From the NCBI GenBank assembly GCA_034530875.2, contig JAVRCJ020000032.1, forward strand, positions 1 through 64,000: 64,000 nt of DNA. Direction: 5' to 3'. A program made the translations under genes and the position numbers. Each line of letters begins with the position of its first letter. Position 1 is the first letter of the stretch. The stretch comes from Nostoc sp. DedSLP01 (lineage in GTDB: Bacteria > Cyanobacteriota > Cyanobacteriia > Cyanobacteriales > Nostocaceae). A model generated the notes under the pieces. That model saw nothing but the letters and a program-made list of their open reading frames with translations. It was not told where the DNA came from and did no database searches. Of the stretch, positions 1 through 64,000 are shown piece after piece.

Positions 1-98
1 CCCTTGGCAAGGGGAGGGGTTGGGGGTGGGGTAAAACGATTGTGGAGCAAGAGTTTGAGCTTAAGTTGACACCAATGACAGCTGTGCTACCCTACAAT
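1..98. repeat. Partial REP-like GC-rich repeat plus right end of a MITE-like element
   Basis: cccttggcaagggga/gggttgggggtgggg at 1-32; cttaagttgacaccaatgaca (60-80) recurs identically at 25190-25210. Confidence 0.6.
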
Positions 99-128
99 GT
101 GGTCTATATGGATGAATTTTGAATTGAA

Positions 129-1043
129 TTAACTCTGGTTATTCAGCAGATCCAAAGCTATTCTTAGACTAGATTTCATGCGATTAAATGCTGATGCTAA
201 ACCACCAATTTCATCATTAGATATCTCTTCAAAATCAGCAGTCATGTCACCTGTACTGACTTGCTGTGCAATTTTTTCTATTTTTTTGATTCGCTGAATT
301 ACAGCTTTTTTAATTAAAAAGTTAATTAAGAAAAGAATCGTCGCAAAGATAGCAATCAAAAGTCCCATAACCAATATCCAAGTCCGTTTGGCATTGGCAA
401 AAATCTCTGCTGAAGGAACAGAAATTATTTGAGCGCAAACGACATCATTCAGTTTCCAGTTAAAACCATTTTCGGAACCATAAGTTGCCAACTGACTCTT
501 AGGAGCTTGCTCTGGTGTAGAATGACATCGCAAACATTGCTGTTGTGTAATTTTCAGCGGTATAGCAATGTAAAAGACTTCGCCTTGCGGCAAATTGCGA
601 AAACCAGTAATTTCTCGCATATTAGGTTCGTTGCGAAAACGCTCTACAATTTGAGTTTCAAAGCGATCGGCTTTATCTGCTAAATTAGTTGGATTAAGGG
701 TTGCAGGTTTGTAAAAAAAGTTTGTATATTCAGGCTTTTTGCGAAAATTCTCAAAAACTTCTTTAGAAGAAAAAGTTGGCACTACTTCAGCCATGAAGTT
801 TGGGTTAGTATCTAGACTGGGTTGCAATAAGGGAACTATACGATTTTGTGTATAGTTTGTAACTCCATTGACCATTTGAATGAGAATTTGGGCTTGAGAA
901 GTTACTTCATTTTGCGCTCTACCCTGAAGTACACTGGATAAGGCAATGCCGCTTCCCAAAATACTGACTATGAAAACTAATATTAAAAGTAAGTTAAACT
1001 TCGCACCTATTTTTAAGTTTTTTAACGTAATGTTGTTTAACAT
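129..1043 (-). CDS. Membrane protein with periplasmic c-type heme (DUF3365/Tll0287-like) domain and C-terminal HAMP, no output domain
   Basis: Two TM helices, CxxCH (CLRCH), HAMP-like DEIGGLASAFNRMK at the C-terminus. Confidence 0.85.
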   Translation of the reverse strand: MLNNITLKNLKIGAKFNLLLILVFIVSILGSGIALSSVLQGRAQNEVTSQAQILIQMVNGVTNYTQNRIVPLLQPSLDTNPNFMAEVVPTFSSKEVFENFRKKPEYTNFFYKPATLNPTNLADKADRFETQIVERFRNEPNMREITGFRNLPQGEVFYIAIPLKITQQQCLRCHSTPEQAPKSQLATYGSENGFNWKLNDVVCAQIISVPSAEIFANAKRTWILVMGLLIAIFATILFLINFLIKKAVIQRIKKIEKIAQQVSTGDMTADFEEISNDEIGGLASAFNRMKSSLRIALDLLNNQS

Positions 1044-1221
1044 AAACTAACCAACGAAGGTGGTATATTGAGCTTGTTTAATATCTATTTATACACGTTA
1101 CAAAACCCCGAATGCCGAATTAATAAATATTAATTTTTTGTTGTAATTTTGCCTATTTAAGCATTAATAAACCTTGCTTAAATAAGTTCTCAAATCTAAA
1201 CTATTTTTTTAATTGTAATTA

Positions 1222-2103
1222 GTGATGCTTGTGCGATTTCCCCGCCGTTTATTTTTGTATTATCTGTTAGGTTTGACATTTGCTAGTTGTCGCTCGAAAC
1301 CGCCCTTTGAAGGTACATTAACTGTTGGGGTTCTTAACTATGGTGGAGGCGAACAAATAATTAACCAATTTGCTAAGTTTAATAGTTATTTGGGCGAAAA
1401 AACAAACTCTATAATTCAACTAGAGCCTGCTTTTAATGAAAATAAAGCAGTTGAACGCCTTGATGCTCGTGCTTGGTCGTTGGTATTTGCTCCACCGGGT
1501 TTAGCGGCTATTGCGATCGCCCGCCACCAATATATTCCTCTATTTCCTTTAATCGGTATTAGCGATCTGCGTTCAATTTTTGTAGTTCGTAAGGACAGTT
1601 CAATATCGCAATTAAAACAATTACAAGGGCAAACAGTGGCTTTAGGTCAGTTAGGTTCGGCAACTGGATATTATTTTCCGCTGTACAATCTTTATGGCAT
1701 AACGCTGGCTGAAATATTGTTTGCACCTACACCAAAAGCAGGACTGGAATTTGTAGCTCAAGGTAAAGCTAGTGCCTGTGCAGTTTCGGAAGCTGAATTG
1801 AATATGTACGCTTCGCAGCTGAGTCCTACAGAATTTCGCATACTCTTTAAAGATCCTCACTATGTACCATTGGGTGTGGTCTTAATCGGGCCGGATATAG
1901 AGCGTAACCGTCAAGAATTCATTCGTAAAGTGATGAGCGAGACACCTTCAGGTTTGGCGCAAGAAGTTGGCTATGTACCCAATGGACAAGTACCAGATTA
2001 CAAATATATGATTTCTGTCGTCGATAGAGTCAGTTCAATTGCTGGCAATTTGAATGATAAGCCCGTGCGTTTATTTGAATCAAAAGCGCTCATCAAACCC
2101 TGA
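1222..2103 (+). CDS. PhnD/phosphonate-binding-family substrate-binding lipoprotein
   Basis: RR-containing signal ending in a lipobox (FASC); LKQLQGQTVALGQLGSATGYYFP motif typical of the PhnD family. Confidence 0.75.
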   Translation: MMLVRFPRRLFLYYLLGLTFASCRSKPPFEGTLTVGVLNYGGGEQIINQFAKFNSYLGEKTNSIIQLEPAFNENKAVERLDARAWSLVFAPPGLAAIAIARHQYIPLFPLIGISDLRSIFVVRKDSSISQLKQLQGQTVALGQLGSATGYYFPLYNLYGITLAEILFAPTPKAGLEFVAQGKASACAVSEAELNMYASQLSPTEFRILFKDPHYVPLGVVLIGPDIERNRQEFIRKVMSETPSGLAQEVGYVPNGQVPDYKYMISVVDRVSSIAGNLNDKPVRLFESKALIKP

Positions 2104-2184
2104 GAAAGATAGGGAATGGAGAGTAAGGAGTGAGGAAAGCAAGTGTTTATTAAATTGATAATGAGTGTTGTGGATGGTGCGCTT

Positions 2185-2589
2185 TTAACTAAGAATGCCT
2201 AAGTTGCTATAAACTTCGATTAAATTGCCGTCAGGATCGCGAAAATGAGCTGTGCGAATTCCCCAATCTGGGCGGTCTGTTGGCTCAGTGACAACGAGTG
2301 CTTTACCATCTTTGACTTGTTGATAGACTTCATCCACGTTATCGACTGCAAAAATCAAGACAATTTTATCTCGATTGGGAACATACGAAGGCTGATCGAT
2401 TCTTGGGACTACTTGAGCCATTAATTCTTGTTTGAACAAACCGAGTTTAAGATATCCGGTATTAAACTCAGCATATCCGCTATTTTCATCGCCCCAATCA
2501 ACATCAAATTTTAAGAGATCTCGGTAGAACAGAAAAGAATCTTTGTAGTTGGCGGCAAGCAGTCTCAAGTGTGTTAGCTGAAGCTTCAT
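2185..2589 (-). CDS. VOC/glyoxalase family protein
   Basis: WGIRTAHFRDPDGNLIE motif. Confidence 0.9.
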   Translation of the reverse strand: MKLQLTHLRLLAANYKDSFLFYRDLLKFDVDWGDENSGYAEFNTGYLKLGLFKQELMAQVVPRIDQPSYVPNRDKIVLIFAVDNVDEVYQQVKDGKALVVTEPTDRPDWGIRTAHFRDPDGNLIEVYSNLGILS

Positions 2590-2604
2590 AGTGGCGTTAG
2601 TCTA

Positions 2605-3201
2605 CTAGCTGTGAATTCTAGGTTCTGGATGCAAAGTCGCCAGCAACTCACTTTCGACAATTGCCAATTCATCAAGGCGTTGCATGACAATTTCTTTGTC
2701 GAAGTAAGTAGCAGCTAAAACCCAATATATACCGTAGTGACGCGCTTCGGATGCCATGAGTCCGCGATAAAATTTTGCTAATTCTGGTTCTGGACAGTAA
2801 GCAGCCAATAATCCCAGGCGTTCGTGGCTGCGAGCTTCAATTAAGCCTGTGACTAATAAGGAATCTAAAAATCGCTGGGGTTCTTGAGGGCGGACAGCAG
2901 CTTTTAAACCGGCGCCATAAGGTGGTGGTGGTAGGGGAGCCAAGGGAATATTGCGCCGTTCTAACCATTGGTTAACTAGCTCAAAGTGTTCTAGTTCTTC
3001 GCGGGCGATCGCGGTTAGCTCCCGCACCATTTTAGTATTAGAAGGGTAGCGAAACATAAAGTTCAAGGCCACGCCTGCGGCTTTACGTTCGCAATGGGAG
3101 TGGTCGAGTAAAATGATATCTAAATTGGCGATCGCTTGTTCGATCCAAGCAGAACTCGTGGGCTGTTTTAGGGCGTTGATAGTTGGTAACTGAGTAAGCA
3201 C
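2605..3201 (-). CDS. miaE: tRNA-(ms2io6A37) hydroxylase MiaE
   Basis: DHSHCERKAA, EELEHF, IEARSHER and SEARH di-iron motifs. Confidence 0.93.
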   Translation of the reverse strand: MLTQLPTINALKQPTSSAWIEQAIANLDIILLDHSHCERKAAGVALNFMFRYPSNTKMVRELTAIAREELEHFELVNQWLERRNIPLAPLPPPPYGAGLKAAVRPQEPQRFLDSLLVTGLIEARSHERLGLLAAYCPEPELAKFYRGLMASEARHYGIYWVLAATYFDKEIVMQRLDELAIVESELLATLHPEPRIHS

Positions 3202-3274
3202 ATCAAAAAACTTCAGAATTGCAATTAGCTGAGAATCTCAGCACATTGATTTTACAGCACAATTTATCAAGATA

Positions 3275-3552
3275 GAATTCAGGAGTCAGTCGTCAGAATT
3301 CAGTATGAATTGGAGTCCGACTGGCGGATAGAGTAGCGATTCGCCGTGTCCGCGATAGCGCAGCGTAAAGCCTTCTCTACGAGAGGCTTTGCCAACGGCA
3401 TGGCTTCTCTACGAGACGCTGCGCGTAGCTTGCTTCCCCGTAGGGGTACGCTTAGAGCGAGTATTCGAGCGTCGCGACTGAATAAGAGACTTTCTTGTTC
3501 TGACTCCTGTTAGCGTAGCGGGGCGTAGCCCATTCTGAATTCTGAATTCTTC
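3275..3552. repeat. Composite of nested small dispersed repeats inside a gaattcag/ctgaattc-bounded element
   Basis: caggagtcag...ctgactcctg inverted ends; internal hairpins (aaagccttctctacgagaggcttt, ccccgtagggg); HIP1 halves GCGAT (3352-3356) and CGC (3473-3475). Confidence 0.7.
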
Positions 3553-3575
3553 TTCAAAATTCTGAATTTCATGAC

Positions 3576-4445
3576 TTAAGCTTCTTGTTCGAGAATGCGT
3601 TTTGCTTCCAAAAGTTGCTGTTTGTGTTCTTCACTAACTGTCGGGTATTTGAGATTCATTTCTTCTAATTTTGTGCAGATGATATTGGCAACTACTAGGC
3701 GGGTAAACCATTTGCGATCGGCAGGAATAATATACCACGGTGCCCATTCTGTACTAGTGTGGTTGAAAACTTCTTCATAAGCTTGCATATAATCATCCCA
3801 AAAAGCTCTTTCTTGGACATCGCTTGCTGAAAATTTCCAATGTTTTTCCGGCGATTCAATCCGTTGGAGAAAGCGTTTTTTCTGCTCTGATTTAGAGACA
3901 TTCAGAAAAAACTTCAAAATAATTACGCCATTATCTACCAAATATTTTTCAAAATTGTTAATTTCTTGAAAGCGCTGCTTCCATATCTGATTTCCTTCAG
4001 GAAATTTCGGCAATTGTTGCTTTTTCAGCAATTCTGGATGGACGCGAACCACTAAAACTTCTTCATAGTAAGAACGGTTAAATATACCAATTCGACCTCT
4101 TTCTGGTAAAGCCCTCATGGAGCGCCATAAGTAGTCATGGTCTAATTCTTCTGCACTGGGTTGCTTAAAACTATACACCTGAAATCCTTGCGGATTCACG
4201 CCAGATAAGACATGTTTAATCGTGCTGTCTTTGCCAGCCGCATCCATTGCCTGAAAAATAATTAACACTGCATAAGTGTTTTGAGCGTAGAGAATATTTT
4301 GATAATTTGCTAGTCGCTCAATATCTGCCTGTAACTTCATTACAGCATCAGTTTTTACATGAAAATCAGTTTTATAAGCTGGGTCATAATTTTTTTTCAG
4401 AGAAATCTTTGAACCTGGAGGAACAATGAAAGCATCATAATCCAT
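3576..4445 (-). CDS. ppk2: Polyphosphate kinase 2 family protein
   Basis: QAMDAAGKD Walker A, FNRSYYE, WKFSASD; probable start MDYDAF at 4445 (track ORF starts at 4496). Confidence 0.92.
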
Positions 4446-4458
4446 ATCTAAAATCTCC

Positions 4459-4932
4459 TTATTTTCGGCGTTTTGGAATCGGACGCATGGCTTCACGACC
4501 CAAGATAAACATTCCTGCGATTCCTAAACTGACAAACCAAATATATTGATACCAATATTGGTGCATCTGATTTAGGGCATTGAGTTCTGGATGTAAGGTA
4601 TTTAAGTACAACAGCAGCACTAATATCATTAATGCTCCAAAACCAATAAAGCTTAAACCAACCCCAATTCGTGCAGGTCGCAGTTCAAAATCATTAATAT
4701 TGTCTAGGTCAATTTTTGATAGTTCTTCCAAAGACTCATCTGCTAAAGATGAAGTTATTTGTAATCTATTACTGAGCTTTGGTGGTAAAATCGGCGCTAG
4801 CTTTGCTACAGCCGGACGGCGTAGCAAAGCCTCAGTCTCTCGCAGCAATTCTAGGGGCTTGCGAGTAGTTGGTTGAGCAAAATCTATATTGTCTGTAGCA
4901 GTTGTAGCCTTGGCTTTGCTTTCAAAATCCAT
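4459..4932 (-). CDS. Hypothetical membrane protein (2 C-terminal TM helices)
   Basis: ORF with ATG at 4932 (MDFESK), hydrophobic segments, 13 nt upstream of ppk2. Confidence 0.65.
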
Positions 4933-5016
4933 AGCACGCCTTAGAAGAACCAGAATACACATAGCGTAGCGAATCAAGGATATAGCCGTCAAAGAGAGGC
5001 TTCAGGGGAAGAGCGG

Positions 5017-5147
5017 ATACGGTTCGGTTAACGTGTTTATTCCTCGAAGATCCCCCCAACCCCCCTTAAAAAAGGGGGCTTACAACCCTCTTTTACCCCC
5101 TTTTTAAGGAGGTCGCCGTAGGCGGGGGGATCTTAACCGAACCGTAT
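5017..5147. mobile_element. MITE-like element with 15-bp perfect terminal inverted repeats enclosing REP-like palindromes
   Basis: atacggttcggttaa (5017-5031) / ttaaccgaaccgtat (5133-5147); internal cccccttaaaaaaggggg hairpin. Confidence 0.8.
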
Positions 5148-5236
5148 TGGAGGAAGAGGGGATAAGCAGAATAATTGTTAACCCAAGCTTCGGAGTTTTC
5201 GGCTTGGCTCCTGAATTCTGAATTCTGAATTCTTAT

Positions 5237-6499
5237 TTATTCATCCATCTCTTTTAATGTGGCTAACGCGGACGGAGATAAGCGGCTCAAATAGCGGAAT
5301 ATCCAGTATTTAAAGATAGTATTTAAAATTACGGGAAATGTCGCAATAAATAAATAGATTGCGCTGTTATTTGCTGCCACACCTAAATGTTCTGACAATC
5401 CTTCTAAAATAATTTCCCATCCATGCGGGGAGTGAAATCCGACAAATATATCTGTAAACAGAATAATTAAAAATGCCTTAGCGCTATCGCTAAGACCATA
5501 GACAATATTATCTATAAAAGACTTAACAATGACAATTTCTTTTTTGCTCAAACTGACAACTACACCAAAAGAAATTAATGATATTAAGTCAGCAAAAACA
5601 TTACTAATGCTGCTGTTACTTTTAATGCGAAATTCTTCAGCTATCTCAGATGCTTTGTCTTTTAGCTTTTCTTGTAATGCTTCTGAGGATATTTGTGGTG
5701 CTTGGTTAATGTAATATTCAAATCTCAGCACTGCTTGAAAATTTTTTAATTCATGGAGAGCCTCTTGTTCCATGTCAGAATTAATGAAAACTTGAGTTGT
5801 ATTCTCTCCCCTGATTCTTTCTACGAGAGGATTTACTAAAAATTCTTTAGATAAATATTGGGTTAAAAGCGGTACAAGAATTAAAATTAGAAAAAATCTT
5901 AAAGCAATTCTTGTCCGATTTCTAGATATTCGGTAATTTCTGGTAAAATTTTCTTCTGCTTTTGGCGAGAGGTCTCCTCTAATTACATTAATACTTCTGC
6001 CAATAGAACCGGGAAAGACTCCAGTTTTTTGAAATGGAGATGTAGTTTTAATATCATCAATATTAGATGAGTCTGGCAGTTTTTTAATTTGGCTCTGGTT
6101 AGTTTTTAAAGTTTGTGAATCAAGGACTTGGTTTTTAATACTGTACCTCTCTATAACTTCATCAATAAACTGTAATTTTTCTAACAAAACAGCATCGGAA
6201 ATATCGATAACTTTTCGGCTCAAGGTGAATTCTGCCAGCCTTATTTTGATGAGAGTTAAATTTTTATCAACGTAGCCTTGCCAATAAGACATGACATTTT
6301 CAGTATATTTTCCTGAATCTGGAGAGATTTTCTTGCCATCAAAATGTTCAATTTCAATGTTTTTAATTCTTTGGGCTGCTTCGTAAGCTTGTAAAAGTGC
6401 TCTTTCTGGTGTAGCTATAAACCAACCTTGAGGCGATCGCAAATATTCTCTCACCTTCTGATAAAGTAATTCTGCTCTTTTTGCGAATGACTTTTTCAT
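5237..6499 (-). CDS. pxcA: Proton extrusion protein PcxA (CemA family)
   Basis: TPERALLQAY N-terminus; LSDSAKAFLIILFTDIFVGFHSPHGWE and FKYWIFRYL CemA motifs; ATG at 6499 (track start 6523). Confidence 0.9.
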   Translation of the reverse strand: MKKSFAKRAELLYQKVREYLRSPQGWFIATPERALLQAYEAAQRIKNIEIEHFDGKKISPDSGKYTENVMSYWQGYVDKNLTLIKIRLAEFTLSRKVIDISDAVLLEKLQFIDEVIERYSIKNQVLDSQTLKTNQSQIKKLPDSSNIDDIKTTSPFQKTGVFPGSIGRSINVIRGDLSPKAEENFTRNYRISRNRTRIALRFFLILILVPLLTQYLSKEFLVNPLVERIRGENTTQVFINSDMEQEALHELKNFQAVLRFEYYINQAPQISSEALQEKLKDKASEIAEEFRIKSNSSISNVFADLISLISFGVVVSLSKKEIVIVKSFIDNIVYGLSDSAKAFLIILFTDIFVGFHSPHGWEIILEGLSEHLGVAANNSAIYLFIATFPVILNTIFKYWIFRYLSRLSPSALATLKEMDE

Positions 6500-6539
6500 T
6501 ATTGTATATAACTTGGTTGACAATATTTATCAGATTTCA

Positions 6540-6600
6540 ATAAGGATTAATAATAGATAACAGTTAGTTAAAGATATTATTAGCTATTATTAATCCTTAT
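6540..6600. promoter_or_regulatory. 17-bp perfect inverted repeat upstream of pxcA
   Basis: ataaggattaataatag (6540-6556) / ctattattaatccttat (6584-6600). Confidence 0.45.
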
Positions 6601-6705
6601 GAAATCAATCTGTTATTTTAATTGTACACCTATTAAAGAATGAGGTATACACAAGTCAGATCCAGTTTTACCTCAATATCCTTGGGATAAGCAACAAAGC
6701 CTTCA

Positions 6706-6733
6706 TGTACAGACGCTATTTATCGCGTCTACA
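6706..6733. repeat. Small palindromic dispersed repeat (AGACGCGATTAATCGCGTCT family), degenerate copy
   Basis: tgtacagacgctatttatcgcgtctaca; relatives at 29724-29743 and 62969-62998. Confidence 0.75.
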
Positions 6734-6869
6734 AAGACTTGTGCCTACATCGTAGCCAATACATCAGTGAGGGTTAGGGAAGGGTAAAAAATATTTTATA
6801 CATCAATCATGGCTTTTCAAACATCCTCTTATAGTTGTTCTCGATCGCACTTGCGCTATGGCAAAATTA

Positions 6870-8291
6870 TTAGTTAATCTCAAAGGATTCAATCATTTTT
6901 TCTGCCGTTGGCAAGAAGCGATCGAAATCATCTATTGTTGCTGAATAAGTAATGATGTATGCTCGATCGCCCTTTAAAGTCAAAATTTGGAGACTTTTTA
7001 AACTTTTTTGCCCATTTTTGCCTATAAAAATTAATTTATTTGCTGGTTTTTTTGCTAGAGTCGCTTCACTTGTATCTAAAATAGTTGCATCAGATAAAGT
7101 CGCTTTAACTTGCTTAATAAATACATCTTTTGCTTCCTTTAATGTACCAGAAAAATTTTCAATATTTATAGTTAACAATTCTTGAAAATTATCTTGTTCG
7201 CTCTCTTGAGGCGATGAAAATATCAAGAATTGTTTAGTTATTAAGTTTGGTGTCTCTTCAATTCTCCAATTTTTAGGATATTGAATTTGAATTCCATGAA
7301 TAGAATCTTGGTAGGTCAAAAAATTTCGTGTATTAGTTTGTAATTGTAATAACCAGAGACTGATAGTAGCAACTACTGCCGTTATTGCTGCGCTGGCGAA
7401 AAATTTCTGAGGTCGTACAAATTGTATGGTTCTCTGAATTGCCGTATCTGGTGTTTTATCTAGCATTTCTAATGCTTGCAGTACTGATGTTGCTGTCGGG
7501 TAGCGCTGGCAAGAATCATTTAGTATCATTGCGTCTAAAATCTCTTTTAACTCCTGGCTTACTTGTATTTGATTGTGCCAATCAATTTTTCTTGTATCGG
7601 GGTTTATTAGTAGCTCTTGAGCGCTGGAATTAGCAAGATTAATCCCTGTCAAAGCTTGAATACCAATCATTCCTACTGCATAGACATCGCTGCTAAATTG
7701 TGGAATATAAGTCGCTTCTTCGCTTGGTACATTACTATAAGTATCAACAGCAAGATTTAAGCTTGTTTGACCTTGAAAATTAGCCATTTGGGTAGCGTAT
7801 TTCAAAATCACAAAGTCAATTAATACAATCTTGTTATCTAAGTGTCTGCGTCGAATATTACTAGGCTTGAGATTGTGATGAACCAAATTTTGCTGATGAA
7901 CAAATGCTAAAATTTCCAAAATATCTTTGAGAAGCTTAATAGTTTCGGGTTCATTTAAACGCCTACCTAAAGGAGGTATTTCTTCAGCGATATCATGACC
8001 GCGAATAAATTCCTGAACTAAATAGAATTGTTGGTTTTCTGCAAAATAAGCTAATAATTGAGGAATTTGGTCGTGCTTTGCTAATGTTTCCAGAATTAAT
8101 GCTTCCTTGTCAAACCAATGTTTGGCTTCCTCGAAATTGTATGTATTAGTAGAGAGTGGTTTAAAATGCTTAACAATGCACTGTGGATTTCCTGGACTTT
8201 GCATATCTTGAGCTAAAAAAGTCGTACCATATTGCCCTTGTCCCATTTGGGTGAGAATTTGGTAGCGTCCACCAATGGTTTGAACCTGCAT
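6870..8291 (-). CDS. Ser/Thr kinase-like protein (probable pseudokinase) with TM and C-terminal PsbP-like domain
   Basis: Pkn2-type fold motifs, but HHNLKPSN and DFV replace HRD and DFG; TM helix; YQDSIHGIQIQYPKNW...KMIESF PsbP-like domain. Confidence 0.85.
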   Translation of the reverse strand: MQVQTIGGRYQILTQMGQGQYGTTFLAQDMQSPGNPQCIVKHFKPLSTNTYNFEEAKHWFDKEALILETLAKHDQIPQLLAYFAENQQFYLVQEFIRGHDIAEEIPPLGRRLNEPETIKLLKDILEILAFVHQQNLVHHNLKPSNIRRRHLDNKIVLIDFVILKYATQMANFQGQTSLNLAVDTYSNVPSEEATYIPQFSSDVYAVGMIGIQALTGINLANSSAQELLINPDTRKIDWHNQIQVSQELKEILDAMILNDSCQRYPTATSVLQALEMLDKTPDTAIQRTIQFVRPQKFFASAAITAVVATISLWLLQLQTNTRNFLTYQDSIHGIQIQYPKNWRIEETPNLITKQFLIFSSPQESEQDNFQELLTINIENFSGTLKEAKDVFIKQVKATLSDATILDTSEATLAKKPANKLIFIGKNGQKSLKSLQILTLKGDRAYIITYSATIDDFDRFLPTAEKMIESFEIN

Positions 8292-8541
8292 TAAATTTTC
8301 CTTTACTGCTGGAATTACTCACTTACAAATTTTGTTAATCTTGATTTTTGCACATTATTTGAGTGGGAGTGGGGGATGAGGAGAAGCAAAAACGGCTATA
8401 TGTTAGAAATGTCTAGCTAATAACAAAATTTCTCTCAAGAGAACTAAACTTTCATTAGTGGCTGTATCTTAGTTCGCTTAACGCGCACTTGAGCTATTAG
8501 CCAAAAAATTAAATTATTGGCAGGAGATTAGACAAGTGCAA

Positions 8542-8673
8542 TATAAGTAGAAGGCAGGATAGCGCAGCGTTAGCGAGTCCGCGAGCGTCGGCATAAGGCA
8601 GAAGGTAAAACCCTCAACAGTAAAAGGTTTTGCTGCTTTGGATTTTACATTTAATTATGTCCGTCTACTTATA
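8542..8673. mobile_element. MITE-like element with 10-bp TIR carrying a nested 28-nt small repeat
   Basis: tataagtaga (8542-8551) / tctacttata (8664-8673); agcgcagcgttagcgagtccgcgagcgt (8561-8588) lies between GAT and CG. Confidence 0.65.
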
Positions 8674-8727
8674 ATCCTTCTCATCCCCCAATTCCCAATT
8701 TTTCAAAAAATTTAACGAGATTAGCCT

Positions 8728-9936
8728 ATGAGTCTGAGTCTGTGCATGATTGTGAAAAACGAAGCTGCAACATTGCCTAAATGCCTGAGTAGCGTTAACA
8801 AAGTGGTAGATGAAATGGTAGTCGTAGATACAGGCTCAATCGATCGCACTCCTGATGTTGCTCAACAATTCGGTGCTAAAGTCTATAATTTTAAATGGTG
8901 TGATGATTTTAGTGCCGCCCGCAATGCAGCTTTAAAATATGTAACTGGCGATTGGATTTTGGTGTTAGATGCTGATGAAACTCTTACGCCAGGAATTGTA
9001 CCGCTATTACAAGATGCGATCGCCAGAGATGAATATTTGTTACTCAATTTGGTTCGCCAGGAAGTTGGTGCAGAACAATCTCCCTATTCTCTAGTTTCGA
9101 GATTATTCCGCAATCATCCAGATATTCGCTTTGACCGTCCTTACCATGCCTTAGTAGATGATAGCGTAGCAGCAATTTTAACCAAAGAACCCCATTGGCA
9201 AGTAGGTTATTTACCAGAAGTGGCAATTCTCCACGCAGGATATCAAAAAAGTGCGATCGCTCAAAATAACAAACATGCCAAAGCCGCAGCTGCGATGGAA
9301 GGATTCCTCGCTACTCATCCTCACGATCCCTATGTTTGCAGTAAATTAGGGGCGTTGTATGTGGAAACTGGGAAAATTTCTCCAGGAATGGAATTACTCA
9401 GACGCGGGTTACAGCAAATTAGTGAAACTCAGGCAGCCGGCGAAGAAAACTACGATATTTTATACGAACTCCACTATCATTTAGGCATTGCTTACAATCG
9501 CTTAAAAAATTTCCCCCAGGCTATTTCTCATTATCAAGCTGCTATTAAATTGCCTATTTATCCCATGCTCAAACTAGGAGCATACAACAACTTGGGCAAC
9601 TTACTCAAAGCCGCAGGAGATTTCAATGGCGCGAAGGGTGCTTACATCGCAGCTTTGAAAATCGATCCGAATTTTGTAACTGCATATTACAATTTGGGCA
9701 TGACATTTAAAGCTTTGGGTTTGTTGACAGATGCGATCGCTTGTTATCAAAATGCCATTGCCTTAAATCCCAACTATGCTGAAGCTTATCAAAATTTAGG
9801 CGTAGTTTTGTTAAAAGCTGGCAATCATCAAGAAAGCTTGACAGCTTTTAAAAAAGCGATCGCACTTCACCAAAAGCATAACCCCCAAGAAGCTAGCAGA
9901 CTACGCCAAGGACTGCAAGAGATGGGGGTGATGTAG
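8728..9936 (+). CDS. Glycosyltransferase family 2 protein with C-terminal TPRs
   Basis: SLCMIVKNE, VDTGS, WILVLDADE; multiple TPRs. Confidence 0.92.
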   Translation: MSLSLCMIVKNEAATLPKCLSSVNKVVDEMVVVDTGSIDRTPDVAQQFGAKVYNFKWCDDFSAARNAALKYVTGDWILVLDADETLTPGIVPLLQDAIARDEYLLLNLVRQEVGAEQSPYSLVSRLFRNHPDIRFDRPYHALVDDSVAAILTKEPHWQVGYLPEVAILHAGYQKSAIAQNNKHAKAAAAMEGFLATHPHDPYVCSKLGALYVETGKISPGMELLRRGLQQISETQAAGEENYDILYELHYHLGIAYNRLKNFPQAISHYQAAIKLPIYPMLKLGAYNNLGNLLKAAGDFNGAKGAYIAALKIDPNFVTAYYNLGMTFKALGLLTDAIACYQNAIALNPNYAEAYQNLGVVLLKAGNHQESLTAFKKAIALHQKHNPQEASRLRQGLQEMGVM

Positions 9937-10048
9937 AAAAAGGGGAATGGAGGCAAAAATAAATTATTTGTCTCCCCTAGTTTTCCCCGATTGTTTTTTA
10001 ATCTAAAAATATCGACTTATGGATACCATTTATAAATTAAACCTTATG

Positions 10049-10082
10049 AGGGTGGATTAGGGCTGAACCCCTAATCCACCCT
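10049..10082. terminator. 14-bp stem hairpin between convergent genes
   Basis: agggtggattaggg / ccctaatccaccct. Confidence 0.55.
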
Positions 10083-10112
10083 ATAATATAGGACTTATTC
10101 CTTCTACCTGCT

Positions 10113-12521
10113 TCAATAGTGCGATCGCTTGTATTCTTCGAGTAATTCTGGCAAGTAATCATAGCCGTCCACACCAATAAATTTAATCATATTCTTTTGA
10201 GAATTGACGAGTACTTGCTCTACGACTTCATGTCCTAATTTACTTTGTAAAATTGTTAATAACCCAGCCGCTTGTCGCCATTCTACGGCTATAATTTCTT
10301 CTAAAATATACATTCCTAACCAGCTATTGTATACCGCTGTTTCTAAATGATTCAGCTTGTAGTGACTTTCCGCCAAATACAAAAAATTCAGCCCTTGCAG
10401 ATATCGATCCCCGCAAAGCTGCACTGTCTGCGCACCTTTTTCTAATTGTTCTATGGCGGTTTGGGGTTTTTCTACAGCGAAGTGGGCAATACCAAGACTG
10501 ATGTAACAAAGGGCTTGAATTTGGCGTACAGTTGAGTCGATCCCAAATGGGGAATCGCTCAATTTTTCTGACAATTCCAAACTCCGACGCAAGTATTCTA
10601 TTGCTTGTTCGTACACTTCTGGTTCTATGCATTCTATCTGCTGCGCGGCAAAAACTTCGCCATAGCCTAAATTTGCTAAGGCGTGGGCTTCTCCAAAGCG
10701 TTGGCTTTGCCCGCCGCAGGCATCGCCTATTTGACGAGCTAAAATTAATGCCCTCTGGCTATAATTAATTGCCTGAGAATAATCTTTTTGAGCAGCGCAA
10801 ACACGGCTGCTGTGATTGAGATTGGCAATTTCACAAGCTCGATCTCCGGTTTGGCGGGCAATTTCTAAGGCTTGTTGGTGGAATGATTTGGCTTCTGGAT
10901 ATTTACCTAAAGTAAAGTGTGAATAACCCAATAACGTCAATATTCGGGCTTTTTCTTGGGTTGCTTCCACTTCTTTGAGTGGCGTATTCAAATAATCCAT
11001 CGCATCCCGCAGTGCATCTCTACCGAAAAAGGCAAATACTCCGCCGTAAAGAGGAAAGTATTCCCGATGGGCAAAAGTTCTAAGAATTTGTAAAACGATT
11101 TGAAAACAAGCTTTGGCTAATTCTTCACCTTTGGTGCCATAGATATTGCTAGCGATATGAAAACCATTAGATAATTCGCACCAAACTACAGCAAAAGTGA
11201 GAAAAGTGGCAATGGACGCAGATGTACCCCATTTGGAATCTAATGGTTGTCTTTCAAACCAAGTCACCAAACCTTTTTGGATTCTTTGAACAATTACTAT
11301 TAATTCCACCAAATCTTCTGTATTGAGATAAGGCTGGCGGACAACTAGTTCCGTTGCAGATATGCCATCAGCTAATACACAAAATAGCATTTGTGTCAAA
11401 GGACTGCTGACTTTTTGTGACCATGAAACCCAAGGTTCTTGTTTTGGTGGAAACTGTGTTAATTCTGATGCAGTTGGTTTTGGTTCGTAAATCCAACTAA
11501 CAAGATAACCTTCTAATTTTTGATACGATTCTACACCGTTAGCAATGGCGATCGCTAGTTGTTGGATTTCTTGTTTTCGCTGAAAATCTTCATCAGCAAA
11601 TACCGCTTGTTTTAACTCTTGGGCTAGTTGTTGTAATTGATTTTGGCTGAAACCTTGGTTTTGATTGGGGTCAATGATTTGTAACAAAACTGAAAGCCGA
11701 GACGCTTGTGAAGCTGTAAGAATTTGTTGCACTGCTGCGCTGACTGCGGCTCGATTGCGTTTTTGTTTTTGGATTCGTTCCCACTCGCTTTGAATAGTTT
11801 GTAATGCCTTCAAAGTACGGCTTAAACGAGCTTTTTTTAACTCAGGAGTTTCCCTTTGAAACAAATTGGAATAAATTCTTACCTTATCTAATTGCAATCG
11901 CGTAAAATTCAAGCGATCGCACAAACAGCGTTCAAAGATTTCCCCGGTCCCACCGCTAATATTATTGGCTAATTGGCGATATATATATTCTTGAGAACGA
12001 ATTTCATCTTTAAGGGCAGTAGCAACAATTTCTTCGATTAATTTCTGATATCTGCCAGATAAAGAATTAGATTCTGTTACTAAATTACTACGATCGGAAG
12101 TTAGTAAACTTTCTTCAGAAGTGGGACAAACTGGTATTTCTTCTGGAGTTGCTGTTGTCGATTTTTTTTGATAATTGCTAAGTGAAGTATTCGTTGAAGA
12201 ATTAGAGAAGTAATAATCTGTTAAAGGTTCGCAAAGAAACTCTTCTTGAAAGCGGTCTATTTTCGCACTTGAATAAAGTCGCCGATGGCGGCGTTTTTGA
12301 TACCAAAAACTGGAAATGAGTAAGCCTGCGATAACTCCTATGGCAATTCCTGTAATAGCAATATTTGTAATTTCTGAAGTATCATTTTGTTGCTCAGATT
12401 CGACAGTTTGATTGGAATATGTACTTTTTGCAGCAGCGTAGTCAGTTGTTGAAGTTAGCTGTACGCTAGTTGCGATCGCTGCCCACAGGATAAATCTAAA
12501 TATTAACTTTGATTTCCACAT
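10113..12521 (-). CDS. Cyanobacterial TPR-repeat protein with N-terminal signal/TM extension
   Basis: C-terminal TPRs (HQQALEIARQTGDRACEIANLNH); hydrophobic N-terminal segments; two in-frame HIP1-site inserts. Confidence 0.8.
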   Translation of the reverse strand: MWKSKLIFRFILWAAIATSVQLTSTTDYAAAKSTYSNQTVESEQQNDTSEITNIAITGIAIGVIAGLLISSFWYQKRRHRRLYSSAKIDRFQEEFLCEPLTDYYFSNSSTNTSLSNYQKKSTTATPEEIPVCPTSEESLLTSDRSNLVTESNSLSGRYQKLIEEIVATALKDEIRSQEYIYRQLANNISGGTGEIFERCLCDRLNFTRLQLDKVRIYSNLFQRETPELKKARLSRTLKALQTIQSEWERIQKQKRNRAAVSAAVQQILTASQASRLSVLLQIIDPNQNQGFSQNQLQQLAQELKQAVFADEDFQRKQEIQQLAIAIANGVESYQKLEGYLVSWIYEPKPTASELTQFPPKQEPWVSWSQKVSSPLTQMLFCVLADGISATELVVRQPYLNTEDLVELIVIVQRIQKGLVTWFERQPLDSKWGTSASIATFLTFAVVWCELSNGFHIASNIYGTKGEELAKACFQIVLQILRTFAHREYFPLYGGVFAFFGRDALRDAMDYLNTPLKEVEATQEKARILTLLGYSHFTLGKYPEAKSFHQQALEIARQTGDRACEIANLNHSSRVCAAQKDYSQAINYSQRALILARQIGDACGGQSQRFGEAHALANLGYGEVFAAQQIECIEPEVYEQAIEYLRRSLELSEKLSDSPFGIDSTVRQIQALCYISLGIAHFAVEKPQTAIEQLEKGAQTVQLCGDRYLQGLNFLYLAESHYKLNHLETAVYNSWLGMYILEEIIAVEWRQAAGLLTILQSKLGHEVVEQVLVNSQKNMIKFIGVDGYDYLPELLEEYKRSHY
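10527..10553. repeat. 27-nt in-frame insertion splitting a HIP1 site
   Basis: GCG(10524-26)+tacagttgagtcgatcccaaatgggga+ATCGC(10554-58); adds SPFGIDSTV inside a TPR. Confidence 0.65.
10701..10721. repeat. 21-nt in-frame insertion splitting a HIP1 site (SDR-type)
   Basis: GCG(10698-700)+ttggctttgcccgccgcaggc+ATCGC(10722-26); adds ACGGQSQ inside a TPR. Confidence 0.8.
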
Positions 12522-12989
12522 AATCTAACAGTTACAAAACTATGTTGTCTTTTTCTGGGCTGCTTCAAATTTAACGTAGATATCAAACAAACTCAGGTTT
12601 TTCGCCAAATATAACGTCTCTTTAACAAAGAGAAACTCAAAAAAAGCTTTTCCAAAACTAGCTTCCGAAAGATTTTCTTAATTCTTAACATTTGTCCGTT
12701 CATTATAGAATCCTAGCAAAGCCAGATTTTAACTTATGGCTGATAGCGATCGTATTGCTTAACAGAAAAATTTACTGATAAATCAAAATTTTCAGCAAAC
12801 AAATATCACAATACAAAATTATTACTTCGGGGATCTACTAGCTAAAATAACCCTCTAAAGCCTTAACCGATGTGTCTCCCTAAACTGAGTAAAAAAAGCA
12901 TCATTAAAACTTAGCAATCTTGCTTATAAGAAACTCAGAGATGCATGTTAATGTTTTAATCTCATTGTCTTGCCTTCACACCTTTTGCT

Positions 12990-15900
12990 ATGCATCTGCA
13001 CTATTTAGACCCCCAACACCTTGAAGAATTAGTCAAGAGTAGTGGTATAGACTTACACTTAGTGCAACTTAATTTCCAGTCACTCCAAGGTGTAAGTGTT
13101 TACGAGTATTTGTTGATTTCTGAGCTACTTCCCCGTACCAATAATGGAATGGTAAAAAGTAGTTGGTTGCAGCGTTACGCTCATATAACTGAAGGTGGTT
13201 GGTGGTGTTCTGGACTAGATCCCTTGAATAATTGGCAAATGATGGAATGGGGATGCTTTAAGCCAAACCAACCCCGACAAAATAACAATGGCAAATCCAT
13301 CAAATACGAGCATCCCCCCAGCACGCCAACGCGGGTATTTTGTTTGCGGGTAACACAGCAAATCTGGCAGCAAGTTGCAGCGCGTTACAATTTAGCCATG
13401 CCAGATGATATCGCTATTACCGCGGATGGCGAAGCTAGTGGTTTTTGGCAATGGGTGATGGGAAAGAATATTCCCATCATCATCTGCGAAGGTGTGAAGA
13501 AAGCAGCAACCCTGTTGACACAAGGATATGTAGCTATTGGCGTTCCTGGAATTACTAGCGGTTATCGGGTTGTCAAAGATGAATTTGGAAAAGTCACCCG
13601 TCGTCAGTTGATACCAGACTTAGCAGTGTTTGCGATGACAAAGCGTCGCTTTTATATTTGCTTTGATTTTGAAACTCAACCCAAGAAAATCGCTGCTATC
13701 AATAATGCCATTTCTCAACTTGGTTGTTTATTTCAGCAAAAAAGTTGCCCTGTTAAAGTCATCGAACTTCCAGGAATAGAAAAAGGTGTTGATGATTTTA
13801 TTGTTGCCAAAGGTGCAACTAGTTTCGATAAACTTTATCGCCAAAGCGTTGACTTAGAAATTTATCTTGCCCAAACCAAGCCACACACAGAATTAAGCAT
13901 TCCGGCTGCCCTAACTTTTAACCGTCCTTATATAGGTGAAATACCTTTCCCCACCTCTGGATTAGTAGGAGTCAAATCAGCAAAAGGAACAGGCAAAACC
14001 ACAGCATTACAGAGTGTTGTTCAGCAAGCAAAAAATAGAAATCAGCCTGTTTTGTTAATTACCCATAGAATTTTACTAGGAAAATTTTTGTGTGACAAAA
14101 TAGGCATTCAATGGGGAATAGGAATAATGCCCAATCCCCAATCCCCAATCCCCAATCCCCAATCCCCAATTCCCAAATCTTTCGGCTTGTGTGTAGACTC
14201 AATTTGGAAGTTAAACCCTGAAGATTGGCATGGGGCAATAGTAATCTTAGATGAAGTCGAACAATCTATATGGCATCTTTTAAGCAGTAATACTTGTAAA
14301 AACAAGCGCGTCAAAATATTAAAATTATTTCAAGAATTAATTGCTACAGTTTTAACAACTGGAGGGTTAGTTATTGCTCAAGATGCTGATTTATCAAATG
14401 TATCCCTTGAATATTTACAGGGATTAGCAGGAATTAAATTAACACCTTGGGTAGTTATTAACGAATGGAAACCTCAGCAAGGTTGGGATGTGACTTTTTA
14501 CGATTCGCCTAACCCAACACCGCTAATTCATCAATTAGAATTAGATTTACTTGCCGGACGTAAATGTTACGTTACTACCGATAGTCGCGCTGGACGTTAC
14601 AGTTGTGAAACCATTGAAGGTTATTTAAAAGAAAGATTACAAAAATTAAGACGACAGTTTCCTCAAACTTTAGTAGTTAGTAGTCACACTACAAATACAC
14701 CCGGTCACGCCGCAGTTGATTTTATTGCAGCTATTAATCAAAAAATATCTGAATATGACGGTGTTTTTGTTACCCCTAGCCTTGGTACAGGAATTAGTAT
14801 TGATGTTCGACATTTCGACCGAGTTTATGGTATTTTTCAAGGCGTAATTCCTGATTCTGAAGCACGACAAGCATTAGCAAGAGTAAGGGATGATGTCCCG
14901 CGTGTTGTCTGGTGTGCTAAACGAGGTATTGGTTTAATTGGTAGTGGTAGTACAAATTACCGCTTGCTATCTGATTGGTATCAGGAAAATCAAAAAGAAA
15001 ATTTAGCTTTGCTCAGTCCGTTACATAAAATAGATGTGGATTTGCCTTTAGTCCACGACCCAATTCATTTGCGAACTTGGGCAAAATTATCTGCTAGAGT
15101 AAATGCATCGATTCGCCTCTATCGTCAATCAATGCAAGATGGCTTAATTGCTGACGGACATCTAATACAGATGCGCAGTAATGCAGTTCACAATAATATT
15201 ATTCGAGATTTACGCCTTGCATTTTTGGCTAGCGATCCCAATGATTTAGCAACCCGCAAAAGGTTAATTTTAGAAATCGTCAAAGTCCAAAAAGATTGGA
15301 CGCAAAGACGTCAAAAAGCTAAAGACATTAAACGCAAAATAAAAGAAATTAAACAACAAAATCAGTTAGCAGTAGCAACAGCCGTGGCTAATGCTAAAGA
15401 TATCGATTATGTAGAATACGAACAACTATTAGTTAAACATTCCTTGACTGATGAAGAACGCAATCAAATTAACAAATATGTTCTCCGGCAAAAATATGGA
15501 ATAAAGGTTACTTCAGCATTGAAATTGCAAGATGACCAAGGATATTACAGTCAATTATTAATTCACTATTATCTGATCCATGAAAGCGAATATTTTCATA
15601 TTAGAGACCGTCAAGAATGGCATCAGCAATTATCTTGGGGTGAAGGCAAAGTTTTTCTCCCAGATTTAAAGACTTATACACTCAAAGTCGAGGCTATGAG
15701 AGCTTTAGGGATGCTGCAATTTTTGGAAATTAGACGAGAATTTACAGAAAATGATGCTGAGGTAATTTTACTGAAAAATGTTGCTTTTCAGCATAGTAAG
15801 CATATTAAAAGAGTGCTGGGCATTAATTTAGTTGGAGACAAAGACCAATTTGCAGGAATTAAAATACTTAGCCGATTGTTAAATTTGTTAGGTTTGAAAC

Positions 15901-16133
15901 TTAAGCGAGTCAATGAGGTTTATCAAATCGATTTAGCAACACTCAATGATGGTAGAGAAAAAATATTTGCAGTTTGGCAACAACGTGATGAATTGATATT
16001 GGCTCATCTTAAGAGTGGTGTCTATAAAGTTGCCGATTATTCGTCAGACTGGAAAGGTGAGATTATCGAAACCAAGCCTAGTAAGGTAGACCAAAGATTA
16101 TCTAGGCTGAGTCTACCGTTATCAAAAATTTAA
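12990..16133 (+). CDS. CyRepA1-family replication protein (DUF3854 TOPRIM-like primase plus helicase-like domain)
   Basis: KYEHPP, IIICEGVKKA, ICFD, KGVDD (DUF3854); SAKGTGKT Walker A; ILDEVEQ Walker B; PSLGTGISID; QALARVR. Confidence 0.85.
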   Translation: MHLHYLDPQHLEELVKSSGIDLHLVQLNFQSLQGVSVYEYLLISELLPRTNNGMVKSSWLQRYAHITEGGWWCSGLDPLNNWQMMEWGCFKPNQPRQNNNGKSIKYEHPPSTPTRVFCLRVTQQIWQQVAARYNLAMPDDIAITADGEASGFWQWVMGKNIPIIICEGVKKAATLLTQGYVAIGVPGITSGYRVVKDEFGKVTRRQLIPDLAVFAMTKRRFYICFDFETQPKKIAAINNAISQLGCLFQQKSCPVKVIELPGIEKGVDDFIVAKGATSFDKLYRQSVDLEIYLAQTKPHTELSIPAALTFNRPYIGEIPFPTSGLVGVKSAKGTGKTTALQSVVQQAKNRNQPVLLITHRILLGKFLCDKIGIQWGIGIMPNPQSPIPNPQSPIPKSFGLCVDSIWKLNPEDWHGAIVILDEVEQSIWHLLSSNTCKNKRVKILKLFQELIATVLTTGGLVIAQDADLSNVSLEYLQGLAGIKLTPWVVINEWKPQQGWDVTFYDSPNPTPLIHQLELDLLAGRKCYVTTDSRAGRYSCETIEGYLKERLQKLRRQFPQTLVVSSHTTNTPGHAAVDFIAAINQKISEYDGVFVTPSLGTGISIDVRHFDRVYGIFQGVIPDSEARQALARVRDDVPRVVWCAKRGIGLIGSGSTNYRLLSDWYQENQKENLALLSPLHKIDVDLPLVHDPIHLRTWAKLSARVNASIRLYRQSMQDGLIADGHLIQMRSNAVHNNIIRDLRLAFLASDPNDLATRKRLILEIVKVQKDWTQRRQKAKDIKRKIKEIKQQNQLAVATAVANAKDIDYVEYEQLLVKHSLTDEERNQINKYVLRQKYGIKVTSALKLQDDQGYYSQLLIHYYLIHESEYFHIRDRQEWHQQLSWGEGKVFLPDLKTYTLKVEAMRALGMLQFLEIRREFTENDAEVILLKNVAFQHSKHIKRVLGINLVGDKDQFAGIKILSRLLNLLGLKLKRVNEVYQIDLATLNDGREKIFAVWQQRDELILAHLKSGVYKVADYSSDWKGEIIETKPSKVDQRLSRLSLPLSKI
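14129..14177 (+). repeat. STRR heptamer array (CCCCAAT)n inside the cyRepA coding sequence
   Basis: gcccaat + 5x ccccaat + tcccaaa; encodes PNPQSPIPNPQSPIP. Confidence 0.9.
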
Positions 16134-16464
16134 ATTAGGGAGTGGAGAGTAAGGGTGCAAATATTTGTACCTCTACTCCCGACTTCCTTTTTCAAGTTAG
16201 GCATCACCAAGTTGGATAAACTACCAACTGTGTAGACATGTATAATTATTTAGGTTAGGCAAGATAAGTAAATATAGTCATTTAATTTAAATACACAAAT
16301 TAATACAACATGTCTTTTTTATTAGAATTATTTAATATTTTCGCTGTCCAACTAGTTTATATTAAATAATCTAATTTTTCCTGAGAAAAACTTATAAACA
16401 TATACCTATTTTATTTTCTAAGAATTACCATTGAAACAAACAATTGAAAAGCGGTGTGTATCAC

Positions 16465-16782
16465 ATGGCAACTAAAAAACAATTTAACAGCTTTGAAGAG
16501 ATGCTGTCTGATTCTGATGTACCCGTATTAGTCGATTTTTATGCCGAATGGTGCGGGCCATGTCAGATGATGGTGCCAATTTTAGAGCAAGTAAATGCCC
16601 AACTCAAGGATCGTCTGCGGATTGTCAAAATAGATACAGAAAAATACACGCAATTGGCTTCTCAGTATCAAATTTATGCTCTGCCAACTCTAGTACTATT
16701 TAAAAAGGGTGAGCCTGTGGAGCGAATTGAGGGTGTAAGACAAGCACCGCAGTTGGTGGAACATCTAAAAGCATTTGTTTAA
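16465..16782 (+). CDS. trxA: Thioredoxin
   Basis: WCGPC active site; ATG at 16465 (MATKKQF). Confidence 0.92.
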   Translation: MATKKQFNSFEEMLSDSDVPVLVDFYAEWCGPCQMMVPILEQVNAQLKDRLRIVKIDTEKYTQLASQYQIYALPTLVLFKKGEPVERIEGVRQAPQLVEHLKAFV

Positions 16783-16942
16783 GTAGCATTGAGAATTTAG
16801 TAATAGTTCCAAAGGCGCGAAATCTCGCGTCTTTTTTAGTGTTTTTTTATTGCTTCCTTCTACGAAGAATATTACTTCTAAATTCTCAACGCTAGTTATT
16901 CCACTTGTGCAAGCTGCAAGACCGTACTGGCTCTTTTTGATA

Positions 16943-19900
16943 TTACTTTTTTTCTTGTGGCTGTTGCTTTTGGGCTTCTGGCAATAGTTGGAATTTACCT
17001 TTCTCAACCTTTAATAAGATAGGTTTATTCTGGCGCTCCCCATCTTCAGTAAACTTTAACGGATAACCCGAAGTATCCCTTGCTTTAATATTGATTTGTC
17101 GCAAATTTTGTAGAATAGTAGACCTAGAAGGTTTGGCTGATAAAGCTTTAATCAAAGCTTGAGTAGCATCATAACTCATAGCCGTGCGCCAGGTTACCGT
17201 TTTTCCCCATTTCTGCTTTGCTGTTTCTACAAAAACTTTTGTTTCTGGTGCTGAGCTGAACCAAGGTACACCCAATATTAAGCCTTCGACAGCTTCTTTT
17301 CCATCTTTCAAAGTTCCGGGTCTGTATAAAGCAGTTTCACCTAATATTGCTAATTTTTGTAATTTAGGATTTTTTTTAGGATCGGAAACCAGACCGGCAT
17401 TGACTTTAGTAATGTCTAGAGCCACCGAAATCTGTTGTTTGTCTTGTGCATTAGGAAATAGCAAAGCTGCTTGTGGCTGATATTGAAGTACAGTATTAAA
17501 TTCTTCGTCTACATCCTGTTCTACTTCAGTGAAATCAATATTTTGCACAACTCTACCCTGAAGCTTATCAAAATAATTGATAAATTCCTCACTCAAGTTT
17601 TTGCTATCTTCACTTTTATTATAAAAAATAACAACTTTGTTGAGACGAAGTGAGTTTTTGATATACTCAGCGAGTCGTTTGGCGATCGCTGCATTAGAAG
17701 GAGTCATTCTAAATAAAACTTGACTTTCTTTACTTGGGGATAAATCACCTGTACTCGTAGGAGAAATTGTCGCTATCCCAGCTTTTTCATAGGTAATTAA
17801 TGCTGCCTTAATAGTATCATTAGAAGAATTTCCAATTACTCCTAATATCGATTGATTCTTCATTTTAACCAATTCAGTAGCTACTTGTTTTGCTTGTTCA
17901 GGGTTGTTAGCGTCATTAGCAATAACAATTTCTAATAATTGACCATTCAACCCACCATTAGTATTAAATTTGTCTTGTGCTTGTGCTACACCACGCAGTA
18001 TTTCTGTAGCTATCACTTCTGAATTCTCTCCTGGCACAACCACTGCAAACGAGATGGGATAACCTTTTTGGCGAGCTAAGGCATTGTTATAATAAATTAA
18101 TGCTTCTGGATCATCTTTATTTCCATCAATATATTGTTTAAAAAATACAATAGCTTCACTATACTTGCCTTGACTAAAATCTTCAATACCTCGTTTACGA
18201 TTAGGATTAAAATATTTAACAACATAAGGGAATATAGTGCGTTCACCACTACTAATATTCTCCATTACCTTATTTTCAGATGTTGCTAGACAAAAACCTA
18301 TTCGATTCGATTCACTTGTCTGGCAAGGAATTGATAATAATTGATACAATGCAACACCGATTAGACCCAGACCAATAATCGCAGATCCACGTAATAATTG
18401 TCGTTCACCATTAACACCTTTTGGTTCTAACTTTTTAACTGATAATTCTCTTTGATTATTAACATCTTTTGATTCTAATTTTTTAAATGATAGCTGTTGG
18501 TTAACTTGCTCATTATTAATAGTATTAAGAGCATTCTCTCTCTTAACCAATACACTAGAATTCAATTTATCAGCTTCTTTTTCAGCTTCAATTTCTCGCA
18601 GCTTTTGCTTGGCAGATATTCTATCTGGTTCAAGTTCTAAAACTTTTTTAAACTGTTCTGCTGCCTGATTAAAATCCTTTTGTATTATCAAGCTATTACC
18701 ATATCCTTCTAGCGCCTTCAAGAAACTTTCTTTGTTGCGTATAGGGTCAAATTTATATGTTCGTTCATATAGTTTTATAGCTTCATCAAAATTCCCAATC
18801 TCTAAGTACTCTTCTGCTAAAAGAGGTATCGTACTGAAATGATTGGGATTAATAGCTAAAATTTGTCGATGATTATTTAGTACAACTTGCTTTGTTTCTT
18901 GTTGAAGATGTTCATTTGTAATATGTAAAATTTGTTTTATTTCTTCTGATTTTATTTTTTCAAGTTCATTAATTTCATCTTTTAAAGCATGGCGTTTTTC
19001 TAACCAACGACGGATAAATTCAATTTTTATTTTTGGCTGAATTCCATCTAATAAATCTTTCTCGTAGAGTTGCTGTAAACCTTTTTTAAGTTCGTCTGTC
19101 TCAACAACTCCATATAGAAGTAGTACTTTTGAAATAGAATTTTCTTTTAATGCAGAATTATTTTGAGCTTCTACAACCGCAGAAAGGATTACTTTTTCTG
19201 AAATAGTTAGCCCATCCCAAAACCATGACAATCCGGCTTCTGCACTTTCTATTGCTCTATCTACAATTGCTTCTACATCAGCACGAGTAATCTTCCAATT
19301 ATTTTCTGTTCTAGCAAAAACAAATATGGTAAAACAAATTACTTGCGTGAAATAAGGATGCCCTGCTGAAAGTTCTAGAATTGCCCGTATAGCATCTTCA
19401 TCATAATTGAGTATCCCTTGTGTAGGTTTACAAATTAATCGTCTTGCACTTATTTCATCTAATAATCCAATTTTTTGATAAGGAACATTTCCGAAAAAAT
19501 TCTGTAAATTTTCTAAATCATTTTGATAACGCCCTAAAACTAGAATAATAAAAAGTTTTTCTTGTGTATCAATTAGAGATTTTAAATAACTAAAGAAATT
19601 GCTAGCACGCTCTACGATATTAACATTGTTACTCTCATCAATAACATCAAATTCATCTAACATTAAAACTAAATTTTTATTACCTATTATTTTATATATT
19701 TTCGTTAAGAATTCATTTGAAAATATCTCTAGATTCTCTTGTATATTATCAGATAAATCTCCTTCCTCATTTTCCAACTGTAAGTGTTCAGCAATCTCTG
19801 TAGTAAGGCTACTAATAATTTCACCAAGTGACCAAGTGCTTTTATCTTGTAAATCAAAATTAACAAACTCAAAGTCATTATGAGTAATTTGTTCGGGAAT

Positions 19901-20116
19901 TTGCTGAAGTATAGACGACATACCAATACGCCGTTGACCGTGCAACAAGATAATTTTTCTACCCTGTATTAGACAATCTTGGATATATTGGAATAAACTT
20001 TCACGTCCAAAAAACTTGTTAGGTTCGGTAATAGGACGGCCTATGATGTAAGGATTTCGAGCGTTTGAATTTGACATAATAATTTCTATTTCTGCAAAGT
20101 TAGTCGTTTTATCCAT
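16943..20116 (-). CDS. STAND/AAA ATPase-TPR-TM-periplasmic binding protein (LIVBP-like) fusion, Walker A K->M
   Basis: NPYIIGRP, FFGRE, HGQRRIGMSS, LMLDEFD, AGHPYFTQ; TPRs; TM; EILRGVAQAQ, IANDAN and WRTAMSYDA binding-protein motifs. Confidence 0.85.
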   Translation of the reverse strand: MDKTTNFAEIEIIMSNSNARNPYIIGRPITEPNKFFGRESLFQYIQDCLIQGRKIILLHGQRRIGMSSILQQIPEQITHNDFEFVNFDLQDKSTWSLGEIISSLTTEIAEHLQLENEEGDLSDNIQENLEIFSNEFLTKIYKIIGNKNLVLMLDEFDVIDESNNVNIVERASNFFSYLKSLIDTQEKLFIILVLGRYQNDLENLQNFFGNVPYQKIGLLDEISARRLICKPTQGILNYDEDAIRAILELSAGHPYFTQVICFTIFVFARTENNWKITRADVEAIVDRAIESAEAGLSWFWDGLTISEKVILSAVVEAQNNSALKENSISKVLLLYGVVETDELKKGLQQLYEKDLLDGIQPKIKIEFIRRWLEKRHALKDEINELEKIKSEEIKQILHITNEHLQQETKQVVLNNHRQILAINPNHFSTIPLLAEEYLEIGNFDEAIKLYERTYKFDPIRNKESFLKALEGYGNSLIIQKDFNQAAEQFKKVLELEPDRISAKQKLREIEAEKEADKLNSSVLVKRENALNTINNEQVNQQLSFKKLESKDVNNQRELSVKKLEPKGVNGERQLLRGSAIIGLGLIGVALYQLLSIPCQTSESNRIGFCLATSENKVMENISSGERTIFPYVVKYFNPNRKRGIEDFSQGKYSEAIVFFKQYIDGNKDDPEALIYYNNALARQKGYPISFAVVVPGENSEVIATEILRGVAQAQDKFNTNGGLNGQLLEIVIANDANNPEQAKQVATELVKMKNQSILGVIGNSSNDTIKAALITYEKAGIATISPTSTGDLSPSKESQVLFRMTPSNAAIAKRLAEYIKNSLRLNKVVIFYNKSEDSKNLSEEFINYFDKLQGRVVQNIDFTEVEQDVDEEFNTVLQYQPQAALLFPNAQDKQQISVALDITKVNAGLVSDPKKNPKLQKLAILGETALYRPGTLKDGKEAVEGLILGVPWFSSAPETKVFVETAKQKWGKTVTWRTAMSYDATQALIKALSAKPSRSTILQNLRQINIKARDTSGYPLKFTEDGERQNKPILLKVEKGKFQLLPEAQKQQPQEKK

Positions 20117-20119
20117 AAA

Positions 20120-23100
20120 TTATGGTCTTGACTCTTGAATTTCTGTAAAGTTACCTCCTTTAGCTCGAACAAGTATAGGTTTGCTCATTGTTTCTCCATC
20201 AGAATCAAACTTTAGTATATATCCGGCAGTTTTATTGGCGGGAATATTGATTTGCCTCAAACTTGAAAGAATATCTGAGCGAGATACATTCGGAGAAAAA
20301 GTTTTAAAAGTCTTAATAAAAGCTTGAGTTGCATCAAAACTAGTTGCTGTTCGCCAGCTAACCTCATTTCCCCACAATCCTAAAGCCTCAGTTGCAAATT
20401 TTGTCGATTCTTGTGTTTGCCTAAACCAAGGTACAGCTACAATAAGTCCTTCTGCTCTAGAAGCCTCCTGGCTATACAGGGTATCTCCTCCCAAAAACTG
20501 TAAATTTCGCATTTTTAAGTCTTCATCTTGTGCAAGTTGAAGGGATAGTCTTGTATGTTTCAAGTCGGGAAATAACAAAACTCCCTTAGCTTTATTCTGA
20601 CTTAAACTATCTAAAAGTTTGGTTTTAATATTTTGACCTGGATTACTAAAATCTATTATTTCTGCAACTTTGCCATTTCGTTCTTTAAATTCTTGTTTAA
20701 ACATATCCATAAGACTACGACTATAAGTGCTTTCAGAATCGTACAAAATTATTACTTCATTTAACCCTGATTTATAAGTATAATCTGCTAACTTTTTTCC
20801 AAACACTGCATCAGATGATACTGTTCTAAAGAAAACATCATTTTTTAATTCTATACTGGTACTTGTGGGAGAAATAATTGGTAATTTAGCTTGTGTATAT
20901 TCTTCTAATGCTTTTTTTGTTGACCTACTAGAGTAGTGTCCAATTATGCCGAGTATTTCTGTTTTTTCTGCTAGTTGTTTAGCTATTTTTTTAGCTTCTT
21001 CTGGATTGTCTGCATCATTGGCAATAACAATTTCTAGCAACCTACCTTGATATCCACCATCATCATTAAACTGTTTTTGTGCTTGTGCTACACCTCGCAA
21101 GATTTCTTGAGCGATTGATTGTGCATTATTCACAGGTACAACGACCGCTAAGATAAAAGAGTTACCATCTTTACGAGCAAGAGCATTATTTTGATAAATT
21201 AGTACTTCTGGATCGTTAATATTAGCTTCTCTAGCATTTTTAAAGTATTCGCTAGCTGTAGCATATTCTTTATTTTTATATGCTTCAACACCTTTTTGAC
21301 GAGACATACGATAATTATTAGAAGCAGAACTAATATCAGAAAAGAGAATACTTTCTCCGCTACTAATATTTTTATTAAAATTATTATTAGCAATCGGGAG
21401 GCAGTAAAGACCAAATTGCATTTTTTCTTCTGCTTCATGGCAAGAAGTTAACCAACGATTTCCTACTAGTCCGCCTATTCCTAAAATAGTAACAATTCCT
21501 GCTGTCACTAGAGATAAATTTCTCCAAGGAAGTTTTTGTTTTTCTCGCTCGTTATTTTTTAGATTAGTACCATTATTGGAATTCTCTGATATTTGTGAAT
21601 AATTTGCAGGAAATTGACGAGCGTCAATTTGTTTTATTTTTTCTTGTGCAGATATGTTCTCTTCGTCGTAATCTAAAATTAATTGAAACTGTGCTTTAGC
21701 TTGAGATATTTTTTGTTGCAATATTAAATCATTACCATAATCTTCGATTGCATCAATAAATCTTTGTTTATTTGCTTCTGGATCAAATTTATAAGCACGT
21801 TCGTAAAGTTCTATAGCTTTATCAAAATTTTTATTTTTTAAATTACCTTGAGCAAGTTTAAGTAGAGAAGGATAGTGATTAGGATTAATCTTGAAAACCT
21901 CTTGATATTCAAGTAATGCATCATTATTTTGACCATTTTCAGTAAATTTAATCGCTTTTTCTAAATGAGGTTGAATTTCCTCTAATTTTAGGTGTTCTAA
22001 TTCTTTAATTTCTTGTTTGATTGGATGTTTCTTTGTTATCCACAGTCTAACTAGTTCAACTTTAACTTGCCCATTTTTATCTAACGACTTATTTTGAATT
22101 AATTCCTCAACTGCTTTTATTAGTTCCTCTGTCTGAATAACACCATGTTCTTTTAGAATCTCAATTGGCCCTTTGTTTGGCACAGAATCACGTGCTCTGT
22201 TTTGAGCCTCTGCCGCTGCGGAGAAGATAACTTGCTGTGAGGGAGATACCCCTTTCCAAAACCAGTCTAACCCACCTTCAGCAGATTCTATAGCTCTGTC
22301 TATAATCGCGGTTACATCATCACGAGTGACCTTCCTATTAGAATTTTCCCTAGCTTGTCGAAAAATTTCAGAGCAAATAGCTTGGGTTAAAAATGGATGA
22401 CCAGCACAAATTTTATAAATTTCATCTATTGCTTGTTTTTCATATATTAGTGATTTTTGCGCTGGTTTAGTAACCAGCTTTTCAGAACCTAGTGGATCTA
22501 ATAAACCAATTTCTTGGTTAGGTGCACCATGATACAAACGAAGGATAATGTCTAATTCCCCCACATTTCGTCCAATTACAGGAATTAAAAATAATCTTTC
22601 TTGATTATTAATTAAAGTTTTTAAATAACTAAAAAAAGCTGAGGTTTTCTTAAGAACACCATCATCTTTAGTCTTTTCTGCAACATCAAATTCATCTAAC
22701 AATAAAATTACTTTTTTATTGCCCAATTGTTTATAAATTTCTGGCAAAAATTTATTTGAAAACCAATTTTCTTGGCTATCACATTCTTGTTGCTCTGGCA
22801 AATAAACATCTTTTAATTCTAATTCTTCTACAATATATTGAGCCAGATCGTACAAGATACCATTCACAGATTTTGTCGATTTATTTTGTAAATCGAAGTT
22901 AATACAAACTAAATTATCGTCACTAATAAAGTGATCGAATAGTTTAAGTACAGACGATTTACCGATACGTCTCAGACCATGCAATAAAATAATTTTGCTA
23001 TTATTATCTAGATTGTTTTTAATAAAGTTGAATAGTTTTTCACGCCCAATCAAGTTTTCTGGATTATCTATTGGTACACCAACAATGTAAGGATTGTTTC

Positions 23101-23164
23101 CAAAATGGATATTTGATTGATTATCTACATTAGACATAGTTTTCTCTTGATTGTAATTAGGCAT
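20120..23164 (-). CDS. STAND/AAA ATPase-TPR-TM-periplasmic binding protein (LIVBP-like) fusion
   Basis: NPYIVGVP, LIGRE, HGLRRIGKSS, LLLDEFD, AGHPFLTQ; TPRs; TM; EILRGVAQAQ, IIGHYSS, WRTATSFDA; paralog of the adjacent gene. Confidence 0.85.
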   Translation of the reverse strand: MPNYNQEKTMSNVDNQSNIHFGNNPYIVGVPIDNPENLIGREKLFNFIKNNLDNNSKIILLHGLRRIGKSSVLKLFDHFISDDNLVCINFDLQNKSTKSVNGILYDLAQYIVEELELKDVYLPEQQECDSQENWFSNKFLPEIYKQLGNKKVILLLDEFDVAEKTKDDGVLKKTSAFFSYLKTLINNQERLFLIPVIGRNVGELDIILRLYHGAPNQEIGLLDPLGSEKLVTKPAQKSLIYEKQAIDEIYKICAGHPFLTQAICSEIFRQARENSNRKVTRDDVTAIIDRAIESAEGGLDWFWKGVSPSQQVIFSAAAEAQNRARDSVPNKGPIEILKEHGVIQTEELIKAVEELIQNKSLDKNGQVKVELVRLWITKKHPIKQEIKELEHLKLEEIQPHLEKAIKFTENGQNNDALLEYQEVFKINPNHYPSLLKLAQGNLKNKNFDKAIELYERAYKFDPEANKQRFIDAIEDYGNDLILQQKISQAKAQFQLILDYDEENISAQEKIKQIDARQFPANYSQISENSNNGTNLKNNEREKQKLPWRNLSLVTAGIVTILGIGGLVGNRWLTSCHEAEEKMQFGLYCLPIANNNFNKNISSGESILFSDISSASNNYRMSRQKGVEAYKNKEYATASEYFKNAREANINDPEVLIYQNNALARKDGNSFILAVVVPVNNAQSIAQEILRGVAQAQKQFNDDGGYQGRLLEIVIANDADNPEEAKKIAKQLAEKTEILGIIGHYSSRSTKKALEEYTQAKLPIISPTSTSIELKNDVFFRTVSSDAVFGKKLADYTYKSGLNEVIILYDSESTYSRSLMDMFKQEFKERNGKVAEIIDFSNPGQNIKTKLLDSLSQNKAKGVLLFPDLKHTRLSLQLAQDEDLKMRNLQFLGGDTLYSQEASRAEGLIVAVPWFRQTQESTKFATEALGLWGNEVSWRTATSFDATQAFIKTFKTFSPNVSRSDILSSLRQINIPANKTAGYILKFDSDGETMSKPILVRAKGGNFTEIQESRP

Positions 23165-23291
23165 AATTTTATATTCGTTGTAAAATTACTTGCTTCCTGC
23201 TACAAGATTACTTATCTCTTCCTTTGCGTCTTTTGCTGTTTCTTACAAAAATTATGTATTCTTTGAGCAGGAAGGAAGTAGACATTATTAG

Positions 23292-24578
23292 TTATGTATG
23301 AAAATTTCCCATTAAAGTAGAAATCAATTTTAGCGTAGAAGGTACTTTATCTTTGTGCATCCAAAACCAATTCATTGCGTTTGTAACTTTCTCAACTTGC
23401 TCTTTACTCATTAAATTGAGAAAAACTTTTTGGCGTTTTTTAACTGCATCATCATTTGTATTCCAAACTTCTTGAACAACCCATTTTTCCATATTAGGAG
23501 AAGTAAATGAATATATTTTTTTACCATCTATTTCGTTTGTTTTAACTACACCTTGTTCTTCTAGATTGGTTAAATCTCGCTCTTGTTGAATAAATATCAA
23601 TTTAATATCGCTTAAATCAAATTTAATTTTTTTGTGCAGATGGCCCTCAAGATTAAAAATAGCCAACAGCATTAACAATGTCTGCTCATCTTCATTACAT
23701 CGGTTCCAAATATTTTCAAAAATTTGTTTGCTTGTACTTTCAAATTCTCTAACAATTGCTTCTAGATTGGGTAAATCTCCAGTTCTTAAGTTTCTGTATA
23801 TGATAGAGCCAATAATCTGTAATAAAGCTGGATGTTTACCAGTAATTGATGGAATTAAGCTTTTTAATTCCGCTTGAAGTTGCACATCAAAAGCTTTACT
23901 AATTAACTTATCAATTTCAGTATCAGTTAACGGTTTGAGCGACTGAAAAAGATAGTGATTATACCAAGGAGAAGCTTTAGTATTGAGCTTTGGCCCAAGT
24001 TCACTGAGGCGCTTGAGTGAACTGACAATCATTGAGAGATGTTTTCTTTCTTGAGAGTGAACAGCTAAATTACGGCACTCGCTCAAGAATTCCTGCATGT
24101 CAGCTTCAGTGTAGTGAGCGTTAGAGATTAAAGCGGCGTCAAAGTTATCTACTAATAGCACTACAAATTTATGTTTTTTTCCTAATTTACGCAGTACCTG
24201 GCGTAGGCTTTCTTTTGTGGTTTGCCCTTTATTTAGAAAATTTTCAACTTCTATTTGCAAGCTGGGTTCGCTCTCCAACTTATCCTTCAGATTGCTTAAA
24301 ACTTCTTGCCAAAAGCCAGAGGGAGTAAAGGGAATGATGCTCTGGCAGTTGAGAAAAACAATCACGGCTTGAGACGAATCTAATTGATGTTTTTCCCATA
24401 CTTCCAGTGAAATTAGTTGTTCTAAGAAAGAAGACTTGCCCATACCGGGGCCACCCCAAATTGCCAAATGACTGCGGTTATAAATCTGGTCAAATGCAGC
24501 ACCAATTTCCTTAGTTCGTCCTGTAAAACTTTCTGGAGATGCTGGGACTCCTGGGAAGAATGGATTTCGTTTGTTCAT
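23292..24578 (-). CDS. Stand-alone STAND/AAA ATPase
   Basis: NPFFPG, FTGR, GGPGMGKSS Walker A, VLLVDNFD Walker B, GKHPALLQ GxP motif, wHTH-like C-terminus. Confidence 0.82.
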   Translation of the reverse strand: MNKRNPFFPGVPASPESFTGRTKEIGAAFDQIYNRSHLAIWGGPGMGKSSFLEQLISLEVWEKHQLDSSQAVIVFLNCQSIIPFTPSGFWQEVLSNLKDKLESEPSLQIEVENFLNKGQTTKESLRQVLRKLGKKHKFVVLLVDNFDAALISNAHYTEADMQEFLSECRNLAVHSQERKHLSMIVSSLKRLSELGPKLNTKASPWYNHYLFQSLKPLTDTEIDKLISKAFDVQLQAELKSLIPSITGKHPALLQIIGSIIYRNLRTGDLPNLEAIVREFESTSKQIFENIWNRCNEDEQTLLMLLAIFNLEGHLHKKIKFDLSDIKLIFIQQERDLTNLEEQGVVKTNEIDGKKIYSFTSPNMEKWVVQEVWNTNDDAVKKRQKVFLNLMSKEQVEKVTNAMNWFWMHKDKVPSTLKLISTLMGNFHT

Positions 24579-25067
24579 AGTTTGTGTATATTTTGACAGT
24601 TATCTAACTCTTGATGCAAAGGTGTATCAGCTACTTTTAGTCATTACTTAGATTAATCAGGTTGATACAAAACACTCTGCTTTAGCTTAGGACTTCAGTA
24701 GGTGACTACACTCATGATTTAGACCATTCCAGAAACAAAATATTCTTTCTTGAAGGAAATATTGCGTATTATATATATACTCAAATGCCGTGTTGTGAAA
24801 CATCGATTTACTTTTAGTTTGAAGCGACACGCTTCACTCAAAGTCGATTACTTGGCGAAATTACATGTTAAGGAACTACTAGATATATAAATATATTGTT
24901 GAAGGTGTATTAAAGGGCTGAGGGTTAACTTTATGTTGCAATTTTATTGTCAAAACTGGATTTGAACCCTAGTTAGATCGAGTTATTGATGTCTTTCTCG
25001 GGACTGCTGTTTGAGCAATGTGAATTACGTTCTAAAGCTTTTTTTGTGGAGGATGTGCGTAGGTTCT

Positions 25068-25228
25068 AAGTAGGTCAACTTAATTAAACATCAAACGCTC
25101 AATTTGATACTGACCTGACTTGGCTATGTACTAGGTACTGTGGCGAGGTTGGTTAAAATTACATGACTCTTGCGGGACGTCGGTTTTACCTTAAGTTGAC
25201 ACCAATGACACCTGTTCGCTCCTACAAT
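25068..25228. repeat. MITE-like remnant
   Basis: gtcaacttaa (25074-83) / ttaagttgac (25191-200) inverted pair; 21-bp identity with 60-80. Confidence 0.55.
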
Positions 25229-25417
25229 TGATGCGTTATAAAGATTGTTGGAATTAGTAGATGGAGAGATACTATATACCCATTATTTATATAATACAAA
25301 ATTGTCACTAAATGTAGTATAATATTTTTAGCTTATTAAACTGCAAATTTGTGTAACTAACTCAGCGCCAAGTTACTTATCTCATGAGTTAAGATGGCTA
25401 TATTTTGATCGAGTGAT

Positions 25418-26506
25418 ATGAAAAGAATAGAAATTGAACAAAGAACTATTTTAGTTGGTTTGGCAGGTAGCCACGGCTATGGCTTAAATCATCCGGATTC
25501 AGACTTTGATTATCGGGGAGTATTTATCGCGCCTAAAAGATATTATTTGGGATTCGATCGCATTGAACAAAAAGACACTGGTTGGGATGAACCAGGGTTA
25601 TTTTCGTTTTTAGATAATAACAAAGATACAGTTATATATGAATTAAAAAAAATTATCCAGCTATTATCGGGAGCTAATCCCAATGTTTTAGAATTACTGT
25701 GGTTAAATAATTATCCTTTTTTAACTCCAGTAGGAGAACATTTAATTAAGCATAAACAGTTCTTTTTAAGTAAGAAAGTCAAGCACACTTACACTGGTTA
25801 TGCCTTTGCTCAAATCAAAAAAATGGAAACTCATCGCAAGTGGTTGCTAAAGCCACCGCAAAAAAAGCCAGTACCATCTGAGTTTGGTATAGAAAACGAA
25901 GCAGTCCTAACTAAAGATGAACTCAATGCTTTTTTAGAGTATCTTTATAACTTAATTAGAGGAAGAATCGAGTTTTTAGAAGAAGCCGAGCAATTATATC
26001 AATTATTGACAGCAGATATTGATTTTAAAGGAGTGTTAAAACAGTATACTTTACCCGATGAGACTTTAGAATATACCCAAAAATTAACTAATAGCCGCAA
26101 AGATTTTATCCGCTTGCTTCAGAAAAGTCAAAGCTATCAAACAGCTTTAAGAGAATGGAAAGCTTACTTATCTTGGCAGGAAAATAGAAATCCGGCTAGA
26201 GCAGAAATGGAAATGAAGTCAGGTTTTGACCTCAAACATGGGATGCACTGCATTAGATTGTTACGCAGTGGACTAGAAATATTGCGTCAAGGAGAAGTAA
26301 TTGTAGATAGGAGAATAGCTGGTGATGCTGATGATTTAAAAGCTATTCTCAAAGGCGAGTATTCTTACGAGCAGGTGATGAAAATGGCAGAAGATTTAGT
26401 TGCCGAAATGGAAAATGTTTACGAACAATCTGCCCTGCCTCACAAACCTGATTTAGAGCAAATTAATGAATTGTGTATGGAATTAGTAGAAATGCAAAGT
26501 TGGTGA
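25418..26506 (+). CDS. DNA polymerase beta-superfamily nucleotidyltransferase (RlaP/YcgL-like)
   Basis: GSHGYG...DSDFDYRG, NPNVLELL, FDLKHGMHCIRLL. Confidence 0.85.
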   Translation: MKRIEIEQRTILVGLAGSHGYGLNHPDSDFDYRGVFIAPKRYYLGFDRIEQKDTGWDEPGLFSFLDNNKDTVIYELKKIIQLLSGANPNVLELLWLNNYPFLTPVGEHLIKHKQFFLSKKVKHTYTGYAFAQIKKMETHRKWLLKPPQKKPVPSEFGIENEAVLTKDELNAFLEYLYNLIRGRIEFLEEAEQLYQLLTADIDFKGVLKQYTLPDETLEYTQKLTNSRKDFIRLLQKSQSYQTALREWKAYLSWQENRNPARAEMEMKSGFDLKHGMHCIRLLRSGLEILRQGEVIVDRRIAGDADDLKAILKGEYSYEQVMKMAEDLVAEMENVYEQSALPHKPDLEQINELCMELVEMQSW

Positions 26507-26568
26507 AGATTAGTAATTTATGAATTGTTATTTATCATTTGCTAATGACTAATGACTAATAACTAATT

Positions 26569-26871
26569 TTAAAGAGCGTGAATTAAGTCAGCAAAACCAT
26601 AAAGGCTAATAAAAAGTAAAATTAATGCTGTGGCTTGGGTAATTCGTGTTTGTGGTGAGGGGGCGATCGCTTCCCGCACTAAGATAGAAATAGATGCCCC
26701 AACTACTAAGCTCAAGCCTAAGATTAAATAAGGTCTTTCCGGTAAAATAGTCGCTATTCCCAGCATAGCGATCGCTAAAAACAGCATCAATAATTCTACA
26801 AACCGCGGCGGGTTATATTGGCTAGATAAAATAAGCGTATTGAACCAAAAATACCAAAATCTCATAGTCAA
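26569..26871 (-). CDS. Hypothetical small membrane protein
   Basis: 100-aa ORF with three hydrophobic segments and two HIP1 sites. Confidence 0.65.
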   Translation of the reverse strand: MTMRFWYFWFNTLILSSQYNPPRFVELLMLFLAIAMLGIATILPERPYLILGLSLVVGASISILVREAIAPSPQTRITQATALILLFISLYGFADLIHAL

Positions 26872-26992
26872 TATTGAATACTGAATGCTAAGTGCAAAGT
26901 TAAAAGTTAGGAGTTACGAGTTCGGAGTTAGGAATTAAGAGTTAAAAGTTATTCTCCCATCTACCCATCTCCTCATCTCCCACTCCTAACTA

Positions 26993-28117
26993 TTAACCTC
27001 TAACTCCTAACTTCTGACCCGTGCCATTTTTTTGTGCGGTATCGTCTTCTGGAAGTTCGATGCCAAAGACGCGGCTAAAAGCTTTGGAAACTTTGTAGCC
27101 AGAGTCAATAGATTCTAATGGGTCTTTACGCAGTCTATGACGCAAGCACAGCGTAATCACGCGGCGGATATCATCGGCTGTAACTTCAGTGCGTCCTTCA
27201 TAAGCTGTTAAGGCTTTGGCGGCGCGATTGGTAACAATGTCACCCCGTAAACCATCTACATCCAGTTCGGAGCAAACTTCAGAAATTTTCACCCGGAAAT
27301 CGTAGTCAATTTTGACTTGTGGCAATAACTCCTGGGCATTAACGATTTGTTGTTGTAGCGAATTTTGCTGAGGCTTATACTTTTCGAGAAATTCTGGTGG
27401 ATTTTGGTCAAATTCCGATCGCTGTTCCACAATTTGGACTCGTAAGGCTGGTTCTTTGACCGTATGAATTTCTGCGTGCATTCCAAAGCGATCGAGTAAT
27501 TGGGGACGCAGTTCGCCTTCTTCTGGGTTTCCCGAACCAACAAGCACAAAACGTGCTGGGTGACGAATTGAAATGCCTTCCCGTTCTACAGTGTTCCAAC
27601 CACTAGCGGCGGAATCGAGTAGCACGTCTACAAGGTGGTCATCTAGTAAGTTGACTTCATCGACATAAAGAATGCCTCGGTTAGCCTTTGCCAAAAGTCC
27701 TGGTTCAAAAGCTTTGACACCTTCAGATAAAGCTTTCTCGATATCGATTGTGCCGCAAACTCGGTCTTCTGTGGCTCCTAGCGGCAGGTCTACCATTTGG
27801 ACTTTTTTGTGAGTTACGGGAATTTCTGCCCCTTGTTCTACAAGTTGGCGAACTTCATCGCTCATCAAGTCAGGGTCGCTAGGATCGCTACTAAACGGGT
27901 CATTGGCAACCACGGAGATTTCTGGCAGCAGATCCGCCAGCGCACGGATAGTTGTAGATTTACCAGTGCCGCGATCGCCCATGATCATTACACCACCAAT
28001 TTTGGGGTCAATCACGTTCAACAGCAGCGCCAGTTTCATTTCTTCCTGGCCGACAATTGCCGTAAAGGGAAACACCACGCGGCGCGCACTTGCCGTGGAT
28101 TGAGCAGTTGGACTCAC
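26993..28117 (-). CDS. chlI: Magnesium chelatase ATPase subunit I
   Basis: [52 protein letters not shown] start at 28117 (track start 28132). Confidence 0.97.
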
Positions 28118-28180
28118 TAAATTACCTAACAATATTTTTCTGATTACAGTTCCTTATTGTGACACAGGTGGGGACATGAG

Positions 28181-28275
28181 GAGCAGGGGGCAGGGGAGAT
28201 GGGGAGTGTGGGGAGTGTGGGGAGTGTGGGGGGAAAGATTTCTTCCCCATCTTCCCACACCTCCCTATGCCCAAT
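28181..28275. repeat. Short tandem repeats (ggggagtgt)n with an inverted partner
   Basis: Three 9-mer units followed by ccccatcttcccacactccc. Confidence 0.8.
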
Positions 28276-28432
28276 ACCGAAGATACATTGGGCACTAATG
28301 AGTATTTATTACGTCTAAGGTTCTTAATGTGCGTAAGTTTGATTTAGTTTTTCTGGTGCAACAGTTCCATATACGGGGAACAAACAACTACCAATCGGTC
28401 AGTTTCTTAGTAAGTATAAATGCTTGTAATAT

Positions 28433-29725
28433 ATGGCTAATAGATTCAATTACAAAAGCAAGCAATGGCGTGTGTGGGTAGCTAATGCATCATTCAAACC
28501 TATGAAATCAACTTTTTTTGTTCGAGGTTGGCGGCAAAAACTAAAATATATTTTCCCGTTACTGGTTTTAATATCTTTTGTGACGGTATTGTTGGTAGAC
28601 AGTTTTGCTCCTGCGTTCACTTTCGGTGGACGCTTCAGCGCCATTGCCCAGCTACCGCGCCAGGAAATTCGCGGGGTTTGGATGACCAACAATGATTTTG
28701 ACACCCTCAAGAATCGTGCCAAGGTGCAGGAGGCGATGACTCATCTGCGGAGGCTAAATTTCAATACAATCTATCCTGTGGTTTGGAATTCTGGCTATGT
28801 GATGTATCCTAGCGCCACTGCACAACGTGCAGGTATTCAACCTTTTGTTTATAAAGGTTTAGATGGACATGATATTCTCGCCGATCTCATTAACCAAGCT
28901 CATCGCAAAGGACTGTTAGCAATTCCCTGGTTTGAGTTTGGATTTATGGCTCCTCCAACCTCGGAACTAACACTGAATTATCCAAATTGGTTCACACAAA
29001 AGCGCGATGGTAGCCAAACTTCTAATAGTGCGGCTGGTGAGGTGATGTGGCTCAATCCCTTCCATCCACAAGTGCAACAATTCATTACCAATCTCGTGTT
29101 AGAAGTTGTCACTCAATATGATGCTGATGGCATTCAGTTTGACGATCATACGAGTTTGCCTCGCGAATTTGGTTACGATCCATATACAGTAGCCTTATAC
29201 GCCAAAGAAACCAAGAAAAATCCCCCGGCTAATGCTGACGATCCGGAATGGGTAAAGTGGCGGGCAGATAAAATTACCGCTTTTATGGTCAAACTTAACC
29301 AAGCTGTGAAGCAGAGAAAACCCCAGGCAATTTTCTCGGTTTCTCCTAATTACTATGACTTTGCTTACAAGTTTCACCTGCAAGACTGGCTGAGTTGGAT
29401 AAGGGAAGGTATTGTAGACGAGTTAATTGTGCAAATTTACCGTCCGAGTCTGGAAAGTTTTGTGGCTAATATTTCCCGCGCAGAAATTCAAGAAGCGCAA
29501 CAAACAATTCCCACTGGGGTTGGAATTATGACAGGCTTACGAAATAACCCAGTTCCGATGCAACAAATTAAGTCTCAGGTGCGGGCTGCCCAAGAACGGG
29601 GTTTAGGTGTAACGTTCTTTTATTATGAAAGTCTCTGGAACTATGCTCCAGAACCCTTAAACGAACGCCAAGCAGCATTTGAAAAGCTTTTTCCATCTCC
29701 CGCACTGCGTGCCAGAGTTGACTAG
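28433..29725 (+). CDS. Glycoside hydrolase-like family 10 (GHL10/DUF187) protein
   Basis: EIRGVW, NTIYPVVW, IPWFEFG, DGIQFDDH; start uncertain (possibly 28502). Confidence 0.9.
   Translation: MANRFNYKSKQWRVWVANASFKPMKSTFFVRGWRQKLKYIFPLLVLISFVTVLLVDSFAPAFTFGGRFSAIAQLPRQEIRGVWMTNNDFDTLKNRAKVQEAMTHLRRLNFNTIYPVVWNSGYVMYPSATAQRAGIQPFVYKGLDGHDILADLINQAHRKGLLAIPWFEFGFMAPPTSELTLNYPNWFTQKRDGSQTSNSAAGEVMWLNPFHPQVQQFITNLVLEVVTQYDADGIQFDDHTSLPREFGYDPYTVALYAKETKKNPPANADDPEWVKWRADKITAFMVKLNQAVKQRKPQAIFSVSPNYYDFAYKFHLQDWLSWIREGIVDELIVQIYRPSLESFVANISRAEIQEAQQTIPTGVGIMTGLRNNPVPMQQIKSQVRAAQERGLGVTFFYYESLWNYAPEPLNERQAAFEKLFPSPALRARVD
28616..28642. repeat. Probable 27-nt in-frame insertion at a degenerate HIP1 site
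   Basis: GCG(28613-15)+ttcactttcggtggacgcttcagcgcc+ATTGC(28643-47); adds FTFGGRFSA. Confidence 0.5.
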
Positions 29726-29743
29726 ACGCGATTCATCGCGTCT
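29724..29743. repeat. Palindromic small dispersed repeat overlapping a stop codon
   Basis: agacgcgattcatcgcgtct. Confidence 0.75.
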
Positions 29744-29789
29744 CTACAAATGGTTTATTGGTCGCATTGTTTTTTGGGATTGGTATTAC

Positions 29790-30407
29790 TTAATCAAAAT
29801 CTGTGGGTAAATCTGGTTGGCGATAATGTTGGAAAAGTCGGGTGATTTGTGCTGGGGTCACCCGTCCAATAGAAAGTTCTGGTAATGCATCTTCAGGAAA
29901 AAAATCTACTGCTTCGGTTTCAATACTTGATGATGCAGAACCACCGATTAATTCACAGTGAAAAAATAACTTGTAGACATAAAAAGGAAACGGTGGATGT
30001 CCCTGTTTGTCTCTGTCATAAACTGCTAGTAATTTGATAGCGCGTGTCTGGTATCCAGATTCTTCATATACTTCTTTGACGACTACTTCGCTGGGAGATT
30101 CGCCAACATCAGCCCATCCACCAGGTAAAGTCCAGCCGCCATCGGCTCTTTCTTTAACTAACAAAATAGTATCGTCTCTAAAAATTGCTCCCCGGACATC
30201 AACTTTAGGAGTTGCATATCCTACTTCACGGCTAAACAAATCAAGCAGATAACTATGTTCGACATTTGAGTAAGTCGCCATAATTTCTGTGGCGATCGCT
30301 CGCAATTGTTTGTAGCGTTCGATATCATAAACGCCTTCAGAATAAGTTAAACCATTTTGGGCGATCGCTTGCAGCTTTTGCGCCCATTCCAGCCATTTTG
30401 GTTGCAT
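29790..30407 (-). CDS. NUDIX hydrolase with Nudix_N domain
   Basis: WAQKLQAIAQNGL, GYATPKVDVRG, PGGWADVGESPSEVVVKEVYEESG Nudix box. Confidence 0.93.
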   Translation of the reverse strand: MQPKWLEWAQKLQAIAQNGLTYSEGVYDIERYKQLRAIATEIMATYSNVEHSYLLDLFSREVGYATPKVDVRGAIFRDDTILLVKERADGGWTLPGGWADVGESPSEVVVKEVYEESGYQTRAIKLLAVYDRDKQGHPPFPFYVYKLFFHCELIGGSASSSIETEAVDFFPEDALPELSIGRVTPAQITRLFQHYRQPDLPTDFD

Positions 30408-30416
30408 ATTTTAAAG

Positions 30417-30548
30417 ATTGGGCATTGGGCATTGGGCATGGGGGATTGGGAGTTAGGAGTTAGGAGTTGGGAGTTAGGAGTTAGGAGTTATTATTCTCCC
30501 TCATCTGTCTCATCTCCCCATCTCCCTATCTCCCCACTCCCCATTCCC
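30417..30548. repeat. STRR heptamer arrays (attgggc, ggagtta) with an inverted partner
   Basis: Tandem 7-mers between pgk and the NUDIX gene. Confidence 0.85.
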
Positions 30549-30551
30549 TAC

Positions 30552-31754
30552 TTACGCATCATCTAAAGCTGCGATACCAGGTAATACCTTACCTTCTAGT
30601 AATTCCAAGCTAGCGCCGCCGCCGGTGGAGATGTGGCTCATTTGGTCGGCTAAACCGACTTTTTCCACAGCTGCCACTGAGTCGCCGCCGCCGATAATCG
30701 TGGTGGTGCCAGTTTTACCGATTTCAGCGAGAGTGCGGGCAATCGCTTCTGTACCTACCGCAAACTTATCAAACTCAAACACACCCATTGGCCCGTTCCA
30801 AATTACTGTTTTGGTATCTTTGAGGGCTTCTTGGAAAACTTTTACTGAGTCTGGGCCAATATCCAAACCCATACCATCAGCGGGGATATTGTCAATGCTG
30901 ACAGTTGTTGCATTGGCATCAGGAGCAAATTTATCTGCCGATACGATATCTGTGGGTAATAGGAAGGTGACACCACGTTCCTTTGCCTTAGCTTCTAAAG
31001 ACTTCGCCAGTTCTAGCTTGTCTTCTTCTACCAACGACTTACCGACATTCAAACCACGGGCTTTGTAGAAGGTAAAAATCATCCCACCGCCAATGATTAG
31101 CTTGTCGCACTTCTCCAGCAGGGTTTCAATGACGCCAATTTTACTGGAAACCTTGGAACCACCTATAATTGCAGCCAGAGGACGCTGGGGATTTTCAATG
31201 GCATTTTGGAGATATTCCAATTCCTTCTCAACCAAATATCCAGCCACAGAAGGACTGAGGAATTTAGTCACGCCTTCAGTAGAAGCATGGGCGCGGTGTG
31301 CAGTACCAAAAGCATCATTTACATAAAAATCAGCATTGGCTGCCAATTTTTTGGCAAATTCTGGCTCGTTTTTCTCTTCTTCTTTGTAGAAGCGGACATT
31401 TTCCAGTAAAAGCACTTGCCCATTTTGCAACGCCGCCACCTTGGCTGCAACTTCATCACCAATGGAGTCATCAGTCTTGATAACTTCTTGCCCCAACAAC
31501 TCAGAGAGGCGCTTAGCCACTGGTGTCAAGCGCAATTTGTCATCCACACCCTTGGGACGACCAAAATGGCTTACCAGAATTACCTTAGCTCCCTTCTGTG
31601 TCAAATCTTTAATAGTTGGCAAAGCGGCGCGAATGCGAGTGTCGTCTGTAATATTGCCTTGGTCATCCACAGGCACATTAAAATCAACCCGCACCAAAGC
31701 GCGTTTTCCAGAGATATCAGCCGCAGATAAACTTGCTAAACTTTTTTTGGACAC
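30552..31754 (-). CDS. pgk: Phosphoglycerate kinase
   Basis: [35 protein letters not shown]. Confidence 0.98.
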
Positions 31755-31843
31755 AGCAAACTCTCCTGATTGCCTTTTTGTTATTGTTTTGAAAGTAGAA
31801 CCATCCAGATTTTACCGGAGTCAGGGGTGCCCAGGTGATAGAG

Positions 31844-32251
31844 ATGTTTAAGACAGTACTATTTCCAATCGATCAAAGCCGGGAAACACGGGAAGCTGCT
31901 GACGTAGTGACCAACATTGTCCAAAAGTACGGCAGTCGCTTAGTGCTGCTGTCTGTGGTAGAAGAACCACCCCCAGATGCACCTAGTGGAGATCCGATGG
32001 TGTCACCGGAGGCAGTTGCCAAATTGCTGGAAAATGCCCAATTGTTATTTTCCCAACAAGGAATTCAATCCGAAGTTATGGAAAGGCAAGGTAAACCAGC
32101 TTTTACCATTTGCGATGTTGCTGATGAAATCGGGGCAGATTTAATTATCATGGGCTGTCGGGGGCTAGGCTTGACTGAAGAGGGAGCGACTGATAGCGTC
32201 ACCACTCGCGTGATTAACCTTTCCCCTTGTCCAGTGTTGATTGTGCCGTAA
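31844..32251 (+). CDS. Universal stress protein
   Basis: MFKTVLFPID, ADLIIMGCRG, CPVLIVP. Confidence 0.92.
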   Translation: MFKTVLFPIDQSRETREAADVVTNIVQKYGSRLVLLSVVEEPPPDAPSGDPMVSPEAVAKLLENAQLLFSQQGIQSEVMERQGKPAFTICDVADEIGADLIIMGCRGLGLTEEGATDSVTTRVINLSPCPVLIVP

Positions 32252-32299
32252 AAACCTGTAGTTGCGTGACCAGTCTAAAATAATGCAACAGGTGTAGGT

Positions 32300-32331
32300 G
32301 TAAGTTGGGTTGAGTAACGCAAAACCCAACA
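32300..32331. repeat. REP-like palindrome
   Basis: gttgggtt...aacccaac inverted arms. Confidence 0.55.
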
Positions 32332-32733
32332 TCGATAGAGTATGGGTGTGTAGGGGAAGGAGTTACTCCTATTAACTGTTGTTCTCTTGCACCCTTACGC
32401 TTCTTTGTGATTGCCTGACATTCATATACCCTAACTACCACCAACCCAGTGTCAACGGACAATCTTTGTGCGTAAGTACTGTTGCGTCAACTTATTTTGA
32501 GTTTTTTGTTTTGCGATCGCTTGACAGGCAAGACAGCCGCTACATTTACAACATTTTAGTCTTCCTACGTCCCTAGTTTGATTTTTACAAAAATTCCGTA
32601 AACCTATCATGTGAAAATCGCTAGAGTCAGCATATATTGTGGGCATCATAATCCAAGCAGAATAAACAAACTAGCAGCCAAAAAACTCTTTGGCAGCTAG
32701 TTTTTCATTTATATACAACTACAGTATCGGCTG

Positions 32734-33951
32734 ATGGCAGATAGTTTTAGACGTATTCATCGATATAGTTTTACTCAGTATATTTTGGGTTACCGAGAGA
32801 TTAAATTGGGAATCATCTTAGGTATAAGTATTTGGGCATTCGGTGAAGTGAAATTACAAGCCGCCCAACTACAGGAAAATACAAAATCTCTTTTATCCAA
32901 TGCGACTCAGTATGATTTCAAACTTTTAAAACCCAATCGATTTTTGATTGCAGCACCCGAAAACTTCAATCCCAATTTGCAACTACCGCAACCGCGACCG
33001 AAACCGCCAGAAACTCCTACCGTACCGACAACTTCCACCCAACCAACAACACCAAGTGCAGTTTTGGAAAGGATTGATACGGACTATCGTTATGATACAG
33101 ACAACTTTGGTCAAACTAATTTATTCATCGAACCAACGCTTCAGTTTCGATTGAGAAATGGCAATAAAATCTTTTTCAAGACAGGTTTTGATTTCTTTGA
33201 ACAACGCGGTGTTGAATCAGTTAGCAATTTTCCTTTGCAAGTTGGCTGGCTGGGAAAAATTGGAGAAGTGACGTTACAAACAGCAGCGGGAGTCGATGTA
33301 TTTAACCGTTTACCTACAGCTATTAATCTGAATACTAAGGTGGAAATTCCGATTGTGCCGGCGCGGGTTTCGCCATCAGGCCAATTGCGATCGCTATTAG
33401 TAGTATCAGGTAATTTGGAACAAGGGCCTTATAAATTCAATGCCCGAACTTTAGAAAACCAGATTACCGCTTGGCGATTTGGGCCTGATTTATTCTGGCA
33501 AATTGACCGCAACACGAGTTTGTTTTCTTCTTTGCGTTTGGGTAACTACAACGATGGTAATTCTGAGGTGCAGACTTTTAGCAGGCTAGAGCGCAAATTA
33601 GGACAATTTTCTCTAGCAGCTAACTTATTTACTTGGAGTTACGATCGCGATTTAGAAGGCACAAGTGGCTATTTCTCACCACCAGATTTTTTAGTTTACA
33701 ACGCTGAAGTGGCTTGGGAAGGAGATATTAGTAAATTCTTACGCTGTCGCCTCGCTGCCAACTTAGGACGACAGCGACTTAAAGGAGAATTCGATAACGC
33801 CAATACCTACCAAGCACGCTGTACCGTAAAGCTCTCACCCAATATTGAAGCAGACTTGGGCTACAGCTTTAGTAATGTCCGCAATCAAGATACAGGAGAA
33901 AGCGCTTATGGCGGTAATTCCTTAAGAGGACAGTTGCGTGTCAAATTTTAA
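32734..33951 (+). CDS. Putative outer-membrane beta-barrel protein
   Basis: Signal-like N-terminus, Pro-rich linker, amphipathic strands, GYFSP motif, C-terminal Phe. Confidence 0.65.
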   Translation: MADSFRRIHRYSFTQYILGYREIKLGIILGISIWAFGEVKLQAAQLQENTKSLLSNATQYDFKLLKPNRFLIAAPENFNPNLQLPQPRPKPPETPTVPTTSTQPTTPSAVLERIDTDYRYDTDNFGQTNLFIEPTLQFRLRNGNKIFFKTGFDFFEQRGVESVSNFPLQVGWLGKIGEVTLQTAAGVDVFNRLPTAINLNTKVEIPIVPARVSPSGQLRSLLVVSGNLEQGPYKFNARTLENQITAWRFGPDLFWQIDRNTSLFSSLRLGNYNDGNSEVQTFSRLERKLGQFSLAANLFTWSYDRDLEGTSGYFSPPDFLVYNAEVAWEGDISKFLRCRLAANLGRQRLKGEFDNANTYQARCTVKLSPNIEADLGYSFSNVRNQDTGESAYGGNSLRGQLRVKF

Positions 33952-34090
33952 TTCAGAATTCAGAATAAATATAAAATCAAGCGTGCTATGGATTTTTGAT
34001 TTTTTTCAAATTATAAAGCTTGAGTATCAAAGCCTTCTAACTCCTAACTCATAACTCCTGAAAAGACTTGGGTTAATCGCGTCTCTACTT

Positions 34091-34159
34091 CTAACTCCTG
34101 CCTCCTCTGCCTCCTGCCTCCTGCCCCCTGCCTCCTCTGCCTCCTGCCCCCCGCCTCCC
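34091..34159. repeat. STRR array (cctgcct/ctgcctc)n just upstream of the kinase start
   Basis: Tandem 7-9-mers. Confidence 0.85.
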
Positions 34160-34164
34160 GAAAG

Positions 34165-37100
34165 ATGAAAGCACCATTACCTGAGAACGAAACACAGCGA
34201 ATTGAGTCTCTTTTGGAGTATAAAATCCTCGATACTCCTGCGGAAGCTGCTTTTGACGACCTGACTCGTTTAGCTTCATATATTTGTGGGGCTCCCATCG
34301 CTTTGATCAGTTTAGTCGATCGCGATCGCCAGTGGTTCAAGTCAAAAGTTGGTTTGGATGCCCTAGAAACACCCAGAGATATCGCATTCTGCGCCCATGC
34401 GATTTTACAACCGGAAGTTTTTGTTGTCCCTGATGCCACAAAAGACGAAAGGTTCGCTACAAACCCGGTAGTTACTTCCGATCCTCATGTGCGTTTTTAT
34501 GCTGGCGTACCGTTGACTAATCCTGAAGGATATGCATTGGGAACGCTTTGTGTAATCGATCGCATACCCAGAAACCTTTCTCCAGAACAAATTGAAGTTT
34601 TACGAATACTAGGCCGCCAGGTAATTAAGCAACTAGAAATGCGGCGCACCTTGGCAAGTTTAGTTCTAGCGAGCGATACACGCAAACAAGCACAGAAGGT
34701 ACGCCAACAATTTTTAACAAGAATTGCCCAAGGATTTGCGCTGGCCTTGGTTATTTTAGTTTTGATTGGCACGCTCTCATATCAAAGTACGCAAGTGTTG
34801 ATTAATACGAGTAAAGAATTGCTCAACACTCAAGTGACAATCAATTGTTTGCAAGAACTTTTATCTCATATTAAAGATGCGGAAACCGGGCAACGCGGAT
34901 ATATACTCACTGGAAACGAAGCCTATCTCGAACCATATCAGACAGCACTTGTCAAAGTTGCTCCAGAAATTCAGCAGTTAAGAAAATTAACACCAGAAGA
35001 TCCTCAGCAACTAAATCAAATTGACACTCTTGAATCTCTGATAGTAGTAAAACTCAACGAGCTGAAAAAGACTATCGACTTGCGCCAGCATCAAGGATTA
35101 GATGCGGCATTGGAGGTCATCAAAACAGACCGAGGAAATAACCTCATGAATGATATTCGCAATATCATTCGTGAGATGGAAAATGAGGAGCAAGAAAAGC
35201 TCCAGCAGCATTTAAAAATCACTAAAATCAGTATCCAAAATACAGTTTTGATGCAGGCGATCGCTATTTGCTTAAGTTTCCTAATTCTGGCTATAGTCTA
35301 CTATTTTATTTATCGCGAAGCCAGAGAGCGTAAATTCACGGAGGAAGCACTGAATAAAGAACGCAACTTTATCTCAGCAGTTCTTGATACAGCCAGCGCT
35401 TTAGTAATAGTTCTCGACGCCCAAGGGCAAATCGTTCGCTTTAATCATGCTTGCGAGGAAACAACTGGTTATTCATTTGATGAAGTCAGTGGCAGGTATT
35501 TCTGGAATCTGTTTTTACTTCCGCAACAAGTAGAGCGAGTAAAAGCTGTTTTTGAACAACTGCGAGTTGGTGAAGGTTCAAAGGAGTACGAAAGCTATTG
35601 GATAATGAAAAATGGTAGTCGGCGGCTAATTGCATGGACTAACACTATTTTGCAAGACTATGAGGGTCGCGTTGAATACATTATTGCTACAGGTATTGAT
35701 ATTAGCGATCGCAAACGAGCAGAACAGCATCTGAAAGCACAGTATGCGACAACCCGCGTCTTAGCAGAGTCCACTACCATCAAAGAAGCTATGTGCCAAA
35801 TTTTGCAAGGCATCTGCGAAAGTTTGGGATGGGCTTTGAGTGAAATTTGGATGATAGATCGGCAAGTGAATATACTGGTTTATTTATATAGCTGGTATCA
35901 AACATCATTAGAGTTGCAAGAATTTGAAATCCTCAGTCGCCAGAGCACCTTTGCTCCAGGAATTGGCTTGCCTGGTCGTGTCTGGGCTAGTGGAGAACCT
36001 GTTTGGATGCCTGATGTCACTAAAGATCGCGATTTCTCGCGCTGTGAAATTGCTGCCAAAGCCGGACTGCATGGAGCTTTTGGTTTTCCGATCCGTGGGA
36101 ATAAAAAAATTCTTGGTGTAATTACTTGCTTTAGTCATGATATCCAGCAACCAGATTCAGATTTAGCCACAGTGATGAATTCCATTGGCGAGCAAGTGGG
36201 GCAATTTATTGAGCGCAAACAGGCTGAAGAAGAACTGCAACGCCAAAACTTGCGATCGCAATTATTTACTGAAATTACCCTGAAAATTCGCCAATCTTTG
36301 CAGATTAAAGAAATTCTGCAAATCGCTGTTACCGAAGTCCAAAAAATTCTCCATAGCGATCGAGTTTTAATCTATCAGCCTTTGTCGGATGGCTCTGGAA
36401 GTACCATTGTCGAGGCAGTAGTTTCTGGCTGGCTGACAATCAAAGAGAAAAAGCTCACTGAGGTATACTTGAAAGCCGAATATCTACAACAGTATTATCT
36501 CCAGCAGTATCGTCAAAAAAAGAATTTGGGGTTTGCAGATTTGGATTTAGGCCAAATCCAAAAAAATTATATAGAATTACTCCAACAATTTGGGGTCAAA
36601 TCCAATTTAGTTGTACCCATTCTTGTCAAAGAAGAACTTTGCGGTTTGCTAATTGTGCATCAGTGCGGTAGTTCTCGCCAATGGTCTAGCTTTGAAACTC
36701 ATCTTTTGCGGCAAATAGCCGACCAAGTAGGTATCGCCTTAGCCCAAGCTCAAATGTTAGATGCTGAAACTCAACAGCGGCTAGAACTGGAAGTTGCTCG
36801 TCACGAAGCTGAATTAGCTTCTAAAACCAAAAGTGCTTTTTTAGCCAATATGAGCCACGAAATCCGTACCCCAATGAATGCTGTGTTGGGAATGACAGGC
36901 TTAATGTTAGAAACTCCCCTCAACCCGGAACAACGAGATTTTATTGAAACAATTCGCATTAGTGGAGATGCGCTGTTAAGTCTAATTAACGAAATTTTGG
37001 ATCTCTCCAAACTCGAAGCTGGGGAGATGGTATTAGAAACTTTAGATTTTGACTTATCTACCTGTGTGGAAGAGGTCTTGGAATTATTAGCCCCCGCAGC

Positions 37101-38832
37101 TCATAACAAGGGATTAGAAATTGCAGCCTTGATTTATCCCAACGTTCCTACGGAACTTCAAGGTGATGCTGGTCGTTTGCGGCAAATTTTGATGAATCTA
37201 ATTAGCAATGCCATTAAATTCACCAGCACTGGAGAAGTAGTAGTACGGATAGAACTGCGTTCGCAAACTGCTAACACAGCTACCATTTACTTTGCCATCA
37301 TAGATACCGGTCTTGGCATTAGCCCTGAAGACCAATCCAGACTATTTAAGGCATTTACTCAAGTAGATACTTCCACTACCCGTAAGTATGGCGGTACGGG
37401 TTTGGGATTAGCCATTTGCAAACAACTAGTAAGCTTGATGGGAGGAGAAATTGGTTTAGAAAGTCGCCTCGGTAAAGGATCTAAGTTTTGGTTTCAAATA
37501 ACTTTGCCCAAGCAACTTTACCCAATTTGCTCGATACCCGATAGCGAACTTCTAACTAATCGGCGCTTATTAGTAGTAGATGATAATCCGACTAATCGCA
37601 AAATTATTCAGTATCAAGCTAACCGCTGGGGGATGTTAGTAGATCAAGCGGCTTCTGCTACTATTGCCCTCAAAGCGATCGAACAAGCTGCCAAACAAAA
37701 AAGACCTTATGACATTGCTGTTATTGATATGCAAATGCCAGAAATAGATGGCATGACTTTGGGAAAGGAAATTAAGAAAAATTCCGCCATCCCCCAGTTA
37801 CCTTTGATTATGCTCACCTCTACAAATCAACGCGATGAAATCCAACGAGCGCTAGAAATTGGATTTGCTGCTTATTTGGTCAAACCTGTGAAGCCCTCAC
37901 GACTTTTTGATGCGATCGTTACTATTTTAGAAATCCAACAAGAGGACACGGTGACGCAAAGAGTGACAGACACGGAGAATCTATCTACTACATTCCCCGC
38001 GTCCCCCTATCCCCGCGTCTTTGCGTCTTCTTGTGCAATTTCTAACTCTCCTAAATTAAGAATTCTTTTAGCTGAGGATAATTTGGTAAATCAGAAAGTC
38101 GCCTTGAAGCAACTCCAAAGTCTCGGCTACAGTGCTGATGTTGCTGCTAATGGTCAAGAAGTATTGCAGCTATTAGAAAAAATTCCCTACGATTTAATTT
38201 TGATGGACTGGCAAATGCCAATTCTTGATGGTTTGGAAACCACCAAAGAAATTCATCGTTGGCACAACAATTCCTTTGTCAACGGTCATCGTCCTGTAAT
38301 AATTGCGATGACCGCTAATGCTATGAAAGAAGACAAACAAATGTGTTTAGATGCAGGTATGGATGACTATATAAGTAAACCTGTATTGAAGGAAGATTTG
38401 GCCGCGACTTTAGAACGTTGGGCAATATCAGCATTGCCCAAACAAGCTGTTGTCTTGGAGACAACTTCTACCACAAATGTTGGTTTAGTTGAGCTACCAA
38501 TTGATTGGGAACGCTTGCATCAACTTTCAGAAAATAACCCAGAATTTGAATTAGAATTACTGCAAATATTTATTGAAGATATTCAACCTCGGCTAGAGAT
38601 AATTAAAAAGGCGATCGCTGCTCGTGAATTCGAGCAAATAGCGCGAGAAGCTCATCAAATTAAAGGTGCTAGTGGCAATATGGGTGTAACAACCATGTGT
38701 CTGGCAGCCCAAAAATTAGAAAAATTAGCTTATAATCAAGAGTTTGAAGGTACTAATAGCTTAATTTTAGAGTTAGAAGAATTTGTTACAATTATCCAAA
38801 ACTTTTTAACAAAACAGAATTGTGAAATCTAA
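34165..38832 (+). CDS. Hybrid sensor histidine kinase: GAF-CHASE3-PAS-GAF-GAF-HisKA-HATPase-REC-REC-Hpt
   Basis: [13 protein letters not shown] (CHASE3), [33 protein letters not shown], two REC domains (DMQMP, DWQMP), AHQIKGAS (Hpt). Confidence 0.93.
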
Positions 38833-38840
38833 ATTCTTCT

Positions 38841-40922
38841 TCAAGGCGCTAATCTCGCCTTACCTAGACGCTGCTTTTCATACCATTGAGCGATCGCCGG
38901 TGCCCAAGAAGCAAAGTGAGGCCACATCAGTTCGCACAACTTTTGAATTTCTAGTTGAGCGTCTTTCTTATTTCTCAAATCGCAAAAATGCAAGAAAGAC
39001 CGAAGATTAAAACTAACTACAAAATGCTGACGATAATCAAAAGGTACTTTACCTCTGGCGTGTTCTTCAGACATTCCCCCTTCAAAATCAGCTTTATATC
39101 GTTTAGCTGCTTCTAGACACCACTCCAAATCCGCTGCTCGTTGTTCTGGCGTATAGTAATACTTTTTACCTTGTCTGTCTGTGTAATAACCAACCGGACG
39201 CAGATAAATAACATCTTCTATGTCTTTCTTACCTTCTACTACTTCAATAAATTGGTTACCAGTGTAGCGAAAAGAATTGTGAACTACAATTCCATTAGCA
39301 ACAAAATTATGCCAATAACCATCAACTTCTAGATCGTAAGTCATTTGTTGCCCAAGGTATTCTATACTCTTAACTTTGACTGGATGCGCCTGAAGCTTTC
39401 TACTAATAGGCTTCGGCTTGGAAGGCCAAATTTCAGTTTCTAGGGTTAGTTTGTAGGATTTAGCAAATTCAAACTCTTGATTATTTTGATGGATATATTC
39501 GTGACACTTTCTGCATAAAGTTACTAGGTTATCAAATTCATAAGCAAGCAATTCATTAGCATAGACTGGTATTAAATGATGAGCATGAAGATTCCCGCCA
39601 CGAAGTTTACATTTTTGGCAAATATAATTGAACTTTTCATGTACTTGTGGAGCAATTTTTCTTGTCCATGCACCTATTAGCTCTCTTTCAGTAGATGTAC
39701 CTCCTTTCCAAAAGTTAGATTCTTCTTTTCTTTTTGTGTATTTCTTTGCGTTCTCTATACGTTTTGTTCGACTTTCTTCTGACAAGTTTAAGTGATAACC
39801 ACCTTTACCCTTATTCCAAGGATTTTTGGAACCAGGTGGTTTTTTATTTAGGGATAATCCATAAGCGTAAACCCATTTTTTAATTGCTTCTACAGAGCAG
39901 TTGGCTAGTGCTGCCATTTCATCAGCATGAAGTCCTTTATTTAGTTGCTCTTCTAACCAAAACTTGTCTCGATAGAGCGCATCAGGTTTATAGTTCCAGG
40001 GTTTATGTTCCTTAACAAATTGAGTATCTTGTTGATTTAAAGATAATCCATATCTACTAGCCCAATTTCTAATAGTATTTATGGAACATTTTGATAAGGA
40101 TGCAATTTCTAATGTGGAGAGTCCTTGGGCGATTTGAGATTTCAGCCATTCCCTCTTTGTGTAAAGTCCGTTGCCTACTATTTTCAGACCATTACACATC
40201 AAGTTGCACGGCTTAGTCATTTTAACTACGCTACCGTCATGATTAGTAACTAAACCAACAGCATCGCCCATCCTTTGCCAGCCTTCTGAAGTAAATAAGC
40301 GATGGTTAACAGTACAATCTAAAGTTTTTCCATCTTCTAAAGTTACTCGGTAGACGGGCTGAAGACCACTGCACATTACATCTTTAATATGTCCAACTTC
40401 AAATAAGCCAGTTTCTTCGTTGAGAACTCGCAAACGCATTTTGCGGATACGTTGTTTACAGTCACGTCGATACTGACCGGGTGGTTCTCCATTTCTACCG
40501 CGAATTGACCTTTGACGTAGTGCTTTTTCACCGTTAGTCCAGAGTTCGTATAACTCTCCAATAGTTTTTTTCAACTTTTGGTTAGTTTCGCCTTCACAGT
40601 TAACAAAAGTAATTTCAGTATTAGCAGCTAGACATTGTACATCAAATGATACTCCAACTCTATGGGTACGCGCCTGTTGCATAACGCTGTGGGGAAAGTA
40701 GCCACAGTTGAAAACAATCTGGGGATGTTCTAGAGGCCCGTAATGTCCTCTTTCTCCCGCTAAAAGTCGCTTAACAATAATTTCGCCGCATTGTGACTCC
40801 GATGGCCATGAGTCGCGCTCATCAAATACAAACGCATCGGTATAGTCTTGGTGCATCGCAGCGTAAATCACCTGCTGCGGGTTTGGGGTTTTGGCAATAA
40901 CCTCTACTCGAAATCGATGCAT
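38841..40922 (-). CDS. thyX: Flavin-dependent thymidylate synthase ThyX precursor containing an intein
   Basis: GHYGPLEH, QARTHRVGVSFDVQ//SFRY motif, EEHARG, AQLEIQ; ATG at 40922; 240 aa after removing the intein. Confidence 0.92.
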   Translation of the reverse strand: MHRFRVEVIAKTPNPQQVIYAAMHQDYTDAFVFDERDSWPSESQCGEIIVKRLLAGERGHYGPLEHPQIVFNCGYFPHSVMQQARTHRVGVSFDVQCLAANTEITFVNCEGETNQKLKKTIGELYELWTNGEKALRQRSIRGRNGEPPGQYRRDCKQRIRKMRLRVLNEETGLFEVGHIKDVMCSGLQPVYRVTLEDGKTLDCTVNHRLFTSEGWQRMGDAVGLVTNHDGSVVKMTKPCNLMCNGLKIVGNGLYTKREWLKSQIAQGLSTLEIASLSKCSINTIRNWASRYGLSLNQQDTQFVKEHKPWNYKPDALYRDKFWLEEQLNKGLHADEMAALANCSVEAIKKWVYAYGLSLNKKPPGSKNPWNKGKGGYHLNLSEESRTKRIENAKKYTKRKEESNFWKGGTSTERELIGAWTRKIAPQVHEKFNYICQKCKLRGGNLHAHHLIPVYANELLAYEFDNLVTLCRKCHEYIHQNNQEFEFAKSYKLTLETEIWPSKPKPISRKLQAHPVKVKSIEYLGQQMTYDLEVDGYWHNFVANGIVVHNSFRYTGNQFIEVVEGKKDIEDVIYLRPVGYYTDRQGKKYYYTPEQRAADLEWCLEAAKRYKADFEGGMSEEHARGKVPFDYRQHFVVSFNLRSFLHFCDLRNKKDAQLEIQKLCELMWPHFASWAPAIAQWYEKQRLGKARLAP
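39276..40634 (-). mobile_element. Intein (453 aa) with HNH homing endonuclease
   Basis: Starts with Cys (CLAANTEI); block B TVNHRLFT; ends TYDLEVDGYWHNFVANGIVVHN before Ser+1; internal CQKC...HAHH...NLVTLCRKCH. Confidence 0.93.
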
Positions 40923-41025
40923 TGGCTGTATGAAAGTGCATGAGAACAGAGAACAGAACCTATGAAAGTTAAACATGGCTTTGAACTCGATTCATCATCA
41001 TATCTCTTTTGACAGATTAAGAGAC

Positions 41026-41064
41026 TTTACAAATTTTAATAAACTTGTTACAGTTCTTTACATA
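41026..41064 (+). promoter_or_regulatory. HLR1-like (RpaB/NblR-type) direct repeats upstream of the hli gene
   Basis: gttacagt-tc-tttacata (41047-41064) and tttacaaa (41026-41033) resemble (G/T)TTACA(T/A)(T/A)-N2 repeats. Confidence 0.6.
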
Positions 41065-41087
41065 AAGAAAGTATAGGGGATAATCAA

Positions 41088-41303
41088 ATGCGTACAGGTA
41101 CTGCTATAGTTGATGACCAAGGCAAACTGAACAACTTTGCGATCGAGCCAAAGGTTTATGTAGACGAGCAAGGCGATCGCACTGGCTTCACACCTTATGC
41201 AGAACTGCTCAACGGTCGTTTAGCAATGATTGGTTTTGTTGCTCTAATAACATTAGAAGTACTAACAGGACACGGGATTATTGGTTTTTTGACAAGTCTG
41301 TAA
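41088..41303 (+). CDS. High-light-inducible protein (HLIP/CAB-like)
   Basis: [24 protein letters not shown] chlorophyll-binding motif. Confidence 0.93.
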
Positions 41304-41449
41304 TAACTAAGGCAGAATTTAGAACTCAAAATTCAGAAATCGCAATCGGCTAACAGAAGTCAAATAAGCTTTAGCCCAAACTTTGAGACTTATGTTGTTC
41401 GCCAACTTGAAATCCGCTGTAATTTGTGTCAAACAACTTGCAAAAAATC

Positions 41450-41477
41450 TAACAGACGATATATGTATCGTCTGTTA
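41450..41477. terminator. 12-bp stem hairpin
   Basis: taacagacgata / tatcgtctgtta flanked by A/T tracts. Confidence 0.5.
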
Positions 41478-41563
41478 AATTTATTTGTGGAAAATTAAGT
41501 GATATGTTGAAGACATACTGATAGCAAAAGCGCTAATCGAAGTACAAATATATTCGGCGAACT

Positions 41564-42145
41564 ATGGCTTTAACAGCTTCAACAATGTTGCCACTAGGCA
41601 CTAAAGCACCAGATTTTAATCTACCGGAAGTTATATCTGGAAAGGCAACTTCACTTTCGACATTTGCAGAAAAAAAAGCGCTGTTGGTGATGTTTATTTG
41701 TCGGCATTGTCCATTTGTCAAGCATGTCCAACAAGAATTAGCGCAGTTAGGAAAAGATTATTTTACAAGCGATTTAGCGATCGTTGCCATTAGCGCTAAC
41801 GATGCTAAAAATTACCCAGATGATGCGCCAGAATCCTTAAAAGCATTTGCCACAGAACAAGGATTTACTTTTACAGTATGCTACGACGAGAGCCAGGGAA
41901 CTGCAAAAGCTTACACAGCAGCTTGCACACCAGATTTCTTTCTATTTGATAGCTCGCGGCAACTTGTTTATCGCGGACAATTGGATGATAGTCGTCCTAG
42001 TAATGGAAAACCTGTAACCGGCAAAGATTTACGTGCAGCCATTGAAGCAGTGTTGGCAGATAAACCTCTTTCCATAGAGCAAAAGCCGAGTATTGGGTGC
42101 AACATTAAATGGAAACCTGGAAACGAACCAAGTTATTTTGGTTAG
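41564..42145 (+). CDS. AhpC/TSA thioredoxin-family (peroxiredoxin-like) protein
   Basis: FICRHCPFV, AACTPDFF, YRGQLDDS, SIGCNIKW. Confidence 0.92.
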   Translation: MALTASTMLPLGTKAPDFNLPEVISGKATSLSTFAEKKALLVMFICRHCPFVKHVQQELAQLGKDYFTSDLAIVAISANDAKNYPDDAPESLKAFATEQGFTFTVCYDESQGTAKAYTAACTPDFFLFDSSRQLVYRGQLDDSRPSNGKPVTGKDLRAAIEAVLADKPLSIEQKPSIGCNIKWKPGNEPSYFG

Positions 42146-42451
42146 GGAACTCCAAAAAATAAATTATCCCAATCCCAATTCCCAGACTTAATACAACTAT
42201 TCCCCCCCTGCTTACAGAGCAATGGGATATTTTTTAATTGGAAGTTCCTTAAATGGGGTATGGAGAGCATTGAATGTTGACTTTTGAGTGAGGAGTTAAG
42301 AGTTTTTATTCCCATTTCTTCATCTCTCCAATCCTCAGATATAAACATTTCTTGCAAAATTATTTTTGCAAGAGTGAGAAAAGGGAAAAGGTTAAAGACT
42401 AAAGGTTTTTTCTTACCCCTTACCCTTTTCCCCACTTTTGCAAGAAGTCTA
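42143..42451. repeat. Two MITE-like elements whose outer ends coincide with the stop codons of the convergent flanking genes
   Basis: tagggaactccaaaaaataaattatccc...gggatattttttaattggaagttcctta (42143-42251); tcttgcaaaa...ttttgcaagaagtcta (to 42451). Confidence 0.55.
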
Positions 42452-42961
42452 ATGCTTAATTTCCAAATTCAGGATATAACGTCCTAGTTGGATTTTTTCT
42501 GCCCACAATTCATATTCCAGGCGCAAATGCTCTGGTAAAGGATGCCCGTTGAGGGCTAGGCTACTAGTAAAGTTTCTTAAACGAATCGGATCCTTGGATT
42601 GCAACGACTCAGTTGGCAACCAATAACGGCTAATACCATAAACACCCTGTTCCCAGAAGTGGCGGTAACTAACTTGAGCGTTACCTTGCATAGTCATAAT
42701 TACTCGATATGGGGAAATCTCCAACCACAAAATTCTGGGACTGCTAGGCGCGTAAGCTTTCTTCTGGCTTTGAAGAGAAGTGTCTTCTGGACTAAGAACA
42801 CTCTCCACTTCGCAAGTAATTAGAGGCGGTGCGGTCAACAGCAAATGAAATCGATCGGTGTCTTTTTGATACAATGTGCCAGCAGTTTCGACAACAGACC
42901 AGATTGGTAGGTCAGTGGAAATAATTGATAAGCACACGGGCTTGCGATGATGGGTCAGCAT
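42449..42961 (-). CDS. Conserved-looking cyanobacterial hypothetical protein
   Basis: 170-aa ATG ORF preceded by a 670-bp non-coding region. Confidence 0.7.
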   Translation of the reverse strand: MLTHHRKPVCLSIISTDLPIWSVVETAGTLYQKDTDRFHLLLTAPPLITCEVESVLSPEDTSLQSQKKAYAPSSPRILWLEISPYRVIMTMQGNAQVSYRHFWEQGVYGISRYWLPTESLQSKDPIRLRNFTSSLALNGHPLPEHLRLEYELWAEKIQLGRYILNLEIKH

Positions 42962-43630
42962 GGGAGCGATAAGGGCTAAAAGCTATTGAACAAAATGAAA
43001 TGAACACTAGGAGTCTAATGGCCGGGGTAAGAAACTAAATAGTAAAACAGGCTTAATGTTAACTGAATTCGCTAATTAGCTAAACTACACAAATTGAGAT
43101 AGAAACAGGTAGGATGTTAGCTGAGACAGCAAAAACAGGGGTTTCTCTAGAGAGAGCTAATTTGTAATTAAAGCTTGTAAATATTTTAAAGCTATAGTCC
43201 CAAAACAGTAGGGGTCTTTAGTAGATGCAAAAAAACCTCCTTGGGGGGGACTTACTGGAGATTTGAGTAAGTTTCATACAGCAAAAACCGTAGGAGACAA
43301 GGAAGGAAGGAAATAATCAGCAGTGGCAAACTAACTCGCTGATGAACTTCTTGTGTATTCCAAAGCCAGTCTATCCTACCGTTAGCTTTTGTTATAACCG
43401 TAGAAATTCCAGAAAACTTTTCTCTTTAGTGTGGGGAGTGGTAACTGGGGACTGATACGATTTCACTTTAGAAATGATACGCACAGGGAGCAGAGGAAGC
43501 AGAGGAAGTGATTTGTATCAGTAATTTTGTCAATTGGTATGAGAGATAAGGAAACAAGAAGACAAGGGGAAAACTTGCAATAAATCTTTCTCCTTGTCCT
43601 CTTGCCTTTTTCACATCCCCAATTACCGTA

Positions 43631-45391
43631 CTAGAAAGTCAGACTGGTACGAAGTACGCCTATAACTGCTGTGTCATTGGCGCTCAATCCTTCGGGGTTG
43701 AATAGCCAAAATACGCCAGGGGTAATGCTGATATTGTCATTAACCCTGTAGTTAAAGAAAGTTTCTAAATGATAAGGCGTCGTGTCTTCAGGACGAACGG
43801 CAATTCCCCCGGTAGACTGTCGGTAAAGCGGCTGTCCGAAAATCACTGCGGCTGCGTTTCCTTTACCGAAGATGTCTTTGACATGCAACCCGGCTGACCA
43901 GCTACTAAACGTTGTAGAAGCATCTACATTTGACAAATTGGCGAAAAGCAAAGCACCCGATACTGAGAAAGATGTTTGAGGAGTAAATCGCCAGGTTGCT
44001 GTTGCACCAACAGAATCGACTTTAATTGGCTCATTAAGAATTGCTAATGTAGGGTCGCCGCCTACTTGTCCTAGCTGTGCTGCGTTGGGAGCAAACCGAA
44101 TCGAAGCAATATCTGCGCCACTTAAGCCTGTACCCAAAATGTTGATTTCGTGGTAACTATGTGCGTAGTTAATGCCAATATCAAGGTTTGAAACTGGTTT
44201 CAGGGTAAGTTGTGCCGCGATCGCTCCTGTGCCGTTAAAAAAACCTCCTCCCAAAGGTGTATTCAAAAGACCGAGGTTTTGTGGTAAAGATGATGAGCCA
44301 CTACCATAAATAACTCCAAGCCCTACTTGTTTTGAAGGATTCCACAAAAAACCCGCACCTGCCAGTAAACCGCTACCAGAAGTACCGCCGGTAATTCGTA
44401 CAGCAGCATTGTAGCCTGCAAATCGAGAAATTGCTCCTTGGCTTTCGCTGGCGTAAGGAGCGATCGCAGGAAACACATCTGTAATCTCTGCATTTGTGGC
44501 GGCAAAGACGGCAAATTGCTGGGAGAATGGGAAGACATACGCTAGTTTGTAAAGACTAACGGAATTGGCTCCAGCATCAGGTTGCAATGTCTGAGCGCTA
44601 AAACCAGGAAATTGCGGCTCAAAGCTTAATTTAGTGGAACCTGCGCCCAACAAACTGGAATTTGGCAATAATTGTCCTTGAATTGTTCCCCGACTATAAA
44701 ATGAATCGGTTGCTCTAAAGTTGTAAGCTTGGAGTCCAACAATTAATAAGTCGCTACCATTAAAACTACTGGTGAGATTTAGCCGGACACGATTATTAAA
44801 AACAACATTGGCATCTTCACTATTTGGTTCTCCACCTGTGGCTGCTGCTAAAGATAAAATCGCTTCACCATTGAGTTTAGTAGTAGTAGAAAATTGTTGT
44901 TTTTCTAGGATAGCTGTGCGACCTTCTAAGGCATCTACACGGCCGCGTAATGTTGCTAGTTCAGCTACAAATTCTTCTTGGAGTTTTTGGAGAGTTTCTA
45001 AGTCTTGTTTACTCACAAACTCACTCGTACTGGAAGCAATTCTTTCGTTGATTCTGTCTAAGCAAGCATTCAATCCCGCAGCAAATTCGTAACGAGTTAA
45101 TGCACGATTTCCTCTGTATGTACTGTCAGGATAGCCAGCAATGCAACCATAACGTTCCACTACAGATTGTAATGCTTGAAAAGCCCAGTCCGTTGGTCTA
45201 ACATCAGATAATTGAGATACAGAGTTGACCTGAGGAATCGTATCGCTATTTGGGGATTGGTTATTAATGCTAGAATTAGGCTGTGTCTCAGGAGGGTTAG
45301 CAACTGTAGGATATGCTCCCAGCGAAACTGAACCTGTAACTAAGAACAAAAAACTGATTTTTCCAATATCTCTTAATTGCTCGTGATTCAC
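43631..45391 (-). CDS. Cyanobacterial porin (SLH plus OprB-type barrel, 'iron uptake porin' family)
   Basis: LSDVRPTDWAFQALQSVVERYGCIAGYP, TRYEFAAGLNACL, QFSTTTKL, NISITPG, C-terminal Phe. Confidence 0.93.
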   Translation of the reverse strand: MNHEQLRDIGKISFLFLVTGSVSLGAYPTVANPPETQPNSSINNQSPNSDTIPQVNSVSQLSDVRPTDWAFQALQSVVERYGCIAGYPDSTYRGNRALTRYEFAAGLNACLDRINERIASSTSEFVSKQDLETLQKLQEEFVAELATLRGRVDALEGRTAILEKQQFSTTTKLNGEAILSLAAATGGEPNSEDANVVFNNRVRLNLTSSFNGSDLLIVGLQAYNFRATDSFYSRGTIQGQLLPNSSLLGAGSTKLSFEPQFPGFSAQTLQPDAGANSVSLYKLAYVFPFSQQFAVFAATNAEITDVFPAIAPYASESQGAISRFAGYNAAVRITGGTSGSGLLAGAGFLWNPSKQVGLGVIYGSGSSSLPQNLGLLNTPLGGGFFNGTGAIAAQLTLKPVSNLDIGINYAHSYHEINILGTGLSGADIASIRFAPNAAQLGQVGGDPTLAILNEPIKVDSVGATATWRFTPQTSFSVSGALLFANLSNVDASTTFSSWSAGLHVKDIFGKGNAAAVIFGQPLYRQSTGGIAVRPEDTTPYHLETFFNYRVNDNISITPGVFWLFNPEGLSANDTAVIGVLRTSLTF

Positions 45392-45932
45392 TTTTATTCC
45401 TCACACACAAATACAATATCTACTGAGTATTTAACTCCCAATAGGCTTTCTCAAATGTTTGAGCCAGTAGAGCGTTGTATTCATAAATTCAATTTGTTTG
45501 CTCTAAAATTGTCTTGGCAATTAATTCCCTACTGATTTGAGAACCCAATACACAAACGGAATGTGTATGAATAAAGTTTCTGCGTTAAAAGCTTGCCAGT
45601 TAAACATATCAATCCCTAGTGTTCAGAATTCCTCTGTACAGGATTGACACAATTAATAGGTAAACTAATACATTGGCTCATACAAATCTAAGTTGATATA
45701 AAGCTATAAAATCAATTCTCAACAATAAACTAGGAATCAGAAAACACCTAACTGCTTGGGGAAAATAATTTCATAACTCTATTTATCTACTTAGACGCTA
45801 TTGGTATGTCGTAGATTTCAGTATTTGTACTTTATCACGGCGGTTTCCGCAAAACCAAAGTTTTTTGGGATTTGCAACAGCCGGATAATATTAACTTATA
45901 GAGCAGGGGTCAAATATCAGAATAGCTTAGGA

Positions 45933-46223
45933 TTATTCAGCGTTGAGGATTTTTGGTACTTTGAAAAATTCGCCTTCCTGTTCGGGGGCACTGTTGAGGA
46001 TGCTTTCACGGTCAGGATAGGGTTGCAGTTCATCTTCTCGCGTTATATTACTAACATCTATTGCCCGTGTTGTGGGAGGCACATCGCTAACATCAAGTTC
46101 GTTGAGTTGTTCAATATAATCGAGGATGCCTCCCAATTGAGTAGTAAATTGTTGTTCTTCTTCTGGACTTAACTCTAAACGAGCAAGATTAGCTACTTTG
46201 TGAACTTGTTCTTGGTCAATCAT
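45933..46223 (-). CDS. gatC: Asp/Glu-tRNA amidotransferase subunit C
   Basis: [10 protein letters not shown]...NITRED...FFKVPKI. Confidence 0.96.
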
Positions 46224-46235
46224 AAATTGTTAATT

Positions 46236-46337
46236 GGGCATGGGGCATGGGGCATTGATTATTAGTCATTTGTCTTTTGTCATTAGCCATTTGTCTTTTG
46301 CAAATCACCAATGACTAATGACTAATGACTAATGACT
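46236..46337. repeat. STRR heptamer arrays (ggggcat, tgactaa)
   Basis: Tandem 7-mers between ycf3 and gatC. Confidence 0.8.
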
Positions 46338-46857
46338 AGAAGAATACGTCAATTTGCGATCGCCCTGTGGTTTTCAACCAGTTTTGGGCTTCAATGTAGT
46401 TATTGGGAGCCATGCGAATAGCTCGAATCCAATAGTCTGCGGCTTGGTCAAACAGTGCTTCGCCACCGTCGTTATCTCCAGCTTCTTTTGCTTTTTCGCC
46501 TTGATAGTGATAAATCACGGCGATGTTGTTCAAAGCTTGGGGCATACGTGGGTTGATTTCAATTGCTTGGTGATACAGTTCTAAAGCCTTGTTGTGGTCG
46601 CCGTTGCTGGCATAAATTAGCCCCATATTGTAGAGAATATAGCCGCGATCGTTGGGGTCTTCCTCTAGTGTTAACGCTTCTTCATAGTATTCCAATGCTT
46701 CGGCATATTCTCCTTCTGCTTGGGCTGACATGCCATCTCGGTAATACACAAAAGCTTCTTTAGCTTTTTTGTTGGCTGGCAGAATCTTGAGAATGATATC
46801 TGCCATGACTGTAAAGGATTTGTCAATAAAGTTATCGTTTTTTTGCGTTCTTGGCAT
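46336..46857 (-). CDS. ycf3: Photosystem I assembly protein Ycf3
   Basis: [37 protein letters not shown]. Confidence 0.98.
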
Positions 46858-46957
46858 AGTTATCTGTGGTTATTGGGGATTGGGGACTGGCGATTGGGTG
46901 TTAAGAAAACTCTTCTCTAGTCCATAGTATACAGTCCTACTCCCCAGTCCCCAGTCG

Positions 46958-47635
46958 CTAGTCCCTACTAATCGGTATGATGCATTCCGGGCTATTATGC
47001 CGAGAGTTGTTGACTAAGGTGCTAACTGGATAGGCTTTCATGGCTGGTGCTGGATAGGGGCGCAATAGCTGTTGTAAGGTTTGGGGCGTTTGCACTTGGG
47101 AATCTAGCCATAAATCGTAATCTTGCGACTCTAGAATCACTGGCATCCGTTCGTGGATAGGTTGGAGTAATTCGTTGGCTGCTGTTGTCAAAATTGTACA
47201 AGAAATTATTTCCTCGTTGTCAGGGGAGTGCCATCTCTCCCATAAACCTGCAAAGGCGAAGGGTTGCCCATCTTCAAGACGAAAATAAAACGGCTGCTTC
47301 TTGCCTTGTTGACGTTGCCATTCATAAAAACCATCAGCTAGCACTAAACAGCGTCGATGCTTAAATGCTGACCGAAAAGCGGGTTTTTCAGCGACAGTTT
47401 CCGCCCTAGCGTTGATTAATTTTGCTCCCATTCCTGGATCTTTCGCCCATGAGGGAATTAATCCCCAATGCAACTGCTGAAATTCACGCTTTTTGCTTTC
47501 TGTATTTTGTAATACTGTTGCAACTTTTTGCGTGGGTGCAATATTATATCCGGTTGCTAAATCGGGAATTTGTTGAACGTCGAAAATTGTAGCTAAAGTT
47601 TCTGCTGACTGGTTTAGAGTAAATCTTCCACACAT
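46958..47635 (-). CDS. SRAP/YedK (HMCES-like) abasic-site processing protein
   Basis: MCGRF start, YNIAP, WGLIP, INARAET, GFYEW, IHERMP. Confidence 0.95.
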   Translation of the reverse strand: MCGRFTLNQSAETLATIFDVQQIPDLATGYNIAPTQKVATVLQNTESKKREFQQLHWGLIPSWAKDPGMGAKLINARAETVAEKPAFRSAFKHRRCLVLADGFYEWQRQQGKKQPFYFRLEDGQPFAFAGLWERWHSPDNEEIISCTILTTAANELLQPIHERMPVILESQDYDLWLDSQVQTPQTLQQLLRPYPAPAMKAYPVSTLVNNSRHNSPECIIPISRD

Positions 47636-47832
47636 ACTTTTATTTCCGATCGCTGGCTAAATTAAACATCTCAATCTAGAAATAAATAAAAATTTTTTTA
47701 TTTTTTCGGAAAATTTTATCTAGGAATTGGAAGTTAAATATAAAAGAAAATATCCGGGTTTGGAAAAATATTTTGGTAGAATATTCTATTTTGAACCCTT
47801 AGCTATCGGTACATTACTTACCCTATTTTAGC

Positions 47833-48462
47833 ATGGAAATACCGCGTTTGTACGATTTTTTACCCTCTGGTAATGGTTACAAGATACGTCTTTTATTGAC
47901 ACAGCTAGGTATGCCTTTTGAGAGGGTAGAGGTTAATATCTTGAAAGGTGAGACTCGAACGCCAGAATTTTTAAGTAAAAATCCCAGTGGCAAGATCCCG
48001 ATTCTAGAAATAGAGCCGGGAAAATACTTAGGAGAATCAAATGCTATATTGGTTTACCTAAGTGAAGGTACAGAATTTTTACCCTACGATCGCTATTTGC
48101 GATCGCAAGTGTTGCAATGGCTATTTTTTGAACAGTCTAGCCATCAACCTTTTATTGCCAGATCGAGATTTTGGATTTCTATTTTAGGTAAAGCTGAAGA
48201 ATATAGCGAAGCTTTAAACGAAAACCGCGAACCAGGTTATGCTGCGCTAGAATTGATGGAAAAACACTTAAGCGATTGTACTTTTTTTGTAGGAGAGCGT
48301 TACACTATTGCTGATATTGCCTTGTTCGCTTATACTCATGTCGCTGAAGAAGGTGGTTTTGATTTAACACAATTTCCTGCTATCCAAGCTTGGATAGCAA
48401 AAGTCAAAGCTCAGTCTAGGTATATCAGCATCAACGACATACCAAAAGATATAGAATATTAG
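47833..48462 (+). CDS. Glutathione S-transferase family protein
   Basis: SGNGYK, NPSGKIP, ESNAIL, TIADIALFAY. Confidence 0.93.
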   Translation: MEIPRLYDFLPSGNGYKIRLLLTQLGMPFERVEVNILKGETRTPEFLSKNPSGKIPILEIEPGKYLGESNAILVYLSEGTEFLPYDRYLRSQVLQWLFFEQSSHQPFIARSRFWISILGKAEEYSEALNENREPGYAALELMEKHLSDCTFFVGERYTIADIALFAYTHVAEEGGFDLTQFPAIQAWIAKVKAQSRYISINDIPKDIEY

Positions 48463-48529
48463 TAATTCTATTCTACAAGCGTTTGCCTCTCAATTTCTTC
48501 TCGCATTAGCTGATACAAAAAATTACTTC

Positions 48530-48647
48530 AGGACTTCTATTTGATTTTTGAAAAAAAATCAGTACGCTTCAATTGCTTGATTCTCTGTTCCCTGTTAAGA
48601 CTTCCCTGCTAAGACAAGTAATTTATACGAATCAATCGGATTGCTAT
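48530..48647. repeat. MITE-like element (atttgatt...aatcaa family)
   Basis: Ends resemble those at 56438-56672 and 62438-62582. Confidence 0.5.
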
Positions 48648-48693
48648 TGAATTTTTACTAAGCAGTGGCTTGGTAAAGAAAAAATACTCAACG

Positions 48694-48921
48694 CTAAATA
48701 ACCGTGTCAATTTCAATCAGCTTTTGCCGAGAAGACAAACCAGACTTAATTTTGATATCAGATTTAGTTACATCAAATTTATCTGCTAAAAGTTTAATTA
48801 ATTCTTCATTCGCCTTACCATCAACTGGGAGCGATTTTAAATATACTATCAAGCTACCATCAGGCTGTTCTTCTATTTTTTGCTGTTTAGAGTTAGGTTT
48901 AACCTTGACTTTTTTTTGCAT
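48694..48921 (-). CDS. DUF167 (YggU-like) protein
   Basis: [25 protein letters not shown]. Confidence 0.9.
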
Positions 48922-49193
48922 AACCTATTTTGACTAATTGTTGCAGCCACAACCAACCTAAAATACAAAAATCATTAAACCACTTATAGCCAGGATAATT
49001 GTAATCCTTAAACAAAAAGCCCATCGGTACAACGATGAGCATAGAAAAAACAATATATATTGTTTGCTATTTCGTTCCAGCGCATTTCTTGAAACTTTAA
49101 AGGCTAAGTAAAATTTTAGCCTCCGCACAGTAGTTTGCTAATAATTCGTAATATTAAATTTTAATTACAAATTACGAATTACGAATTATTTGA

Positions 49194-49745
49194 TTATGGA
49201 TATCTCCGACTCCCGGCACCTACCACACCGATTTTGTGGCGATAGGAGAGTTCAGCACCGAACCAGCCAGAAGCGCTAGTTAAAGTACCAACAATCAGCG
49301 AGAGAAGCAATCCCCAAGGTAGTATTCGGGCTTCAGCATCGCCTAAGCGTAGGAGGAAGTTAAATAATGTTAAGACTAAGATAGAAACATTAAGTATCAA
49401 GTGCGCCCAACCAGCAGTACGTTTGCGGACTCGTTCGATTTTGAAAAAGTCACTCAGACCGATCGCAGCTGCAATTAAACCTCCACCTAACCCCAGTCCG
49501 ATTAACCATAGCGAAGCCCTAGCCCAGAAGAAATCGCGAGTTAACCAGTAACCGAAATCGCTTCCTAAGGCAGCGGCTAAGAAGGCGATAGGAAAGATTA
49601 CGCTTAAAGGATGCAGGGGATGTCCGGCGATCGCAACTGTGCTGGGTACGCCAGTATCCTGATACTCGCTATCGTTACTTTCAATAACTGGTGGAATATT
49701 TGGAAATGGTGTTGAACTTGTTTGGTTTCTTTCTGTAGTTTCCAT
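49194..49745 (-). CDS. DUF2231 membrane protein
   Basis: GHPLHP..VIFPI, WAH, GWFGAELSYRH. Confidence 0.85.
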   Translation of the reverse strand: METTERNQTSSTPFPNIPPVIESNDSEYQDTGVPSTVAIAGHPLHPLSVIFPIAFLAAALGSDFGYWLTRDFFWARASLWLIGLGLGGGLIAAAIGLSDFFKIERVRKRTAGWAHLILNVSILVLTLFNFLLRLGDAEARILPWGLLLSLIVGTLTSASGWFGAELSYRHKIGVVGAGSRRYP

Positions 49746-49911
49746 TATTTAGTATCCTCAGTTTATAAGTGTCTATGTTGTCAGCACTCAGAAGCCAGGA
49801 ATCATAATCGAGAATGATTAAAAACAAGCTTGCTATAGTTTGATAATTTGATTCAAACTATTAAACTTAGTTCTTCAAGTCCTCCTAAATTCTGAATCCT
49901 GACTCTATATT

Positions 49912-50652
49912 TTAAGCAGAAGGTATTTCTTCTATATAAGCTTGGGCTTGTAGAGTCAGCTTACCTTCTTCTACTTTTAGTTGTTTGACTTGCAGGTTTA
50001 GCCCCTTTAAATCAAAGTTACTTAAATTCAAGATTTCACTGGTTTGAGCTATCAAAGCTTTTGTCAACTCTGGCGATATTTCCTCACTTTTGCCATACTC
50101 AACATTTTCTAGAGAAACGCTTTTTTTATCGGCACCAACCCTGGGTATTGCTAAAAAAGCAACTTGCTGATTTTCGCCTGTTTCTGCTAATTTGACATTG
50201 GCATTTAGTGCAACTTTTCCATCTCCAGGTAGCCGAAAGTCTACATGTTGAGGTTCGATAGTCTTCTCTTGACCGTTAATGTGTATTTTTTGATTTTGTA
50301 ATTGCGATCGCACATATTCACTGTTGAAAGCGCGATTGATATCAGCTTCAGTTAAGACAACTCGCGTATCAGCTTCAGTAGGTTGTGTGAGTTCAATTTT
50401 GCCAAAAGCCACGCTCAGAGGATTGATGGCAACACCACTCATCTTCATTTCTAATTCTTCCATACGAAGGTCTTTCTGCATTACCAAACCTTCGCCTTCA
50501 ACCTTGACCTTATCTACCTGTCCTTGAACCAATTTCAGTGGATCTGTTTCGATATTTACATCTAAATTTTCTACTTCATCTAACTGGCTAGATAATCCTA
50601 TTTCTGCGGCTTTATTCAGCGCCTGTTCTCCTAATCCAGGATTCTCTGGCAT
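49912..50652 (-). CDS. DUF2993 (LmeA-like) protein
   Basis: DPLKLVQGQVDKV, VVLTEADINRAFNS. Confidence 0.8.
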   Translation of the reverse strand: MPENPGLGEQALNKAAEIGLSSQLDEVENLDVNIETDPLKLVQGQVDKVKVEGEGLVMQKDLRMEELEMKMSGVAINPLSVAFGKIELTQPTEADTRVVLTEADINRAFNSEYVRSQLQNQKIHINGQEKTIEPQHVDFRLPGDGKVALNANVKLAETGENQQVAFLAIPRVGADKKSVSLENVEYGKSEEISPELTKALIAQTSEILNLSNFDLKGLNLQVKQLKVEEGKLTLQAQAYIEEIPSA

Positions 50653-50855
50653 TGTTAAATTAACTCCTATTTGAATATCATATCCTGGAGTAAATTTAAT
50701 AAATTGTCATAAAAAATTTATCTATCTGGCGATGTAGTAAAGCTGGAAATGCTGTCTATCTAAAAGTATAACGATGAGTTTTTGAGATTTTTTTGTGTAT
50801 CTACCTTTTGAAGCCTTATTACATTACTATAATAAATGTCAAGAATTGATGATAT

Positions 50856-52187
50856 TTGATTCTTTCAGTTAGGAAATCAGCTGTGCTACCAAATAACCGT
50901 ACTCCCACAAATCAAACTCAACGCTGGAAGTTTTTACAACTTTTTGGGCTGATAAGACGTAATCCTCTTTTTATTTCACGGTGGGTTTTACGTTGGGTAG
51001 TGGTGGGAACTGTTTGTGGTCTATTTGCTGGTTTATACTGGAATGTTCTGGAAGCGATGACTCATCAACTAGCAAAATTTGAGGGTGTGAGTCTGCTAAT
51101 AGTGATGCCCATAGCTGGATTAATTGTTGGCTTGGTAATTCATTTTTTGGGCAATCCTGGGGAAATTGCTGTCATTGTCGATAACATTCATTTTCGTGGC
51201 GGACGTTTGGATGCGCGAAAAAACCCAGCGATGATTCTCGCTTCATTGGTTAGTATCGCTGCTGGGGGTAGTGCAGGGCCAGAAGCGCCATTAGTACAGG
51301 TTACAGGTTCTTTTGGTACGTGGATAGGCGATCGCCTCCATCTTGAAGGCGAAGACCTGAGATCTACGAGTTTAGCAGCAATGGCAGCCGGCTTTACTGC
51401 CTTGTTTGGCGCACCTTTGGGCGGGGCGATGTTTGCCTTAGAAATTCTCCACCATCAGCATATTGTCGAATACTACGAAGCTTTGATGCCAGCGATCGTT
51501 TCTAGCTGCGCTAGTTATTTAGTGTTTGCCTTCATCACCCATTTGGGAATTGCCCCCACCTGGCATTTTCCCCAATATAGATTAGAGAACATCGATGATT
51601 TTGCTTTGGCTATCTTGTTTGGAATCATCGGCGCTGTTGCAGGTTGGATTTTTATGGCCATTTTTCGCGGCTGTGACAGGCTGTGGGCGATGCTTCCCGG
51701 CCCCGTATATATACGTACTACATTAGCAGGATTAGGCTTGGGTATTTTAGCAGCCTGCTTACCTTTAACTCGCTATTTTGGACATGAAGAATTAGAATCA
51801 GTACTAACTACTAATTTTCCAGTTGTTTTTCTGTTAATTTTAGCCTTGGGTAAGATGGCAGCGATCGGCATCACAGTCACTGGTGGGTGGCGTGGTGGTT
51901 TCATTATTCCCTTATTTTTTACTGGTGCTTGTATTGGCAAAGCAGTTGCAATTTTAATTCCGGGTTTGCATCCTGCACTAGCTATGATTTGTACAATGGC
52001 AGCTATCAATGCAGCAGTGACGCGCACACCTATAAGTACAACTTTGTTGTTATCAAAGTTGACTAATTTTAGCCCGTTGACACCAATCCTGTTTGCTAGC
52101 TTGATTGGGTTTTTTCTCGCACCAAAAGTTCCTTTAATAGCTTCTCAACTCAAATCACAGCAATCTCTTGAGGAGATACAAAGTTAA
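50856..52187 (+). CDS. ClC-family chloride channel/transporter (no CBS domains)
   Basis: GGSAGPEAP, FGAPLGGAMFALE, GWRGGFIIP; start uncertain. Confidence 0.9.
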   Translation: MILSVRKSAVLPNNRTPTNQTQRWKFLQLFGLIRRNPLFISRWVLRWVVVGTVCGLFAGLYWNVLEAMTHQLAKFEGVSLLIVMPIAGLIVGLVIHFLGNPGEIAVIVDNIHFRGGRLDARKNPAMILASLVSIAAGGSAGPEAPLVQVTGSFGTWIGDRLHLEGEDLRSTSLAAMAAGFTALFGAPLGGAMFALEILHHQHIVEYYEALMPAIVSSCASYLVFAFITHLGIAPTWHFPQYRLENIDDFALAILFGIIGAVAGWIFMAIFRGCDRLWAMLPGPVYIRTTLAGLGLGILAACLPLTRYFGHEELESVLTTNFPVVFLLILALGKMAAIGITVTGGWRGGFIIPLFFTGACIGKAVAILIPGLHPALAMICTMAAINAAVTRTPISTTLLLSKLTNFSPLTPILFASLIGFFLAPKVPLIASQLKSQQSLEEIQS

Positions 52188-52285
52188 AATAGTCACTTTC
52201 TTTTTTATAAAAAATTAAGGCTGAAAAATGAGTTTTTTAGACTTCATTCTTCACGCCTCTGACAATAATGACGATATTTTATTAC

Positions 52286-53302
52286 CTAACGAAACATGCT
52301 ACTGACTGAAGTATCTTCATGAATTCGCCAGATAGTTTCTCCCAAGAGATTAGCCACTGACAGTACCACTAGTTGAGGAAAGCGATTTTCTTCTGATATA
52401 GGAATGGTGTTTGTGACAATGACTTCCTCAAATAAGCCACTGGATAACCGTTCCATAGCAGGTGGAGAGAACACTGCATGAGTTGCACAGGCGTATACTT
52501 GACGCGCTCCTTCTTCACGCAGCAGTCGCGCTCCTTCAGCGATCGTACCACCGGTATCGATCATGTCATCCACCAAGACTGCGGTTTTGCCTTTGACATC
52601 GCCGATCACATTTAAGACTTCTGCAACATTGTGTGCTTGACGACGTTTGTCGATAATTGCTAGTGGAGCATCGTTTAGTTTTTTGGCAAATGCTCTAGCT
52701 CGTGCAACACCACCAACATCTGGAGAAACAACTACAAGGTCGCTCAGTTCTTTGCTTGTCAGATAATCCAATAATACTGGCGAACCATAAACATGATCGA
52801 AGGGTATATCGAAATAGCCCTGAATTTGAGCCGAGTGCAAATCCATTGCTAGAACGCGGTTGGCACCTGCTTCTGCGATCAAGTTAGCAACCAATTTGGC
52901 GGTTATTGATTCTCGTCCTGCGGTTTTACGATCGGCTCGGGCGTAGCCATAGTAAGGAATTACAGCCGTCACCTGTCGCGCAGAAGCTCGACGACAGGCG
53001 TCGATCATAATCAATAATTCCATCAAATGATCGTTGACGGGTTGACAGCATGGCTGGATTAAATAGACATCACAACCCCGAATCGATTCTTGGATTTGAA
53101 CGTAAAGTTCTCCATCCGCAAATCTTTTGCGGATCATTGGTCCCAAATCCATACCCAGGTAACGAGCGACTTCTTGAGACAGTTGTAAATTGGCAGAGCC
53201 AGAAAACAGCCGCAGGCGATGATTCTCAGTCAGCCTTGCTGCGGATGCTTCCACTTTGAAAGTTGCAGAACTGAGCACAGCAGATCCTCGATGTGCATTC
53301 AT
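52286..53302 (-). CDS. prs: Ribose-phosphate pyrophosphokinase
   Basis: RFADGE, PYYGYARADRK, DLHSAQIQGYF, VSPDVGG, VDDMIDTGGT. Confidence 0.97.
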   Translation of the reverse strand: MNAHRGSAVLSSATFKVEASAARLTENHRLRLFSGSANLQLSQEVARYLGMDLGPMIRKRFADGELYVQIQESIRGCDVYLIQPCCQPVNDHLMELLIMIDACRRASARQVTAVIPYYGYARADRKTAGRESITAKLVANLIAEAGANRVLAMDLHSAQIQGYFDIPFDHVYGSPVLLDYLTSKELSDLVVVSPDVGGVARARAFAKKLNDAPLAIIDKRRQAHNVAEVLNVIGDVKGKTAVLVDDMIDTGGTIAEGARLLREEGARQVYACATHAVFSPPAMERLSSGLFEEVIVTNTIPISEENRFPQLVVLSVANLLGETIWRIHEDTSVSSMFR

Positions 53303-54229
53303 AGCAATATTATCATTAGAGATTTTATAGATTTAACCAAGAAATAGCCTAAAAAAACATTTGTGAGTTTTGTTGAACCTTCCATACAAAATTTAAACAT
53401 TTTTCCATAAAATTATCATTTGGCGATTATCTAAATTTTCTTGGCTAACAACCTATCTGCGGGGTAACTGGCATTAAGTCAGTGCATTTGGTCTAAAGTG
53501 GAATTTTTCGGTCTTGAGGGTCAATAACTCTCATGTCTTAATGATTGCTTTGGCTGATAGATTGTTCTAACTACCTCATTTATAACTGAGAGCAAACCAT
53601 TTACAACTTAAGTGATATTGAAGTTTGTTTTTAGAGATAAGAAAGTTTTTCGGTAAGTGTTTCAGGGCTATTCGATTATATTATATTATACTCGTCAAAT
53701 TCTCAGAGTTCTTGCGTAATTCTACAATTACTTATTGTTATTATGAATCTCACTCTTTGCACCTGTACTAGTAAAAGCCGTACAAACAATTCTTGAATTA
53801 AATAAATCGTGCAATATTTTCGTTGTTGGCTGATTTTGCTAACTGGTTAAGTACCTGCTTTTACACATCAATCTTTGATTACTGCATAAATCAATTATTA
53901 ATTGCAAGGGTTACTTCAAATCCTTGTAACAATTTTCTCAAGGTATTGCTGCGCGATCGCACTACAACAGCGCTTTTACAATTAATTGTGATATCTATCA
54001 CTTTCGCTGTTAACTTATATCTAGACAGTAAGGCTTCGATGCTTTACAACTGTTTATTTGCTGGGTATAATATTTTCTTACTAATTGATAGCAGTTTAAA
54101 CCTATATACTAAAAAAGCTAAAAAAGCTAGGACTCTATTATAAATTTTGCATAAATTTTAAATCAAGATTAGATAAAAATATTTATTGTTAAACCAAAAT
54201 ATTATTTCACAATGTAATATCAGACGAGG

Positions 54230-54263
54230 AAAGAAGTTTCAGTAATTTTACTGAAACTTCTTT
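54230..54263. promoter_or_regulatory. 16-bp-arm palindrome ~70 nt upstream of the UbiA-family operon
   Basis: aaagaagtttcagtaa-tt-ttactgaaacttcttt. Confidence 0.5.
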
Positions 54264-54331
54264 TTAGTTTAAACTTGGCAAAGTTTTGAAATCTGAGCTT
54301 TTGCCCTACAAACAGACTAGAGGCATAACTT

Positions 54332-55318
54332 ATGGGATCTCGGCCTAGTTCAGTTGTAGAAAAATCTTTAACTGTCATAGCAACTAACTCTAAAAGATCG
54401 GCGTCCTATTTAGCTGCTATGCGACCGCGACAATGGACAAAAAATCTGGTAGTGTTTGCAGCACCATTGTTTGCATATAGCATAAATTGGCAATCTTTGT
54501 TAGGTAGCGTACTAGCATTTATATTATTTTGCTGTGCGTCAAGTGGCTTCTACTTGATCAATGACATCGCAGATGTTGAATCCGATCGCCAGCACCCTGT
54601 CAAATGTAAGCGACCGATTGCTGCGGGATTAGTTAGCATCCCTGTTGCTTTGACAATGGCATTAATCTTGCTGGGTGGTGCTGTGAGTATTGCTTGGTTA
54701 CGATCGCCGCAGTTGGGTGGAGCGATTACTGCTTATGCCTTATTGCAAGTTGCCTATAATCTAAGGCTCAAACGAGTGGTGATTTTAGATATTGGCGCGA
54801 TCGCTACGGGATTTGTGCTGCGAGCTTATGCCGGTGCCGCTGCGACAAATATTGTTTTATCGGGTTGGTTTTTAGTCTGTACTGCAATGCTGGCACTATT
54901 TTTGGGGGTTGAAAAACGCAAAGCAGAATTGCGGTTATCGCAAATTAAAGGTAGCAAACCTCGCTCTGTCCTCAAATACTATTCTTTGCCTTTACTAGAG
55001 CGTATGGAAAATGTCGTCACAACTGGCGCAGTTGTCACTTATGCTCTTTGGAGTGGCGGCCCGCACCTGCGTGGTGCGTCTACTTCTTGGATGCTACTAA
55101 CGCTACCGTTTGTTTTATATGGAATTTTTCGCTATCAGCTACTAAGCGACCCTCAAGATATTGCGACTTACAGCGACAAGGCTCTTGACAAAGGGGGACG
55201 AAGCGAACGACCCGAAGAAGTTTTACTGAGAGATTTGCCCATTTTGTTAACAGTCATTGGTTGGGTACTGACTTGCTTTTTGATTCTCTTCCTCAAACAT
55301 CATGGAATAATTACCTAA
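54332..55318 (+). CDS. Polyprenyl(decaprenyl)-phosphate phosphoribosyltransferase, UbiA family
   Basis: RPRQWTKN, YLINDIAD..DRQHPVKCKRPIAAG, GFVLRAYAG, KRKAEL, YGIFRY, PEEVLLRD. Confidence 0.88.
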   Translation: MGSRPSSVVEKSLTVIATNSKRSASYLAAMRPRQWTKNLVVFAAPLFAYSINWQSLLGSVLAFILFCCASSGFYLINDIADVESDRQHPVKCKRPIAAGLVSIPVALTMALILLGGAVSIAWLRSPQLGGAITAYALLQVAYNLRLKRVVILDIGAIATGFVLRAYAGAAATNIVLSGWFLVCTAMLALFLGVEKRKAELRLSQIKGSKPRSVLKYYSLPLLERMENVVTTGAVVTYALWSGGPHLRGASTSWMLLTLPFVLYGIFRYQLLSDPQDIATYSDKALDKGGRSERPEEVLLRDLPILLTVIGWVLTCFLILFLKHHGIIT

Positions 55319-55361
55319 ATCTAATTCATCAGTCAACAGCAAAATCTTCGGTAATTTGCAG

Positions 55362-56054
55362 ATGAAAAATTTCAAAATTTGGTTAGTTAAGTGGCTGCGT
55401 TGGCACAGTTCGCCGCAGCCAAAAGTCAGAGCGGAGGTTTCCTCCGTAGACGCCCAAAAGGCGGCTTACCGCAGGCATCTGAACTTTTCAAGACAGGCAT
55501 CGCATATCTTACAGAAACGCCACAAACTACCACGACGAGTGCATCTACTAGCTGAAATCGAAATTGCTCGAATTCAAAGCTGTGGCATTAAAGGAATTAT
55601 TCTCGATCTAGATAATACGATTGTTTCGGAAGATGACTGCTATCTTTCTCCTTGGGCAGAAGATTGGATTACCAAAGCAAAGTTAGCAGGATTGGAATTT
55701 TTTATCCTCTCAAATGGGAAACGTCGCTATCGCGTCAAATATTGGTCGCATCGTCTGGATATACAGGTTATCAGCCCAGCGAAAAAGCCTTTTCCGAAAG
55801 CATTTCGTCAAGCAATAGCTTATATGCGGCTAGAACCAAAACAAGTAGTTGTTATTGGCGATAGTTTACATACTGATGTTTTAGGAGCGTGGCTTTCAGG
55901 ATGCCATTGCATCCAATCTTCCACACTTCCCCATCCTCCCCGGTGGTGGGAAAAACTCGCTGGCAAATGGATACAAACTTCTTATCCAGATGACTACGAA
56001 ATTTGGGATTTTGATGCTCGTGAGTATAAAAGTTTCTCAGACAATTTTTGTTAG
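55362..56054 (+). CDS. YqeG-family HAD IIIA phosphatase
   Basis: DLDNT, ILSNG, AKKP, IGDSLHTDVLGA; ATG at 55362 (track start 55356). Confidence 0.85.
   Translation: MKNFKIWLVKWLRWHSSPQPKVRAEVSSVDAQKAAYRRHLNFSRQASHILQKRHKLPRRVHLLAEIEIARIQSCGIKGIILDLDNTIVSEDDCYLSPWAEDWITKAKLAGLEFFILSNGKRRYRVKYWSHRLDIQVISPAKKPFPKAFRQAIAYMRLEPKQVVVIGDSLHTDVLGAWLSGCHCIQSSTLPHPPRWWEKLAGKWIQTSYPDDYEIWDFDAREYKSFSDNFC
55421..55488. repeat. Hairpin repeat with a nested 30-nt insertion, inside the coding sequence
   Basis: aaaagtcagagcggaggtttcctccg[tagacgcccaaaaggcggcttaccgcaggc, 55447-55476]atctgaactttt. Confidence 0.65.
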
Positions 56055-56062
56055 TGCTTGCT

Positions 56063-56428
56063 ATGAACTATATTCCTTTGATTCTGTCCGGCGTCTTTTT
56101 AAATGCTTTTGCCCAACTATTTTTAAAAAAGGGCATGTTAACCATCGGATATTTCGATTTTTCATTAGCTAATATTTTACCAATTCTATTTAAGGTTGCG
56201 CTTAACCCTTTCATTATTCTTGGTTTAGCGTGTTATGTAATCAGCGTTGGTTTATGGATGCTAGTTCTATCGCGTGTTGAGGTAAGCTTTGCCTATCCTT
56301 TTCTAAGTGTTGGCTACATTATTACTGCAATCATAGGTTACACAGTTTTTCATGAAAACCTATCTGTTAACAGATTAGCTGGCATATTTTTTATATGTCT
56401 TGGTGTTATTTTCATATCCAAAAGGTAG
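56063..56428 (+). CDS. SMR/EamA-type small membrane protein (ArnE/ArnF flippase-like)
   Basis: AQLFLKKG, WMLVLSRVEVSFAYPFLS, FHENLS. Confidence 0.8.
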   Translation: MNYIPLILSGVFLNAFAQLFLKKGMLTIGYFDFSLANILPILFKVALNPFIILGLACYVISVGLWMLVLSRVEVSFAYPFLSVGYIITAIIGYTVFHENLSVNRLAGIFFICLGVIFISKR

Positions 56429-56514
56429 CTTCGTAACTACAGAAATCTAATTTGATTTTTGGAAAAAATAGCAGATTCATCAAGGCAATAGGTAGTTAAT
56501 AGTTTTAATCTTGC

Positions 56515-56624
56515 TATAGCAGGAGGCAGGAGGCAGAAGGCAGGGGGCAGGAAATAAAACTATTATTATTCCTAGCATTTAAGCTTGTCATGATGTCCTA
56601 ACATATCGGACTACTGCTATAACT
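56515..56624 (-). mobile_element. ~105-bp MITE-like element, copy 1, nested in another repeat
   Basis: tatagcag/ctgctata ends; inverted near-copy at 59557-59667. Confidence 0.75.
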
Positions 56625-56743
56625 GCTGATTTTCTATTGCCTATTTGAAAATTGTTAATCAAATAAAACCATCGAATTGTAATTTTATTTAGAAGTGTTT
56701 ATTTTTTCAATTATGGTAGAATTAAAACAAAAAAATAAGGTTT

Positions 56744-57751
56744 ATGAAACACATAATTTTTGGCGGAGATGGTTTTGTGGGGCGGTATTTAGCCCAAGAT
56801 TTAATTAATCAAGGTAAAGAAGTTATAGTTTGCGATATCAATCAAAGTAAACTGCCAATTTATCCGGAAGCAAAATTTATCAAACTAGACATTACAAAAA
56901 TAGAAGAATTTCATGCGTTAGAAATTCAGCCTAACGATGTTGTTTATCATCTAGCAGCAAGACAGTACGATCGCAATATTCCCAGACGTAACAGACGAGA
57001 ATATTTTGAAGCTGTAAATTGTGTAGGTACTGCCAATATTTTAGAGTATTTAAATCAACAAGGCGGTCGAAATCTCATATATTTCAGTACCGATATGGTT
57101 TATGGAAAGCCACTAAAACTTCCTGTAGATATAAACCATCCCAGAAATCCTTACGGCCCTTACGGTCAGAGCAAAAGAAAATCAGAAGATTTATGTAAAT
57201 TATATCGAGACGAAGGCATAAATATCACAATTTTTCGACCGCGATTAATTATCGGCCCGGGTAGGTTAGGAGTATTAGGAAAATTATTTTTTCTCATTAA
57301 TAAAAATTTGCCAGTTCCAATGATTGGAGATGGCTCTAACCATTATCAGATGGTTTCTGTTTTCGATTGTGTCAGTGCTATTCAATTAGCTGTCAGCAAA
57401 GGAATCCCGAACCAAGAATACAATCTAGGTTCCAAAGCGCCACCAAGTGTCGAAGAACTTTTAGGTAGCTTCATTAAGAGAGTCAGATCGAATTCTATCT
57501 TGCTCAAAACGCCTGGTGGTTTAATCAAGCAAATTTTGAAGTTTCTCGATAACGTTGGCTTGACATTAATGTACGAAGAACAATTTATGATTGCCGACGA
57601 AAACTATATTGTCGATATCTCGAAAACTGAAAACGAGCTTGGCTGGCAACCTGATTATCAAGATGACGAAATGATATATCAGGCATTCAATGAGTATAAA
57701 AATCGTTTATCTCCAGTTCCCAAAGCCCGACACGAATCAACAGTGAAATAA
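56744..57751 (+). CDS. NAD-dependent epimerase/dehydratase (extended SDR)
   Basis: GGDGFVG, YHLAA, FSTDMVYG, YGQSK, RPRLIIGPG. Confidence 0.9.
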   Translation: MKHIIFGGDGFVGRYLAQDLINQGKEVIVCDINQSKLPIYPEAKFIKLDITKIEEFHALEIQPNDVVYHLAARQYDRNIPRRNRREYFEAVNCVGTANILEYLNQQGGRNLIYFSTDMVYGKPLKLPVDINHPRNPYGPYGQSKRKSEDLCKLYRDEGINITIFRPRLIIGPGRLGVLGKLFFLINKNLPVPMIGDGSNHYQMVSVFDCVSAIQLAVSKGIPNQEYNLGSKAPPSVEELLGSFIKRVRSNSILLKTPGGLIKQILKFLDNVGLTLMYEEQFMIADENYIVDISKTENELGWQPDYQDDEMIYQAFNEYKNRLSPVPKARHESTVK

Positions 57752-57756
57752 AAATG

Positions 57757-57793
57757 TTTGGAAGTGAAAATATTTGTATATTTCACTTCCAAA
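57757..57793. terminator. 13-bp stem hairpin directly after the epimerase stop
   Basis: tttggaagtgaaa / tttcacttccaaa. Confidence 0.45.
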
Positions 57794-57887
57794 TGTTCGT
57801 GACACTTAATTGTACATTTATTTTGTTTAATAAGTGCTATAAGATATGGAAGTCATTAATGTTGTGTAATATCAAGGAGTTAAATAT

Positions 57888-59456
57888 ATGATTAAAACTA
57901 TAAATCAGAGGTGGTCTAAATATCATATTTCTATTTTGATAGTAATTGCGATCGCTATTTTTCTACGCTTTTTTATGCTGTCAAACCAGAGCTATTGGTA
58001 TGATGAAGGATTGAGCTTAGTTAATTCTGATGTCTCTACCCTTCAAGAGAGCATTGCAAAAGTTAGAAATATAACCAATAGCGATAGATTTCAACCATTT
58101 TATTTTATAGTTTTATTTTGGTGGCGTCAGCTCTTTGGTGAAAGTGAATTTGCCGTTCGTTCCTTTTCTGCTCTTTTAGGAATTGCCTCTATTATCCTTA
58201 TATTTTTTACTGCCTTACCAATATATGGTAAAAAGCACGCTTTCTGGTCTTTGCTACTTGTAACATTCAGTTCTTTTTGTGTTTATTACAGCCAGGAAGC
58301 AAGAATTTATGCTTTAGCAATGTTTATCGCTTCACTTCAACTATATTTCTTTAGGAAGGTATTAATTAATAATGGATATCATCAAGGAATTTCAAAATGG
58401 TTGTTTGCTATTTTTGTCGGTTTAGGAATTTTCACTAATATTAATATATGCGCTTTTACTGCGGCGCTGTGTCTATCTCATATTGCTATATATAGAAATT
58501 TTAAGCAATGGCTGCAATGGTGGATTCCTGCTGCATTGTTATCTTTACCGTCAATTATTTATCACCTGACTTTACGCGGAGCAACCGATCCAGATACCAT
58601 TGCAGTTTCTCGTTCGGGGTTTCCGATTATTCAAAATATTCTTTTTGTCATACATGGCCTGTTAGTGGGAACAACTTACGGCCCTTCAATGGAACTGCTG
58701 CGCGATGAGAATAGGGTGCAAGTTATTCTGAATCACTGGCCTTATATATTGTTATTGTTAATTGTCACTAGTGTAATTTTTTGGGCTTTATTAAGAGTTT
58801 TATTAAAACAAAAACAACATCATAACAGAGAGCAGCAGTCCGATCGTTTTTTTGCTTCTGTTCTTGTCATAGCATTTTTACTGGGATTGGTTTTAGCTAT
58901 AGCAACAAAATTTAATTGGGTACCGCGTCATTCTTATTATCTTTGGTTACCACTTGCTATGCTAATCCCATCAACTTTTATTCACAGGTATAGTTTTAGC
59001 TCCAAAACCGATGGAATATCTCAGTTGGCTCAAATCGCTGCCATATTGCTGATAGTTTTGAATATCTATTCTCTTTCTAACTACTACTTTAATGAAGACT
59101 ATCGCAAAGATGATTATCGCTCTGCCGTTCAGTATCTAATCAAAAATCAATCTCCTTCTACACAATCTGTATTATTTGGGAGTCAGAGATTAGTCAGATA
59201 CTACGGTGATACTCGAACTCAGGAGATAAACGCTTTAGCTAATAAATTAAAAAAATCAACCTTAAAAGGAACATTGGCAAAAGAAGTACAAAAAGTAACA
59301 AACAATGCAGATGTAGTTTTATTCGCAGTTAATCGCGAGCATCTATTTGGGAAAGGGTTGATTGAAAAACAAATGAGCGCTCTGTATAAAGTAGATGAGC
59401 AAGTTAGTTTTCCATATATAAACATATATCGTTTTTCTAAAAAGAAAAATTCATAA
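57888..59456 (+). CDS. GT-C fold glycosyltransferase (GT39/PMT_2/ArnT-like)
   Basis: LRF..L..QSYWYDE, QPFYF, FGESEFAVRSFSA, YYSQEARIYAL, multiple TMs, KDDYR. Confidence 0.87.
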   Translation: MIKTINQRWSKYHISILIVIAIAIFLRFFMLSNQSYWYDEGLSLVNSDVSTLQESIAKVRNITNSDRFQPFYFIVLFWWRQLFGESEFAVRSFSALLGIASIILIFFTALPIYGKKHAFWSLLLVTFSSFCVYYSQEARIYALAMFIASLQLYFFRKVLINNGYHQGISKWLFAIFVGLGIFTNINICAFTAALCLSHIAIYRNFKQWLQWWIPAALLSLPSIIYHLTLRGATDPDTIAVSRSGFPIIQNILFVIHGLLVGTTYGPSMELLRDENRVQVILNHWPYILLLLIVTSVIFWALLRVLLKQKQHHNREQQSDRFFASVLVIAFLLGLVLAIATKFNWVPRHSYYLWLPLAMLIPSTFIHRYSFSSKTDGISQLAQIAAILLIVLNIYSLSNYYFNEDYRKDDYRSAVQYLIKNQSPSTQSVLFGSQRLVRYYGDTRTQEINALANKLKKSTLKGTLAKEVQKVTNNADVVLFAVNREHLFGKGLIEKQMSALYKVDEQVSFPYINIYRFSKKKNS

Positions 59457-59556
59457 TATTCCAGAAATTCAATTATGCAATTTTGCGAGCGAAAACCGCG
59501 ATCGCATTTTTCCCCCTCTGCCTCCCTTACCCAGCCAACGGTGGAATATTTTTTTT

Positions 59557-59667
59557 AGTTATAGCCGTAGTCAGATATGTTAAGACATAATGACAAGCGT
59601 GAATGCTAGGAATAATAATACTTTTATTTCCTGGCTTCTGCCTCCTGCCTTCTGCCTCCTGCCTCCT
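59557..59667 (+). mobile_element. ~105-bp MITE-like element, copy 2, inverted relative to copy 1
   Basis: 70 of 77 nt match the reverse complement of 56548-56624, followed by the same ctgcctc array. Confidence 0.75.
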
Positions 59668-59798
59668 CCCATAAAAGTCCCTGTCTGTAGGCATTGGCTA
59701 GAGTAGAATATTGCCGCAGGTAACTGTCCGTCACCTCTTGGACTTAATCTTTGTGGGTGACTTAATTTTCAGTTGCCATTACACTCAACTATTCGACC

Positions 59799-61472
59799 AT
59801 GCAATCACCCATTACAGTCGGCACTGTCTTGCAAAACCGTTACCGGATAATTCAAATTCTCGGACAAGGAGGATTTGGTAGAACCTATTTGGCAGAAGAC
59901 CAGAGGCGCTTTAACGAACTTTGCGCGATTAAGGAATTGGTTTCAACAGCGACGGAAACTTCAGCTTGGGAGAAAGCACAAGAGCTTTTTCACCGAGAGG
60001 CTGCTATCTTATATCAAATCGAACACCCACAAGTGCCGAAATTTCGGGAAAGATTTGAGCAAGACCAACGTTTGTTTTTGGTGGAGGACTACGTTGCAGG
60101 TCAGACTTACCGAACTCTGCTGACCGAGAAGCAAGCTGTAGGACAAACTTTCACACAAGCAGAAGTATTGGCTCTCATTGAGTCTTTGTTGCCTGTTTTA
60201 GAGCATATTCACAGTCGAGGGATTATTCACCGGGATATCTCACCAGAAAATATTATTTTGCGAGATAGCGATGGCAAGCCTGTATTAATTGACTTTGGAG
60301 TAGTCAAAGAACTGGCAACGCGCTTGCAATCTCCAGATAGCCTAATGCCAGTAACTAGCGTGGGAAAAATAGGCTACTCTCCAAGCGAACAAATGCAAAC
60401 TGGAGGTGCTTATCCGAGTAGCGATTTGTATGCATTAGCGGTAACTGCGGTTGTTTTGCTGACTGGTAAAGAACCAAGAGATTTATTTGATGAAAACCAA
60501 TTAACTTGGAATTGGCAGCGTTGGGTACAAGTTAATCCAGGATTTGCCCAAGTTTTGAATCGAATGTTAAATCATATTCCCAGCGATCGCTACCAAACTG
60601 CTGCTGATGTATCCCAAGCATTACAATTTTTACAGCAACCCAGTACCCCTAGACCGGAGGTTTCCAACTTGCAGACAATTGCTGTTGGCCGCCGTCCTGA
60701 TTTGGTAGCACCAGCAGCTTCGCCAAAGAAACCTGCTCCCACAATCCCACCAACTCAAACTAGTTCGGTCTTAGATAATCCGTTAGCGATCGCAGCAATT
60801 GGTATTTTTGTAGTTATTTTAGCCGGGTTTGGTTCTTGGGCGATCGTAAGTTCGATTCGCAGTCAGTCAAAAGCAGCACCAGAACAAAAGGTTCCCCAAG
60901 ATTTTCCCTCACCGGTGATTTCTGAGGGTAGTACATTCACATCTACACCTACACCCACTCCAGAGCAACCTGTTATTTCTACTAAGCCTTTGAATCTAGG
61001 AGCATTTGGCGCTACGGCAGTTGAAGATACTATCAAAGCAAATCAAATCATCCGCTACACTTTTCTTGGTCAAGAAGGAGTCAAGTTAACTACATTTATT
61101 GATGTAGGAAGCAGCGTTTTACTAACAGTAATAAATCCTAATAAACGACCAATTAATAATGCTCAACGAGTCAGATCTTATGAAGGTACATTACTAGTTA
61201 CTGGTGTATATACTATTGAGTTAATTCTGCCTCCAGGAATTGCCGAAAGCGATTACAATCTCAATGTTGGATTAGAAAAACTCATCGAATCTACACCCAC
61301 AGAAACGCCCACCCCAACCCCAACACCAACTCCAACCGAAACTCCTACCCCCACTCCAACAGAAACTCCAACACCAACTCCAACAGAAATTCCAACTCCA
61401 GAGATAGAAAATAATAATCCGCTGATTGATAGCACACCTGCGCCAATTCCCAATCCCACAATTTCGCCGTAA
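59799..61472 (+). CDS. Membrane Ser/Thr protein kinase with Pro/Thr-rich extracellular tail
   Basis: GQGGFG, AIKE, HRDISPEN, DFG; TM helix; (TP)n repeats near the C-terminus. Confidence 0.93.
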   Translation: MQSPITVGTVLQNRYRIIQILGQGGFGRTYLAEDQRRFNELCAIKELVSTATETSAWEKAQELFHREAAILYQIEHPQVPKFRERFEQDQRLFLVEDYVAGQTYRTLLTEKQAVGQTFTQAEVLALIESLLPVLEHIHSRGIIHRDISPENIILRDSDGKPVLIDFGVVKELATRLQSPDSLMPVTSVGKIGYSPSEQMQTGGAYPSSDLYALAVTAVVLLTGKEPRDLFDENQLTWNWQRWVQVNPGFAQVLNRMLNHIPSDRYQTAADVSQALQFLQQPSTPRPEVSNLQTIAVGRRPDLVAPAASPKKPAPTIPPTQTSSVLDNPLAIAAIGIFVVILAGFGSWAIVSSIRSQSKAAPEQKVPQDFPSPVISEGSTFTSTPTPTPEQPVISTKPLNLGAFGATAVEDTIKANQIIRYTFLGQEGVKLTTFIDVGSSVLLTVINPNKRPINNAQRVRSYEGTLLVTGVYTIELILPPGIAESDYNLNVGLEKLIESTPTETPTPTPTPTPTETPTPTPTETPTPTPTEIPTPEIENNNPLIDSTPAPIPNPTISP

Positions 61473-61540
61473 ATTGAATAATTTCTCTAGTGACTTAATG
61501 AATGTATTTGTCGAAATTGTATTAAGATGAATTACAGCAG

Positions 61541-61579
61541 AAGTCAGAATTCAGAATTCAGAATTCAGGATTCAGAATT
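61541..61579. repeat. STRR array (cagaatt)n
   Basis: Tandem heptamers. Confidence 0.8.
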
Positions 61580-61678
61580 AAAACAAGCTCTTTGTTTGGT
61601 TTGAAGAGTGAAGTTGTAGACTGCAACTGATTGAAAATCTGCTGTAAACATGAAAAAACGTTAACTATTTAACAATCA

Positions 61679-62365
61679 TTGTTGAACGCATTACTGATTA
61701 CTGGAACTGATACAGAGGCTGGTAAAACTGTTTTAACCACAGCGTTAGCAGCTTATTGGCAAAAATATTACCCGCAACGTCCTTGGGGAATCATGAAACC
61801 GATTCAATCAGGGATTGGCGATCGCGAGTGGTATCAAAATCTATTTACCCTAGAACAATCTGCCGAAGAAATTACACCGTTGTATTTTCAAGCACCGCTT
61901 GCTCCTCCCATCGCCGCAGCAAAAGAAAATCGCCAAGTAGATTTAGCATTGGTGTGGCAAACTTTGTCTAAATTGCGATCGCAGCGCGATTTTTTACTGG
62001 TAGAAGCCTTGGGTGGCTTGGGTTCGCCAGTAACCGACGAATTAACGGTAGCTGATTTAGCCGCAGAATGGCGCTTACCAACGGTATTAGTAGTACCAGT
62101 GAAATTAGGTGCGATCGCTCAAGCAGTGGCAAATGTCGCATTAGCAAGACAATTGCGCGTAGATCTCAAAGGCATTGTCTTGAACTGCGTACAACCTCGT
62201 TCAGATGCACAGATAGCCGACTGGACGCCACCAGAATTAATTCAATCCCTAACTAACACGCCAGTTTTAGGCTGCTTACCTTATTTAGAAAACCCTACTG
62301 ATTTAGACAAACTTGCTCAAATAGCATCAGATTTAGATTTAGAAACACTAATGTTTCAAAATTAA
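61679..62365 (+). CDS. bioD: Dethiobiotin synthase
   Basis: [31 protein letters not shown]. Confidence 0.95.
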
Positions 62366-62437
62366 ATTGTGGAAATTCCCAGTATACAGCTCCCTGATTT
62401 CTGGTAAGAAGTCGGGGATTTCAATTTTTTGCGTACA

Positions 62438-62582
62438 TATAGAAATCCGGTTTGATTTGGAGAATTTATTTGTGTGGTGCGCAAAGCGCAGCGCAAGCGC
62501 GATAGACAGGGACTAGGGAGTAGGATAGAAGCCTTGTCTGGATGTACTGATTTTTTTCACGCAATCAAATGTCAGCCCTATA
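62438..62582. repeat. MITE-like element (tttgatt...aatcaaa family) with a GC-rich internal insert
   Basis: tatagaaatccggtttgatt...aatcaaatgtcagccctata; internal gcgcaaagcgcagcgcaagcgcg. Confidence 0.5.
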
Positions 62583-62728
62583 TTAGGTAAAAGCGATCGC
62601 ATTATTGTGCAATTTCCTGGAGAAATTGAACTAAACTGCGTCTACTTTGAAAAAGCTGACTCGTCAAACTCACGCTAAAGTGGGAAGATAACCTAAGTTA
62701 GGTGTACTTCAACTACCTTATCTTGATA

Positions 62729-63970
62729 ATGGTTTCCACTTTCCCCAATCCCTCTTCTGTTGACCTTTCTCGAATTCGACTTTCAATTCGCTCATTGCAA
62801 CCACAATTGATAGAGTGGCGGCGACGATTACATCAACAACCAGAGTTGGGTTTTCAGGAAAAACTGACTGCTAAGTTTGTGTCAGAAAAATTACAGGAAT
62901 GGGGAATTGAACATCAAACCGGCATTGCCCAAACTGGCATTGTCGCCACCATTAAAGGTAACAAACCTTGTACAGACGCGATTAATCGCGTCTGTACAGA
63001 TAAAGTTTTGGCAATTCGAGCTGATATGGATGCTTTGCCAATTCAAGAACTTAACGAAGTGCCTTACAAATCCCAGCATGATGGAGTAATGCACGCTTGT
63101 GGACATGATGGACATACAGCGATCGCTTTAGGTACAGCTTACTATCTGCAACAGCATCGTCAAGACTTCTCTGGTACGGTGAAAATTATCTTTCAGCCAG
63201 CCGAAGAATCACCAGGAGGCGCAAAGCCGATGATTGAAGCTGGGGTGTTGAAAAATCCTGATGTTGATGCAATTATTGGTTTGCATTTGTGGAATAACTT
63301 ACCTTTGGGAACGGTAGGCGTTCGCAGTGGCGCATTAATGGCGGCTGTGGAGTGCTTTAACTGTACAATTTTGGGCAAAGGTGGACACGGCGCGCTACCC
63401 CATCAAACTGTGGATTCCGTTGTCGTTGCGGCTCAAATTGTCAATGCCTTGCAAACTATTGTGTCTCGGAATGTGAATCCCATTGATTCAGCTGTGGTGA
63501 CAGTAGGCGAACTTCATGCTGGAACCAAGCGCAATGTGATTGCTGACACAGCGAGAATGAGTGCCACTGTCAGGTATTTTAATCCGAGTTTTAAAGGCTT
63601 TTTCCAGCAGCGCGTTGAACAGATTATCGCCGGAATTTGTCAGAGTCAAGGTGCGAATTATAAGTTAGATTATTGGTCGCTTTATCCACCGGTAATTAAT
63701 GATGTGAAGATGGCAGAATTGGTGCGTTCTGTCGCAGAACAAGTGGTAGAAACTCCATTGGGAATTGTGCCAGAATGTCAAACTATGGCTGCTGAAGATA
63801 TGTCATTTTTCTTGGAAGAAGTGCCTGGTTGCTATTTCTTTTTGGGTTCTGCAAATGCAGAAAAAGGTTTGGCTTATCCGCACCATCATCCCCGGTTTGA
63901 TTTTGATGAGACGGTGTTGGGAATGGGCGTGGAGATATTTGTCAGATGCGTGGAGAAGTTTTTTAGTTGA
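62729..63970 (+). CDS. M20 family amidohydrolase
   Basis: RRRLHQQPELGFQE, RADMDAL, MHACGHDGH, FQPAEE, AEDMS, HHHPRFDFDE; ATG at 62729. Confidence 0.95.
   Translation: MVSTFPNPSSVDLSRIRLSIRSLQPQLIEWRRRLHQQPELGFQEKLTAKFVSEKLQEWGIEHQTGIAQTGIVATIKGNKPCTDAINRVCTDKVLAIRADMDALPIQELNEVPYKSQHDGVMHACGHDGHTAIALGTAYYLQQHRQDFSGTVKIIFQPAEESPGGAKPMIEAGVLKNPDVDAIIGLHLWNNLPLGTVGVRSGALMAAVECFNCTILGKGGHGALPHQTVDSVVVAAQIVNALQTIVSRNVNPIDSAVVTVGELHAGTKRNVIADTARMSATVRYFNPSFKGFFQQRVEQIIAGICQSQGANYKLDYWSLYPPVINDVKMAELVRSVAEQVVETPLGIVPECQTMAAEDMSFFLEEVPGCYFFLGSANAEKGLAYPHHHPRFDFDETVLGMGVEIFVRCVEKFFS
62969..62998. repeat. Perfect 30-bp palindrome, in frame inside the amidohydrolase
   Basis: TGTACAGACGCGATT|AATCGCGTCTGTACA, encoding CTDAINRVCT. 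Confidence 0.9.
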
Positions 63971-64000
63971 GGAAAATTAGCTGTTTTCAATAAGTATAAT

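Follow-up and report, generated by a model that had tools for sequence, protein, structure and literature searches.

Three adjacent genes in Nostoc sp. DedSLP01 encode a solo ATPase (A) and two membrane-spanning proteins (R1 and R2) that join a receptor-type STAND (B) to an outer Venus-flytrap domain. With a probability of about 0.55, we propose that they form an outside-in receptor that nucleates A-B assembly, in which two MNS-type STAND ATPases make up an obligate, asymmetric pair. All three lie on the reverse strand in the order A, R1, R2, within the window, the whole 64,000-nucleotide stretch of contig JAVRCJ020000032.1 that was analyzed. The ORF coordinates agree with those of a first-pass annotation made from the sequence:

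23292..24578, minus strand: gene A, solo STAND ATPase, 428 aa, with NTPase, GxP helical domain, winged helix and short C-terminal Trp-rich helices (ORF, AF2 model)
24072..24074, minus strand: A Arg169, candidate arginine finger for the B nucleotide site (invariant in 85/85 A domains; predicted interface)
23307..23453, minus strand: A C-terminal helices, aa 376-424, family-specific (helices in the model; conserved pattern)
20120..23164, minus strand: gene R1, receptor with intact B-type STAND, 1014 aa (ORF, motifs, domain matches, model)
21995..23107, minus strand: R1 B-type STAND, aa 20-390, with Walker A GLRRIGKSS, Walker B LLLDEFD, sensor-1 Arg199, GHP and winged helix
21617..21985, minus strand: R1 cytoplasmic TPRs, aa 394-516 (domain match and model)
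21461..21517, minus strand: R1 TM helix, aa 550-568, preceded by a low-confidence linker (KD 2.05; family statistics)
21401..21442, minus strand: R1 Cys575/Cys588 hairpin, probable disulfide (two short strands in a low-confidence model)
21170..21367, minus strand: R1 extracytoplasmic helical TPR-like cap, aa 600-665 (model; highly conserved columns)
20141..21160, minus strand: R1 type I periplasmic-binding (LIVBP/Venus-flytrap) domain, aa 669-1008 (domain and fold matches)
16943..20116, minus strand: gene R2, second receptor, 1057 aa (intact frame)
19919..19921, minus strand: R2 Met66 replacing the Walker A lysine, motif GQRRIGMSS (common to P0154 and L113)
18329..18385, minus strand: R2 TM helix, aa 578-596, then Cys598/Cys609 (KD 1.96 at aa 578)
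16982..18262, minus strand: R2 cap and binding domain (R1 Ser746 and Tyr814 correspond to Asn and Asp here)

A and R1 are separated by 127 bp. R1 and R2, which are 40% identical lengthwise, are tandem paralogs 3 bp apart, as first described, provided that R2 starts at its first ATG; a 77%-identical R2 homolog starts at the equivalent of Met14. The AT-richness reported earlier is also evident, with a GC content of 0.32-0.35 in the cluster genes, whereas 2961 ORFs of at least 300 aa average 0.423. None of three genomic queries for a branched-chain ABC permease or ATPase matched the window, in line with the earlier statement that no such genes are nearby. A scan for promoters and terminators gave a signal no better than chance.

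Both receptors begin with a P-loop ATPase, continue with TPRs and end in a Peripla_BP_6/ANF_receptor domain, and each has one hydrophobic 19-mer with two Cys just downstream. These features reproduce the three genes and the order STAND-wHTH-TPR-TM-Cys pair-LIVBP given by the first-pass annotation. In a set of 121 proteins, comprising the two window receptors and 119 homologs, exactly one TM-like segment was found in 117, which supports the claimed transmembrane topology. Among the 102 receptors with a placeable ectodomain start after the TM segment, two Cys lie in the TM-ectodomain interval in 97, and in 78 the side ahead of the TM carries more positive charge than the side behind it. The computational evidence shows that R1 and R2 each cross the membrane once, with the B-type STAND and TPRs on the cytoplasmic side and the cap and Venus-flytrap domain outside. 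The R1 model has pLDDT under 50 at aa 518-596, and TPRs are missing from 3/47 first and 13/36 second receptors. The helical cap ahead of the binding domain is an addition to the first-pass annotation.

The STAND hallmarks are present, namely Walker A and B, a GxP helical domain and a C-terminal winged helix, with folds that match 2QEN, 2FNA, Apaf-1 and resistosomes; the Walker A lysine is intact in A and R1 but is Met66 in R2. First-position receptors retain the Walker A lysine (48/48), the Walker B DE (48/48) and R199 (47/48), and HHalign indicates homology of the R1 B-type STAND with A (99.1% over 283 columns). A itself, modeled with an AF2 pLDDT of 92.7, has a lysine at the Walker A position in 81/85 domains and an arginine in 4/85. 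As first described, it is a STAND ATPase with no effector, consisting only of NTPase, helical and winged-helix parts and a short tail. That tail may be a membrane-docking or output element; its hydrophobic moment is unremarkable, and an atlas search returned no named family. Although A has no close solved relative by sequence, the best fold matches to its three parts are the archaeal MJ/PH-type proteins PAB2304 (2QEN; Z 22.0, rmsd 3.9, 318 aligned) and SSO1545 (2FNA; Z 20.4, rmsd 4.5, 314 aligned), stand-alone proteins that are only 14-15% identical to A. We know of no receptor partner for either. The earlier term "NLR-like" therefore fits loosely: the STAND core stands, but the nearest folds of A are archaeal and there is neither an N-terminal effector nor a long repeat sensor. 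Unlike in Avs/bNACHT proteins, no effector precedes the STAND, which starts at about aa 20, and the TPR part spans about 120 aa.

A and B share only 25% identity, yet they are tightly linked. They occur in the identical 21/301 genomes, and at 69/70 assessable loci B is the gene next after solo A, although these counts are not independent because the sampled genomes are related. This co-occurrence favors the earlier assignment of the solo ATPase to the receptors. Two receptors are present at 39/76 loci, natural B-TPR-A fusions exist, and one locus (L155) has A alone. The cargo on B is interchangeable and includes kinase, GAF, NACHT, LRR, Csx3 and a second STAND. At 17/76 loci B has no ectodomain in the available sequence, some of which ends at contig ends; this suggests that A-B also works without an outside sensor and that the TPRs could be the true input.

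Structure prediction for an A-B dimer gave a score of 0.75 versus 0.00 for the best control, in keeping with the interaction first proposed for the solo ATPase; the mark applied to such scores is reached by 116/157 solved complexes and 2/215 mismatched pairs. At least 95% of contacts agreed between runs, and partner pLDDT was at least 79. A is predicted to dock onto the B nucleotide site with its Arg169 face, the Arg169 helix lying on the B nucleotide face against Arg66, Ser70, Asp157 and Glu158. Only in A does the helix that follows Walker B carry an invariant arginine; the matching helix of B has no conserved Arg, which makes the pair asymmetric, and the Walker A arginines of B are invariant. 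We infer that Arg169 is an arginine finger acting on the B nucleotide site. Interface residues are barely more conserved than the rest (0.71 vs 0.67 in A, 0.65 vs 0.64 in first and 0.78 vs 0.65 in second receptors). Since head-to-tail packing is generic for AAA+ folds, the complex score may partly reflect fold likeness.

The cluster is patchily distributed, occurring in 20/120 genomes of the genus and 21/401 of the phylum. Its recurrent neighbors are housekeeping genes with lineage-level synteny. PADLOC matched 18/164 flanking-gene representatives, a raw count without a background rate that consists mostly of generic families, and its matches to the window proteins were weak. Carriage by plasmids or phages was considered and rejected, as neither collection contained a match to the system. 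A fixed insertion site was likewise rejected: upstream of the RlaP gene, 0/20 congeners have either the cluster or trx (3-16 kb examined), and because the trx side alone is shared with L113, no clean empty site was found. Our literature search found no published description of an A-B receptor system. Four homolog accessions and the terms "Peripla_BP_6" and "Npun" are absent from the portion of the PMC13581612 supplements examined, the largest files of which may classify the clade, and two supplements of PMC7159879 gave no match.

R2 is probably a pseudo-ATPase with an altered pocket. The R1 binding domain has conserved Ser746, Thr769 and Tyr814, and among first receptors Ser746 is kept in 47/48 and Tyr814 in 48/48. 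Met66 is not a sequencing error or private mutation, since it is shared with P0154 and L113. Relative to the L113 ortholog, dN/dS is 0.14-0.41 in all R2 domains; all domains of the system are under purifying selection, including those of R2 despite Met66 and the degenerate pocket. The Walker A lysine was lost in 7/37 second receptors versus 0/48 first receptors, through six changes on a 120-row tree. As 30/37 second receptors retain it, a pseudo-ATPase role is not general. Neither the lysine-to-methionine change nor the degenerate pocket figured in the first-pass annotation.

The suggestion that diverged binding domains sense different ligands is not supported as a general design. Within-locus ectodomain likeness averages 0.67 and reaches 0.92 (37 pairs), versus 0.54-0.55 across loci, a tendency toward homogenization that counts against it; STAND domains, unlike ectodomains, form position-specific classes. 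R1 and R2, at 0.44, are tied for the lowest likeness among the 37 pairs. Given the lost pocket residues and P-loop lysine, a non-binding, non-catalytic partner would fit R2 as well as one with a new ligand.

The same ectodomain clade occurs, at 34-43% identity, on Ser/Thr kinases, where a kinase replaces the STAND pair as output. It is also found on a caspase-nSTAND1-WD40 protein and on AAA_35 STANDs, each of which follows a solo AAA_35 of its own. Two stand-alone copies in the DedSLP01 genome lie behind membrane genes that, judging by N-terminal motifs, are presumably kinase-like. This sharing, with the single internal TM, upholds the earlier view of a transmembrane receptor rather than a part of ABC uptake. 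The R1 domain resembles LivJ/LivK-type binding proteins (TM-score 0.7-0.85 by target) and, more weakly, mGluR, a class C GPCR. It has polar pocket residues as their flytraps do, but identity is about 20% and the cap, Cys hairpin and STAND tether are extra. The top homologs are named "ABC transporter substrate-binding protein" in databases, the very mislabeling that had been foreseen.

The AAA_35 pairs are also tandem cyanobacterial STANDs, a solo AAA_35 preceding an AAA_35-TM protein with the same ectodomain (L099, L101), but their solos have an N-terminal extension (EAD4 in L101) that A lacks. The three window proteins do not match AAA_35 (PF14516, cut-off 27 bits) at E 0.1, whereas true AAA_35 receptors score 85-103 bits. 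We take AAA_35 to be the Npun2340/2341 family, reportedly defined by Leipe et al. in 2004; that family is named in the portion of Kaur et al. 2021 (PMC8195603) consulted. The same portion describes an nSTAND2 operon, "STAND+wHTH -> nSTAND2+wHTH+TPRs+effector", as a predicted hetero-multimer whose second STAND tends to lose its NTP motifs, with a conserved arginine finger in both proteins and a HEPN or GT4 effector among the membership features; the 12 table rows examined are from proteobacteria and myxobacteria. Our cluster likewise has adjacent MNS-like STAND genes, in the second of which the STAND is followed by a wHTH, TPRs and a variable C-terminal module. Unlike in that account, first receptors keep Walker A and B and lysine loss affects some second receptors; the conserved arginine is in A only, the finger position not being given in the PMC8195603 passage; and the cargo is a TM and binding domain, often in two receptors, with no HEPN or GT4 domain match. 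Against the nSTAND2 Pfam family PF20702 (cut-off 24 bits), A scored 15.2 bits and R1 and R2 had no match at E 0.1, while 5/30 proteins of related loci scored 25-39 bits. The family is thus nSTAND2-related but distinct.

A conflict (immune) system like nSTAND2, triggered from inside the cell, in which the TPR or winged-helix part senses an intracellular cue and the TM and binding domain are swappable effector or anchor cargo, seems to us rather unlikely. The architecture mirrors the nSTAND2 operon as described in that part of PMC8195603, the effector position is filled by cargo including kinase, NA-iREase1-NACHT and Csx3, TM-PBP is among the variable C-terminal modules of EACC1 caspase systems in the available part of PMC7159879, and the genes are patchy and AT-rich. 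However, the operon encodes no nuclease, TIR or HEPN, and its housekeeping neighbors and the PADLOC counts do not bear out a defense-island context. The plasmid and phage collections gave no match, the first-receptor pocket is conserved, and TPRs are dispensable in some receptors. That R2 is a decaying duplicate, A and R1 alone being functional, is very improbable: although the P-loop lysine and two pocket residues are gone and second receptors are truncated or broken in L128, L132, L159, L160 and L172, R2 is constrained in every domain, its Met is shared, and its frame is intact.

We also judge improbable an ExeA/GspA-like envelope machine, whose outer domain would bind a wall or sheath component while ATP drives multimerization for envelope assembly. 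ExeA has a cytoplasmic ATPase, a TM and an outer binding domain, the same topology as the receptors, and AAA_22 matches 17/18 receptors and 20/20 A proteins at E 0.01. In ExeA/GspA-ExeB, though, the outer domain binds peptidoglycan and the partner is ExeB or a secretin; no peptidoglycan-binding Pfam domain matched the window receptors, and no secretin, ExeB-like or peptidoglycan-binding partner was evident among recurrent neighbors, by listing rather than family scan. The same A-B pair also bears soluble signaling cargo, and the ectodomain is common to kinases. Hardly plausible is a set of membrane-tethered binding proteins that supply an ABC transporter for branched-chain amino acids, its genes lying at another site, while the STAND part acts as regulator. 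The LIVBP fold, the database names and liv-type permeases on another contig of this genome speak for it. Against it, the receptors have the type I periplasmic-binding fold but score 54-67 bits on NF011933 (cut-off 477) and have an internal TM in place of an N-terminal export signal, while the ABC-type binding proteins of the genome are only 22-24% identical. Permeases lie within 10 kb at just 1/76 loci, on the opposite strand and with their own binding protein, and the cap is absent from transporter proteins.

Under the proposed outside-in mechanism, an amino-acid-like molecule or small peptide would close the R1 flytrap and cluster the ectodomains, R1 with R2. Clustering is likelier than a rigid twist because the TPR-TM linker is long and flexible and Ser/Thr kinases carry the same ectodomain. 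Clustered, ATP-bound R1 would recruit A, whose Arg169 would complete the R1 site. B would thereby nucleate, and further A subunits may join head to tail at the membrane; since B has no finger to give back, assembly would be polar. R2, without the P-loop lysine or a canonical pocket, may be a structural or tuning partner. The output is likely a threshold stress or threat response through the A tail or winged-helix/TPR surfaces, and no effector enzyme is encoded in the operon. In NAIP-NLRC4 and plant sensor/helper NLR pairs, a sensing STAND, often with a degenerate P-loop, nucleates and a partner STAND assembles. A-B resembles them in division of labor, by analogy only: those proteins belong to the NACHT or NB-ARC type, sense through cytoplasmic LRRs and act through CARD/CC/TIR effectors. 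An unlikely but more specific version would make the system a transmembrane NAIP-NLRC4 counterpart: a GABA-B-like heterodimer, in which a ligand-binding receptor competent for ATP pairs with a pseudo-ATPase receptor that binds no ligand, would turn an amino acid or peptide outside the cell (a cue of damage or of a neighbor) into a one-directional solo-STAND polymer through a single-sided arginine finger, its C-terminal amphipathic helices acting on the membrane as effector.

To our knowledge, characterized bacterial STANDs read cytoplasmic signals. As a tractable example, this family links a STAND switch through the membrane to a flytrap domain and combines it with an obligate ATPase partner and a one-sided candidate arginine finger; its repeated P-loop lysine loss in the second receptor recalls eukaryotic sensor/helper pairs. 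These findings suggest an undescribed route from an outside chemical cue to a protein-assembly switch in filamentous cyanobacteria, one whose top homologs are concealed by a transporter label. Because the ectodomain is common to kinases and several STAND families in these organisms, one ligand screen would explain the input of many orphan receptors.

The STAND cluster comprises three open reading frames in a genome of 8.57 Mb and 40.9% GC. As the first-pass annotation had described, these encode a solo STAND ATPase (A) and two receptors (R1 and R2), whose type of STAND module is termed B. An ectodomain, formed by a helical cap and a type I periplasmic-binding domain, follows the transmembrane (TM) helix. 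The features are:

23292-24578, minus strand: A, 428-aa ORF
20120-23164, minus strand: R1, 1014-aa ORF
16943-20116, minus strand: R2, 1057-aa ORF
R1 aa about 20-390: STAND module (structure model)
R1 aa 394-516: TPRs (structure model)
R1 aa 518-596: linker and TM helix (low confidence in the model)
R1 aa 600-665: helical cap (structure model)
R1 aa 669-1008: type I binding fold (structure model)

R1 and R2 are 40% identical; each gives a weak AAA-type match and a strong Peripla_BP_6/ANF_receptor match, contains TPRs, and carries a single hydrophobic segment followed by two Cys. In the R1 model (mean pLDDT 83), the predicted binding fold resembles LIVBP-type proteins, with a weaker likeness to mGluR domains. 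The model of A (pLDDT 92.7) best matches two archaeal ATPases, 2QEN with Z 22.0 and rmsd 3.9 over 318 aligned residues and 2FNA with Z 20.4 and rmsd 4.5 over 314, with Cdc6/ORC and resistosomes ranking lower. The predicted topology and AT-rich DNA noted at first pass were both borne out: one TM-like segment is present in 117 of 121 proteins (R1, R2 and 119 homologues selected by similarity to R2), the Cys pair in 97 of the 102 receptors with a placed ectodomain start, of which 78 obey the positive-inside rule, and the cluster genes have a GC fraction of 0.32-0.35, compared with a mean of 0.423 across 2961 ORFs of at least 300 aa. Two genes away lies a chromosomal DUF3854/CyRepA1-family replication-protein gene (12990-16133) with a short tandem-repeat insert within its reading frame. 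The spacer between the cluster and an RlaP-family gene holds a short dispersed repeat (about 25160-25260; about 20 genome matches), which may mark a rearrangement junction.

A and B are homologous (HHalign 99.1%) yet just 25% identical, and separate order-wide searches (E 1e-30) matched them in the same 21 of 301 genomes. A search of species-representative genomes gave 220 matches to A, and we examined 76 loci taken from the best 80. A is followed by two B-TM-ectodomain receptors in 39 of these, by one in 10, by a broken receptor in 2, and in 17 by a B that carries other cargo or is truncated where the contig ends; 3 stop at the contig edge, A is present only as a fusion in 3, one (L168) has A and then a B-A fusion, and one (L155) is a true lone A without B. 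In 69 of the 70 loci that could be assessed, B comes directly after A, although these counts overstate independence because the sampled genomes are related. B-TPR-A fusions recur. Judged by gene linkage, the two form an obligate pair; a check of co-occurrence between the solo ATPase and receptor genes had been proposed at first pass.

Almost all named records carrying the family are filamentous cyanobacteria, and the closest named locus among the matches listed is L113, from Nostoc calcicola. Distribution is patchy within the genus (20/120 congeners, one being a weak broken match) and the phylum (21/401 genomes). Locus L057 (G250:C1:2720500-2730600) has six consecutive A-/B-type STAND genes, one a B-A fusion. 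A Leptolyngbya/Phormidesmis version (L156, L161-L163, L166, L174, L183 and L188), located next to a tRNA-synthetase-like gene in a conserved position, consists of A and then a B-TPR protein of roughly 640 aa, of which about 120 aa at the C-terminus are unassigned. The window's genome has two other solo-STAND and membrane-STAND pairs (C5:263167-264261 with C5:260744-263164; C5:83619-84725 with C5:84706-87360), both in reversed layout, with 4-8 N-terminal TM helices and then a C-terminal B-like STAND.

Both halves of the receptor are found with other partners. Behind B, the TM-ectodomain may give way to a kinase, GAF, NACHT-pentapeptide, NA-iREase1-NACHT, LRR, Csx3 or another STAND, and in other proteins this ectodomain occurs in fusion with Ser/Thr kinases. 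In L099:4208-8295 and L101:6168-10354, a solo AAA_35 protein (EAD4-fused in L101) precedes an AAA_35-TM protein with this ectodomain, in parallel to the A-B system; the ectodomain also ends a 3238-aa caspase-nSTAND1-WD40 protein (L103:4580-14293). In three genomes (L108, L109 and L110), TM-ectodomain genes lie upstream of tubulin-like Tubulin_2 genes. At C6:176851-179894 and C1:118026-120941 in the window's genome, membrane genes with four C-terminal TM helices, which their motifs suggest to be kinase-like, are each directly followed by a gene for a stand-alone TM-cap-binding-domain protein from this ectodomain clade; these pairs are possible split receptor kinases. The genome's ABC-type binding proteins are 22-24% identical, no ABC permease was found in the 64-kb window, where the first pass had seen none near the cluster, and 1 of the 76 loci has permeases at a distance of up to 10 kb. 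Because the ectodomain is shared with kinases and other STANDs and permeases are rare, its distribution identifies it as a signalling input module, and a role as part of a transporter was rejected.

Two further arrangements involve B-type modules. In L175:11351-13261, a B-type STAND is joined with TPRs and a ring-nuclease-like Csx3 domain, and the next gene has caspase-like and PD-T4-6 matches. Two tandem B-type modules precede the TM helix in receptors of about 1500 aa (L121:14470-19101, L127:14333-18856 and P0155-P0157).

First and second receptors differ in their ATPase residues. The Walker A Lys and the Walker B DE are both present in 48/48 first receptors and the sensor-1 Arg in 47/48; among second receptors the counts are 30/37 for the Lys and 23/37 for the Arg. 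In R2 the Lys is replaced by Met, as in homologue P0154 and L113. The Lys is absent from 27 of 120 receptor STANDs, with T, M, R, I, L, Q or V in its place; on a FastTree tree of these 120, built without that column, its loss takes 6 changes, a count that gene conversion could inflate; well-supported branches force at least 5 of them. Pocket residues follow suit: Ser746 occurs in 47/48 first versus 30/37 second receptors and Tyr814 in 48/48 versus 26/37, with Asn and Asp at these positions in R2. The two positions align with Ser and Tyr in solved binding proteins, and we presume their correspondence to LivJ numbering. LivJ binds Ile via Ser79, Thr102, Tyr150 and Tyr202 (PMC6983066).

First or second receptor position requires 4 changes on the STAND tree versus 23 on the ectodomain tree (shuffled mean 28, minimum 21), and mean ectodomain identity is 0.67 (0.44-0.92) within loci versus 0.54-0.55 across loci. 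Thus, by these comparisons, ectodomains are often homogenised within loci while the STANDs stay distinct, a pattern easier to reconcile with a two-subunit receptor and one common ligand than with two ligands. The earlier suggestion of diverged ectodomains sensing different ligands does not match this family-wide trend; the window's pair lies at the divergent extreme (0.44). Relative to L113, dN/dS is 0.14-0.57 in every domain of A, R1 and R2.

Structure prediction supports the proposed interaction of A with a receptor. A with R1 residues 20-392 scored 0.75, versus 0.00 for the best control. Of 157 solved complexes, 116 reached that mark, as did 2 of 215 mismatched pairs, a calibration that applies roughly because the alignments were our own. 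Contacts agreed across runs by at least 95%, with partner pLDDT at least 79. The predicted interface joins the nucleotide face of B (24-31, Arg66, Ser70, Asp157, Glu158 and 293-306) to the helix after Walker B and the 198-213 motif of A. Arg169 on that helix is invariant (85/85), and the matching helix of B lacks a conserved Arg. In the AAA+ protein TnsC, a neighbouring subunit's arginine completes the ATP pocket (bioRxiv 10.1101/2021.05.25.445634); by analogy, Arg169 may complete that of B. A search by sequence found no close solved relative, but two points caution against over-reading the contact: head-to-tail packing is generic, and conservation at the interface is barely above the rest (A, 0.71 versus 0.67; first receptors, 0.65 versus 0.64; second receptors, 0.78 versus 0.65).

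The A-B family behaves like paired STAND systems and falls outside nSTAND2, AAA_35 and Avs by the tests run. Its layout is similar to that of the two-gene nSTAND2 operon, in which the second STAND is inactive and the effectors are HEPN or GT4, described by Kaur et al. 2021 (PMC8195603), who also name the MNS Npun2340/2341 family and list a TPRs+nSTAND1+PBPB protein in a supplement. Caspase systems vary in modules that include TM plus PBP (Kaur et al. 2020, PMC7159879), and periplasmic lectin domains are predicted on some NACHT targets of DGRs (10.1101/2023.09.22.558884). The main text of a 2026 STAND survey (PMC13581612) lacks the word 'periplasmic', and its largest tables may include this clade. 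Our literature search, outside whose scope Leipe 2004 lay, found no description of an A-B-ectodomain receptor system. The family is real, conserved, cyanobacterial and apparently undescribed.

The main rival to an outside-in receptor is a conflict system triggered from inside the cell, with the ectodomain as cargo, which we consider distinctly less probable. Genomic context favours neither. Recurrent neighbours are housekeeping genes, the 246 flanking genes were reduced to 164 representatives, of which PADLOC matched 18, mostly to generic families (a raw count with no background control), and the plasmid and phage collections searched held no match to the cluster; in L134:4744-8024, PADLOC identified a complete UG34 reverse transcriptase and NERD-helicase pair directly upstream of A. 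The outside-in receptor is the most likely reading (probability roughly 0.55), resting on the observed architecture, linkage and residue patterns and on the predicted A-B contact; ligand, clustering, polymerisation and output are inferred. Ligand would drive clustering of the ectodomains, enabling ATP-bound R1 to recruit A, whose Arg169 would complete the R1 site; R2 would act as a pseudo-ATPase partner, and further A subunits may extend a polar assembly. The output would be a threshold response to stress or threat, with no enzyme encoded for it.
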